DNA of 63,112 bases, filler included, from Lenisia limosa (lineage: Eukaryota > Protista > Breviatea), in NCBI GenBank assembly GCA_001655205.1. It is 17 parts of 17 records of this genome, joined end to end, with 100 filler letters (N's around TTAATTAATTAA, not from the genome) between each part and the next. Parts side by side here need not be neighbours in the genome. Positions count along the whole stretch, not along the records: positions 16,081 to 26,278 come from LPNZ01011720.1; 16 more parts are not named here. One strand, written 5' to 3'. The position numbers were made by a program, and so were the translations under genes. The notes under the pieces were generated by a model. It worked only from the letters and a program-made list of their open reading frames with translations. It was not told the DNA's origin and did not search any database. Of this stretch, positions 1-63,112 are shown one piece after another (position 1 is the first letter of the stretch; the number at the start of each line of letters is the position of its first letter).

Positions 1-51
1 GGGGGGGGGTAAAACACAACTGGAGAATATCAGAGGTTGGTGGAATCCGAT

Positions 52-2689
52 CCCCCTCTCACCAATAAATAAGCCAGAAAGGCACTACCGAGAACACCAA
101 GGGAAGACAAGGAGTACGAGAGCGTCCGGTCTTGTCTATGTGAGGTGAGGCGAAGTGTTGGGGTTGAAGAAGCTTTGATTTTACATAAATCATAGTATCT
201 CACCAAAAATAACAAGATATCCCGCATACGAATTAGAAATGAAACTGTCAGTAGGGGTGAAGATGAACGTATAATCGCGACCGCCGAGACTCATAGTAAA
301 CTCCTCATAGAAGATGTTCTGGTTTCGCGCTTCATCCAGGGTCATCATTTTGGTTTGGTCGATAACAGACTGGAACGCCCAAACCGTGGTGTCTGGGGGG
401 GGGGGGGGNNNNNNNNNNNNNNNNNNNNNNNNNNNNNNNNNNNNNNNNNNNNNNNNNNNNNNNNNNNNNNNNNNNNNNNNNNNNNNNNNNNNNNNNNNNN
501 NNNNNNNNNNNNNNNNNNNNNNNNNNNNNNNNNNNNNNNNNNNNNNNNNNNNNNNNNNNNNNNNNNNNNNNNNNNNNNNNATGGGTGACCCCGTCGTAAA
601 GGTCAATGTTGACCCCTCCATCGGTCTGGGCAATTGGTCAAACGTTTTGCAGTACATTTTGAAATGGGCAATTAGAAAAATTCATGTTTAGGGATCTACG
701 CTTCCTGTAACAAATGCCAAAAATTACCAAATTTTAAGAAACAAATGTAATAAGCTGTGGAACCCAATTACCCCATAAACAGAGTTGGCAAAAAGCGTTT
801 CCAACTGAACAAAGGCTGTGATCGTTCCCCTGGATCATTAGGCTGAAATTAGAGTTGAACCTCACCCTCTGTGAAAAACATCAAACTTATCTAATAAGAC
901 GTCTCATAACACCAATCTACCCCCCCCCCCNNNNNNNNNNNNNNNNNNNNNNNNNNNNNNNNNNNNNNNNNNNNNNNNNNNNNNNNNNNNNNNNNNNNNN
1001 NNNNNNNNNNNNNNNNNNNNNNNNNNNNNNNNNTGGGGGCAGCAATATGAATGCCTGCCACCCCGGGATCGCCAACAGAAAACGGCCGACTACGTTCAGT
1101 GAGCATCATGATAATGTTACAAAAAAGAAACTTAAGGTTGTAAATAGCGGGTAAAGGGCGTTTGCATTGTTAGCATAGAAACTGCCATAAAACACCCTAA
1201 TATACACGCCTCTCACGATACAAAGGGTTCCTGATTAAATACATAATCATTCGAATCACCGCCAGAGCCTATAAACAAATTAAAGCGGGGAAATTGCAAG
1301 TGTCAGAATAATACCATCTGTGTACCAAATCCATTATAAAAAAAGTATCTCATTTCATTTTCACTACTAAAATAAAAACAAGTAGCGGCATTGTAAAGTA
1401 TTGGCCGATTATCTGAAGGAAACCTGACTAAAATCTGCTAAAACTGACCAATAGAATTAAATGAAACGGAGTAGAGAGGAAGGGAGGGAATCCACGCTTA
1501 CGTTCAGCAAGAAATCCAATATCAATTCCCAAATTAGGTGCGCTTTCCTGAACCGTCAGTTTGACTTCGTGAATTCCACCTGACTGGAAAGACCACAACA
1601 ATGGGTTTGAATCGCATACCGGGTATAGCAACATGCTGGGGAGGTAGAAGTCTTGAGAAGCCAGGGTCTCGACTGACACTGATGTTGAGCTATCGGTCAT
1701 GGTGTGGACATCGTAGGTCACAGCTCCAATTTGTAACTTGACTGCAGTCTGAAAGATTGAATCAAGTTTAACAGTGTTCTTCATTTGGGAGAGGAGAACA
1801 GAGTGTCACATACTCACCATGTTCCTCAATCATTCAGGTATAAGACAAAAAGAAAAGCACCCCAACCTCAAACGCAACAATGTCAGCTGGAAGTACAAAT
1901 TCTGACCATGACACAAGCTGAGTGGAGATAAGTAAGCACTGTGGAAAACTATTCAAGTTAGATGACTGACAATCTCAGAAAAAGTTAAAACAGAATTAAA
2001 AAAAATATATGGAAAGCAACTCTACTTCCACCGAATTAGCAGTATTACAGAACAGAATCTAGGAATAGTTTAATTGGATCTTAAATCGGTGAAACTCATG
2101 GGAAGTACAAAATCAACGAGAAATTAATGTAAGATACACACATAGAGTATTTAACAGTTCAAAAAAATGGAATAGGCAAAAGCTTAAAGTTTGTATTCAA
2201 ATTTTCAAGGTATGTAACTATGGTCAATGAAAAGTCAGTGGACAGACAAAAACAAAATAATAATAATAATAATAATACATCATTTCTGTACAATCAAGAT
2301 CCAATTTGCAGACTGAGGCATCTTTTGCACTCCAAATAGTACCTCTACTCCAAGATCTCGATCAACCATCGCGGCAACAAGGGTCTTGAATTTGTCCTGA
2401 TCGTCATTTCGGGCGAAGTCAATGGTTTGCTTGGCTAAGCAAGGTTAGCTTCTGCTTCCTCCAATTCAATCATTTCCAGACTAAGCAAACCTGATTCCAT
2501 CTGGTAGAGTACTGTGGAAAAAGAGGCGTTCAACATTGTCAGTTGGTTTTTGGCCAAATCATCAAATTTGTCGATTAATACATCAACTTGCCTATTACCA
2601 GCCCAGAAAAAAAGAAAAATTGACATAGAGCAGCCAAAAATGAAGACAATCACGGCAAAAATGATGATAAACTTCGATTTGGCTCCCAT
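52..2689 (-). CDS. CHASE-domain transmembrane sensor (TM1 - extracellular CHASE - TM2), multi-exon; cytosolic output domain lies outside the window
   Basis: Spliced exons: MGAKSKFIIIFAVIVFIFGCSMSIFLFFW (TM1); intron 2435-2490 (GTTTGC...GCTAAC...TAG) joining MES|AKQTIDFARNDDQDKF; LVSWSEFVLPADIVAFE; PNLGIDIGFLAERKR; SRPFSVGDPGVAGIHIAAP; GTITAFVQLETLF; RDYTFIFTPTDSF followed by a second hydrophobic segment. These follow the order of CHASE motifs (W..V...e..FE, lGlD, S.p..l...G....P, G.v). Confidence 0.6.
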
Positions 2690-3121
2690 AGTTGCTTTGG
2701 GTTGAGACAGTCTGCAGAGTAGTTAATAAAATACTGCACTACCTGCGCCCACTCGTCATTCCAGACACTGGTTGCTTCAAACGGAGTGGATGCTTGGCCA
2801 TTATTGGAACCTGCGGTATCCAACTGCTCTATTTTATACCGTGAACCTTGTTTCATCGTGGAAAGTGCAGTTTTATCCACTTAGAAAAAAGCTTCGTCGG
2901 CACTACCTCATTCTTCCAGTTTTTTTCAGAATTAACAATTCAATAAGTCTAAAAGTCTAATCGTCTAATCAACTATATCTCACTTTGTAAGTAATATCCG
3001 GTTTCAAGTTTTTTTGAATTTGGCTAAATACAGATCCTTAGATCAATATGTTTGAACTGAATAGTCAGTCATCAGTCTTTTCCTACCTTTACCTTGCCTT
3101 TACCCATCCTTTACCTACATC

Positions 3122-4790
3122 ATGGTTGGTTTATATTGTAGAATGGTGTGGTAATTCATACATTTAGGTTTTTTGGAAGAAGCGCAAATCTAGCGAGAGT
3201 CAAGTTGACTCAATCTCCAAAGCAGCCTTCAATGCTGACCTGGAGAATATTGTTGCCAAGGAATTAAACGGTCAGCTGATGTTGATGGTGGATAATATTG
3301 AAAACTTGTTGAGGGATTGGTTGGATTTCTATATATATATTTTTTTTTTCAAGTTGCCTTTCCTAACACACACAGCATCCGTCTATGAGATCAGCGTCAC
3401 AGCTGCAATGGATTGGCATGACAGCTATGAAGAAACCAGTGAAGTATGAGGCTGACAGGGGATAATTCACCAAATTTGGTTTGAGTGCATCATAGTATTA
3501 TGAGTAAATGCTTCGCTGTCAGATGGAGTGCTGCGATGCTGTACTGTTGAAAAAATAAGCCAGTAAATGACAACCTTTCTGCTTGGTTTTGTAGCACCGC
3601 TTTGAGGGCGTTGTTGTAAAGATTGTTCTTTTCTATTATCTCAGTATCACCATCTAGTAATACTTGTTTTGCCGCGCAATTATGGTTTTTGTCATCCAGA
3701 GCAGTGTTTAACCCCCCCCTGGCAATACCCTAACCCCTATCCATCCTTTGATTTGCTAACCCCTATCCATCCTTTGATTTGCTAACCCCTATCCATCCTT
3801 TGATTTGCTAAGATGATTTTTTTTAGATATTGAGATACCATTATATACAGGCCCCCCACCTTTTCACCTCCCCCACCCAGATGGGAGTGACATTTGGAAT
3901 TCAGTGGTCAGCAGCGTGGCGCAGAATTGCGCGCGAGCTCATTGCCAACTTTCACATGCAACTTGACGTGGGCTTCGTTATTTCTTGCCCCATGACAGCC
4001 CTTCTTCATGATTGCCATTTAACCTTTATCAGATGTCGTGCATATAGGTTAAAACAATATGTTCCAGAGATATCCTTCATTTTTAATTGATTTCACGTTG
4101 TTATTTTTAGCCTCGTGTAAGCCTCATAATGAATGTCGCAAATATTTCCTTCTTTCTCCCACGTTCCCCAGGATCTTGTTCTTACGTCTCAAATAATGGT
4201 CACAATGGCTAAAACCCTCTGGATTATGGAAGGAATCAATCTCCGCAGTGACTGCGGTGCTAGAAAGTGGCGGGGGGGTATGGGTGTACGTTTTATAAAT
4301 GTGGGGTGGATTGATCACACAATAATCTGTAATATTAAGCAAATTCAAATGAAAATAGCTTATCTGTACACCTGAGCTCACCACCCCACCCTACCCGAAA
4401 TAGCAAACAGCATCTATATATTCAATCATATTATAGAGTACAGCATATGATATGGATGTAATATGTAAAATATGCATGATGACGACGATCCTTGATAATG
4501 GGGTAACTTTAGGGCTTCACTTTGTTAAAAAAAAAGAGGCTGAATATATCGATAAGTCTTCGATAAATATCGATATTTTATCAGTATTTTTCAAACCGAA
4601 GTGAAGCCCAAGGTAACTTACACATTTTAAAAATGTATTTCTTTACCTTTCTCTTTTATAACGTATTTACTGCAGAGGGCAAAGACGTAATCTGACTCTT
4701 TCAGTGTAATCCAAAAACTCTGCAAACCAATGTGGTCAGAAAGACTCGGAAAGGAGTGTTTCGACATCAAGCCAGCCCCAGGTGCAGATG
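3122..4790 (+). CDS. Hypothetical multi-exon protein (partial)
   Basis: GC-richer segments bounded by AG/GT, e.g. FWKKRKSSESQVDSISKAAFNADLENIVAKELN, GVTFGIQWSAAWRRIARELIANFHMQLD, DLVLTSQIMVTMAKTLWIMEGINLRSDC; family not recognised. Confidence 0.3.
3730..3812 (+). repeat. 3 x 26-bp perfect tandem repeat CTAACCCCTATCCATCCTTTGATTTG at an intron 3' end
   Basis: Units start at 3730, 3756 and 3782, followed by CTAAG; each unit carries a CTAAC branch-point-like motif. Confidence 0.95.
4510..4611. mobile_element. MITE family 1 (hAT-like, ~100 bp), full copy with perfect 8-bp TSD GGTAACTT
   Basis: TIR TAGGGCTTCACTT...AAGTGAAGCCCAA; GGTAACTT at 4502-4509 and 4612-4619. Confidence 0.9.
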
Positions 4791-4856
4791 TGGCGGTGGG
4801 GGGGGGGTAATCNNNNNNNNNNNNNNNNNNNNNNNNNNNNNNNNNNNNNNNNNNNN

Positions 4857-4868
4857 TTAATTAATTAA
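4857..4868. other. Artificial contig linker TTAATTAATTAA flanked by N44 (first of ~16; others near 7024, 8785, 11942, 14020, 16025, 26323, 27869, 29517, 34890, 48036, 49709, 51348, 57821, 59801, 61895)
   Basis: Identical all-frame-stop 12-mer always embedded in two equal N runs. Confidence 0.97.
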
Positions 4869-4912
4869 NNNNNNNNNNNNNNNNNNNNNNNNNNNNNNNN
4901 NNNNNNNNNNNN

Positions 4913-6979
4913 GTTGTCATACGCAGTAGACATGTCAGGGAAGCGGGTTCCGAAGGTGGCTTCGTTGGGGCCGAAAAGAGGGTTGAGGCCTGCAATGTCA
5001 GGAGGAGTGATGAAGGGTAAAACAGCAGATTTCTGTGACTTGTGTGATACAAGTGGACGCTCACCGGAAAGGTTGACGTGGTCATCGATGACGACGACGG
5101 AGTCGGCTGAAAGGTTGTCAACGCATGACACGACCTCGTCCATGACGTGAAGGTCAGTAGCCTGGGGGGGGGGGGGNNNNNNNNNNNNNNNNNNNNNNNN
5201 NNNNNNNNNNNNNNNNNNNNNNNNNNNNNNNNNNNNNNNNNNNNNNNNNNNNNNNNNNNNNNNNNNNNNNNNNNNNNNNNNNNNNNNNNNNNNNNNNNNN
5301 NNNNNNNNNNNNNNNNNNNNNNNNNNNNNNNNNNNNNNNNNNNNNNNNNNNNNNNNNNNNNNNNNNNNNNNNNNNNNNNAAATATATATATGAGAATGAA
5401 ATAAGTAAAATCGAGGAGTAAACCCCTAAAATGGCATAAGGAAAGTCCAAGTATGCGAGTATGAGGCAAGGGGAGAGGCGAGCCAGACCTTGAGAAGGGC
5501 GAAGACACGGACGGCTTGGGTGACGTCAGCCATGGGGAGGAGGGTGCAGGCCTTGGGTTGGCCGGTAATGGCAACAACACGCTGAATGGTGAGCAAACAA
5601 TCACTAACAGCACGCTTAATGGCTAGCAAACAATCATCAGGTCTATAACTACTGTCAGTACGATGATTATATACAGTCTCGGTATTAACGAGAGCTTCCA
5701 AGGTTGAGAACGTTAAATTGGAAGACTTCGCTCACCTTGCCCTCAGCAGTGACTCCGGCAATGACCTTTCCGGGGTGGAGGTGGGGGATGGATTCGGCGG
5801 GGATGACGGATGCGTTCTTAAGGTTCTTCTCAAGGGCGGCAGCAGCCTCAGCAGGGGCAAGAATGGCGTGGAAGGACTGCGGAGTGAANNNNNNNNNNNN
5901 NNNNNNNNNNNNNNNNNNNNNNNNNNNNNNNNNNNNNNNNNNNNNNNNNNNNNNNNNNNNNNNNNNNNNNNNNNNNNNNNNNNNTATACAGTGACCGGAA
6001 TAAGTCTTGACCGATTTGCTATTTTATTTCCCAAGGAAAATAAGTCAAGACCTATCCCAGTCACTGTATTATATCATATATGCTAGAACATATGATATGA
6101 TATCATATATTATACTACGTACATGTATAAACAAAAAAAATAATACAAATAAGCCCCTGTCGCAGCGTCACTAACCTCAGTCATGTTGGGAAGGTTCTTT
6201 TTGAGGGCCTCAGCAGTGGCCTTAACTTCCGACAGGTGGCAATGGGAGTAACTGGGGAGAGGAGAGTGATGATAATGAGGGGGAATGCTTGTCTGCATGG
6301 GCAGAACAAGGCAAAAACCAAAGCGCAAATCCATGCATCATTATTTAAATACCGCTACTTTAGCAAAAGAAGGGATGAACCTGCTAATATTATTACACCC
6401 CAGATAATCTAAAACTATGAAGAAACTCCAGATGAGGCAGACATCGGAGGCTCACCGGATGCGGGCATCAGCAGCAGGCTTGGTCTTGGCAACAATGTGG
6501 GGGAGGTAGAGGCTGGAGACCGTACGGGCGGCGGCGGACTTGGTGATTTCAGCAAGGGCCTTGGTAGCTTGTTCGAGCTGGGCAGATGTGGGGGCAACAG
6601 CAGTGGTCTTGCCTGGGTTGTAAGTCTTTGACTTGCTTGTCATCCTTATCTCACGCCCCCATACCAGCAGTGTAGACAACGGGGCAGACGGTGGCTTGGG
6701 GCATCTCAAGCTCAGCGAAAGACTGCAGCAGTGCCCTGAAATGTCATGTTTGTAGAAAATGAACCAATACAATATTTATGGATAGATATGACAAGTCCAG
6801 AGTTTTAGCTACTTCCCTTAAATATCGATATTTTCAAAGTTGGGAAGCTTTAATAATAAATATAACGAAGTGAGCCGACATGTTGAAGACTGTGGAGACG
6901 GGGCAGCCGAGAAGAGCGCCGTAAGAGACCTCGCATTCTGAGGGGTAGGCGGGGCCGACAAAGCCGCGCATGCACTTGC
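4913..6979 (-). CDS. Purine nucleoside phosphorylase (PNP/MTAP family I)-like protein with at least two tandem, degenerate PNP domains; partial at both ends
   Basis: After removing in-frame intron 4990-5064 (GTGAGC...CTGAC...GCAG): [31 protein letters not shown], a strong PNP signature. Upstream exons EVKATAEALKKNL, HAILAPAEAAAALEKNLKNASVIPAESIPHLHPGKVIAG, RVVAITGQP...VTQAVRVFALLK align to the PNP N-terminal half. Further upstream, GFVGPAYPSECEVSYGALLGC...ELEMPQATVCPVVY aligns to a PNP C-terminal half. Confidence 0.75.
5989..6066. mobile_element. MITE family 2 (Tc1/mariner-like, 78 bp), full copy with TA TSD, in a PNP-gene intron
   Basis: TA|CAGTGACCGGAATAAGTCTTGACCGATTT...AAGTCAAGACCTATCCCAGTCACTG|TA; long imperfect TIRs. 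Confidence 0.88.
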
Positions 6980-7079
6980 NNNNNNNNNNNNNNNNNNNNN
7001 NNNNNNNNNNNNNNNNNNNNNNNTTAATTAATTAANNNNNNNNNNNNNNNNNNNNNNNNNNNNNNNNNNNNNNNNNNNN

Positions 7080-7361
7080 GATGACAGAAGATCGTTTTCC
7101 GGGCCTGGCGATCACCCTTTCAAACTCATGGATCCTAAGCAAGGTGAGAAAGCGCTGGTCGCGAGGCTATAATGCCATAAACAACCTTACGCCCTTTGTC
7201 GGTTTGTAGACGTCAGAGGGAACCTCCTTGAAGTCCGAGAGAAAGTCGGAAATAACGGACTTGCCTACACTAGGTGGCCCAACGATGATTATCTGTAGAA
7301 ATTAGACGATATAAAGTGGGTGAAAGCCTAAGGTTACCTTTGCATTAACTCTGTCGCTCAT
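7080..7361 (-). CDS. IFT22: Intraflagellar transport protein 22 (RABL5), 5' part
   Basis: Spliced (two GT-AG introns of ~45-50 nt): MSDRVNAKIIIVGPPSVGKSVISDFLSDFKEVPSDVYKPTKGVRIHEFERVIARPGK; matches the IFT22 pattern KIl.VGP..sGK..ia.fL......Y.PT.GVRI.EFE. Confidence 0.85.
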
Positions 7362-7873
7362 GTTGCTGTCTTAGTTGGGTATAAAAATTCACAGTTTATA
7401 ATATTATTTTCCTTAGTGGATGGCAGATCAAGCCAAACCTGTGAGCCAGACGCAACAAACTCCTCGGAGGTCGGTTCTGATGCCACCCCACCCAGGGTGG
7501 GGGGTGGGGCAGGCATAACGGCTGGATCAGTAGATCACTTCCCTTGAGGCTCAACCTCCGTTCTCATGCGCCAGCATGCGCCAAGGCGGAATACTCAATT
7601 AGAATATATAAGAGCGAATATGTGGGTGGTTTTCCCTTAGAACGAAACGCAAAAAAATTTACAAGTTCTGCTAAAGTTGACCCCTTTGTGTGATCTTCGA
7701 TCTGTCAACCTCACATTCTTCTCAGGCTATACCGCTGGCGAGTCTTCCACCTGAGGTGAAACGTGTATGATGAAACTGTGAATCTGTGATGAATAATATA
7801 TTTATAGATGGTTGAGTGTTGGTTGACTTGTTTTTGAGTTTTTGATGCCAGCCCTTAAACTAGACAGTTTTGA

Positions 7874-7943
7874 AGATCCCCAGATCGCTGTCAGATCTTG
7901 ACAGATCTCTGCAGATCTACAGATCTACAAAAATATCTGATCT
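7874..7943. repeat. Array of AGATC motifs at 8-11 bp spacing
   Basis: AGATC at 7874, 7882, 7893, 7903, 7913 and 7921, plus TGATCT at 7938. Confidence 0.85.
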
Positions 7944-8104
7944 AGACTCCGAGAAAACTATTGGCAAAATCCCTGTCCCGCCCAGGTGGTTGGGTTGGGC
8001 GAGAGGCATTCTCCGATCCAGGGTACAAACCAATTCTTCCAGATCCGCCGCCGGGTCCTCCTCTAGTTAGACCCGCCGGCGAACAGGGTTATAACGGTTT
8101 TCTG

Positions 8105-8105
8105 T

Positions 8106-8141
<36 letters not shown>
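8105..8141 (+). repeat. (CT)n microsatellite
   Basis: About 18 CT units with one interruption. Confidence 0.95.
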
Positions 8142-8143
<2 letters not shown>

Positions 8144-8840
8144 AGTGTTTCAAAAACGATTGTTGTTCAATCAGAAGTAAAAAAAACCACGTCTGAAACC
8201 ACGTTGTTCAGACCAGTCATATAAAGCTGAGTCAACAACACGCAAAGAAGGAGGCAATTTGGACACCCTATTATTGTTTGACAGGCGTGCAAAGTTGTTC
8301 TGGTATGGAGGTGTCAGCCTCTGTGTCAATAATAATCCAGTTCAGAGTAGTCTACAGATAAATCGCGATCCTCCTTACTCTTGCGTTCGTGTAGCTTGAT
8401 CGGTTTGTGGGCTGGGTTGTTAAACATGGCGGTGAATTCTTAGAAAAAGCCTGTGCAAAAATTGACCGTTTATTTATTAAGTTTGTTCATGAAAATACCG
8501 GTTTAGTCCCTTTTCATTTTTGACAACAGCCACTTAAAACAAAACCACCATATTTTGAGCCCCAAAAAAACCGTTGGAATTTGACCTCTGTATTTGAATA
8601 ACAATTGAAAATTTTTTGAAATAAGTAGTCTGAAATTTAGTTTATATTACAATGTGTTGCACTTCACATTTTGAAATTAAAATAATTGCATGGAGCCCTA
8701 CTATATATTTTGAAAGAACAAGAATTGTATTGAACCTACTNNNNNNNNNNNNNNNNNNNNNNNNNNNNNNNNNNNNNNNNNNNNTTAATTAATTAANNNN
8801 NNNNNNNNNNNNNNNNNNNNNNNNNNNNNNNNNNNNNNNN

Positions 8841-10467
8841 GATAGCAACAAAACAAACATAGCCCAGGCCAGTCGCCTCTGCAGCATTTATTAGGGTTAA
8901 AGCAGGTATAGTTCCAAAACCTGGCTCGGTCGAAAAACAAAAAGAACCAAAAACGAGCGTTATTTGAGTGATATATAGATTTAGTGTAAAGGAAATAATT
9001 GACATTAGAGAACAACAGTCATGATTTTTATACTGTAAAAATCCAGTAAAAGGTAGTAATAAGATGACATAACCATCAGTTTATGATCGAATACCTGTGA
9101 CAATTTACCAAGTACAAAAACATACACCGGAAGCCACGGTCAAGAGTATCCATAAGCACCCCCCTCTCCCAGCTTACATATATATATCATATCACTAGGG
9201 CTTCACTTCGGTTCGAAAAAAGACGGAATTTCTCGATAAATCTTCAAAAACTATCGATATTTTATTGGTATTTTTTTGAACCGAAGTGAAAACTAAATGT
9301 CACATATTGCCCCCCCCCCCCTTACGAGGAGACGACGGCATGTATTCCACAAGCCCGTTGGGATCCTTAACGCTGACCCTCTTAATCTTCCTCAGCCTCC
9401 TGTCCAGTTCATATACACGCTTTTTGAGACGATTACGCTCATCGGTGCCTGAAAACGTTAATATTATGTCATATACAAGTATAATATGATCTGTCTCCGA
9501 AACATTTATTATTATTTTAGCTGGATTATAGTTTGATATTAATTCACCCAATAATTTGCCTTACAACTCTACACACACAGCTTTGTGCGTGCCTCCCTAG
9601 CATACATTAATAAGAAACCAATTTCTCTTACTCATCTCTACATATATGCCCTATTTGTCATATGCGCCTGAAAAGGTTACAACCCCATATAATATATCCA
9701 CAAGTAATATGATCGCTTTTCGAACATGACGCTCCAACAACTATTATGTCATAAAATATATTCTAAAAATTAGACAATATCAAAGATATCTTAGTATACA
9801 CAGTATGATATTATGATACAGATAAGTACACCTCAGAATGAGTTTATGAACAAAGAGTATCCACCGGGATGAAGGGGAAGCTTAATCACAAGAATCAACA
9901 ATATTGGAGGTGAAAAAAGCGACAAAAAATAAAACTCAATTCAACCCATTATTAGAAACTCCAAAGACAACATTTCAACTCACACCTATGAGCTCAACCT
10001 GCCCTCCAAACCTTCAGCAACCTTCTTCTGGAGATCCATGACTGCTGCACGAAGGGTTGCCATCTCACTCCTACCACCGTTAGAACAGTTAACACCACGA
10101 TCGCCTACAGCTCAGCTGGGAGAATGACCTCCTCTTCTTCAGGCTCATCATCAACGGCCTCCAAAGATTCAGTGAAATCGCGCTGGGAAGGCTGTGGAAC
10201 AACAATGCGACGGGGATCCTTGGAGTCCACTCGAGGAACCATCTTGTGAAGGGCTGGTGAAGCAGTTGAGGTCGCGCCAAACATTTTACCAAGAACACCT
10301 GACGTAAAGCCCCACTACACAGTCATTTTGGAAGGTAACACAAAGAGATTTACCGAGTGCTCCTTGGCTTGGGGCTTAACCGGAGTGCTTGCCTCTGCTT
10401 TGACATCGAATTGACCAGTTTTTTTCTTAACAGCCTTTGATTTTGGCTGTTTCTTCTTTGGCCTCAT
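8841..10467 (-). CDS. Hypothetical protein with basic N-terminus and coiled-coil segments (multi-exon, partial)
   Basis: ATG 10467 MRPKKKQPKSKAVKKK; exons ...EEEEVILPAEL|EMATLRAAVMDLQKKVAEGL and TDERNRLKKRVYELDRRLRKIK, with GT-AG boundaries. Confidence 0.4.
9196..9295. mobile_element. MITE family 1, full copy, degraded 8-bp TSD (CATATCAC / AATGTCAC)
   Basis: TAGGGCTTCACTTCGGTTCG...GAACCGAAGTGAAAACTA; flanks match at 6/8. Confidence 0.9.
9525..9605. repeat. Dispersed repeat family 3 (core ATATTAATTCACCCAATCATTTGCCTTACAAC...CGTGCCTCCC.AGCAT)
   Basis: Near-identical core at 23818-23873; inverted core at ~60728-60760. Confidence 0.8.
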
Positions 10468-10971
10468 TTTTAAAACTCAAGCAGGATAACTTTCAGTGTT
10501 GCTTTCAATTATACGTATATATCTAGACTAATAGGCGTGGCTAGCGTGTTTTTATTGCAATTTATTGGCACTTTTTTTTTTATATATGATTACATTTGAT
10601 TACATTGCCTTTTCATAAAATGCTATGAACAGATCTGTCTTTTTCGCTCAAGATAAAGCAAAGCAGAATATTTGAAGAGTTAAACACTGTTAACGGAATT
10701 GTTAACAGATTGAAAACTGAGAAACAGTTGAAAAAGTCATAGAAGTGTAACTTTAGGGTAGATTCAGATGTTTAGTTGTGTTGATGTCGTGGTTGCACAC
10801 AGCATTACTCTCGCACACTGAGTTGCTTGTTTCTAGTCAGGAAAAAGACGGCGAAAACTGGTCTGAACTAAACAAAGTAAGCTACCGGCTCGTATTTCAA
10901 GCGTATTAACCTATTGACAGCTTTTAAACGATTTTGGAGACTTCAGTGCGGTCTCAACAACTGTTTCATTG

Positions 10972-11455
10972 ATGAATAGAAGTGGTGGGTTGTTCCTTCT
11001 CCACCATTCGTCTCTCTTATCGCTCAGGCGATATGGATCTCACCGATGAAAGCATTAAAGAGGCGATGGACATCAACCCCGCCACTCTGGCGGCAAGTCT
11101 CACCAAAAGTCCCTTTCCCTCAAGCTTAACCCTCCCCATGCTCCATAACATCTGGAGAGCACAGCCTGTTAAGCTTGTTCATGCGTTTGCCACCGCCCAT
11201 GCCCAGGAGCCAAAGTGTCTAACAACTCTTTTGGAGATCATTATTCATATGAAGGTTGGAAGGAAGTGTGGGTGCGAATGCCGAGATCATAATTTCGATT
11301 CTGAGTGTGAAGAAAGAGTCATATCTTTTTTTTCTCTAGCTTTAATTCACTCAAGCAGTGGGACAAATAAAGGGTTGAATTCAGTTTTTTCATCCAATCG
11401 CATATTTGTATCTGACTGCATCCGTATTGTTACTCGTTTCAATGGGACCACATAA
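10972..11455 (+). CDS. Hypothetical alpha-helical protein, 5' exons
   Basis: MNRS|GDMDLTDESIKEAMDINPATLAASLTKSPFP...CLTTLLEIIIHMK|GT; divergent from the gene starting at 10467. Confidence 0.35.
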
Positions 11456-11546
11456 TGTGCCTTGTTCTTCATGGGGGTGGATGGGGATCTTTTAGATCTG
11501 CGGAATGGAGCTTTTTCGAAAACCATTGGCATGATTAATACATATA

Positions 11547-11624
11547 CAGTGACCGGGATAAGTCTTGACCTTTTTTCCTTTGGAATTCACAGATCAAATC
11601 GGTCAAAACTAATCCCGGTCTCTC
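11547..11624. mobile_element. MITE family 2, full degenerate copy
   Basis: TA|CAGTGACCGGGATAAGTCTTGACC...AATCGGTCAAAACTAATCCCGGTC. Confidence 0.85.
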
Positions 11625-11720
11625 TATATTTATTTTTTTGTTTGGGTTATTGATTGCCAGGGATCCCACTAATACGGACTACCCGTTCACGTTGACTAGC
11701 CATGGTTTATGAGATTCGAT

Positions 11721-11820
11721 CAGTGCTTCTCAACGGTCCAAGAAAAGACTGAATTTCTCGATAAATCCTCGATATTATCGATATTTTAACGGTCTTTTTC
11801 GGACCTTAGGGAAGCCCTTG
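11721..11820. mobile_element. MITE family 1 variant with CAGTGCTTCTCAAC left end
   Basis: Same internal core (AAGACTGAATTTCTCGATAAATCCTCGA..TATCGATATTTTA) but different termini: CAGTGCTTCTCAACGGTCC / GGACCTTAGGGAAGCCCTTG. Confidence 0.8.
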
Positions 11821-11997
11821 ATATAATTAGCATTCTAACGGTTCAGATTCTGGACGAAATCCTCCAGCTATCACCCCCATCATTTTCCCTCGCTCTTNNN
11901 NNNNNNNNNNNNNNNNNNNNNNNNNNNNNNNNNNNNNNNNNTTAATTAATTAANNNNNNNNNNNNNNNNNNNNNNNNNNNNNNNNNNNNNNNNNNNN

Positions 11998-13361
11998 CCC
12001 CGAGAAGTACAAGGCCACTATGAAGACCCAGGAAAAGTTCTCCAAGGTTTGTACTTCGTGTTTTATTCTGAGATCCCCCCACACACACCTAGTACTTCAC
12101 TTCAGTTAGAAAAAGGACTGAATTTCTCGATAAATCCTCGATAACTATCGATATTTTCCCAAACTGAAGTGAAGCCGTAACTACATCACACACACACACG
12201 TTTGACCCCATAATCCCCCCCCCCTCAAAATATTCTAGAAATTCTAAATAGTTTGGTATTATATCCCCAATAAACCCTCAATAAATGTCTGCAAAACCTC
12301 GAGAAATGTCTGCAACTCCTCGATAAACTACGCTGCCAATCCTCCTCCCCTCTCCATCACCATCAATAGAGTATCAACCCACCTCTAGTTTAGTGTTAAC
12401 TCCAGGACAGCACAGGGCTTCTTTCTCTCCTCCTGCTATTCCCATCCACCCTTTCTACTATCCCTCCCCTTTCACTGGTTCATAACAGTTTACTATTTCG
12501 TACCATCGCAGGTTTTTGTTTCTCTCTTTTTTATTAATTCAAAAACAGTATTTTACTCATCAGGACGACTATTGCAGTATTTACCTCTCAACGCTCAATG
12601 GGGGCGAAAGCTGTGCTACGGATGATGATTGCAAATTAAAGTNNNNNNNNNNNNNNNNNNNNNNNNNNNNNNNNNNNNNNNNNNNNNNNNNNNNNNNNNN
12701 NNNNNNNNNNNNNNNNNNNNNNNNNNNNNNNNNNNNNNNNNNNNNNNNNNNNNNTTTTCTCGATAAATCCTCGAAAACTATTGATACTTTTTCGTTTTAT
12801 TTCGGACTGAAGTGAAGCCTGGCCATATAATATTACATCAGTTGAATGAATATAATTGTTGTACCATTCTAATTCGATAGATATTGCTACTCCTACTGTC
12901 TGGAGTGCTACTCGCAGGACGAATGTGACCAAACGGTTCAGGTTTGCTTGTTACAAGTGTCAACATTATATTTTATCGTATATTGGCTTCAAGTGTTGTA
13001 TTGTAGAATATATGTGGCTACCTTGCTCACCAATAGATATTTGTGGTTCATCACTATTTCACCTTTTATTGACCGATTTTCCTTGGGAAATCCCAGAGCA
13101 AATCGGTCAAGACTTATCCTGGTCATCGTAAAACATGTATCGAGAGGATCTCATATTTCCCAATGAGTACATATAATAAGTACTTCCATCCAAAATCATA
13201 ATGCATTGAACAGTATTGCAGCAGTAATCTCACCCATTCAGACGCCCACTTCTCCCTACGCAGTGAAAGACACTGAAGTATGTCGTGCACCCCCCGAGAG
13301 TCCCGCCTCCTATATTGCCCCTAGTGTTCTGATGCTCGCTGTGTTAGCATGCATATTGTGA
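11998..13361 (+). CDS. Small Cys-rich, probably GPI-anchored surface protein (partial)
   Basis: Exons DDYCSIYLSTLNGGESCATDDDCK and YCYSYCLECYSQDECDQTVQ; last exon SPASYIAPSVLMLAVLACIL-stop resembles a GPI-addition signal. Confidence 0.4.
12090..12179. mobile_element. MITE family 1 copy
   Basis: TAGTACTTCACTTCAGTT...AACTGAAGTGAAGCCGTA with the family core. Confidence 0.85.
12755..12820. mobile_element. MITE family 1, right half (left part in N gap)
   Basis: TTTCTCGATAAATCCTCGAAAACTATTGATA...CTGAAGTGAAGCC. Confidence 0.8.
13067..13128. mobile_element. MITE family 2, left-truncated copy
   Basis: TTGACCGATTTTCCTTGGGAAATCCCAGAGCAAATCGGTCAAGACTTATCCTGGTCA. Confidence 0.8.
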
Positions 13362-13502
13362 ACTTTATAAACTCGGCGTAGAGAGTTTTAGAACATGAGC
13401 GTATTGTAATAATCAAAGTTAGTTGGTACCATCTTCGTGCAACATGATAAAAAATTCTTACAGTATGTAATAAGAAAAACCATTCTATCCAACCCCTCCT
13501 CC

Positions 13503-13578
13503 TCTGACCGAAAGAAAAGATCGGTAAAATATCAACGATAGAGAAAATCAGTCATTTTCGGGATCAAAGTGAAGCTCT
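13503..13578. mobile_element. MITE family 1, degenerate inverted copy with internal deletion
   Basis: AAAGATCGGTAAAATATC...AGAAAATCAGTCATTTTCGGGATCAAAGTGAAGCTCT matches the reverse complement of the consensus. Confidence 0.6.
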
Positions 13579-14389
13579 GTAGAGCACTCATCAACATGTT
13601 TGTTTTGTTATTTTTATTGCCTTTTCTCTCTATTTCTCCCTGCTCTTCCCTCTCAAGAATTTATTTTGTTTTATTATTGCTTCATACTAAGGTACAACCT
13701 TTTATCTCTCATTTCTACAGGCACTCTACCGGATTCTAAGGAAGGTGTTGACAACAGGGATGGTGATGGGACAAAGGCCGAAGCACATTGAGGGCTTACG
13801 ATTATCTGTCAAATTATTTAGTCAGTTTCTTTTGTATGGAGGCTTGAAGCGTTTTATTTATGCCGTTTCTCAGGACCAAGCGAACTGAACATTTTATTTC
13901 TCTCTCTTAAAAAATTCCATTATTCAACCCTTCGGGGTTAATATTGAATTCACCAATTGATGAGAACAATACGCTNNNNNNNNNNNNNNNNNNNNNNNNN
14001 NNNNNNNNNNNNNNNNNNNTTAATTAATTAANNNNNNNNNNNNNNNNNNNNNNNNNNNNNNNNNNNNNNNNNNNNGTAGGATAATTTTCCATAAAAACAA
14101 TCCATGATTTCTCCAGTGTGTTGTTATCCATGAGTATATAGTCATCATAATGCTTTGAAGTATCACTTTACCAACTCTCTGTCTTTAATCTCTAATAGTA
14201 TTACATTTCACTTCATTTTGGATTCCTCTTCTCTCCTATGATGGGCTAAGATCTTTGAAATCATGAATTCACTGGTGTGTTTTACCAAATATGCTACTTT
14301 TCTCGACAGTCTCGTGATAGTTTTCAAAAAAAAAAATTTCCTTCCTCGTAATTCTCCAAAATCCTTTCATTATTTCCCCAACTAGTACG

Positions 14390-15860
14390 TTGGGATGCGG
14401 TGCNNNNNNNNNNNNNNNNNNNNNNNNNNNNNNNNNNNNNNNNNNNNNNNNNNNNNNNNNNNNNNNNNNNNNNNNNNNNNNNNNNNNNNNNNNNNNNNNN
14501 NNNNNNNNNNNNNNNNNNNNNTTTTACTCCTTACCCCTCAGATCCTGCCACCATCTGTCAGTACTACCCAGGCTTCAATAAGCAAACCAACTGTGTACAT
14601 GGGCTAGTAAAAGTATTATTTATTGAGGGTTCTTTGCTTCACACAGTATTTGAATTGTATTTTATTGTAAATCAATAATCATCACGGACACTGTATGTGA
14701 TATTAATAGGATATTATATCATATGATATGATATGATATGATATATAAATCAAGCAAATGTGGTACTCTAAGCAATGTAACTAACCCTTGAAGGAGGAAT
14801 CCTCAGGAAATCCCATTGTAGCTCTCATCTTTTTCCTTGCTGTTGTCGGAGGCATCGGATTCTGCATTTTCCTCTGCTGCAAAAAGAGCAACCGTGGGGG
14901 GTGGAGGGCTATAACTCAGAAAAACTGTTTTTTTTTGTTGTTGTTTTTTTCGTTTCTTCTTCTCACTTTCTATAGAATCTCGAGTCCCTCCCCCTCAAGG
15001 ATATCAGGTAAGTTCCCTGTAGTCTTCGTTTTTCACTTCAGGCTATTTTTTCCATTCGTGTCTATGACTGTATTAATACTAGGGTGCCGTGCAATTAAAG
15101 CTGCAATTAATTGCACGGCACCCTAATTATTACAGATATATCGGTCTCGTTTGTTATTTCTGCATTCGTATGTGCCTTGTTTGTGTGTTGTCAGACAACT
15201 GAGTTACTTTTAGCTTTTTCTTGCCTCATAAATTTTACCCCCCCCCCCTTTTTTTTTACTCTTCCCAGATTTAATAGAGAATTTACCATGATTTAGAACG
15301 TCGGTGGTGGATATCAGCCCCAACAACAAGGCTACCCCCAGGCTTACCCTGAGCAGCAACAACAGGTAGGAGGGCCATCGATGGGCTTAGTATTTTATAT
15401 TCAGTGACCGTGACCGGGATAAGTCTTGATGATTTACTTAGGAAATCATAGCAAATCCGTCAAGACTTATCTCGTTCTCTATATATACAATGATAAATAA
15501 TATATTACATGTCTCGATATACTATCTTCCCTGGTGCGAAAAAGACAGTGACAATTAGGGCTTAACTTCGGTTCGAAAAAAGGCTGAATTTCTCTATAAA
15601 TCCTCGAAAACTATCGATATTTAATCGGTCTTTTTCCAACCGAAGTGAAGCCCTAGTCATTTATCTCATCTATTTTTTTAAAAAAAACATTTATAATTCT
15701 TCTAATTTATCAATTTATACTATCTAATTTATTTCATTAGTCTATTTTATTTAATTCTTCTAATTTATCTAAATTATCTCATTAGTCTGTTTTATCTAAT
15801 TTATCTCAGTATCAGCAAGCCCCCCCTCAAGGATACCAGCAACAGCCTTACCCTCCCCAG
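14390..15860 (+). CDS. Single-pass membrane protein with Cys-containing ectodomain and P/Q/Y-rich cytoplasmic tail
   Basis: Exons ...ICQYYPGFNKQTNCVH; NPIVALIFFLAVVGGIGFCIFLCCKKSNR (TM plus Cys/basic stop-transfer); GGGYQPQQQGYPQAYPEQQQQ; YQQAPPQGYQQQPYPPQ. Confidence 0.6.
15402..15480. mobile_element. MITE family 2 copy (small duplication in the left TIR)
   Basis: CAGTGACCGTGACCGGGATAAGTCTTGA...GCAAATCCGTCAAGACTTATC. Confidence 0.8.
15556..15655. mobile_element. MITE family 1, full copy
   Basis: TAGGGCTTAACTTCGGTT...AACCGAAGTGAAGCCCTA; near-perfect 18-bp TIR; no clear TSD. Confidence 0.9.
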
Positions 15861-16238
15861 GTGTGTGGATGTTCGGGGAGTGTAACTTTAAGCAATTCCT
15901 TTTATGCAATACAAATCCTCTATGTCATAGCTAAACCCTTTCCAGGTTAATTACGCTGTTTCTTTTTTTTTTTTGTTGTTNNNNNNNNNNNNNNNNNNNN
16001 NNNNNNNNNNNNNNNNNNNNNNNNTTAATTAATTAANNNNNNNNNNNNNNNNNNNNNNNNNNNNNNNNNNNNNNNNNNNNTTCAGTAAAAGAGGAACGTA
16101 AACAACGATAGCAAAAAATGAGTATTCAATTGTAATATCGAAAATAGGTTAAGAGACTAGTTCAGTTCATCAGATATTTGATTCACAAAATAAAATTACA
16201 ATTCCTCTTTTGAAATTTTTGAGCTACTTTGAGCTAAA

Positions 16239-17789
16239 ATGGTAAATACCAGACGTAACAAGCGTGCTGCGTCCCCATCTCCCCCTCCTCCTTAAGAAGA
16301 AAAGGCCAAGAAGACTGTCAGGGCCAAGAAGAAGGTTGTCCAGCGTACCATCACCAAGGAGATCGATGAGGTCCCTCAATAAGTAGCTCAAGAAGAAGAC
16401 TCTGCCTCAGAAGCCGCTGACTCCAACATTGAGGCTCTTCCTCGCCGCTCTGGTAAGAACTTAATTGTAATTCCATGTGTTTTTATTCTTTGAAATGCGA
16501 CTGTTCATCCTTCCTACGCGTTGGTGAGCTTAGCATCAAAATCCAGTGTCTTAATCCAGCTCTTGGTGCGGATAAGTCGCTGGTACATCTTTCACTCAAA
16601 GATGCTGACTTAATTGTCCTCCCAAACCTTCACTTAGTACTCCATTGAGGAGGAATTGTGGTTTAAAGCTGGTCACAGACACTATCTTGGACTGATCTTG
16701 GATATTATTCACTGTACAGACTCCGCTTCCGCTTCCGTTGCCTTGTCCACCCAGCCTTTCGACATCAAGGCACAGCTCCGCGAGTTTTTCGCTTCTGTAA
16801 GCTTCCTTAATAATATGATGGAAGGCAGTATCTCACCTTTTAGGGTGAGCTCACTGCTGCCGATCTCGGCATCGATGCCACTCGGTCTCCTCAAGAAGGT
16901 GCCCCAAACTGACCTCCTTCTCCCGATAAGGTGTATACTATCAATGAACCCTGAACGATAAAAGGGTTTCTCTTTGCAAATATCAACAATAATGCGTACT
17001 TACCAGATAAGGGAAGTTGCTTCAAATTGAATTTATTGCGGGGATGCACTTAGGAACCCTTTCACTGTCCCCCCTCCCCACCCTACCCTCTGGTAAATTT
17101 TGGAATACAAGGGTATACTTCACCCTCAAACTACGTCAACATGGTTGATCTAATTGAGTTTTACCCTCTTTCAATATTCCCTTTGATGGATTCTACCTCA
17201 TATTCAAGTAATTTTATTAATGTGGGTCCAACACCCAGTAATCAATTCAGGTCTGTCAACACCCACGTCATTCCCTTCCTTGACAATTACGATGTTAAGG
17301 CTTCCCTGACCACCACTATCATGGCGGTGGCCAACGGTCAGTTTCTTGGGGATGACAACCTCAAGGCTGTGGGCAACCGCCTCCTCAATGGAGATGTGCG
17401 AAGTGCACAGAACAAGGTGCATGATTATGACTAGACATGCATTTTCTTACACAGAGTCATTTTCACGAATCTAAATGTCCAGATTGACGGGTCCAAAGAC
17501 GCCCTTCTTTGGCGCTGTCGACACCTACCACATCTCTGGCAAGAAGAGAAGGATTGCAGTGGATAATTTCTATTACACATGTTACATAGGGTGCTCCTGT
17601 TTTATGAGTTATACCTCTCACACCCAATCAGTCATATCTGCAGCGCCTTCAACGCGGACAGTGGCTGCTCCAAAGCCAAACTGTGGGCAGCGGCACGTGT
17701 GCTTTTTCTGTAAAAAGGCTGGGCATTCGGTTAAATCCTGTCCCAAGAAGAACCTTGGACAGGGTTTAATCACACCCAAGTCTGGATAA
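16239..17789 (+). pseudogene. ORF1 / gag-like of the YR retrotransposon, disrupted, with C-terminal CCHC zinc knuckle
   Basis: MVNTRRNKRAASPSPPPP... with in-frame TAA at 16293 and 16380; ends with CFFCKKAGHSVKSC (CX2CX4HX4C). Confidence 0.7.
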
Positions 17790-17830
17790 ATGCATCCGTT
17801 TTGAAATAAGTGTTTAACAAATTGCATTAA

Positions 17831-19475
17831 TTTTTATACGAGATATTAACTTGTGATCAACTGAAGATATACAGATACGGTGCATATTATGGAATTAAGC
17901 CCCGATTCTCACCACTTACAAGATTAACCCCGTCATGATGGATGATGAGATGAGTAAGATTAAGTTCGGACGTTGTATCTGCAATCCTGTGGAAGGGTGC
18001 TGATATTGGAATCAAAGAATCTGCCTCAGCCAAATTCCAGGTTTGAAACTGGCCAAATGCACAGGAAAATACCAAGGTTCTCTCAGACACGTACAAGGAA
18101 CTTGTAATTGCTGGAACAGTCACTGAGCTCGTAGTTCCCCCAATGTATGCAAACTACAACCCAGTTGGAGTTGTTGAGAAAGAAATTCCCCATTTAAACA
18201 AGACGAAGTACCGCCCGATCCTGGATGGTTCTCGCTTCGCAATTGATACCCTCAAACGCCCCTTCTCACTGGACTGGACTGCCAGGCTCAAGGCCCTGTT
18301 ACAGCCTAACTATTTCTTGTTCTATGCGGATATGAGTGCCTTCAACCTCATTCCTGCTCGGCCTTCAAGCCGCAATTGTCTCTGCTGTAGGCTGTCAGAT
18401 GGCAAGCACTTTCAGAATAATTATCTTCCTTTTGGGTTCCAAAACTGCCCAGTACTCTTCGACGTTGTATCTCGAGCTACGTTAAAAATAAACAAGAGAC
18501 AGGTTAGAGACGGTGTTATTCTACGTCAGTACCCCTCCCTCATCAATTCCTCCTCTGTCCAATTCACTGTCGCCGAAATTAGATATCTTCAAGAGAACCT
18601 GGATCGTTTCATTTCAGAAAGGAAATGGCACATCTCTATTTATTTTGATGATGTCTTTGGTGCGGCGGAAACTGAACTTTTCGGCCGATACATCCTCGCT
18701 TCAATTCTTGTCTTCTGGACCCGGTATTCCCTACGGAGAGGAGAAGGTGTTCTTACCAGCTCCAAATATGACAGTACTGGGAGTCGAAATTGACACCCCT
18801 ACCATGACTGCTCGCCTTCCCCCAGAAAAGACTGCAGCTTACATCCACCACATCCACGTGGCTGTTCACACACCCCAATCGGTTAAGTCCCTCCAGTCCT
18901 TTGTTGGCAAATTAGCCTGGGCTGGTAGGGTGATACCAGTGGGCCGTCGCTTGACCAAGGCTATCCACAACGATATCAGCCTGCTCAAATCCTCCCCTGA
19001 CCCGATAACCGTGTCTCAACACGCACGGACCTCTTTGCTCTCGGTGTCGTTACTCTGGACCCACCACAAGCCAAGACGACCCACTTTGGTGTACGGATGC
19101 GTCATCCACTGGTATTGGTGGTTTCAGTCCACCCCAAAAGCTGTTCTTCTCTGGCCATGTACCCCAAGATGCGCAGTCATTACATATTAATGTACTGGAA
19201 TTACTTACTGTGCGAGTTGGACATGCAGTCTTCGGCAGTCTGGTTGCGACAACAAAATCGCAATCTCCTGGTTCAACCAACTGGTAAACTCCACTGCCGT
19301 AAACGCCATCTGTTAGGATAGTAATTGCTGCTTAATGGACTCCCAAAGCTCAATGTGTCTCTCCTACATTTCTACCGAAAACAACATCAAGGCGGATGAA
19401 GCTTCGCGCCATGATCTCTCCCATCTTGAGGGCTTTTCCAGGGTACCCATTCCCTCTGACGCTTGGACATTCTAG
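17831..19475 (+). pseudogene. Reverse transcriptase / RNase H of the YR retrotransposon, disrupted
   Basis: KGADIGI...NPVGVVEK...KYRPILDGS...FYADMSAF...YLPFGFQNCPVLFD...IYFDDVF; GIPYGEEKV...MTVLGVEID...LQSFVGKLAWAGRVIP; RNase H motifs TDASSTGIGG, HINVLELL, CDN, SYISTENNIKADEASR across frameshifts; TGA at 17936, 17951, 18044 and TAG at 19314. Confidence 0.9.
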
Positions 19476-19583
19476 TCCAAAGTAGTTGTATCTTTCCATT
19501 GTCTTTTGATTCATTTATCTGATATCACCGGATTACATGCCATTTAGAAAAAATAGGTCCATTTGATTAACTTCCCTCATCAG

Positions 19584-20486
19584 GACATGCACAAGAACTG
19601 GAAAAAAAGAAAACAAAATCAAGAAGATGGGTGTCAGAAAGACCACATCCAAGACCTATGGATCCGCTGTTCGCAGTTACAAGTATATGTGTACAGAATT
19701 GGGATACACAGAATTCCCGATGACTGATGAGAAGGTTTGTGTGGCCATATACGTATAACTACTTCCTGACCTCACAGGTTGAACTCTGGATTGCTCATGT
19801 CTCATCAACGATCAAAAGCGCGCAAACGTTATGTGTCCGCTCTTGCACGATATGCACTAGAAAATGGCCAAGAATACCCAACGAAGAACCGATTTTGGTC
19901 CAGCTTCCATGGTTAAGAATCTGCAACAAGAACTCAAAGCCATCCCTGTAAGACAGGCCCTACATATGTCGATTCCACAATTCAAAGCTCTTGTTGCCAC
20001 CAGGCCTCCGGTAAACCCCCCCGATAACATCCTAATTCGAACGGTCTATTTAGCTGTTTTCTTTGGAACTGCAAGGATAGGTGACATCCTTCCACCGACC
20101 GCGAAGGACATCGAGAGAGGTCCACCTTTATCTTCAGTCAAATATTCCACAAATGGTACATCCTTTGTCAGCGGTTTCACAAAGAACTCGAAACGGCCCG
20201 TAACCTTCAGTTACCAACGAACGATATCAAAGACTATTTGCCCTGTGCAGCACTATTAGCTCTCCATGAACAGTCGTGCAACAATGAAAAGAATGCCCAT
20301 CGTGCCTTATTTGCTTGGCCATCAGGGAGCCTACTGAGAGTACGCGTTTCTGAAGATGAGGCCAACCGTTTCACCATCCATTCCTTCCGCCATACCAGCA
20401 CGACCAACATGACTGGCACTGAGGAGGAGAAGATGAAACGTGGAGGCTGGAAGTCCATTAGGATGCTTAAGAAGTATGCCCATTGA
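19584..20486 (+). pseudogene. Tyrosine recombinase of the YR retrotransposon, with a putative intron and frameshifts
   Basis: GVRKTTSKTYGSAVRSY (N-terminal helix); catalytic motifs FFGTARIGD (R), TKNS (K), CPV, HSFR (H-x-x-R), GGWKS and KKYAH (Y). Confidence 0.9.
19735..19777 (+). other. Putative 43-nt spliceosomal intron inside the YR coding region
   Basis: AAG|GTTTGT...CCTGACCTCACAG|GTT; contains an in-frame TAA and is 3n+1 long; removal gives ...FPMTDEK|VELWIAHVSS, fitting the YR N-terminal domain. Confidence 0.7.
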
Positions 20487-20965
20487 TTGAAATGTATTAT
20501 ATATACTATATATGGATTACATGTGCTTCCGTGATTTTGTTTGGATTTTCGGGGAGGTGTTCTGGGGTTTTCAAGCCCCAAACACAATCGTCTGACTGTC
20601 CTTCTGACACTGCAATCCCAGTTCCCAAATATACCAGACTCGCAATCTCCATAGTATTCATATGGAATAATAAGAAATGGGTATTGAAAGGTTTTCTCAA
20701 CCAGTCAACAAATAATCCATCCCACTTTCACACGCGATAGACGATACTCCCACTTACCTAAAATATTAGAGGAATACGAGAAATTCAAAATAAGNNNNNN
20801 NNNNNNNNNNNNNNNNNNNNNNNNNNNNNNNNNNNNNNNNNNNNNNNNNNNNNNNNNNNNNNNNNNNNNNNNNNNNNNNNNNNNNNNNNNNNNNNNNNNN
20901 NNNNNNNNNNNNNNNNNNNNNNNNNNNNNNNNNNNNNNNNNNNNNNNNNNNNNNNNNNNNNNNNN

Positions 20966-23900
20966 CGCAGCGCCTCAGCTATGACCCACGAATGCCGGTG
21001 GAACAACGCTTGCTGGAGAGTCAGCAGGAGGAACGTCAAGAGTGAGCAGACGCATGAGGACAGTTTCTAAGTCAAGCCATGGAGTAGTTAGGGATACAGA
21101 AACGCACCCCCAACCACAGCCCAAGTAGACCACGCCTTGACCACGCGGCTGTCGCTGTCGCCGATGGTGGCTGCGATCCGCTCTATCTGGCTATTCAGGA
21201 TGGCAATGTCTCCGTGGCCTGGGGGGGGGGGGGNNNNNNNNNNNNNNNNNNNNNNNNNNNNNNNNNNNNNNNNNNNNNNNNNNNNNNNNNNNNNNNNNNN
21301 NNNNNNNNNNNNNNNNNNNNNNNNNNNNNNNNNNNNNNNNNNNNNNNNNNNNNNNNNNNNNNNNNNNNNNNNNNNNNNNNNNNNNNNNNNNNNNNNNNNN
21401 NNNNNNNATACTGCGAAAAGGTACTAATCACGATATAATCGAAATTCACATAGAAAAAAAACAAAAGAAGAAGCGAAAAAATGTCTTATTGACCGACCCA
21501 CTTGGGTCTTTACAATTCTCGAGCGTAACCATCATTTCCGCCTCCTGCTGAATAAGGGCTTCGGCTTCCGTCATTCTGAGCGGTCAGTTATGGAAAGGTC
21601 TAAATGAGCTATAGTTACAATTCAACTCGTGATTCATCATCTGCTTCCTCAGCCTTCCCACCTGTTGATAACGTAAGACACCCAAGGATGCTGGTGGCTT
21701 GTTTGAGGCAAATGCTGGATCATCCTAAAACGTGAGCAATGTATCACTGCTCATCAAACGCTCTCCGGCCTTACAATATCAAGCACCCCGATTCCTCTCC
21801 CCAGCATACGTGGTCACGACTGTTTTTGCGATATGGTCCTTGCAGAGGTCCAGTAGTTGCGACATGAGATTGCAGAGCCTGGATTCCATAGGACTCTCCT
21901 CGATAAATACAACCATTGCCGCAATTGCCTCTGCTGCATTAGACCCGTTGAACCCAAGTCGATGGCTTTATTTTGGTCCAGAAAAACAGAATTCACCAAT
22001 AATATTTCCCCATTTTTCCCCAGTTCATTTCGGACCCCCCCCCCCCCCCCNNNNNNNNNNNNNNNNNNNNNNNNNNNNNNNNNNNNNNNNNNNNNNNNNN
22101 NNNNNNNNNNNNNNNNNNNNNNNNNNNNNNNNNNNNNNNNNNNNNNNNNNNNNNNNNNNNNNNNNNNNNGCATGACTCCAGGAACTCAACATAGAGCGCT
22201 TGTTGCTGGGCGGTTAGCTTCAAACAAACAGAGCTTCCCCACAGCCCAAGCTCACTTCGCCATCATCTGAGGGTGGCACTGCCAGGAGATAGTCCGCACA
22301 GTGAGACGTGAGCTGATCAATGTTGGTGCGCTGGGGGGGGGGGGGGNNNNNNNNNNNNNNNNNNNNNNNNNNNNNNNNNNNNNNNNNNNNNNNNNNNNNN
22401 NNNNNNNNNNNNNNNNNNTTATTTTTTTTTACTTTCCAATATCATGTGATATACTAATACAATAATATTAGTTACATTTTCAAAGACAAAACAAAGAATT
22501 CATGGGATGATGGTGGGCCAAACCAACCAACCGCAAGGAACGCTAGGGAGTAGTAGCACCGTTGCTCATGTCGTATCATATCGTCTGGAATGGCACTGAA
22601 GAGTGAATGCTTCTAGGCATCCACAGAATATTGCTGCATATGCCAAGTTACCCACAGAATATTGCTGCATATGGGAACGACAAGTTCATTGGACTGATGG
22701 TTCTCTCCTAAGATGGCCAGCATAATTCTGAGTAACAGGTGCGGCTGAACATAGTTGTTGGGATTCTTTGGAATGTGCCTGGGGGAGGAGGGTCAAATTG
22801 AAATGTAAAAAAAATTTATAAAATGGAGGGGGAGGGGCTGTTTCAAACATTTACGGTACACACAAAGACATCCAACCCACAACCCACACTGTCATCAATT
22901 CGGTTAGCTTTTGCTCGCATCTGTGAAAGAGCTCAAACAGGGGAATGCTCGGGTCCAGCAGGCCGTTAATAGCGGCCTCGTTGATCTACAGACCCATGAT
23001 ATGAAGTGCTGTTGATCTACATACATACCCACCATGATATAAAATGATATGATATGAAGTGGTGTATTACCTCCTTTTGGTAGTAACGACCCCCCCCCCC
23101 AACTGTTGTCTCCGTGAATGCCTGGCTTCCAGTGGTCTGGGGAGGGGGGTAAAACAAAAACATGAAACAAAAACAAACACAAAATATCAATTCATAGGTA
23201 AACACAAGTTTGTGAAAAGGAAACCAAAACCAGGTAAGTCTCTCCATTCTGATAATATCATGCCTGATTCTTAACCCAAGAGTGGCGAACCCCCTTACAT
23301 TGACCATGTGACACACCGCGTCGACAACGTTCTGCTGTTCCGGCATCTGAAGATGGTGAGCTCACAAGTTGAAAAAAAAAAAGATGATAATAAAGTAAAT
23401 TCAAATGATACAATGCAGAAGGGAATCAATAATGTCTCGGCAAACCTGCTTCGTGTAGATGGTGTCCACAATGATTTTGACGAGTTCGGGGTCCAAGAGT
23501 AGGGTGGCCACACAAGGGTGCAGACACTGCAGAAGTTGCGGCAGTTTCTTCGACCAATCACTAACAGTTTTCGCTTCTTTCATCTGTGTAGGTTATTGAA
23601 CCTGTACGAGGCCTCAGACCAAATTAATGGGCAAATGTGGCCTGATTATCATAATTAGATCTTCAGCCTTTGAGCCTTTCGGACTGGCGAGATGTGCTCA
23701 CTATGATATTTCAAATTCTAGTAATGATATAAAATAGCAATACGAAAAAAAAAAGGCTGTTTCTGGCCGAAGCCGTCCAAATCATCACGTTTATAAGAGA
23801 TATTGAATTATAGTATAATATTAATTCACCCAATCATTTGCCTTACAACGCTTCCCGCGTGCCTCCCCAGCATGATGTAGACATAGAGTTAGTGGTATGG

Positions 23901-26110
23901 TATCTATCAGGCTTGCCGAAATATGTATGTTACCCACGTTGTGGAGGATGAAGATGGTAGCAATGCGGGCTGAATGACCCTCAGAATTGTTCATCATCTC
24001 TTCAGAGAACAGAAGGTCGAGGACACTATCATGGCTGCATAGTGGGTCAGAGAGGCTGAAAAGAAGAGGCGATATAATGATATGTGACCCCCCCCCCCCA
24101 ANNNNNNNNNNNNNNNNNNNNNNNNNNNNNNNNNNNNNNNNNNNNNNNNNNNNNNNNNNNNNNNNNNNNNNNNNNNNNNNNNNTCCACGAGGCCAGGATG
24201 CGAAGTTGGAAGGATAGTTCAAGAGGTGCGCCAAACATATCCTAGAGAATCACATGGTTGGAGCAAGCAGTGTGATTCCATGATCATAAAGTAGTGTGAA
24301 GCTGATCCCCATGATCGGATATGATAACGTTTAATAGATGGTATTTGATATCCTGCGTATATACTCTTTGACATCCCATATTTGCGCATAAACCAGGTAT
24401 CAGAAAGCGTGATTGGTGGGGACCCTCACCAGTTCAACAATGCTCAAAGCGTTGGCCAATTGGCAGTTTTCAAGCTTCGAAATCCGCTCCACAATGTTGT
24501 TTTTGCTACGACAAATGAAAACAAAACAGATGCTATGAGAAGAAAATGGCAGTATCCAGATGAAGCCATTCACCCCTCAACGTACTTATAAAAGGACAGC
24601 ATTGCAATGAGATAGGGACAGAATGTTTCCTGTGGCAAACACACGAGTTTGTTATCCGAAAGGTACGAAATAATCAAAGACAAGCACTTCACGAACTTGC
24701 CGTTATTCTTTTCTTTCACCTGTGAGTTAGCAAAAGTGTGACCGGAGCTTTATTTCAGCTTGAAAAACAACACCTCTCCTACTTTGAAAGCGCTGAATTG
24801 GTTTCCTTCTTCCAACCTGAGCAGTTATGAGAGGAACACAGAGATCAAGCGGGAACATTGTTAGCCTACGAGTAGTCGGAGACGGACGCAATGAGGCAAT
24901 GCACAAAGCCAAGGTGGAACAGGAGGGATGCGCTGTCTTTGCTCTCAGCAATAGCGATCAGCAGGTCACTGACGATATCAACATGGAACGGAGCATTGGC
25001 TACAAGCACTGGGGGGTTAGGTCGACTGAACAAAAAAAAAACAAGCAAGTGAACTGGCATTTTGGGGATCGGTACTGTCATGAGGGTGAGAAAAAGACAG
25101 CAGTCCGGGGTACAAAGCAGCTTACTCGAGAGGAATACTATGCAAGCGGTCTGATTCTTTTCGTTGGGATTCTACGAAGTAAAGCGGGTCATATTATATC
25201 TCTATTTAACTGCAGGCAATAATGGGTACTTCATTCTGATGTTGAATCCGAAATCCGATCTTTGATCACAGCCCCCCCCCCCCCNNNNNNNNNNNNNNNN
25301 NNNNNNNNNNNNNNNNNNNNNNNNNNNNNNNNNNNNNNNNNNNNNNNNNNNNNNNNNNNNNNNNNNNNNNNNNNNNNNNNNNNNNNNNNNNGCGTGGCAT
25401 CGTGGATTCTCTGCATGCCGTGCTACATGATCAGTCCACACCACATTTACAGGTTGTAGTGACAGATGGCCGGCCTACCTTGAGTGCGAATTGCTCCGAC
25501 TGGACCACCAGCTCGTAACAGAAGTCCTCAAGTCCTCCAAGCTGGGGCCTGGAAGGTCAGCTGATACCACACGAAGCTAAGCAAACATTATCATTTTGCT
25601 GAGCTTCGAGCTGTCCTCCTGGTAGAGAATCGTGGCCACCACCAATTGGACGGCCTCACGGGATTTGGCGCTTTGGGGGGCTTTAATGTACTCCTGGGGT
25701 GTCAGATTCGCTTCATTCTTTTACTCTGTACCCGGTATCAAAGGCTCAGACTATTAAATGCAGTCAGAAGCCCCCCTCCTACCTCCATGATTGCTGCGGT
25801 GGCGGTGAAAAGGGCTGTGGACGCGTTTTGAAGGAACGAGTGTTGCAACAAGCTTCGGTTGTTCTGGAGGGCAGCCTGGGGGAGGGGGGGGGGGAGTAAA
25901 ATTGGAAAATTTAAGAAACAAAAAAGCCCAGATCAACTGTTGCTGGCAACACGGGGTGGGGGGTAAGGAGGTGTCAAGTTTCATTTAATATGTTTTTGCA
26001 CAGCGAAATAGTACTCTTCACCACAATTGAATGTTCTCAGACAAAGGACGTACCCACCTGAATTGAAGGGTACTTCTCAGTTTCGACCTCTGACACGGGA
26101 TGTACGTTCG
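20966..26110 (-). CDS. Large multi-exon alpha-helical (ARM/HEAT-like?) hypothetical protein; may be more than one gene
   Basis: Many AG/GT-bounded exons, e.g. AALQNNRSLLQHSFLQNASTALFTATAAIME, LGGLEDFCYELVVQSEQFALK, MPEQQNVVDAVCHMVNVRGFATL, AEAIAAMVVFIEESPMESRLCNLMSQLLDLC, LLLTLQQALFHRHSWVIAEAL; family not recognised. Confidence 0.45.
23755..23875. repeat. Dispersed repeat family 3, longest copy
   Basis: Right part matches 9525-9605; left part (TCTGGCCGAAGCC...CATCACG...AGAGATATTG.ATTATAGTA) matches blocks at 26380-26455. Confidence 0.75.
25896..25960 (-). repeat. Dispersed intronic repeat family 4, abutting a 3' splice site
   Basis: GAGTAAAATTGGAAAATTTAAGAAACAAAAAAGCCCAGATCAACTGTTG is closely similar to 49024-49075; related copies at ~49895-49945 (opposite strand) and ~57412-57450. 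Confidence 0.8.
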
Positions 26111-26716
26111 CTAATTGGACCTGTGTGTGTGTGGGGGGGGGTGAATTAGAGGTAAGAAAGGTTCTTTAGCTTCCTACAGACGTTGTCACGATATCATACA
26201 GTAAATGATATCATATACTATATATAGTTAAAACCGCGAACATGATTAAAACCGCGAACAAAAAGGAGGCTTTTCTTTNNNNNNNNNNNNNNNNNNNNNN
26301 NNNNNNNNNNNNNNNNNNNNNNTTAATTAATTAANNNNNNNNNNNNNNNNNNNNNNNNNNNNNNNNNNNNNNNNNNNNTAAGAGATATTGGATTATAGTA
26401 TCTGGCCGAAGCCTTTCACACCATCACGAGATGTTGGATTATAGCACCATCACGCTTAGAGGAGACATTAGAATGTGGTAAAAATACTGATTACTGGTTT
26501 AGACAATATGCTGTCAGACGAATCCGCTCGAATCCTCGAAAAGCCAATATGTGCCAAATTTGGTTAGGGGGGGGGGGGGNNNNNNNNNNNNNNNNNNNNN
26601 NNNNNNNNNNNNNNNNNNNNNNNNNNNNNNNNNNNNNNNNNNNNNNNNNNNNNNNNNNNNNNNNNNNNNNNNNNNNNNNNNNNNNNNNNNNNNNNNNNNN
26701 NNNNNNNNNNNNNNNN

Positions 26717-26753
26717 GAATTTTAGTCTTTTTTCGAACCGAAGTGAAGCCCTT
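26717..26753. mobile_element. MITE family 1, right end (rest in N gap)
   Basis: TTTTTTCGAACCGAAGTGAAGCCCTT. Confidence 0.75.
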
Positions 26754-27626
26754 GGTATAACGGGTATTCCGGAGTGTAGGGGTTGCCCTCGCTTAATATT
26801 TTTTTAAGTAACCTTTGACTTGTACCCCTTTGTTTTGTTTTTTGTGTTGTTGTTTCGATTTCAATGTTTGATGTATGTGTGTTTGTTTTGTTTTGTTTTG
26901 TGCTTTGTGTTTGCCTAGCCAACCCCTTTTTTTTGTACCATTACTAGTTTTTTGCTCAGCATCAGTATGGTTAAGAATAGTCACAGTTTTGCACCATATT
27001 GTTCGTACCAATAGAGATTCTTTTCTGCCGTCTAGTCTGGTCCGCGCTCTGTCCATCCAGCTTTGATCCCCTCGGGGGTCGTATGCTTGGGACGGCTCTT
27101 AGCGTTATGATTGGGTTGTGACCGTTAATAAGTCGGATTTTTTTTAACATTTCCCTTACTTTTTAACGCCTAACAGGTACGNNNNNNNNNNNNNNNNNNN
27201 NNNNNNNNNNNNNNNNNNNNNNNNNNNNNNNNNNNNNNNNNNNNNNNNNNNNNNNNNNNNNNNNNNNNNNNNNNNNNNNNNNNNNNNNNNNNNNNNNNNN
27301 NNNNNNNNNNNNNNNNNNNNNNNNNNNNNNNNNNNNNNNNNNNNNNNNNNNNNNNNNNNNAATTTTCACCTTTCGTTCACACTCGCAGGGCAGGGAGCGG
27401 GAAAGGCTGCGATGAAAGGCCTGATCCAATTACGTCGAATTGAACTTGTTGGGTCGGAAAGTGGTGGTCATGTTTATATGCCTCTTGACTGAGTAAATTC
27501 GCGTATTTGTTGAGGCGGGATGGAAGAGTGGCAAATATTTGGTCTGTATTCTGATGATATTGTTGCCGTGTTCTCCCCAGGTTCTTTTAATATATTTTGA
27601 AGTCTTTTCTCAGGTTGGAAACGTTA

Positions 27627-27696
27627 TAGTGACCGGGATAGTCTAGACCGATTTTCCTTGGGAAACTATGGAGCAAATCGGTCAAGACTTATCCCT
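27627..27696. mobile_element. MITE family 2 copy, right end truncated
   Basis: TAGTGACCGGGATAGTCTAGACCGATTTTCCTTGGG...GCAAATCGGTCAAGACTTATCC. Confidence 0.8.
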
Positions 27697-27925
27697 ACAA
27701 CGACACAAACAGTCAGCTTTGGCCAGATATACCTTATTTTTTTTTATTTTTCATGGCTCTATTCATATAGTATATATATATCTATATCTAGATATATATA
27801 ATTATATAAGGGGCTAAGGGGTGANNNNNNNNNNNNNNNNNNNNNNNNNNNNNNNNNNNNNNNNNNNNTTAATTAATTAANNNNNNNNNNNNNNNNNNNN
27901 NNNNNNNNNNNNNNNNNNNNNNNNA

Positions 27926-28464
27926 GTTCTCCTCCAGCACTTCAGAGGTATAGAGGTTGCATTTCAGGCCACGGAAGGAGTCGAAAGTGTGCGTTGAGGT
28001 TTCAACACTATTGTCCTCGAGCTTTGCAAATGTGGAAATGAGGTACACAAAGGCGCCGAAGAAGAAGAAGGCAACCTGATTGGTCAAAAAAAAGATATTT
28101 CACTGTTTTAAACATGAAAATATAAACAAAAAAGACTCATCATCTCCCCTGAAAATGTAAGGAAATTGTGAACTTTGATAAACGAGCATGTTAAATAGTG
28201 AGCCAAATAGATGCTACTAAGGGGAAGGGGGCTAGAAGAGGTCAAAGAGGGATTTAGGGGTTGATAACGGATTATGAGTTGATCTGACATTAGCGGGCGA
28301 GCGGAGGAGAGAAGCTCGGAAGGGTGAGCGGTAAAAAGGGGAATTTTACGTTGTGCATATCACCTTACCAAAGTTCCTGTCCATGATCTTCTCTTCAATC
28401 TGAGGTCTTTTTGGGTCAACACAGCTATATGTCGGCCAAGAGTGCCGAAGTACGACGAGGGCAT
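27926..28464 (-). CDS. ABCA-family transporter-like, N-terminus (partial)
   Basis: MPSSYFGTLGRHIAVLTQKDLRLKRRSWTGTL followed by hydrophobic VAFFFFGAFVYLI; matches the ABCA N-terminal ql..Ll.Kn..lk.R....t + TM1 pattern. Confidence 0.55.
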
Positions 28465-28791
28465 CCTGTTGGCTGGACTGTCTCTGCGCTAAACAGCTAG
28501 ACTTGTTCCAATGGATAGATAACTCAACTAATACACTATTTTTACTGAGCAAGAGGCCGCAGAAGCAGCCAAAACCGAATAAAGGACCAGTCTTTCCAAA
28601 TTTGGGATTCCATTCCAACTACAGTTCCAGTATTTTGGTTTCTGGCTTTTTGGTATTTTGGCCTCTTCGTGACTCTAGCATACCCTGTTAATTTAGATAC
28701 TTTGAGCTAATACCTGCTTGTAACACTGGCATTAAAGAACCCTACAACTCAGCTTCCGCAGTATCGCTGAGGCGCTGCTAGACGGCCAAAG

Positions 28792-29385
28792 ATGGGCTAT
28801 TTGTCCAATCTAACGCTATACACACGATGCCTATTGGCTAAGGACTTCAACATTCTGAAGAGACAGTGGCTCTCGACCTTACTGCTTCTCTTCCTCCCCC
28901 TCTTCGCGCTCTACCTTGGCATTACGCAGATCCCGGAGACAATTACCGACTATGCCGACCTTAGTACAGAGATCGCGCCAGCTGCCTTCAATTGCTCAGC
29001 CCTTTCCAATGTCTTCAATGCGTCTTTTCCCGAAGGTTGGTACATCGAGGGGTTTTGCCTTCTTTATTAGATAACAACGTTTTATAGTCCTAGATTTCAT
29101 ACTTGGTTAGGATTGCAATTCAGGGTCTTATACAGTTTCTTTTCTAAATGATGGGGATCTTCGCTTTATTCCCTTAAATAAGTGTGTGAAAGTGAACAGT
29201 TATAAATACACAAAATTGCTCCAGAAAAAGGATAATTTATGTGGCTTAACAGCCTCCTACAATGACCACGATAAGCCCTGACATGGATATTGAGCTTTAT
29301 CTTTTGTCAATCATTTGCCTTAGTGAAGGACTGTCCGGAACTTCTCTTCGCACCCAATGACGCTCAAACACAGGCCATTATTAAG
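28792..29385 (+). CDS. ABCA-family transporter-like, N-terminus (partial)
   Basis: MGYLSNLTLYTRCLLAKDFNILKRQWLSTLLLLFLPLFALYLG...; later exon KDCPELLFAPNDAQTQAIIK resembles the ABCA ectodomain l.faP......im motif. Confidence 0.65.
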
Positions 29386-31299
29386 GTATGGTGGTGTCGC
29401 TGTTGGATGATGATGGTGATGATGATGGTGGTGTTAGTGGTGGTGGTGATGATGTTGGTTTTGTAAAATTTTNNNNNNNNNNNNNNNNNNNNNNNNNNNN
29501 NNNNNNNNNNNNNNNNTTAATTAATTAANNNNNNNNNNNNNNNNNNNNNNNNNNNNNNNNNNNNNNNNNNNNATTGGTTGTGCCTGGCTGACAGCTGAAT
29601 TGTCTTAGAAGGTGCATGCCGTATGGTACGAACAATCTTGGATTCATCGATCAAAATTATCCATCTTAGCCAAAGTGTGAGAATATCAAATATTATGATA
29701 CAGCCTTTTGATACAGCCTTTTACTCTTCAGAACTCTCATGAACTACTACACCNNNNNNNNNNNNNNNNNNNNNNNNNNNNNNNNNNNNNNNNNNNNNNN
29801 NNNNNNNNNNNNNNNNNNNNNNNNNNNNNNNNNNNNNNNNNNNNNNNNNNNNNNNNNNNNNNNNNNNNNNNNNNNNNNNNNNNNNNNNNNNNNNNNNNNN
29901 NNNNNNNNNNNNNNNNNNNNNNNNNNNNNNNNNNNNNNNNNNNNNNNNNNNNNNNNNNNNNNNNNNNNNNNNNNNNNNNNNNNNNNNNNNNNNNNNNNNN
30001 NNNNNNNNNNNNNNNNNNNNNNNNNNNNNNNNNNNNNNNNNNNNNNNNNNNNNNNNNNNNNCTGTGAAGTTAGTGGAAGCTTGTTCTGTGAAAGTGACAC
30101 ATCTACAAATCCTCAGCTAACGGTTTAGGGACAGTACGATTACGAGCATCTTGACTTTTCAACCACAGCCGGTGTGAGTTATCTGAAAACCGGCATGGGA
30201 AACTTCGGCACCGATTTCCCCGTAAGCAAGGGAGGTTTTGCTTGCAGATGATTTAACACAACCTCACTGCTTTAGGATAAGAAGTACTACAGTGGACACT
30301 ACCACAGCACTACCTTACTTCCTGCTGTGATTAATGAAGGATACACAAACACTGGTGACAAAGCCATGTCGCTCTTTCCATTTTATATGTAATGGGCTTC
30401 TAGTTTGTTCGAGTTTTTATTGATCCATTTTGGATATAATATCCCAAATCTTTTGCATTGAATGATATTGTTAAATAAACTCTGACCGCGCGTTACAACT
30501 CTTTCTTAACCACACAATTCGTCTTTACCATATAGGAATGGTGCCAGTAATCCCCATTATGTTGTGGGACAGAATGTGATTGAAAATAACTTCTACTACG
30601 CTTGTAATTCCTACCATGGCACAGCGGGAGAGCATTTCCATCATATGGTCTGTTTCCAAAGAGATTTGAATGGGGGGTTTTTTTTTTGGGGGGGGGGGGG
30701 NNNNNNNNNNNNNNNNNNNNNNNNNNNNNNNNNNNNNNNNNNNNNNNNNNNNNNNNNNNNNNNNNNNNNNTTTTATCCTACTCTATGTATGACATTTTTT
30801 TACTCCAATGAAATAATTTGATATCCCCCTCCCACTTACCTTTGACATTTCTAACAACAAAGGTATTCGTCCGCTAGCACAGAGCCCTATCTATGTGTTA
30901 GTTATGTATTATTTGTAATGAACTTGTGTCGAAAGTTATAAAAGGCTCAAATAAAGTTTCAAGCTTCTTCTTTGGTTACTCTCTAAATCCCCCTTCCCTC
31001 TTCACATCTCAACAAAGGGCACACCAGCTTCACTTTAGTCTGAAGTAGCAAGAACATTTCGACAGCTGTCACAATAGTAAACCCTTATCTCTCTCGAAAA
31101 CGAAATGCAATGAAATCAGCCATATATCTATTCTACCTGCGGGGTCTATTCCATTGCTTGAGTTGCAGTACTGTGGAGATTATACCTCTTGAAGCGCGCA
31201 AAGTGAGGAAGGACAGAGGCGCAAAGTGAGTTCTAAATTGTGACAAGTCGTATCCGTCGGAGCTATATGTTCCAAGTTTCAATAAAGACGTTACAAAAA

Positions 31300-33992
31300 A
31301 AGTCAATGTCAATGACAATGTCGTCTTTTCAACAATATTGTTTTTAGCGCAAGAATAAAAACACGATGATTATCAAGTATATAAAATAATAGTATGTTGT
31401 ACATACATTGTTTATTTTATGCTGAATGCCCCCCATTAGATAAGAAAAGGTCACCCTGACGTTCTTGTGTTATATTGAGACTTCCAACCTTGACTATTTC
31501 GATGATGATGGAATACTGGGGGTCTTTCAAGTCCACAACTCCACGTGAGCCGATCTAACTCGTAAGCGGACAGGAGAAGGCAAGATTCCTTGTTCCCCTC
31601 ATCAGCTTTACCCATTATCCACCCCCCCCCCCCNNNNNNNNNNNNNNNNNNNNNNNNNNNNNNNNNNNNNNNNNNNNNNNNNNNNNNNNNNNNNNNNNNT
31701 TGTGTCGAGAGCGGTAGACAATACCAAACTACAGGGTAAAGAATGTTAGAGATTTACCATGATCGAGTGTTATAATAAGGTTATGTTGCCAAAAAACCAA
31801 GCATACAGTAGGTACTGATTTGGCCTTCTTTGTTTCTTTGACATCCTCGTCAGATTCTGGGGAGTCTCTCTTGAGGTCACTTCTACTGCTATCAGAAGAA
31901 AACCTCCAACGAAAAAGATAAAAGTTCAATATCCATCCTGTCAAGAACGTCGGTTGAAGAGAAATAGTAATGGAACATTTGAAATTGAGTTGGGTAAATG
32001 GATACTGATACTCACGATTCTTTCGGTGCTGATGGCTCCACCTTCTCATCCCTATTCGCCTCGGGTTTCTCTGTCTTGTCTTCCACTGTTTCAGCAACTG
32101 GCTCAACTTCCTAATGCGGTAAGTCACAGTAGCTTCCTAATATAGAAATATATGATGTTTCCCCTTCAAACGACAGGGGCAGGGCCGAAAAGAGGCTCAA
32201 ACAGAGTTTCAAGCTTCTTCTTGACATTCTGAAAAATCAATAACACCAAATTACATTTACAGAAGCCCACATGAAATATATAATATGATTATCAATATAT
32301 CCTATTTCTCCACACATCAGCCTTGGCAGGACAGGTCATTGAGACGGGAAGAAGACGACGACAATGCCTGATTTGTAAGGTTGTTTAAAATGACTGCTAT
32401 GTCGAGATCGTTAGCGTGAAATCATTTGTGATGTTTCATTGTTCCTATTTTGATTGCTTCACAGTTAAATAAAAATGAGTTTTATGAGTTATTATTATGG
32501 TTGACAAGGTTGATTCATCATGAACCCTTACAGATGATCTGATACAGTAAAGGACAAACTTAAACAAAAAAAAAGCCACACATAGACACCCCCAACGGTG
32601 CGATGGGATGATCCGCAGTCTCCGCCCTCTTCATCAGAGAGACCACAAGTTTGACTNNNNNNNNNNNNNNNNNNNNNNNNNNNNNNNNNNNNNNNNNNNN
32701 NNNNNNNNNNNNNNNNNNNNNNNNNNNNNNNNNNNNNNNNNNNNNNNNNNNNNNNNNNNNNNNNNNNNNNNNNNNNNNNNNNNNNNNNNNNNNNNNNNNN
32801 NNNNNNNNNNNNNNNNNNNNNNNNNNNNNNNNNNNNNNNNNNNNNNNNNNNNNNNNNNNNNNNNNNNNNNNNNNCGGTTCGGGTCCCCTGGAATAGCGGC
32901 TAGGGGGTTGGAGTGAGGGGAAATGGAAATAAACGAAATATATTCTGTGATACACTTTCACAGAATATTATAGCTAAAATAATCAATTCTTTTGACAGAT
33001 TAATACTGACTCTGCTCCTGCCACCTTTTTCTTTCTCTCACTTGCAAGCTCCTTTTGCAGTTCGGCAGCTATCCACCCTAGAAACAATAAATGTAACACA
33101 TTACGTTGTAACCATTATTTTCTACATATGATCTACAATATCATATGACCTCAACAAAGATAGACCATCATTTGCCCTTTGCAATTTATTATTTAACCAT
33201 CATCATCACCATCCTCTCACCAGCACCATCATCGTCATCATCATCAACTGGCTTGGGTTTATTGTACTTTGCCTCCTTGGCCTGCTGGGCTTCTTCGAGC
33301 CTCTTCACTGCCTCAGGGTACATTTCACGGGCCTCCTATTTATCATAATAAGTTTTAACAATATTTAATCATATTAACTCGAAAAAAAGTTGAAATAGTC
33401 CTAAACCAAGACAGAATTGATGGAATATAACAGAAAAACATGTATATACTATATCTCATGATATATGATATTATATATCATATTTTAAATACTACGCATA
33501 TTATATCTTGTCTTGGGTACCACATCAAAACAACGCCACAAACCTCCTCGAGAAGCTTGCATGCCTGCTTAACGCCCTTAGGGAAAGAGAAAGACACCAG
33601 AATGCCTTGGTCTTTGATCACACGGTTGGTCTGTGGTGTAATGATGATTACATTGTTATTTTTATGAGGTAATTAAAAATTAGGTAATAATAATCAATAT
33701 GCAGTGAATAAGCCAGCCATCTTGTTCTTACGTTTACATTTGGGCAAAAAAAAACACAGTAAATACACAAGCATGCGCAGGAGGGGGGAGGGGTGAGAAG
33801 CTCCAAAAGTTGGCCATAGAACAATCATCTTTATTCACGTATTTTTGATAATAAAAATGTGTTAGCTGTCTTCATCCTTGCACTACCATTTATGAAATAC
33901 CCCAATTTCGCCTTCAATTATATCCATTCTACCTTGCTTTGAGGACCAAAGAACTTCTTCTTATCAATACGCTTCCCGGCTGATTTACCCAT
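31300..33992 (-). CDS. THUMPD1: THUMP domain-containing protein 1 (Tan1), tRNA acetylation adaptor
   Basis: MGKSAGKRIDKKK...; GILVSFSFPKGVKQACKLLEE (cf. G.litc..e.kc..ea..lL.e); acidic linker DDDDDDG; C-terminal THUMP motif VVDLKDPQYSIIIEIVK. The 3' end position is approximate. Confidence 0.7.
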
Positions 33993-34194
33993 GATTGATC
34001 AATTATGCACTTCTAAGAGTACTACACTCCTAAGAGACTCTTGTCGCAGTCTTTTCCTAGTGAAAAGAGGCCCCCGTACCGGGGAAACGTAGAATAAAAA
34101 TGAAGTTTTTGCAAGCTCCAGAAAAAGCTAAAACCCGCCTAAGAAGATTAAATTACACTAGAGAAGAAGATATTTAGAGAGAAAACCCGAAGAT

Positions 34195-34385
34195 ATGGCC
34201 TCAAAAGGCGCCTGGCAAGATGTCCAGCAAAAGGTGTCCCTGACGTCTTCTCACCTCTCTTATGATTTAGACGTACACCGCATGGGTAAACAGTCTTATT
34301 ACCGGCCGTAGCCTCAAGGTGTCGGACTTACTCACCGATCTCCATGATGGTTCGTTATACCCAAGCTCTTGAATCTTCTTCAGAT
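34195..34385 (+). CDS. Actin-binding calponin-homology (CH1) domain, filamin/alpha-actinin/ABP-120 type, 5' fragment
   Basis: With intron 34234-34270 removed: MASKGAWQDVQQKTYTAWVNSLITGRSLKVSDLLTDLHDG. Adding one T near 34350 restores FVIPKLLNLL, so a homopolymer error is likely. Confidence 0.75.
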
Positions 34386-34962
34386 TTTTCATCTGTACAG
34401 TTTTGTAGATTTATGTTGTCTCTCTGAAGATGATAAAACACAAATGTTAATTTCCTTCTAATCCATAACTTCTTTGTTGAAAGATGTATAATAATTCTGC
34501 TGAATTACATTTCTCTCTGGGTTGCTCATCTGTCTTCCATGCCCTCATCAAGCAACATAAACAAACAATTGATTAACTTTTTTGAGACATATAGGCTTCT
34601 AACTTTAATCAGTATGGTATCAGAAAACTTGTATGTTCTGCACCTTATGATATTTTTATTTTTTGATACCTTTATCCACTTGACAGATATATTTCATCAC
34701 CGCTTTCTCATTTTCTTCATGCACATAGTGAATCAATTTTTTGTTGTTTGTTTGGTGATGTTCTTGCAATCTCTTTGAATACTCAGTCCTGAACCTCTGT
34801 TATTGCCCTTTCCCCCCTCTGTCGCTATTATTTTTCGAAATTTTCNNNNNNNNNNNNNNNNNNNNNNNNNNNNNNNNNNNNNNNNNNNNTTAATTAATTA
34901 ANNNNNNNNNNNNNNNNNNNNNNNNNNNNNNNNNNNNNNNNNNNNCCCCCCCCCCCCCCATC

Positions 34963-37900
34963 CAGTGATGACATGTTTCATTACCGGACCCGCGGTACCC
35001 ACAGGCATGACGCTTGCAATGACCAACGTGGTGTCGACAACTGACGGGAGTCAGGCTGACATCACCGTCACTGTGGGGGGTAGTGATATCATCGTGACTG
35101 TGGGGGGTAGTGATATCACCGTGACTGTGGGAGGAAGTGTACTTTGGATTTAATATATTTCTTCTCTGTGGGCAGTGTGTGGCGGGATGAAGTAGGAAAT
35201 GAGAATAAGGGAAGTTATTAGGGAGTTATCTTGCAAGCACCATGTAACCAATGTAGGGTACTTGTCCTCTCGGTTCATATCTCTCGTATTCCTCGAAGAC
35301 AGTCGTATGCAGCACTATCACGGGGTGGGAGGAGATCCCAGTCTGCCTCCCTGGTGAGTCTGGCTTGACAGCGAAATATGTCACACGGCCTAATTAATTG
35401 ATTACTCTGTTGCACTATGAGGGATTCTCTCTTGCAATCATATTTGTGTATACCCCGCCTCTGTGTCTATTTTAACAACTCGTGGATTGGTGTGAAACAA
35501 TATACAGGCCAGTGCATCTGCTTACTATCTAGTGACATGTGATAATACATCTTTCGGGTCTTCATTGACGTCTTCGAACTGCACCGAAGGTAAATGGGAA
35601 TTTTAATCATGCATGGTCCGGGTCCAACGCTTCACATCCGGTGTCATATACGCATTTGCAGAGCCCCTCGAGTTTCCCGTCATCCTATTCCACAGGCANN
35701 NNNNNNNNNNNNNNNNNNNNNNNNNNNNNNNNNNNNNNNNNNNNNNNNNNNNNNNNNNNNNNNNNNNNNNNNNNNNNNNNNNNNNNNNNGCTCAGAGTGG
35801 AAGCCCTTATGCAACCTGCAATGAGTCCGGCAGCTTTGTCACCGATTTTGTCTGCGGCTCATGTACGCGATGAGTTTTTTTGTAATGTTGTTTCCTGGTG
35901 CATTTATATGCAAATAGGCCAGCGATGGTTTATCTGACCATTGCAGACCATGGACGCACCTGCGGACTTGGTGCTGATTACGCTCTTGGGAAGGTGGGTA
36001 ATGGATGGAGGTTCTTTCAAATTTTGAAGAGTTTATTAGATCACTTTGTGCTCAGGCAAACAAGAAACTATTTAAGCTGGATCAATTAAAAGCCGAATTT
36101 CTCATATAGTGTGCTTAATGATAGTTACTTTTTGACTTAACAAATTCAGGCCAACAGTGCGGCAAACTCTCTTTATCCAAGCTTCTACAACATGGATACT
36201 GACTGGGGGGCGGTGAGACAGGTAGGTGTATCGAAAAGGAAATGGGAGACAGGTAGGTGTATTGAAAAGGAAATGGGAGAGTGGGTAAGTAATAAAAATA
36301 TAACGCTTTACGCTTATAGGTCGCAGTAGCCCACCACAGTATCTGCGTAGCCACAGAAGATAACCGTATTCTTTGTCAGGGACTAAACAACCATTATTCG
36401 GTAGGATCCAAAACTGGGAGCTGTGCGTAGCAGTTGTGTATTCTAGTTTCCTGTATTGTAATAGTACTGTTATTTGTCTTTGGCGGTAGCTCAGCTTGGG
36501 TCGTTACCAAGTTGAAGGGCTAATTGCATAGGTTGGGTCCGTGGCAGTGACACAAGTCACGCCAAACGAGGTGACCACATGGACGCCTATCGCCGCATCT
36601 CAGACCATTGTCCAGCTCGAAGGTGGCTGTTACTTCTTTGGAATCCGAACCAGTGGGACTTCTTGCCTTATTTGGACTGCTCTGTATTGTGTTTCAATTA
36701 TGGGGGCAGACAATTGATTGGCTAACATTGCAGGCCTTGGGGAAGCATATTTCTGGGGACAAGGAGCGTACTACCAAACAATGGTGGATAGCACTACCAA
36801 TAGCTTCGATCTCAAGAAGGTTGGTCCCAATCTAAAAAGATTCCAGTGCATTCACTTCCAGTTCATGCTGTCAAAGCAGAAAGGAATGTTATGTTTTCAT
36901 TATTACCAGGCCATGATCCCTGCCGGTCGCAAAGCAGTGGACCTTGTCATTGACACTCACTGCACGGTAATTCGACTTGGTTGGCATCTGGATTATCATA
37001 TCTGAATCTTTTGTCATTATTTACTATCATATTATTACACTATATTGCATTCTTTTTTGTTTTTGATCCCTTATTGTTTAGATGACAATACGCTTTTTGG
37101 AGGCGGGTTCAATTTGAACAAAATGCACTTATCGCCCATCAATGAAAATGCAAAGTACCACATACTTGAAAGTGTCCCAGTATGTCCGTTGCAATGTTTG
37201 GTCTAATTGACGTCAATGTAGAATGGCGAAAATTTGCTGGAGTTTGGCCTGTCATACAACACCTTGGTCTACGTTTCAAGTGAGTCTGTGATGTAACACG
37301 CAGGGGGGGGGGGGNNNNNNNNNNNNNNNNNNNNNNNNNNNNNNNNNNNNNNNNNNNNNNNNNNNNNNNNNNNNNNNNNNNNNNNNNNNNNNNNNNNNNN
37401 NNNNNNNNNNNNNCTCAATTATCCAGCTGCCAATAAGGTGTATGCCAGGACCAGTGATAGTGACGGTATCACTGCGTCTTGCCTGTCCGCTGCTGCCACG
37501 TCTTTCACCCAGGTGAGCTATACTTATGCTTCAGGACTCTGAAACATGCGCTTTAAACTTGCTGGGGGGGGGGGGNNNNNNNNNNNNNNNNNNNNNNNNN
37601 NNNNNNNNNNNNNNNNNNNNNNNNNNNNNNNNNNNNNNNNNNNNNNNNNNNNNNNNNNNNNNNNNNNNNNNNNNNNNNNNNNNNNNNNTCAGGTGAATGA
37701 TAATGGATCAGCAGATCTACAAGGTCATGCTCTGAGCGTTAAGTGTGCCCGGCACGCCTGTATATTCACAACCGGTGTGCTTTCAGGGATGACAGATTAT
37801 CATTGTTGCATAGATGCTGCTTAATATTCTAATCCGGTATTTCTAGATCAAGGCAAAGTATTGGGCTGCTCCACAACCGCCTTACCCGGAGCAACCGGTT

Positions 37901-38700
37901 CTCATGCTACACCAGTGGGAGTAAGAGTGCTCCGTTCCCCTCCATGTCCAGATCATTACAATTAGTACTTATCCTTCGACTGGAGATAAACGCTTCCCAT
38001 TTCCGTACATTTCTCCAAACAATGCAGTTGTTCCTCAACCCAATTGTATCTAATCCTGAACAGACGGACATTGCGGCTTCGCTCAATGCGAGTTGTGAAA
38101 GTGGCAAAGCTGTCAACAAGTACGGAGGAGGAGGGGGGTATGAATGAGGAATTTATGAAACAAAACAGCTCAGAATCAGGTGAAAACTTTTCTGTTTTTA
38201 TGTCCAATCATATATCATGAGTGAAAAAAAAATGGAGAGGGAGGGGGTCCCAAATATGATGTTCCCAATTTGATGGAACAAAAGGTAAATATATTTGGAC
38301 ATGGCGGTAAAACAAGTATTTGTTTAAATTTCCCAGCATTTGGAGAACAAGGTACGGCTTCTACTTTGGCGGTGAAGGTAAGAAAAAGCTCTATTGCTCC
38401 ATTTTGTGCATTTCCATTCTCGTCATTTGGTAACACCCTAGGCTGTCATGCGTCTAAGCTTTTCGGTTTCCAGCAATACGGAGCACAGGGGGCAGTGTGC
38501 CGCTCCTCCTACACTGCTGCAACGGTGGGCAAACCTCTCCTTTGACATAGGCCCTTTCCATGCAACAAAGAGAATGATCGCATGTGTTGCTCCAGAAATT
38601 CAAATTCGTAGGTTGTTGAAGTGATTGATGTGAGCCCCAACACGATCGTGTCAGCCCAGTCTTATTCTGATCATGTGGCCGTCCTGTCCAAGCAGTAGAC
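34963..38700 (+). CDS. Multi-exon protein with Cys-rich sushi-like modules and RCC1/BLIP-II-like repeats (partial)
   Basis: VVCSTITGW/EEIPVCLP and SPYATCNESGSF..FVCGSC (sushi-like); VAVAHHSICVATEDNRILCQGLNNH, GEAYFWGQGAYYQ, KVNIFGHGG (RCC1-like). Confidence 0.45.
35058..35138 (+). repeat. 3 x 27-bp tandem repeat TGATATCAYCGTGACTGTGGGGGGTAG
   Basis: Three units; reads (DITVTVGGS)x3 in frame if exonic. Confidence 0.9.
36215..36277 (+). repeat. 2 x 31-bp tandem duplication GAGACAGGTAGGTGTATYGAAAAGGAAATGG
   Basis: Direct inspection; intronic position. Confidence 0.9.
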
Positions 38701-39879
38701 TGTGTTATTGTAAACTAATATGTTTGTATGTATTGTATTATTTTATTCTTTTTCGCCCCCACCCAAATCTCAATGGGCATCATTTACTTCCTTTCAGTAA
38801 ATTCCGATATTCCGATTGACAGAGGGGGNNNNNNNNNNNNNNNNNNNNNNNNNNNNNNNNNNNNNNNNNNNNNNNNNNNNNNNNNNNNNNNNNNNNNNNN
38901 NNNNNNNNNNNNNNNNNNNNNNNNNNNNNNNNNNNNNNNNNNNNNNNNNNNNCGCCATCCATGCGCACACGCACCAAAAAACCCAATCGTTTTTCATCAT
39001 CATTCATTCATTAGTTGTACGTTGTTTTGTGGGGTGTGCAGTGTATACTACAAAATCATCCAATTGATATATTCGAGTATCAGTAAAGCTACTTGGAAGA
39101 AGAGCTATCTGATATTTGGTTCACCACTCCACCCCCCCCAACTCAAGCAACTCCTTGCTTCCCGCTCTCCTCCTCTCACAATGAGAGTGAAGGTGTTTTG
39201 GAGAGGCTACGATGAGTTTCTGGTGCTTTCGCTCGATGGTAAGGCAGTTTACATTGTCACTCTTCAGAGATCATGTTCCTGAGAAACCGTCACCGAATCG
39301 TTTGCGACTCCCTTGGCACTTTCCATGGACAATGTAGGATGGGTTTCTATTCCTAAAGATGTGGTTGACATGGAATATGATTTAGCTTCAATGTGCTCCA
39401 AGATTCACCCAAAGCTAATGCTCCAGTTCTCCCCCCTGGCATTAAAGCAGGCCCCCCTGCACGTCTCTTGCGTTACCACGTGCATTACCTCTTGAAAATA
39501 GGTTGGTGGTGCTGGATAATAAAGGTTGGTTCTCAGGAGGTTGTTAATGTCACTGTGGAAAGCAACTCAAATCGAATCTCCTTATCGTTTGTTTTAGACG
39601 CAATAGAGCTTTACGATGAGAGAAGTGTTGCATCTGAGCCTTCAGAAGAGGATCAACAGGTGATCTCAACGTCCTTTAACTGCAGGAAAAACATAATATC
39701 ACACAAGCAGAAAGAGGATCCTTTCTTTCTTTATGTGTTTCTTTGCAGTGATATTCATACACAACCCTTCGCGATACTTGTGTTATTCTTTTATTCTCTA
39801 GGTTGTAACAGCCGTGCACAACTTTGTTGCTGGTTTGGGGGAGGGTGATAGTATGCAGTTAGGTAAAAAAAATAGATCT

Positions 39880-41420
39880 TGCATGTGACCATTTAGGAGA
39901 GCTAGTGGACCTGAAACGATACCGACAGGCCCTGGACTCGCGAGTTGGAAGGAAGGATGAACTGGACTTCTTTATGGCGTCGAAGGCTGAGGAGGAGATC
40001 GAACTACCAGCGTTGCCCAGTGGGATGGGTTAATATAGATCTCAAAATACCTGATATGGATATGGATATAAAAGCCTGTTCTGTTAAACCATTTTTATTA
40101 TGAATGGCTCCCTTTCCTTCTTCACCACACACACCCTCCTCGAGCTATCTTCGCCAGTTCTTTTTAACGGGGCAGATGAGTCAAAGAACCAGTGGAAGAG
40201 GAGGCTGAGAAAATTCCGGAAGGAGAAGCAGAAAGCAGCTGAAATTGCGGCAGCTGAACAAAAGGTAGGCTTTTTCACCAACCGTTGCAGTTGTTTATTT
40301 ATCTTATACACTCTATTACAAAATGTTCTTTGCAGATAATGATCTTGATCTTTATGTACGGAACTCAGTTTTTAGCCAATCCGAAAAGCACGTTGTGCCA
40401 CATTTCATCTCACCCTTCAGGAGCTTGAAAAGATGGTCTTCTTCCGTCCCCGTGGGTTCTGCGGCCCTGAGCCAGGAGAGGAAGAAGAAGATATGGTGGA
40501 GAAAAGAGACCAGACAAGAGCATGGTTGGAAAATGCGCTCAAGTCATATGGGCTTCTTGGGTGGGATCGTATCATGCAGCGCTGTGCGTTACTGCTTTCC
40601 GAGTTCCTTTCTGATGTCAAGCCGGTTCTTGACAATATGGAGGCGGTCACAGCAATCATGGACCAATACCTTGACCGGCTTTATGGTTCAGCCATGCCCG
40701 ACCCATCTCAATTCATCCCTTCTCTCGACATAGCGCGAAAAGAGTTTGGCCTGCCATGTCGGGGCCCATATCCCCCACCAAGTGATATCAGGGACCAGTG
40801 GGAGCAGGAAGACCAAAAGATCGTGGAGGAATACATCAAGACCCGTGCTGAGAAGAGGGAGACGAAGAGGCAGTTGCAAGTTTCGCATATTTTAAACCCA
40901 GCCGTTTTAACCGGAAAGATGGCTGAAATCAAGGCCATGAACGCGGTACCTCTCCCCAAGAAACTCCGAGGGAAGGAGCAGGAAAGAGTATCGGCCCAAG
41001 ACCTTAAGAGGGCACCCGAAACGGAGTCTGGTCCAAAGAAGCGTCGACATTCAGATGAACAGGAAGGCTCTGACAAAGATGACAACGAAAATATCGTAGA
41101 AGAAGCCTCTGAGTCTATGGTATGTTTGATATGACGCTGTACAGTTGAGTCGGTATGTGACTTGTTTAGGAATGTGATAAGAAGAAGAAGAAGAAAAGGA
41201 ACCGCACACGGCGCTCGCGGCCGAAAGGCGTAATCGACTGTCCGGGCAGTGTTGCTGATGGCCCTCTATACACCAACCCCAATCTGTGAGGTGGCTGATT
41301 TACTTTGTACTGTTGCCTTATTGGCCAACCCTTGGCTGTGGGTATCCACCCTCACCTCCCTAGGTTCCAACATCTTCTGGACCTTATTCGGAAGAATGAG
41401 TCCTCCGAAGAAGATGAGGT
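39880..41420 (+). CDS. Hypothetical protein with charged/low-complexity segments (multi-exon)
   Basis: Long exon 40433-41118 (233-aa ORF ending at a GTATG donor) plus flanking exons; family not recognised. Confidence 0.45.
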
Positions 41421-42149
41421 GAGGATAGTAAACTAAACAGTGGGAAGTGTCATTTTACCTCTTGTTTTAACTAAGAAAGCGGTATGGCATTTCTTTTAAC
41501 AAATAATATAAATAACTGTCAAATAAGGTTTGATTTATCAAAACCATATAGACTGCTAAATATCAAGAATGGGTTTTATGGGAATCTCAGTATCAGCTGG
41601 AGAATATGTAGACTCATTTGACCCCCCCCCCCAGGAACCCCAGGCTGGCCAAACGAGTGTATGCGGAATGTTTGGAGAGAGAGACCCCCAAGTCATCGCC
41701 AGACAAATGACTCTCCGTAGGGATTGGCAATTCCGTTTTATAGTGGCATTGTGAATGCTTGTTTCTTCTTTGTAGCACTTCACCCTTTCCAGATGATAAG
41801 GCTTATCATCTCTACCTCAGACAGACGGCTAATGTTCCCGAGGTGCCTTATGTGGGTTCTTTATGACTGTGAACAATATACAATGAACTTCTTGAATGCA
41901 AGTCATCGCCAGACAAATTACTAATTGCATATTTTTTCTTGAATCATTGTGCTTCAAAGATATTCCTGCATTTCTGACCTTGTAGTACAAGTTTATGAAG
42001 CCAACCTCCCGGCAAATCGACTTTCTTACTTGGGTCAAGGAGAATCCCCATTACGTACGAGGAAAGGGCTATTTCAGTTCGAGAATCCTCAATGTACAAT
42101 TTCTCTATTTTGCTTTCCTCCGCCTTGTCGTTTTGCTGACATATTAGGA

Positions 42150-43095
42150 GCGCATCAAACAAGTCGTTTTTGAGGACTTTATGAATCGAGGCTTCTACCT
42201 CTCGTAAGAGGGTCAATGTTCTCACTTGTTCCATTTGAACAGACCTGGGGTTTTCGATGGAATAAATAATGCACCTTACCTTTTAGTGATGGACTGAAAT
42301 TCGGGTGTGACTTCCTTGTATATCCTGGTATGTTTTTGTTNNNNNNNNNNNNNNNNNNNNNNNNNNNNNNNNNNNNNNNNNNNNNNNNNNNNNNNNNNNN
42401 NNNNNNNNNNNNNNNNNNNNNNNNNNNNNNNNNNNNNNNNNNNNTATTAATTTACTATTCTGTTTGACACCTGCAGCGGACCCTGCACATATGCACGCGG
42501 CTGTTCTGATTCGTGTTGTGGAGGATTCTCTCAATGCGCGTTACAGAGACGCACATCCTGATGGTTGGCCTTTAGCAAACTTGTGGAGTAAACTGTGTTG
42601 AGACCGATAAATGATTCATAATCATAGCTAGATATTCTGGGAGTAAATATTGACGGTATCCAGGTGCACCCGCCTTGCCCCCGAAGCTTGAGCGGCAATA
42701 CTTCAAGGAGTACCCCGGAAGTCGAGTAGACGCGAAGGCAATGCTCTCTTTTGGTGAGATGGGTAACACCGCACTATACGGATTAACGAGCATTGTATTT
42801 TAGTTTCCACGCTTAATATCCCGGCATTTTAATTGAACCGTCTCTCTTTCCTCTTATCTTCCAGGTCGCCTGGCTCTCGGCGTTAGGAAGTTGGCTGTGT
42901 ATGCAAGATGGTCTGACTACCCCGATTCTGTCGATCCCTCGGCTTTACCACCCCCCATCCCGCTGGGTCCCAAGAAATGGGCTCCGGAGTACCCGGATCC
43001 ATTCGACTCTCAGCCGCAGGCCGTCGTGCCCCTCGAGGACACAACAAAAATGACGCGGGGCGAATTAGTGTACTACGCTTGCTTACAGAGAGGTC
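42150..43095 (+). CDS. TSEN34: tRNA-splicing endonuclease catalytic subunit, SEN34-like (core exons)
   Basis: Spliced: FEDFMNRGFYLS|DGLKFGCDFLVYP|ADPAHMHAAVLIRVVED...AKAMLSF|GRLALGVRKL; retains catalytic Tyr (LVYP), His (HMHA) and Lys (GRL...VRK). Confidence 0.8.
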
Positions 43096-43264
43096 TGGTG
43101 TGTTGCTTTCTTTTCAGTGCCTTATCAGTTGTGTGTCTACCTCTCCCCTCATATTGAGTTTGTACTTCCAATGAAAGAAAGGCATAATCTGAATAAGTAA
43201 GAATGTAGCAGTCCAAACATAGGGAAAGATAATTGTACTTTAGTTTCTCTCAAACTCCGCAGGA

Positions 43265-45660
43265 ATGACTGAAGGACAGGCATCTGCGTGGGCTCTCGTG
43301 CCACCAAAAAAGAGAGAAAAGCTTGGACAAAAGAAAATGCACATTGACCCTGTGCTAGGCAACAAGCTTATTGACATTCGTGAGCTCTTTGCCCGCATGT
43401 ACCGACAAAGCTACTTCTTCTCCGGTCAATGTCCACTCTGTGTCAAAACAGAGACGATCCATTTTGCTAAGCCGGCATATATGCACTCAGCACAGTGGAC
43501 TTGGAACTGCGACACTCAAAAACAGAAGTGAGGATGCCTGCTGGAAAATTACTTCAAATTGTATTTAGTTTTATTTTCACCTGAATAGGATCGAAAGCCT
43601 GTCCACTCATCCTGGGCAACTATTTTCAAGGTATTGGGAAGGCGTGTGGAAGATTCTTGAGCGCCTATACAAGTCATGTTTGGTGTTATTATGTGAATGT
43701 ATACCCTGCAAAACTTTACGATGTTTACTATTACGCCAGTTCCTAACCGTTATTATTGTTTCTCCTTTTTCTTCATACTCACCTTCGATTCAGCTCAAGT
43801 GTCTCCAAAGAAGATATGCTCTCTGCGTTCAACAAGATTGAAGCCATGGGGAACCCTACAGTTGAAGATATTCTGAACCTGTTCCCCCAAGACGACACAA
43901 TGGTGATGAGCGAGCCCTTTGATACTGGGTGCCTGTACAAATACATACTATTCTCTTATTTGATGCGATAGGTTACGAGGAGAGAGCAGCTTGAGAAAGA
44001 CGACCAACTCCCTAAGCCAGGTATCCCGCAACCCCCCGCTAAGAAGCTCTGCAAGCACATCCTTGGTAGGTGACATCTTCGGACGGATTTGTCTCATTTT
44101 TGGGTGTGTATTTTGTTTCTTTTTATTAGACTGACCTCCAGGCCACTGCCGCAATTTCTCTGAACTGTGGAAGATCAAGATCTGGCCTTCGATCGAAAAC
44201 GACGATCGTATCGTTAATGGAAAGGTGTGGTTTTGAGCCTATTTCCTCACAGCATTGGTGCTTTGTTCCATATCAGCCACTAAGCCTTTTCATTCATCAC
44301 AATTACAGGTTAATGCCCTCCATGCATGCCAACTCACGGGCTTCCCATGCGCCTTAGACATCCAGCCCCTTTTCAGTCCCGAAGAACTAGCCAAAATGGA
44401 GGACGACCAAAGGACAATTGAGGAAACAGGTGAGTCAACCTACCATAAATAGGACAACTTCTTGCCGAACTGTAATTGACATGAATGCTTTTGACACAGA
44501 AGTCTTTTCTCAATCAATCTTTCCCAGGCATGCCGTCAGACGCACTGCTGCACCCGCGTAATCACAGGGGCGACCTCTTACGTTTACCCGAACCAGATTA
44601 TGGATATGACTCGCTCGGATGGGACCCTTTACCACAGGTTAGATCTTGGCTTCTGTTGTTGAAGACTTGACATTTCCTCATGTTGTATTTCAACATCTGG
44701 CTTCGCTACAATTTTTTTATTTCTCAGATAATATTCATATTTTGCTTCTACAATTTAATCCCAACCCCATCTATCAAATAGTGACGACCTTCCCAGATAT
44801 CCCCTAGCAACCACCTCTGTCTTCCCTCGCGCCACGTTCCCGCCACTATGCCTGCATGCCCATGCTACCCTGTTCCGATGCTGCCGTCCACTGTAATTCC
44901 GTCTTCTGCGTTCCTTCTGCCTGGAGGGTGGGTTGACGCATATTGCTATTAAACTTCCTTCTAATATGAGCACGCTTTCTTTTCAAGTTAAAAAAAGGCG
45001 TTTGACACACACTCACTTTTGAAATTAATTAATTATCACCGAAATTTATCCCCTGTTAACAGTTTTAGTATTCCGTCCCCGCCATCCCTTCGGCCCTCCC
45101 GCCCTCCTCCCCTTGTTCGCCCACCCCTTGAAGCTGCCAAGAAGGGGCACAAGATAGCGGGCATGAAGGAAGATGCGTTCTCCATCACGGACAATAACAC
45201 GTATATGGTAAGTATTCCACTGACCGGCGCGCAACCCATCGACGCGCAACGCCAATCAGAATACATTGCCCATACGTGTGGCGGCCTGGCTCCAACAGAA
45301 CAGCGCTATGTCGAGAATCTACTTTCGCTTTATGAGAGCTTCGGTCAAGGACACCCACAGGTATGCCGCATTTCGTGTTGTCCTTCTTACAGCACTTGCA
45401 GCCAAGTAATGTTATCGATGAGAGAATCGCCTATTCTTCGTATCTCTGGACTGGAAGATTCCACCAACGATTGTCTAGATAGTTGGGGGGGGGGGGGGCT
45501 NNNNNNNNNNNNNNNNNNNNNNNNNNNNNNNNNNNNNNNNNNNNNNNNNNNNNNNNNNNNNNNNNNNNNNNNNNNNNNNNNNNAGGGAATTAAGTCAAAT
45601 GGTACTATTTCATTTTCAAATTTCAATGTATTTATGTCAGGAGCAACGGATTCACGATAT
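43265..45660 (+). CDS. Hypothetical multi-exon protein
   Basis: ATG 43265 MTEGQASAWALVPPKKREK...CPLC...; successive AG/GT-bounded exons; family not recognised. Confidence 0.4.
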
Positions 45661-45784
45661 TAATGGTACAAAATAATAGAAAGTTCATCCAGACGAGCTC
45701 AAATACAGAAAAGTGACCTCAGAAACAAGAGGTCCTTCAGATAAATAGGATCTGTGAGGCTTCTTAACAGTAATGGGATGAGAT

Positions 45785-46902
45785 TTAATTGAACTGTCCG
45801 TCATCTTTCTGCGGTGTCATTGGAGGAAGAGAAGTCGATGCTGGGGCTGCCGAGGTCGGGGCTACAAAGTTAAGAAAGCAAATGTTCTTATAATCAAATC
45901 AATAAACGCATTCACTCAACTTCATCTATTTGCAAGTATCATACCTGGAGCATTTTTAGCCTGAAGCTTCAAGGCCTTCTTTTTTATCTGACAACGTGAG
46001 CCATACATATATCTATATGTACATGTAATACATGTAATGTATGCATACAAAAGTCGTTGTGTCGCAGGCTTACTTTAATTGTTTTCTCAGAAATGGAATG
46101 CATGTCCTTCTTCAGAGCTTTGAGCTTCTTTTCATAATGTGGCAATTGGTGGAACTGTCCTGGGTTAAACCAGGCATAAAATATACAAATATCAAGACTT
46201 AAAATAACTCTGACATCGATATAATAGCCACTGCAGTGAGTATAGTACAAAGAAGACCGCTATTACCAATCCACCTTGCCCACCACATGCACCAAACGTG
46301 ACAGGTCAGGGTTGCGTGATAGGGAGTCGCGGACAGCTACTACCTTGGACAACGTTTCAGTTTGTGTTGATCTGGGGGAGGGGGGGGGGAGNNNNNNNNN
46401 NNNNNNNNNNNNNNNNNNNNNNNNNNNNNNNNNNNNNNNNNNNNNNNNNNNNNNNNNNNNNNNNNNNNNNNNNNNNNNNNNNNNNNNNNNNNNNNNNNNN
46501 NNNNNNNNNNNNNNNNNNNNNNNNNNNNNNNNNNNNNNNNNNNNNNNNNNNNNNNNNNNNNNNNNNNNNNGAGGGGGGAGGAGGATAAAGGATGGAATCG
46601 TGTACAATTAGAATATTTATATTTGCACGAAAAGGGGAAGGGACGGTAAAGCTTGAGCCAGCCCTTTTGTGATAATAGTACTGTATTATGAGGAACTATT
46701 AAAAAACACAAAAGGAGCAAGTTTAAGTGTTTCACGCAATGTGAAATGCTCACGAGAGATTCTCCAGCTTCCGCGAGACTGTGTTGAAGTGTTCCTCAAA
46801 TGACTGCTTGATGGACTTTTCCAAGAGTTCCCCGCCATCAACAAGCTCCTTACTCAGCTCAGTTACTGTTGGTTGTTGTGGGATGGAAGGTTGTTCAGAC
46901 AT
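45785..46902 (-). CDS. BLOC1S6: BLOC-1 subunit 6 (pallidin), apparently complete
   Basis: MSEQPSIPQQPTVTELSKELVDG...LENLS|RSTQTETL...|FHQLPHYEKKLKALKKDMHSISEKTIK|IKKKALKLQAK...DGQFN-TAA; the C-terminal half matches pallidin HY..KL..i.KeM..l.EKt.klKKrAlKLQ.K. Confidence 0.75.
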
Positions 46903-47279
46903 TGTATATTGCAAAACTGATGTTTTGAAAAATGCTTCTTTTCAAACTTTAATATTTTTATTATTTAAATTATGTTATAATATAACAGGACAATTCCACA
47001 TGAATCCCAAGGACCAACTTAAAAACTAAAATGGGAATGAAATGGGAAAAAAGAAAGCAAAAATGAAAATACTCGATATTATTTTTCGTAGATTTTCGAT
47101 TTTATCAAGATGATTTTTTTTTTGTTTATTACTTGTTTTTAATTCAGACTTCTATTGCTGTGCATTTATAGGAAAATATATTGATATTAACCAGTTAGAA
47201 TCATGTAATTATCATGGTTAGGTTAAAGTCCCTCCCTCAACAGGCAGTTAGCGGAGCCCCGCGCTCCTCTCTAACATAT

Positions 47280-47990
47280 ACAGCGTCGGAGTGTAAAGTA
47301 AAACTTCATAAGGCGGCGAAATGTGTATGTTGGGGGCTGGGTACATTTCCTCGTTTGAATCTTTGACCGTTCCCAGCCTGTCAAACCTCTTCCACCTCCA
47401 GTTGGGGTTCCTATTACTCCACAAGATGGTCCTGAGGCCCCGTCAATGGTATGTGTCCTCTCACGAGACGTTTTCCTCACCCATCTATAGTGGTTTGATG
47501 CCGACACTTATGCTTACCGGATCTTTCTTCACAAGCCTCATCATATTCACCCACTTTTCGCATTCACACAATTACCCAAACTTACGGACCTCCATTGTAA
47601 GTTGGGTGATAGGAGATCATAGAATATATTTTTGAACGCACTTCTTCTTTTGGGGCGTTTATTTGGAAAAAAAATACGGTGTATTGAACTGGTCCGTTGT
47701 TGTGTATTCGGATCCCCTTTTTCTTGTTCTTGTTGTTTTTGTTGTGTGTTTTTTTTTGTTTTGTTCCTCACTTTCAATTGAAAGGTTGATACCTATTTGC
47801 TTTCTCACACAATCAAAAACTGTTTATCCGAATCCGGTTTACTGACGAAACAGATGTTATCACCGAGGCTATCCTTGAACTATCTCCGCCAACTCCCTTC
47901 GAAGACATCTTCACATTCGTTGTCAACGTGGGTGTTGGACCTGCACACAGCAGTATTCTATCAGACAATCGCTGGTTGTCTTTCTTTTCT
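47280..47990 (+). CDS. Hypothetical protein (partial), divergent from BLOC1S6
   Basis: Exons QPVKPLPPPVGVPITPQDGPEAPSM, WFDADTYAYRIFLHKPHHIHPLFAFTQLPKL, DVITEAILELSPPTPFEDIFTFVVNVGVG. Confidence 0.35.
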
Positions 47991-48299
47991 TNNNNNNNNN
48001 NNNNNNNNNNNNNNNNNNNNNNNNNNNNNNNNNNNTTAATTAATTAANNNNNNNNNNNNNNNNNNNNNNNNNNNNNNNNNNNNNNNNNNNNATAACAACG
48101 ACATTCTCAGAGACCCCCTGTTACCCTGATAACAACGACATTCTCAGAGACGTATGCGAATGTAGGGGGATCTTCGGCCATCTGGAGGGTGAGGGGTCTG
48201 TGATATATATATAATCTTACAAAATCCTGCAGAAAACAACTAAACATTTGGGAGTATGGGAAAATCCCAGAACATCCCTACAACACCACAATTGCCCAG

Positions 48300-49644
48300 C
48301 TTTCACCGCCACTTTAATCAATTGCTTTATCGCCATCTTTCACCCACCTTAATCAACTGCTGGTGATGCTCATCAGCCTGGATCAAAAGATTGCGGTGAG
48401 AGTAGTTCTTAAAGCTTGAGGCTNNNNNNNNNNNNNNNNNNNNNNNNNNNNNNNNNNNNNNNNNNNNNNNNNNNNNNNNNNNNNNNNNNNNNNNNNNNNN
48501 NNNNNNNNNNNNNNNNNNNNNNNNNNNNNNNNNNNNNNNNNNNNNNNNATCGAGAAACCAGGGATGTTTACTGCTAACAAAGGACAAAAGCGATATTATT
48601 GTCAATGACTGTGGTTAGTCTTGGCCAACAATTGAGATTTCTATTCAGGACAATCGGTCAATACTATCGCATAGCGATATTATTTCTTGTAGTATGGTTA
48701 TTGTTCTAAAAGGTAGTACATACCCGATTGTTGGACAAGCACTTGAGAGGGCGCATCAAGCTTCACCGTTTCGACGCTGCACTGCTTCTCAACAACTATC
48801 AAGTTACAAGGAATATACCTGTCAACTCATGATATTTAGCAGCAGGTCATATCTGCTCTTGGTCGATAATATGTTGTAAAATGAGATATCATACAAGCTC
48901 TAATAAAAATGTGAATTAAAGTGCCCCCCCCCCCCACAGTTTTGGATAGCGCTGTAAGAGAGCCGTCTGAAGGCTGACAATTTTGCAGCCAGACTAACAA
49001 TGGAGGTACTGGGGGGGGAGGGTGAGTAAAATTGAAATTTATGAACAAAAAAGTCCAAAATCAACTCTGTTGGCTGAAAACACACGAGGGTTGATAATAA
49101 CAAAACAAACAAAGCCCAGGCGGTTATCTAACAACGGAGGAAGAAAATAACTCCCCCGTTTAATACACTCATCTCCACTCTTCATTCGCCCCCCCCTTCC
49201 CACTTTTTAGAGAGTAGCAGAGATACTTCGAAGATGCCATGGTAGGCCTTTCGAAGGAGGGGGAGAGCATCTTTTGGACTCAGGGGGTTCTTACGTTGCT
49301 AAGGCGTTAGTTTTCTTCGGTGAAAACAGCGACTTGGCTTGAGCGGTTGTTTATTTGTTTGATACACCCTTGAGATAAATATTGATATTTGTCACCTTCG
49401 GCTAAGACTGAACTTTCGATAAATATCGATATTGTATCCATCTACTGGAAGTTCTATTCAAGGGGCAGCAGAGATAAATATTTTATAGTTCCCCAGATTT
49501 TCGAAAGATCAACAAAAAAATATCAAAATCCTCCGGCTCCATTACACACAGGCCTACATCATTTACATTAGGGCCGACAGTGTGCAGAACCACTGCAGTG
49601 CCTCGAAGAGCCATTGTGTCGTTTCGCGGCAGAGGGACGGGTAA
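48300..49644 (-). CDS. Possible macrodomain-containing protein (fragment)
   Basis: Exon AKPGDVLPVPLPRNDTMALRGTAVVLHTVGPN resembles macrodomain G.av.t....L....ViHtVGP; the GGG loop is not visible. Confidence 0.35.
49024..49090 (-). repeat. Dispersed intronic repeat family 4, abutting a 3' splice site
   Basis: GAGTAAAATTGAAATTTATGAACAAAAAAGTCCAAAATCAACTCTGTTGGCTG; similar to 25896-25960. Confidence 0.8.
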
Positions 49645-49744
49645 TACGTCGCCAGGCTTGGCGGNNNNNNNNNNNNNNNNNNNNNNNNNNNNNNNNNNNN
49701 NNNNNNNNTTAATTAATTAANNNNNNNNNNNNNNNNNNNNNNNN

Positions 49745-51303
49745 NNNNNNNNNNNNNNNNNNNNAACTGAACCTATCCAACATCCTTGATATGGCCCCAG
49801 AACAGTCCATCCTTAGCCCTTTGGTAAGCTGGATGAGATGCGGTGCTGCAAAATTTGTGTTGTTCAAACCCTACTTTGTGTCGCTAATATTTTGCAAACA
49901 GAGTTGATTTTGGGGTTTTTGTTTCTAAAATTTCCTCCTTTAACTCCTTGGTATGCATGCTGGTATTCTCATTCTTGTTCATATCATATTATTCTGATTT
50001 TCCCACCAAGCGGTGTCCTGGCTTATTTTTTAGGTTGTTACTAGCCAAGACTCTCCGCATTCCTCGCCTCCCAATGTACCAGGTAAGAAACGCTGGGTAT
50101 GGTGTATGGTGTCCCAATAACAGGAGCGAAATAAAGTATTCCTATTCATTGATATCGTATTAATTTGGAAAGGAGTGTTTTTTGGCCTTATCAACTGTTT
50201 TGCCTTTTCTCTTCTATTACATTTGGACTGTTCTTTAAAATAGACACTCAAACTAACCGAGCAGATTTCATACAACCCCCCGAAAACCGAGACAATCCGC
50301 CTGACGAGCCTTTTGACCCCGATGAAACGCCTGTGGATCCCGAAATTTGGGACTTACCAAAAGAGGCAGTTGTCCCCGTTCGCTTGCTTCCCCCGGGTGC
50401 TGGCCACACAAGAACAAGGTCACTTACCCCGAACCTGCCCGGGAACCTTCAACCTCAGCCTGACGTTGTGCCCTCTTGGCNNNNNNNNNNNNNNNNNNNN
50501 NNNNNNNNNNNNNNNNNNNNNNNNNNNNNNNNNNNNNNNNNNNNNNNNNNNNNNNNNNNNNNNNNNNNNNNNNNNNNNNNNNNNNNNNNNNNNNNNNNNN
50601 NNNNNNNNNNNNNNNNNNNNNNNNNNNNNNNNNNNNNNNNNNNNNNNNNNNNNNNNNNNNNNNNNNNNNNNNNNNNNNNNNNNNNNNNNNNNNNGTTGTG
50701 TTCACACCTAGTTTTTTTAATGATCTTGCTAGTTTTACTTATCAAATGGGGCATATGTGAAAAGTCCACTTACCATATGTAGTGACCAACGAGGCGGCGG
50801 CTGAACTGAACTGTTCCGTTGAGGACATAATGGCACTTGCCCAATTAGGCATCTTCCCTGCAAGCCCTGATAAGGCGTACCAAACAAACAGCACCCCAAA
50901 AGAGGAAAGTCAAGAACCTACAGCCGACAAGAGTCCCGATGCCCCAGCGGTGGTCCCCAAGCAGGCCGAGGAACCCGACTCTTTGACAATTGAGAGCGAT
51001 GACGATCTCTCGGTCATGCCCATTGACGAAACCCTTCTGGAATCCGGGATTGTTTGGAGTTTGGATACTGAAAAGGGGATAATCGTTGGTACTACACCCG
51101 CTGTGGAGGAAGAAGACGAGGACTCGCCTAATATGGCGACTGAGAGCCCGGTTATTCCGATCGCCGCTGGCAAAAAAAATATGGACGAAGAAGCTGACGA
51201 CTTGCCTCTTATGGAAAGTTATCCTGGCGGCTCGGATCACGTGGCAAGCCCAAAAGACGAAATTTTGACGTTTGAAGATCGGCCGCGTAATCATCTTGTC
51301 CCA
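49745..51303 (+). CDS. Hypothetical protein with acidic/Pro-rich low-complexity region (partial)
   Basis: Exons LLLAKTLRIPRLPMYQ and DFIQPPENRDNPPDEPFDPDETPVDPEIWDL; 189-aa acidic ORF from 50782. Confidence 0.45.
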
Positions 51304-52079
51304 NNNNNNNNNNNNNNNNNNNNNNNNNNNNNNNNNNNNNNNNNNNNTTAATTAATTAANNNNNNNNNNNNNNNNNNNNNNNNNNNNNNNNNNNNNNNNN
51401 NNNTGGACACCCCAGGTGCCAACCGCCTGTCAGCCCATGGTAGAAAATAGCTTGTTTTTTTTTTGTTCATGCGAAGTACTTTTACGTCACTTCCTTTGTT
51501 GTCAATGTATGAGTGGTACCGTATACCTCGATTCTGCACGGCTCAATTGCAGATGTCAATTTGAAAGAAATAGTGGTAACGCAATACACGATATAGATGA
51601 TGTTCTAGTTCAACTACCCCATTGGCGTACAGTTGATTTTTTGGTCACTGTCCGTGTCCCGCTTCTCTACACCAACCTAGTGTCGGATACATACCCATAA
51701 CTAGAAAAGAAATAACTAGAAAAGGGGACACTGAAGATGATTATGTATGACAATGTTGGTAATGAGAAGCCGTGGTTGAGATTTAGAGTCACTCCCCTTT
51801 CACACTGCCAAATTCCACTATTACACAAATATATTCAGAAAGTTATACATTTTACCTCTATTTAATGCACAGCTCAGGCCTTATTCTTCAGTGCTTGCTG
51901 CTTACAGAACACACGATGGCCGCCGTAGTCGTCACGTTGACATATCGCACTGCAGTAGTACACAGAACTGCAATGGAGAATGTAAAATACGGACACTACT
52001 GATTTGATAAAGAATATATAGCTATATAAATAAGTCATTTCAGCTGAGAATATTCCCCATCAACATTCAAAATAACTTT

Positions 52080-55000
52080 CCGACCTTCCTACCTGCATCT
52101 TGAGCATCGCATCAATTTCTTCGTTTTCGCCTTCTCAATACCACAGTGTTTGCAACACCTTCAGTGGTGAAGGAATTATTATGTAATCCAACAAGATATT
52201 GTGGACATGGTTGAATAATTTTACTTCTTTCTTCCATATTATAACATATCAAATGGAACAAGGATGTACCTACTTCTTAGGGATGACTGGCTCGATCATT
52301 TTTGGTTTCACAACTTCTACAAGAGACTCCGGTGGGATTGGTCTGAAAGATGATACGCTGGCTAAATTGCCAAAATTGTGGTTTTGATACGCAGCGTCAA
52401 CACAGAAAGAAGCATACCTTGCCTCGATTTTTTCAAACTTGAAAGGAGCCGAAGGGTCGAGAGGAGCATAGAACTTCTCGGTATCAGGGAAGTGTCTATA
52501 CAATCATATAACTCTTACTCTGGTCATAATTCATATCATTTTCCCAATAATATATTCGAAAATTAATTGAGTTTCCCCAGAAGAACAACTCTGTAGGAAC
52601 CTTCAAAATCTTGGAAAGCGTTTTAATGTTTTCATAAAAAATACGAATTAATCATTCCAATGATCTTCACTTTAACTGCGAACAACCAAATCAACTCATC
52701 AACTAGGTTTTTGGTTTTTAGGATCTAAGGGGCCTTGTATTCCACTCACTTCTCGAAGGCACACAGCTGCAGCTTAGTCATTGGGAGTTGTTTTAACTCA
52801 GAGTCCGTGATACTATTGTTGAAGGCTCGGAAGGCGGCAAGGAAACTAGGCCGTGAAAAGATAACTCCACAAGAAACAGAGAATTTGGATAATAATCCAG
52901 AATTTATGAGTTTTTAAAAGAAAAAAAAATATACAATGTGTTGGTACTTGAAACTGATTTAAAAGGCCTCATCATGTTTATATAGTATATTTATCACATA
53001 CAGTGACCGGGAAGTCTTGACCGGTTTTCTTTGGGTCCACATAGCAAATCGGTCAAGACTTATCCTGGTCACTGTATATATCTCATACATGTACGTTATA
53101 GCGAACGTTTCCGCTTGAGTTTTTGGGACGAATGTGAGAGCTTTCGTCGCAGAGGGTTGGTAGTGACACAAGGAAACCCTGTGAAAATTAGAGGGGACCA
53201 GTAGAGAAGGGTAAAAAGCAGCCATCTTATTCAAAGAAATGTTCAAGAGACATAAGGAAGCCACCACAAACAAATCCAGGGGAAAGCGCGACATTTTGCA
53301 CATGATGTAGGAGAAGTGGAGGTTCTAAAGGTAGTGAGATATGAATAAGTGAGTCTCTGGCTGAAGCAGTAATATTTCTTTTGCAATGGATGTGTTGATG
53401 GTGAAATGGTCAATTGTATAAAATGAATGGAAAGCGATTCTCGTCATAATCTGATCTTTAACAAATATACCCTTTTTGAAAGAATGAATGTGGAGGAAAT
53501 TGAGGTAAGGTTAAATAATGGAACACTCGATGAAGAATATTAAAGATAGCCAGCCTACCGTGACCTCTTCTGACAAGGGCCCGGAGAGGGTGAAGTTCTC
53601 ATGGAAGGCAGAGAAGTGGGAAGTGAACTCGTCCAGTTGACCCCATGTTATCTAGTTCGGTTAAACATAAGTCAATATGTAATTATGAAAAAATTGTGAC
53701 GATAAAACGCCTGATTATCATAATTAATTAGACAAAAACTGGCATTAAAGCTGACCTTGACCGTCTGTACACCCATTTCCTCGAGCTGCAAAATCGACGT
53801 CACAATAGAATTCACCTAGAGTGTTAGATAACCATATTTGGTATGATATCATGTAATGTGTCGAAATGGGGACTATAACCCTCCCCCACCAAAGGCAAAT
53901 GGATGTAAGTTCCTGTTCCGGAGACAGTGAGCACGTTATACGCCTTGAAGTTGAACTTCTACCCCAGGTCAACAACAATAAAGGTAAAGGACAGAACAAA
54001 ACGGAGGATCAACAAAAACCTTTGAGATTTCAGTAAAGTACCAGTGTGCAGTGGTAAAAAGTGGGACTAGGGTTTCACTTTGGTTCTAAAAAAGACGGAA
54101 TTTTTTCGATAAATCTTCGAAAATTATCGATATTTTACCGGTATTTTTCGAACCGAAGTGAAGTCATAAGTGGGACCCTCAGCAAACGGGGTGCTTCATG
54201 AGCTTGATAATGGCCTTGACGTCACGCCCTTTTTTGCCCTCAAGATAGACCAATTCGCCAGCTATCGCGAGGAGGGCCAGTCCCATACGCTCCAATTGCT
54301 GACCTAAGAGGGAAGGTTATGGATAAGGTAGTTAGAAAAATAAAAAAAAGCCCTGAGGATGAAACAGACATCCTGTGGCAAGTTTTACTCTGTTTATTTC
54401 TAACATGATATCATATATTATAGATATAATATCATAGTAATATGTAATGATATTATATTGGTGTATTATTTGTAAATATCAACTAGTTTGAATACACAAT
54501 CATTCAAACAAGTTCCTATCCAAACTTGCGAGGAATCTGTTTAGAAACAGTTTACTGCAAACACCCACTGTTCAGCTTCATGGTGTTCAAGATGTTGGTG
54601 AAGACCTTCTCAATGATAGGATACGACACACACCCTGCAGTTGTCTGGAGAGGAGGGTAATGTTAGACAAACTGCATTTATTCTGTATTCTCAAATATGA
54701 ATAGATTTTTCTAATGATAGAATAAGGCGGAAATAAAGTTTAGTTTCACTTTGTTCAACTTATCAATAATGCTTACAATTGTCAATTATGTGGTAGAAGA
54801 ACAAACCCCAGTCTACATCAGATTCAATTTACCACATAAACTTACTAAACTCTAATCTTGCACCCCAACTCACCACGACCGCCACATTGAGCAAAGGGAT
54901 TCGGTTGGAGTATTTCAAGCCTTGAAAGTCAAAACACACTAAACACCAATTTTGATCACCGTGCCCACATTTTTTGATGTAGCGAGCAACTGGTATTTCT

Positions 55001-56560
55001 TTCTTCGGAATTGGGACAACACTGAACCGCAAATGAGCCGCAAAAGGGATGTGTAGAACCTAGGAGGTACTATCAGACAGGCTAGGAGGTGGAAATGTGA
55101 AAGCGTCAACAGTATCATTGATAAGATACTAATTGAGTATAGTCATCATAAAACCAGTAAAAATGCAGTTTGCCTACCTCGGGGGGAAACAAATTGTTCT
55201 GATCTGGGGTGTGAGAGCAGTGAATATAATCCAATGGGAAATGTGGTCGATGTACTAGTGTAAAAATATGTTCCGCCCCTCTGAACAGTATTATGACACT
55301 ACGTAAATACACACTGTATATGTAGATATTTTATTATTACCATATGATTGTGATTAACAAATGAAGGAATACGTCCATTTCGAACGAAATCCACACAGTA
55401 TTCCTCCCACCCCACCCATGAGAGCCACCAGATCCCTGATCGCGCTGGCGGTGATCGGGCAGGTTAACTCATTCTCGAAAAGGGTCTAAGGTGTAAACAA
55501 GCGTATATTATATGTATGATATCCATTTTCAAGATGAAAATAATACCTTGCCAATTGAGGTAATGAAAAGCCTAATCATACAACCTTCATAACCCAGGGT
55601 AATCAACACCACACAGACCTGTAGCATGAGGAGAAAGAACCAAGCGTGCGGGGTGAAATCAAAATCAGGAAACTCTTAACAAAAGTGAATTGACAACATC
55701 AGCAGGGGGTGAAACAAGCAGAAAGCTCTATTAACAGTTTATAAGACAAGTTTTGGGTAAATTGTTATTAGTAGATGTGAATTGTCATTTCAAACTAAAC
55801 AATCATCTAAATTGCTTTGTAAGAGAAGTTTTCCTTAACCCCCCACCGAAGTTTTGAAACACGACGGGGATGATGTGCTGAAAACGATAAAAAAACACAG
55901 ATTCTGAATTTCATAATAATAGCAATATCATATTGGATTATACCCCCCTCCCCCACAACAATAAGTGGCGAGTATTACTCCAACATATACCCACAGCAAT
56001 TTCAAGGATGCCGAAGTTGATAGTGCAGAGTTTGTCCCCCTGGAAGTAATCAGGATAGGCAGTGTTCATCAGGCGGACTGCTGTGGAGTCTGTGGGATGT
56101 GAGGAACATGGACTAGTGGAATAAAAAGCACAGATCTCAGAATGATATCAAGGGTATCTTAAAAATTGGAACAGCTTTGCATTGGACTCAAGATGGAGGT
56201 TTTAATGATATATTGATGAGGCGAAATATATTTGAAAAACCTAAACATCCCAATAAAAGGTTCCTACTTTCAGGAGGCACGCTGTAGATGTAGTACTGGT
56301 CAAGTGGGCCCTGTTATCGATTAATAGTGTGCATATCGTTCACTTTAAAAAATTGAATCGTACTTGACTGAGATTATTCGAAACTTTATAGATTCCAATA
56401 AAACAAAAGATGCTGTAGGTGAACAGTCCTCAAGCAGGTTGTCCCAAAGGCGTACTGGTTTAGTGACTTGGTCGTAGCTGAAATAGGACTGTAGAACCGT
56501 CACACAATTGTCAAGGCTTCGTGCAGTCATTTCTTCGAGTGTGTTGAAGGGAGATACATC
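52080..56560 (-). CDS. Hypothetical multi-exon protein(s)
   Basis: Spliced exons such as STAVRLMNTAYPDYFQGDKLCTINFGILEIAV|GVCVVLITLGYEGCMIRLFITSIGK|TLFENELTCPITASAIRDLVALM and TTAGCVSYPIIEKVFTNILNTMKL; family not recognised; may be two genes. Confidence 0.35.
53001..53074. mobile_element. MITE family 2, full copy with TA TSD
   Basis: TA|CAGTGACCGGGAAGTCTTGACCG...CGGTCAAGACTTATCCTGGTCACTG|TA. Confidence 0.9.
54068..54168. mobile_element. MITE family 1, full copy with perfect 8-bp TSD AGTGGGAC
   Basis: AGTGGGAC at 54060-54067 and 54169-54176 around TAGGGTTTCACTTTGGTT...AACCGAAGTGAAGTCATA. Confidence 0.92.
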
Positions 56561-56994
56561 AAGAACTACAAAGGGTTGGTATTGGAATTATAGTTTTCAA
56601 AAAATTCCATCAAACAAAATCAATCACAATGGGGTAGTAATAATGGTGCCAGTGGTAACAATGGTCCCGGTGCTAGCAAAACCAAAAAACCTGGTTGCAA
56701 GCGAGCAGCCACAGCGTCAATCACCTTATCCTGCACAATTATGATTAAAAGGAGGTGCCAAAAACAATCTTTTTGCCAACCACAGATTATGGATTTGGTG
56801 TTATGATTTTGTGTAAAGAAGTTCCGAATTTCATCTCAAGCTTGAGGGCTTCTTACAATCTTTTACTCTCAAATAAAAAGCGTTTTGCCTACCATGAACT
56901 GTGGGGTGAAGCCTTCCAAACACTTCATCATATATGGAGACTTCTTGAGGAAGAGGAACTCTCTCACTAAAGTCAGGCAACAATCAATCAAAAA

Positions 56995-57082
56995 TAGGGT
57001 TTCACTCTGGTCTGAAAAAGACCGATGAAATATAGAGGATTTATCGAGAAATTTGGACTTTTTGAACCGAAGTGAAGCCCTT
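56995..57082. mobile_element. MITE family 1, inverted copy with internal deletion
   Basis: TAGGGTTTCACTCTGG...GAGGATTTATCGAGAAATT...GAACCGAAGTGAAGCCCTT. Confidence 0.85.
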
Positions 57083-59856
57083 GTCATAAGTCAATTTTAT
57101 CTCAACAGTATACCATGCTTCGGAAGTGAACACAATGAACTGCACTACAATGCAAAATTGCCAAGTGATTCAAAGAACTATCAATCACTCCTTAACAACA
57201 CCCCACTGAAAGCAAGACTGAAGCCCTGGGCAACCGCAATGACGTCATCATGTGCCACGTCAGAAGCCTCCCCAACAGCCGAGGCGTAGACGAAGGCCTG
57301 GGGGGGGGGGGTCAAAAACTGAAATTGTCTTCAAATGTTGCTTGTTTCTAAAGTAGATTCTTGGAGCAATGCCGCTTATCACTTCGGGAGAAATGGGTAT
57401 ATTATTAAAACAGAGAGAAACAAAATATCAATTCTGTTGGCTAAACAGACAAGGCCTGCATCGATGGGTTGTATGTGAATAAGAACAAAATAGTACTCAT
57501 ACTTCATGTTTCGGAGCCATCATAGCTTCCACACCAGCAAGCTCCTAAGGGATGAGAAACCTAGGTGGGCATCCGGTCAACGTTTTCAATGAAAACACGG
57601 TTTTAAAGTAGTATTATAGCGAAATTCATTAAAAAACACAACCACGCAATTGTACTGTTATATTCTGTTCTCCCTGGACGTTGTCAAAATGTACCAATTT
57701 TGAAATACTGTTGAACATATCATTGTGATAGAGATATTGAATACCAGACCAGGGAGAGTAAAAGACATTATCACACNNNNNNNNNNNNNNNNNNNNNNNN
57801 NNNNNNNNNNNNNNNNNNNNTTAATTAATTAANNNNNNNNNNNNNNNNNNNNNNNNNNNNNNNNNNNNNNNNNNNNTATGATGGAAATAATTGGACACTG
57901 ATTGGTCTTGGTCAATCTTGACGATTCTAGTTTACTTAGTTTGGCTCCGTAACTCAACGTTCGGTTCATCCCGCATCGCCAGTTCTGCTTACCAAAACTA
58001 GCCTACTTGTGACTGGTCCTTTATGGCCCGTCGTTCACTTAAGCAACGCCAGGCAATGCACCTATCTGTCTTGAGTGAATATGCCACAAGAAGAGAAGAA
58101 ATAATAAACACCCAATACAAATGGAAATGTTTCAATAAAAACCAGATTATTGTAAGCAAAATGGAACGTAAGTAAAATAAACAAGTCACTGTATACAATT
58201 GGACCACAGCAAATAAGACAACAATGAAAATATCGATGAGAATTGGAACTAACAAGAATATAATTACAACAACGCAAGAAGCAAAAACAGTCACAGGTAG
58301 ATATCATTATATGATATATTATATGTATACATATAATACACACTCATTTAGGTTTTCAAATCTGAATGTCTTTATTTTTTCCCGTGCAATAAATATATTC
58401 TATAGTGTGGTAAGTTTTCCACCTCACCATGATATTATTGTTTGACTCAGCTGCTGTTTTATTTATCGTTGTATAGTTTCAGTCAAATGATGAATTCACT
58501 TCAGAAACGCTGGCATTGATAAAGGTAGATGATGTATGATATACTATGATGACAAAAAATATCAAAGTATCTTATGTTGTATATTTTATTCATTCGTTTA
58601 TTTTTCTTGGAGGCTCATATCTGCTGATTTCATTAAAAAAAACGAACATGACATCCATAGGTCAAATTTGCGTTCGGGGTTTTTTTGATGATTATTTTTT
58701 TGATACATTAGAACTATATACCAATTGCCTACACTGTATTAAGGGCTACTAATTGTAAGCCAAAGTACATCGAAGTTTTTTTGTGAGTTTTCCACCTTCG
58801 CATCTGCTTACGCAACAGAGTCTGGTATCCGAACCACACAACTTGTATGCGAATTTTTGCAAAAATTATAAAAATACTCTTTAAACAGGATGATGACGTG
58901 TTGAAAGACGACATAACTATAACTGAGTGTAATCTATTTGATTGTTATTTAGTGTAATAATGTCATTTATTAGTGGCATAACAGTATAGAGTTGTCTGAT
59001 AAATACTGGGGGTTACTTTTATGAGCATAATCCCTTTTAAACTCTTGTGGAAAATTTACTTACGACAACGGATGCAACCTGGTCAAGTTTTTACTTAGAG
59101 TCTGTCCTGAGCTTGCATGCCAGTCTGTTACTATGGTTTGCTTCCCATTGTTAGAGTGACGATAGGTCGATGAGTTTCACAGTGCTGGCACAAAAATTGC
59201 CACCAGTGTACCAGATGAACTTTGCCCAGGTTATAAAACAAACACCTCGGTATGATAACTTCTCAATTTACATTTAGATGTGTGAGCAATTTCACTCTAT
59301 GATTCGGTCTTTAAAATTTGTGATCCCTTTGATGGAGAAAGTGAGTTTCTTTATTTGTGCTGAACACATCACAACCTCTTCTCATTTTAGACAATAGCAT
59401 TCCATTTCATTCGTCTTCGTTCATCACATTAAAAAAATGAAAAGTATATATAAGAAGAAGAAAAAAACGAGAAAAAAAAAAGGCACGTTAAGATTTGAAT
59501 CTATAAGAGAGAAACCTAAAGCCAATAAATTGCACTAACAAATCACCATAAATAACAATATTTTTGGTTGGTGATCCAACCTTTTTGCAAAAAAAAAAAA
59601 TTCCACATTTACCCAATGGTGCTTATTAGCACCCCCCTCCTCGGTGCTCCCAAGAAACTACTCTTCTTAACCCAATACAACTTCTCGCTTCAACTCCTTT
59701 TCCTCCTTCTTCCTACATGTTTTCACTATGAGCAAGTCCAGCAAGTAGAATGCATANNNNNNNNNNNNNNNNNNNNNNNNNNNNNNNNNNNNNNNNNNNN
59801 TTAATTAATTAANNNNNNNNNNNNNNNNNNNNNNNNNNNNNNNNNNNNNNNNNNNN

Positions 59857-59945
59857 CTAACAGAGTTAAATTATTCTGACCCCCTTCCCAAAGGCTTAGC
59901 TAACAGAGTTAAATTAGGTTAAATTATTCTGACCCCCTTCCCCTC
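59857..59945 (+). repeat. Imperfect tandem duplication of an intron 3' region (CTAACAGAGTTAAATTATTCTGACCCCCTTCCC x2)
   Basis: Second copy has a 10-bp internal duplication and is followed by CTCAG|. Confidence 0.85.
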
Positions 59946-60250
59946 AGTTCATTTTGGAGCTGAAGAAGCTTATTTCGTCCAATACGGCTACCCAGATAAG
60001 AAAAACCACATGGAGGTTAGGGGAGGGAGGGGGGCAGTAACGTCTCTTTTGAAACTTGGACATATCTTCCAAGTTTATTGTAGAGGTCTGCTTTAAATAT
60101 AGGGAAACAGATAAATGCCGTTGAACAAATTACCAAAAAATGATAATGATGGTCACCATGCAGGCACATCGCCACCTTGTGAACACTCTGACGGGATTCA
60201 TTCACTCCTTCCGAATTACCGATGAGCCACTGGACATGCCTCTTTTGGCG
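59946..60250 (+). CDS. Possible longin-domain protein of the CCZ1/HPS4 type (fragment)
   Basis: HFGAEEAYFVQYGYPDKKNHME|AHRHLVNTLTGFIHSFRITDEPLD loosely resembles the first longin of CCZ1/HPS4; weak. Confidence 0.3.
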
Positions 60251-61950
60251 TTTTTGCGAAGATTTTTGGTGGGTTTTGGATTACTGTTTGCTTTATATTC
60301 TTTGTTTTTTCTCTCTTTATATTTGGATTGACACAAAAAAAGATTGGTGGGGGTGGGACGTCTCTTTCCAAGCTGTGTTGTTTTCACAAACATTTATGTG
60401 GTTTAAATTTATTTCCTAGCTTGTGCACGTGTTGAGCACTGACCGGAAATATACCGAGTTTTTCCACAATGTAGGATTGTTTTAGGTTTTAACTGAGTTT
60501 TGTTGAGTGAGACGTTGTTAAATTTTTTTTGTATGTTTGTGAGTTTGATGAACTGTAGTATTATTGTTGATCCTGTGGTACTTTTGAAAAGACAACAATA
60601 CGTATGTATTGGAAAAACTACAAATCATCAGACACAAAAAACAAACAATCAGTAAACAGAGGAGAAACAGGATTCTCTGGTACAGAAACATTCAAATTGA
60701 GGGACGCAGAAACCTGTGTACACGTTGTTAGGCAAATGATTAGGTGAATTAATATTGTTCTCTAATTAAAAGCATGAGGTCGGCCGGATACAGACTTGTT
60801 TTTCTTCTAGCTTTCTGATTGATAATATTAAAGTAGACTAAGCGAAAAAGAAAAGATAACACAATACATCAAGATCAAGTCAGAAATAATAATAATAGCT
60901 TTTAAAATCACAATTGACTTACCTCTTGTTTGTGTGATTATGCAAACTCTGGACTTGGCGGACAGATATCAACACCCTCGCCATGGATGACTACAGCGCG
61001 TGGTTTATCGGAGGCTGAGCTGGAAACTTACCTGTTTCAATATTAGAGTTTCTATTTAAAAAAATTGCAAAATTTGAAGTGCAACATATTACAATGTAAA
61101 CTCAATTTCAGACAGTTTCATTTCATTTTGTTATTTTATTCAAATAATGTAATTGCACGGGGTCGAATCTTACGACCAAGACGTACGTTTTCGATAGCCT
61201 CGAGCCTCTTTCCTTCAACGATACCGATTTATCTATTTAACATTCAGGTAAATACTTCATGTCTCATTTCTGGTACGATGCAATGACACCTTGTAGTTCT
61301 TCCTTACATTGGGCCGAACTCTATCCCTTTTCAAGAATCGTGGGGGGGGGGGGGGGNNNNNNNNNNNNNNNNNNNNNNNNNNNNNNNNNNNNNNNNNNNN
61401 NNNNNNNNNNNNNNNNNNNNNNNNNNNNNNNNNNNNNNNNNTATACAACATGAGAAGTCTCATAGGAGAAGAAACGACAATAACTTAGGCAAATGAGAGG
61501 TGGAAGGTCATGTCAATTGCCTCATACGGTGCTGGGTTTTGTCCGTTCATGACCTCAACCTGGAATGTCACATCCAAAAGGGGACATAATTATATATCAT
61601 TTTATTTGACTCCGCAGTTCCCGAAAAAATGTTGAGAATTTCAAAGTCCAGTGTGGTTATTTATATCAATATTAAAACAATAATATCTTTTTCTGAGTGA
61701 GAGAACACAGAGGATCCCACTAATATGAAGAATCGCGTATCCGTGATAGAAAAACCAGATAATATTAGAAAACATAAGTAGGTATTGATATATCATAGAT
61801 TAGAAACGTAACACGACACAATCATAGTTATCATATCTAGAATAAAACAANNNNNNNNNNNNNNNNNNNNNNNNNNNNNNNNNNNNNNNNNNNNTTAATT
61901 AATTAANNNNNNNNNNNNNNNNNNNNNNNNNNNNNNNNNNNNNNNNNNNN

Positions 61951-63092
61951 CATGGTCTCATCAAGATCGTCGTCGCCGGCATTGATGCGGTGGACAAGAC
62001 GGGCAACCAGGTGCTGCTCCTCAGCAAACTCCTCGGGGTCGTCGTCCTCTTCTTTGGGCTAAGGAATTAGTTAGTTAGGCAGGGAAAAGATTGACAAAAA
62101 ACAAATGTTAACATTGTCAACCAATATTACCTCAGCCCCTCATACTGCACCAGATTCGTCGGAAATAAGGGGCTTTATAAGGTCAAGAACGGCAATACAG
62201 TCCTTGGTTGTGGTGATGCTGGATTTCATGCGGTTCAAGCTGGGGGGAAGGGAATGTATCAGAGCACCAACACAGAGAAAAAAAAAGAAAGGCATGGCTT
62301 ACCTCTCGCAAATGTGACGGGCAAAGTGCCTTCTCTGATCATAAGGCAGGTACTTCACGAGGGGAAGGTAGTAGGCAAGGGAAAGGACAGTCTGGATCTT
62401 GCTGTAGTTGTCGAGGGGAAGGTTCAGAAGGGCCAGAATCTGCAAAGGTCACTGGTCCAGCATTTTATTGTAACACTGCGATTCACTTGATCCAATTGCC
62501 TATTATTACTGTTTCACAATCTGCTCGATGTTCACAAGAGAAAAAAGCCCACCTGCTGGACAATAGAATCATGTCCAATGTCGACGCTGAAAGGTGAGAC
62601 AATTTACGCCAAGACTCAAATGAATAATTAATATTATTCTAATATAATATCTCAGGCTCCACTTTCGCCAATGAAGACCGGAGGAAGGGGGGGGGGGGCT
62701 ATANNNNNNNNNNNNNNNNNNNNNNNNNNNNNNNNNNNNNNNNNNNNNNNNNNNNNNNNNNNNNNNNNNNNNNNNNNNNNNNNNNNNNNNNNNNNNNNNN
62801 NNNNNNNNNNNNNNNNNNNNNNNNNNNNNNNNNNTCACCTCATTGCAGTAACGAAGAATTCTGTCGACGTATTTGACCTTACCTTGCAAGTTGGAGGGAA
62901 TGTGGAAGACAAAAAAAAAGCAAGGACATATTCATAAATCTCCAATAAGTGGGGTGATACATCCAACATACGAGGGTACACCTTAATGGCAAGGGTGAGG
63001 AGAGAAACCTGCATTTCGAGTAAGTGGTCCATGGGCATATCGGGGATGACAGTAGCCACCTTCTGCACCTCATCGCCGAACACTTCAACAAG
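61951..63092 (-). CDS. VPS35: Retromer subunit VPS35, central exons (partial)
   Basis: DMPMDHLLEMQVSLLTLAIKVYP|RKVKYVDRILRYCNE; ILALLNLPLDNYSKIQTVLSLAYYLPLVKYLPYDQRR; IAVLDLIKPLISDE; DPEEFAEEQHLVARLVH - each matches VPS35 motifs, in order. Confidence 0.92.
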
Positions 63093-63112
63093 CTGGGGGG
63101 GGGGGGGGATTA

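Follow-up and report, generated by a model that had tools for sequence, protein, structure and literature searches.

Analysis of the window, by which we mean the whole stretch of 63,112 nucleotides from the Lenisia limosa assembly GCA_001655205.1, showed by ORF reading, Pfam matches and translations that the piece at positions 16081-26278 houses an element on the plus strand. This element is a dead copy of a Ngaro-like tyrosine-recombinase retrotransposon, in which gag, reverse transcriptase (RT), RNase H and recombinase follow one another in that order, all on the plus strand. The gag-like region (17141..17789) occupies two frames and contains a CCHC zinc knuckle (CFFCKKAGHSVKSC); it was recognized from its ORFs, from a Pfam zf-CCHC match (E=0.008) and from a tblastn match to ORF1 of locus L006. 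An intron joining the two gag frames was considered (candidate at 17417-17454, 38 nt) and rejected, the resulting frame being wrong. The RT and RNase H region (18047..19470) was identified from a Pfam RVT_1 match (E=0.002) and from its translations, with a YFDD box near 18650 and the RNase H motifs TDASSTGIGG... and ...NNIKADEASR. It matched the RT genes of loci L004 and L006 (tblastn, E=4e-8 to 9e-7) and is broken by at least three frameshifts. A spacer of about 150 nt leads from RNase H to the recombinase (about 19470 to 19627).

The recombinase gene as a whole opens with the ATG at 19627 and closes with the stop at 20484-20486. Its putative exon 1 (19627..19734) consists of 36 codons (MGVRKTTSKTYGSAVRSYKYMCTELGYTEFPMTDEK), encodes the first helix of the N-terminal domain and ends in ...MTDEK; it matched positions 5716-5811 of locus L002 (tblastn, E=3e-4) and also aligned with the N-termini of full-length relatives. 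The putative exon 2 (19778..20486) is decayed and was recognized from a Pfam Phage_integrase match in its last piece (E=2.9e-4), from the HMMER matches P0001-P0003 and from the full-length alignment. When frames are labelled by position modulo 3, exon 1 lies in frame 1, VELWIAHVSS in frame 2, KRYVSALARYALENG in frame 0, KNLQQ...TARIGD...TKNSKRPVTF in frame 1, and CAALLAL...HSFRHT...GGWKS...KKYAH, with the stop, in frame 0. The gene beyond exon 1 and the 43 nt that follow it therefore contains at least three more frameshifts (at about 19805-19829, near 19913 and near 20220), and the window copy is a pseudogene. The motifs of a tyrosine recombinase can still be read, namely the arginine (TARIGD), the HxxR box (HSFRH), the tryptophan and the C-terminal tyrosine (KKYAH). 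The Pfam support for RVT_1, zf-CCHC and Phage_integrase is weak yet consistent.

The element resembles Ngaro-like elements (order DIRS) in having a gag with a CCHC knuckle, RT, RNase H and a recombinase as last gene, all on one strand, and Pfam detected no methyltransferase domain in either the window or its relatives' pol genes. This succession of genes, which leaves no space for a methyltransferase, is that of Ngaro-like elements as opposed to DIRS1 or PAT. Split direct repeats, which are defined by the layout A1 ... B1 A2 B2 (PMC13465315), were searched for as well; no repeat reached 20 nt, and blastn-short between the two ends, of which the 3' end is lost to an N gap at 20795, gave nothing significant. 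No further copy of the element was found within the piece 16081-26278, the Rfam and tRNA scans gave no match, and neither did Pfam on the ORFs neighbouring the element, which was run in search of host genes and their introns. The stretch just upstream of the element (16081-16237) is a separate high-copy repeat, with a depth of 723 in the DNA run X1 compared to about 35 (about 20 times the single-copy level) and 11 contigs. Six runs of N are present downstream (20795-20965, 21234-21407, 22051-22169, 22347-22418, 24102-24183 and 25285-25391), several of them flanked by G or C homopolymers, such as GGGGGGGGGGGG before 21234. These runs look like scaffold gaps beside poly-G sequencing artefacts, and the first run removes the 3' end of the element.

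The two parts of the recombinase gene are separated by a 43-nt segment (19735..19777, plus strand), which is a candidate phase-0 spliceosomal intron on the strength of signals read directly (GTTTGT...CTGAC...CACAG), of a position shared with locus L002 and of relatives that encode no residues there. The donor GTTTGT lies at 19735-19740, CTGAC at 19766-19770 and CACAG at 19773-19777, and the branch-point-like A (19769) stands 8 nt before the final base of the segment, so that the donor, the branch point with its A, the acceptor and the length described in an earlier note on this DNA were all found as described. The note's further claim that the unspliced sequence gives a TAA plus a frameshift was also borne out: when the frame of exon 1 is read through, a TAA is met at 19756-19758 and a TGA at 19778-19780, and the two flanks are one frame apart. 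Once the 43 nt are taken out, DEK is followed directly by VELWIAHVSS.

These signals have to be read with caution. The segment has a GC content of 44%, equal to that of its exons, and frame 2 contains no stop over the whole 43 nt (FVWPYTYNYFLTSQ), which makes a simple 1-nt frameshift a serious rival. Enumeration of the GT..AG pairs nearby gave eight that restore an open frame, three of which use the acceptor at 19777, and the signal in the window alone is thus no better than chance. The alternative donors at 19741 and 19753 were ruled out by homology to L002 only. It is the comparison with relatives that lifts the intron signal above chance. A different account of the same segment is that it once encoded a variable loop of about 14 residues and has since decayed, the change of frame being one more of the many frameshifts in this pseudogene. 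The other frameshifts of the gene (at least three), the open frame 2 and the eight frame-restoring pairs all agree with such a loop.

A profile search brought up full-length recombinases, 309-385 aa long, in metagenomes and Glomeromycota. A model of the window recombinase, from which the 43 nt were removed and in which an X was placed at every frame break, was aligned by MAFFT with 10 of these full-length recombinases. The junction fell inside a block that is ungapped across the 10 relatives (FPMTDEK|VELWIAHV in the window compared to WPISLEHLLAYI). Loci L004-L006 are 5-kb units in which an RT gene (RVT_1) immediately precedes a recombinase ORF that is uninterrupted, and the recombinase is continuous in the DNA across the site in L008 (from the Racocetra persica genome), L003 and L009. 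The ungapped alignment and the uninterrupted relatives show that the 43 nt do not replace coding residues. The earlier note had named, as an outcome that would speak against an intron, homologues encoding about 14 extra residues here, whereas the relatives have no residues at the junction; this is the first point against a decayed loop. The window element differs in this respect from the Ngaro-like relatives that were read (L003-L009), whose recombinase is uninterrupted while its own is interrupted by a GT-AG segment.

Several of these relatives, L004 and L005 (ENA), L006 (Logan) and L008 (Racocetra persica), are intact-looking 5-kb Ngaro-like units, laid out either with one pol ORF of 1184 aa or with ORF1 and RT in separate ORFs, and with a recombinase of 337-340 aa behind these. 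The annotations of Glomeromycota genomes (Racocetra, Cetraspora, Ambispora) also include many fragments of related recombinases. No relative was found by the scan of JGI metagenomes.

Evidence on the segment itself came from two diverged loci. A full HMMER search returned three proteins only (P0001-P0003), and a word-index protein search with a 131-aa piece of the recombinase gave no match. P0001 corresponds to locus L002 and P0002 to locus L001, with identities of 39-47%, and both are on contigs of the ENA assembly ERZ3820729. The coverage of the L001 and L002 contigs is 33-36, like the single-copy depth of X1, which hints at the same or a related organism. In L002, exon 1 ends in ...PITEEK at 5811 and is followed by a 42-nt segment, read in the DNA at 5812-5853, of the form GTTAGT...TTTAG (GTTAGTTTATCG...AAATTTAG), after which VVLWLAYIS begins at 5854. 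The codon boundary is identical in the two loci (EEK|VVLWLAYIS in L002 and DEK|VELWIAHVS in the window), and the length of each segment suits its own frames, being 43 nt between flanks one frame apart in the window and 42 nt between flanks in the same frame in L002. The two segments are 43% identical with their shared ends included, compared to 50-83% for the flanking coding blocks, and their inner sequences are, as judged from this comparison, unrelated. The L002 segment has a GC content of 17%, compared to 45-54% in its exons, and contains an in-frame TAA and an in-frame TAG. Locus L001 reads AAG|GTTAGTTTTATCG, with 12 of the 13 bases equal to the start of the L002 segment, directly upstream of the recombinase core. 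L001 probably shares the intron position, and a deletion seems, tentatively, to have taken the remainder of its segment together with the first part of exon 2.

Comparison of the window and L002 segments also bears on the decayed loop. The 42 nt of L002 are a multiple of three, as a loop would require, and its two in-frame stops would be abolished if TAA were read as glutamine, a code hinted at by the ORF at 16249-16451 flanking the element. The segments of the window and L002, however, have no protein similarity although both of their flanks are similar; both start with GTTxGT and end with AG precisely at a homologous codon boundary; and the L002 segment stands out by its 17% GC within exons of 45-54%. 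An alternative code in which TAA and TAG specify glutamine finds no support in the element copies: where these have in-frame stops, the relatives have Tyr, Lys or Ser and not Gln, which speaks for decay and against recoding. A decayed loop is therefore unlikely in our view. A sequence eliminated from DNA in the manner of Paramecium was also ruled out, since there are no TA boundaries. The flanking ORF (MVNTRRNKRAASPSPPPP...) is located upstream of the element and continues past two in-frame TAA codons as far as a donor-like site, GTAAGA; it could reflect a host code in which TAA is glutamine, or it could be no gene at all.

The near-copies present in the DNA run X1 were compared with the window over the same site. 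Exactly three X1 contigs cross it, with depths of 36.7, 39.6 and 97 (173.4 in all), and the segment is kept in all three, one of which is identical to the window. The contig of record 5 covers 19513-19918 with a net gain of 7 letters and keeps the segment. The contig of depth 97 has four 1-nt indels within 19739-19754, with a net loss of 2. Among the differences listed, exon 1 of the two non-identical contigs departs from the window by substitutions; those at 19656 and 19701 are synonymous, and the rest alter a single codon. No joint skipping the 43 nt was present among the X1 rows listed, although contigs cannot prove its absence. The examination of other copies proposed in the earlier note thus gave three near-copies that retain the segment. 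X2, a polyA metatranscriptome and the one RNA run of the same study, had no contig on the stretch and hence no coverage of the junction.

The presence of the segment in three near-copies and in two diverged lineages excludes its gain in a single copy. The earlier note had offered gain after insertion as one of three scenarios, which is contradicted by these copies, and the import of the recombinase module from an intron-bearing Crypton-like transposon (or from a host gene, as we also considered) as another. Cryptons are established intron-bearing elements with a tyrosine recombinase, which is what lends the idea of an import its appeal. Every recombinase from the HMMER and profile searches whose context was read, with the exception of the L001 and L002 fragments, nevertheless adjoins an upstream RT gene and has no intron, and no DUF3504 or Crypton-type match was obtained. 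Because the related recombinases are linked to RT and are intron-free, the nearest of them being directly downstream of RT genes, capture from a Crypton finds no support. We regard late gain and capture, taken together, as very unlikely.

Identity by codon position was used to compare the window, L001 and L002. With exon 1 taken into account, position 2 gave 0.62-0.89 and position 3 gave 0.27-0.44; for exon 1 against L002, it was 0.50, 0.62 and 0.34 at positions 1, 2 and 3, respectively. Over longer stretches, the identity at synonymous sites was 0.27-0.34, which is about the level of chance. High identity at position 2 together with low identity at position 3 shows that the three lineages diverged under protein constraint, up to the point where synonymous sites were near chance level, and they were thus active elements while the segment persisted. 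The proteins of the lineages sharing the putative intron are now 38-48% identical. The window copy, L001 and L002 are all pseudogenes, and an intact intron-bearing copy is not among them.

These values also bear on the possibility that the intron is real and that its copies spread as DNA, by Crypton-like excision and reintegration or by segmental duplication, in which case its retention would tell nothing about the RNA template. A tyrosine recombinase would in principle be able to mobilize DNA circles, the depths in X1 near the site correspond to a low copy number (about 1-3 times the single-copy depth), and the recombinase fragments of L001 and L002 have no RT beside them, with a gag fragment oriented the opposite way in L002. 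In the window copy, on the other hand, gag, RT, RNase H and the recombinase stand in the usual order, its closest intact relatives are 5-kb units of RT plus recombinase, and coding-constrained divergence with synonymous sites at about chance is better explained by long-lived active elements than by duplications. We consider spread as DNA improbable.

No RT was found beside the recombinase genes of L001 and L002, and the retrotransposon origin of these two loci rests on homology and on the opposite-strand gag fragment. The latter is located on the minus strand of L002 (5082-5288), about 550 nt upstream of the recombinase ATG, contains a CCHC knuckle (CPRNHSCFFCKQAGHPKQGCPK) and matches the gag of the window and ORF1 of L006. 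The opposite orientation of gag and the absence of an RT nearby mark L002 as a remnant, either rearranged or nested. A second intron-like segment is present in L002 at 5963-5999 (37 nt, GTATAA...CTTACTAAGTATCCAG), with a branch-like TACTAAG motif; it was rejected as an intron, as its removal leaves the wrong frame and it has no counterpart in the window.

The reading that we prefer, with a probability of about 0.72, is that the window contains a dead Ngaro-like copy with an old U2-type GT-AG phase-0 intron after codon 36 of the recombinase gene, which would have been kept through the use of unspliced RNA as template. The best explanation of the comparisons is that this putative intron predates the split of at least two, and probably three, lineages of elements. 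Its persistence implies that reverse transcription would have to use unspliced RNA. The full-length unspliced RNA would serve as the template and each new copy would inherit the intron, while complete recombinase could be produced only from RNA from which the host spliceosome had removed the intron; the supply of recombinase, and hence integration, would depend on splicing. Among the three scenarios of the earlier note, unspliced genomic RNA together with a spliced recombinase mRNA thus stands as the best remaining one, in which splicing itself, the choice of the RNA template and a regulatory role are what we infer from the DNA. As gag-pol would remain on the spliced RNA, intron-free daughter copies should arise, which speaks against this reading; their absence among the copies seen may be an effect of sampling. 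That a Ngaro-like lineage held a recombinase intron through long-term retrotransposition, with a template RNA that escapes splicing and a recombinase that needs it, is a broader proposition, to which we would give slightly better than even odds.

The element was also compared with other known systems. Penelope-like elements are described as highly unusual among retroelements in keeping introns (PMC8557442). They resemble the window element in that spliceosomal introns are kept after retrotransposition, a likeness that implies no claim of homology, and they differ from it in belonging to another RT clade and in having a GIY-YIG endonuclease and no tyrosine recombinase. The introns that were studied functionally, those of Penelope and Chlamys-3, are located in the 5' UTR over an internal promoter, whereas that of the window element would lie inside the coding sequence of the integration enzyme. 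In retroviruses and LTR retrotransposons (BARE and Cer1, for example), the unspliced RNA is the genome and the spliced RNA has a different protein output (PMC3735527, PMC10309623). An unspliced genome with a spliced mRNA is also the working model proposed here, but splicing drops large parts of gag-pol in those elements, whereas the 43-nt intron of the window element would merely open the frame of the last gene. Cryptons and their introns are the subject of PMC3212892 and PMC13465315. Their tyrosine recombinase gene is likewise able to carry introns, but they lack RT, RNase H and gag, all three of which are present on the plus strand upstream of the recombinase in the window element. The word 'intron' is absent from the DIRS and Ngaro surveys PMC3783388, PMC3266345 and PMC4157794, and we found no earlier report of introns in tyrosine-recombinase retroelements of the DIRS/Ngaro type in the openly accessible literature.

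Copying through RNA should erase introns, and a retained intron is therefore informative on which RNA gets copied. If the preferred reading of an old intron kept on unspliced RNA is correct, these elements would join the Penelope-like ones as a second kind of retroelement in which intron retention is routine, and full-length unspliced RNA would be the template in the poorly understood class of tyrosine-recombinase retrotransposons. Splicing would act as a gate on integration, and host splicing could uncouple expression of the recombinase from that of gag-pol. The segment would also provide a natural 'marked intron' for following retrotransposition in an uncultured or little-studied organism. 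For annotation, the case is a warning that searches based on ORFs only miss or truncate intron-bearing recombinase genes.

The frames that follow the junction were also compared with the earlier note. Its prediction that splicing gives DEK|VELWIAHV held, while the claim that this block leads straight into KRYVSAL did not, KRYVSAL being one frame further on. Since KRYVSAL is in the third frame, an extra +1 shift is required at about 19805-19829, and the extra base is probably in the run of four A at 19814-19817. A second intron was rejected as the source of this shift, there being no GT..AG pair of suitable length. L002 likewise needs a +1 shift between its V.LW.A..S and YVSALA blocks (5881-5911), at another spot, between AGG and TAT. 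We read the shifts of the window and L002 as two independent 1-nt insertions, a coincidence that is worth noting. The change from frame 0 to frame 1 at 19911-19916 sits exactly on a stop (GGT TAA G) and resembles a +1 slip site. Euplotes-type +1 frameshifting at stop codons was considered and rejected, as it fits the shift at 19913 alone and not the others. The other frame changes look different, and that at 19911-19916 is probably plain decay.
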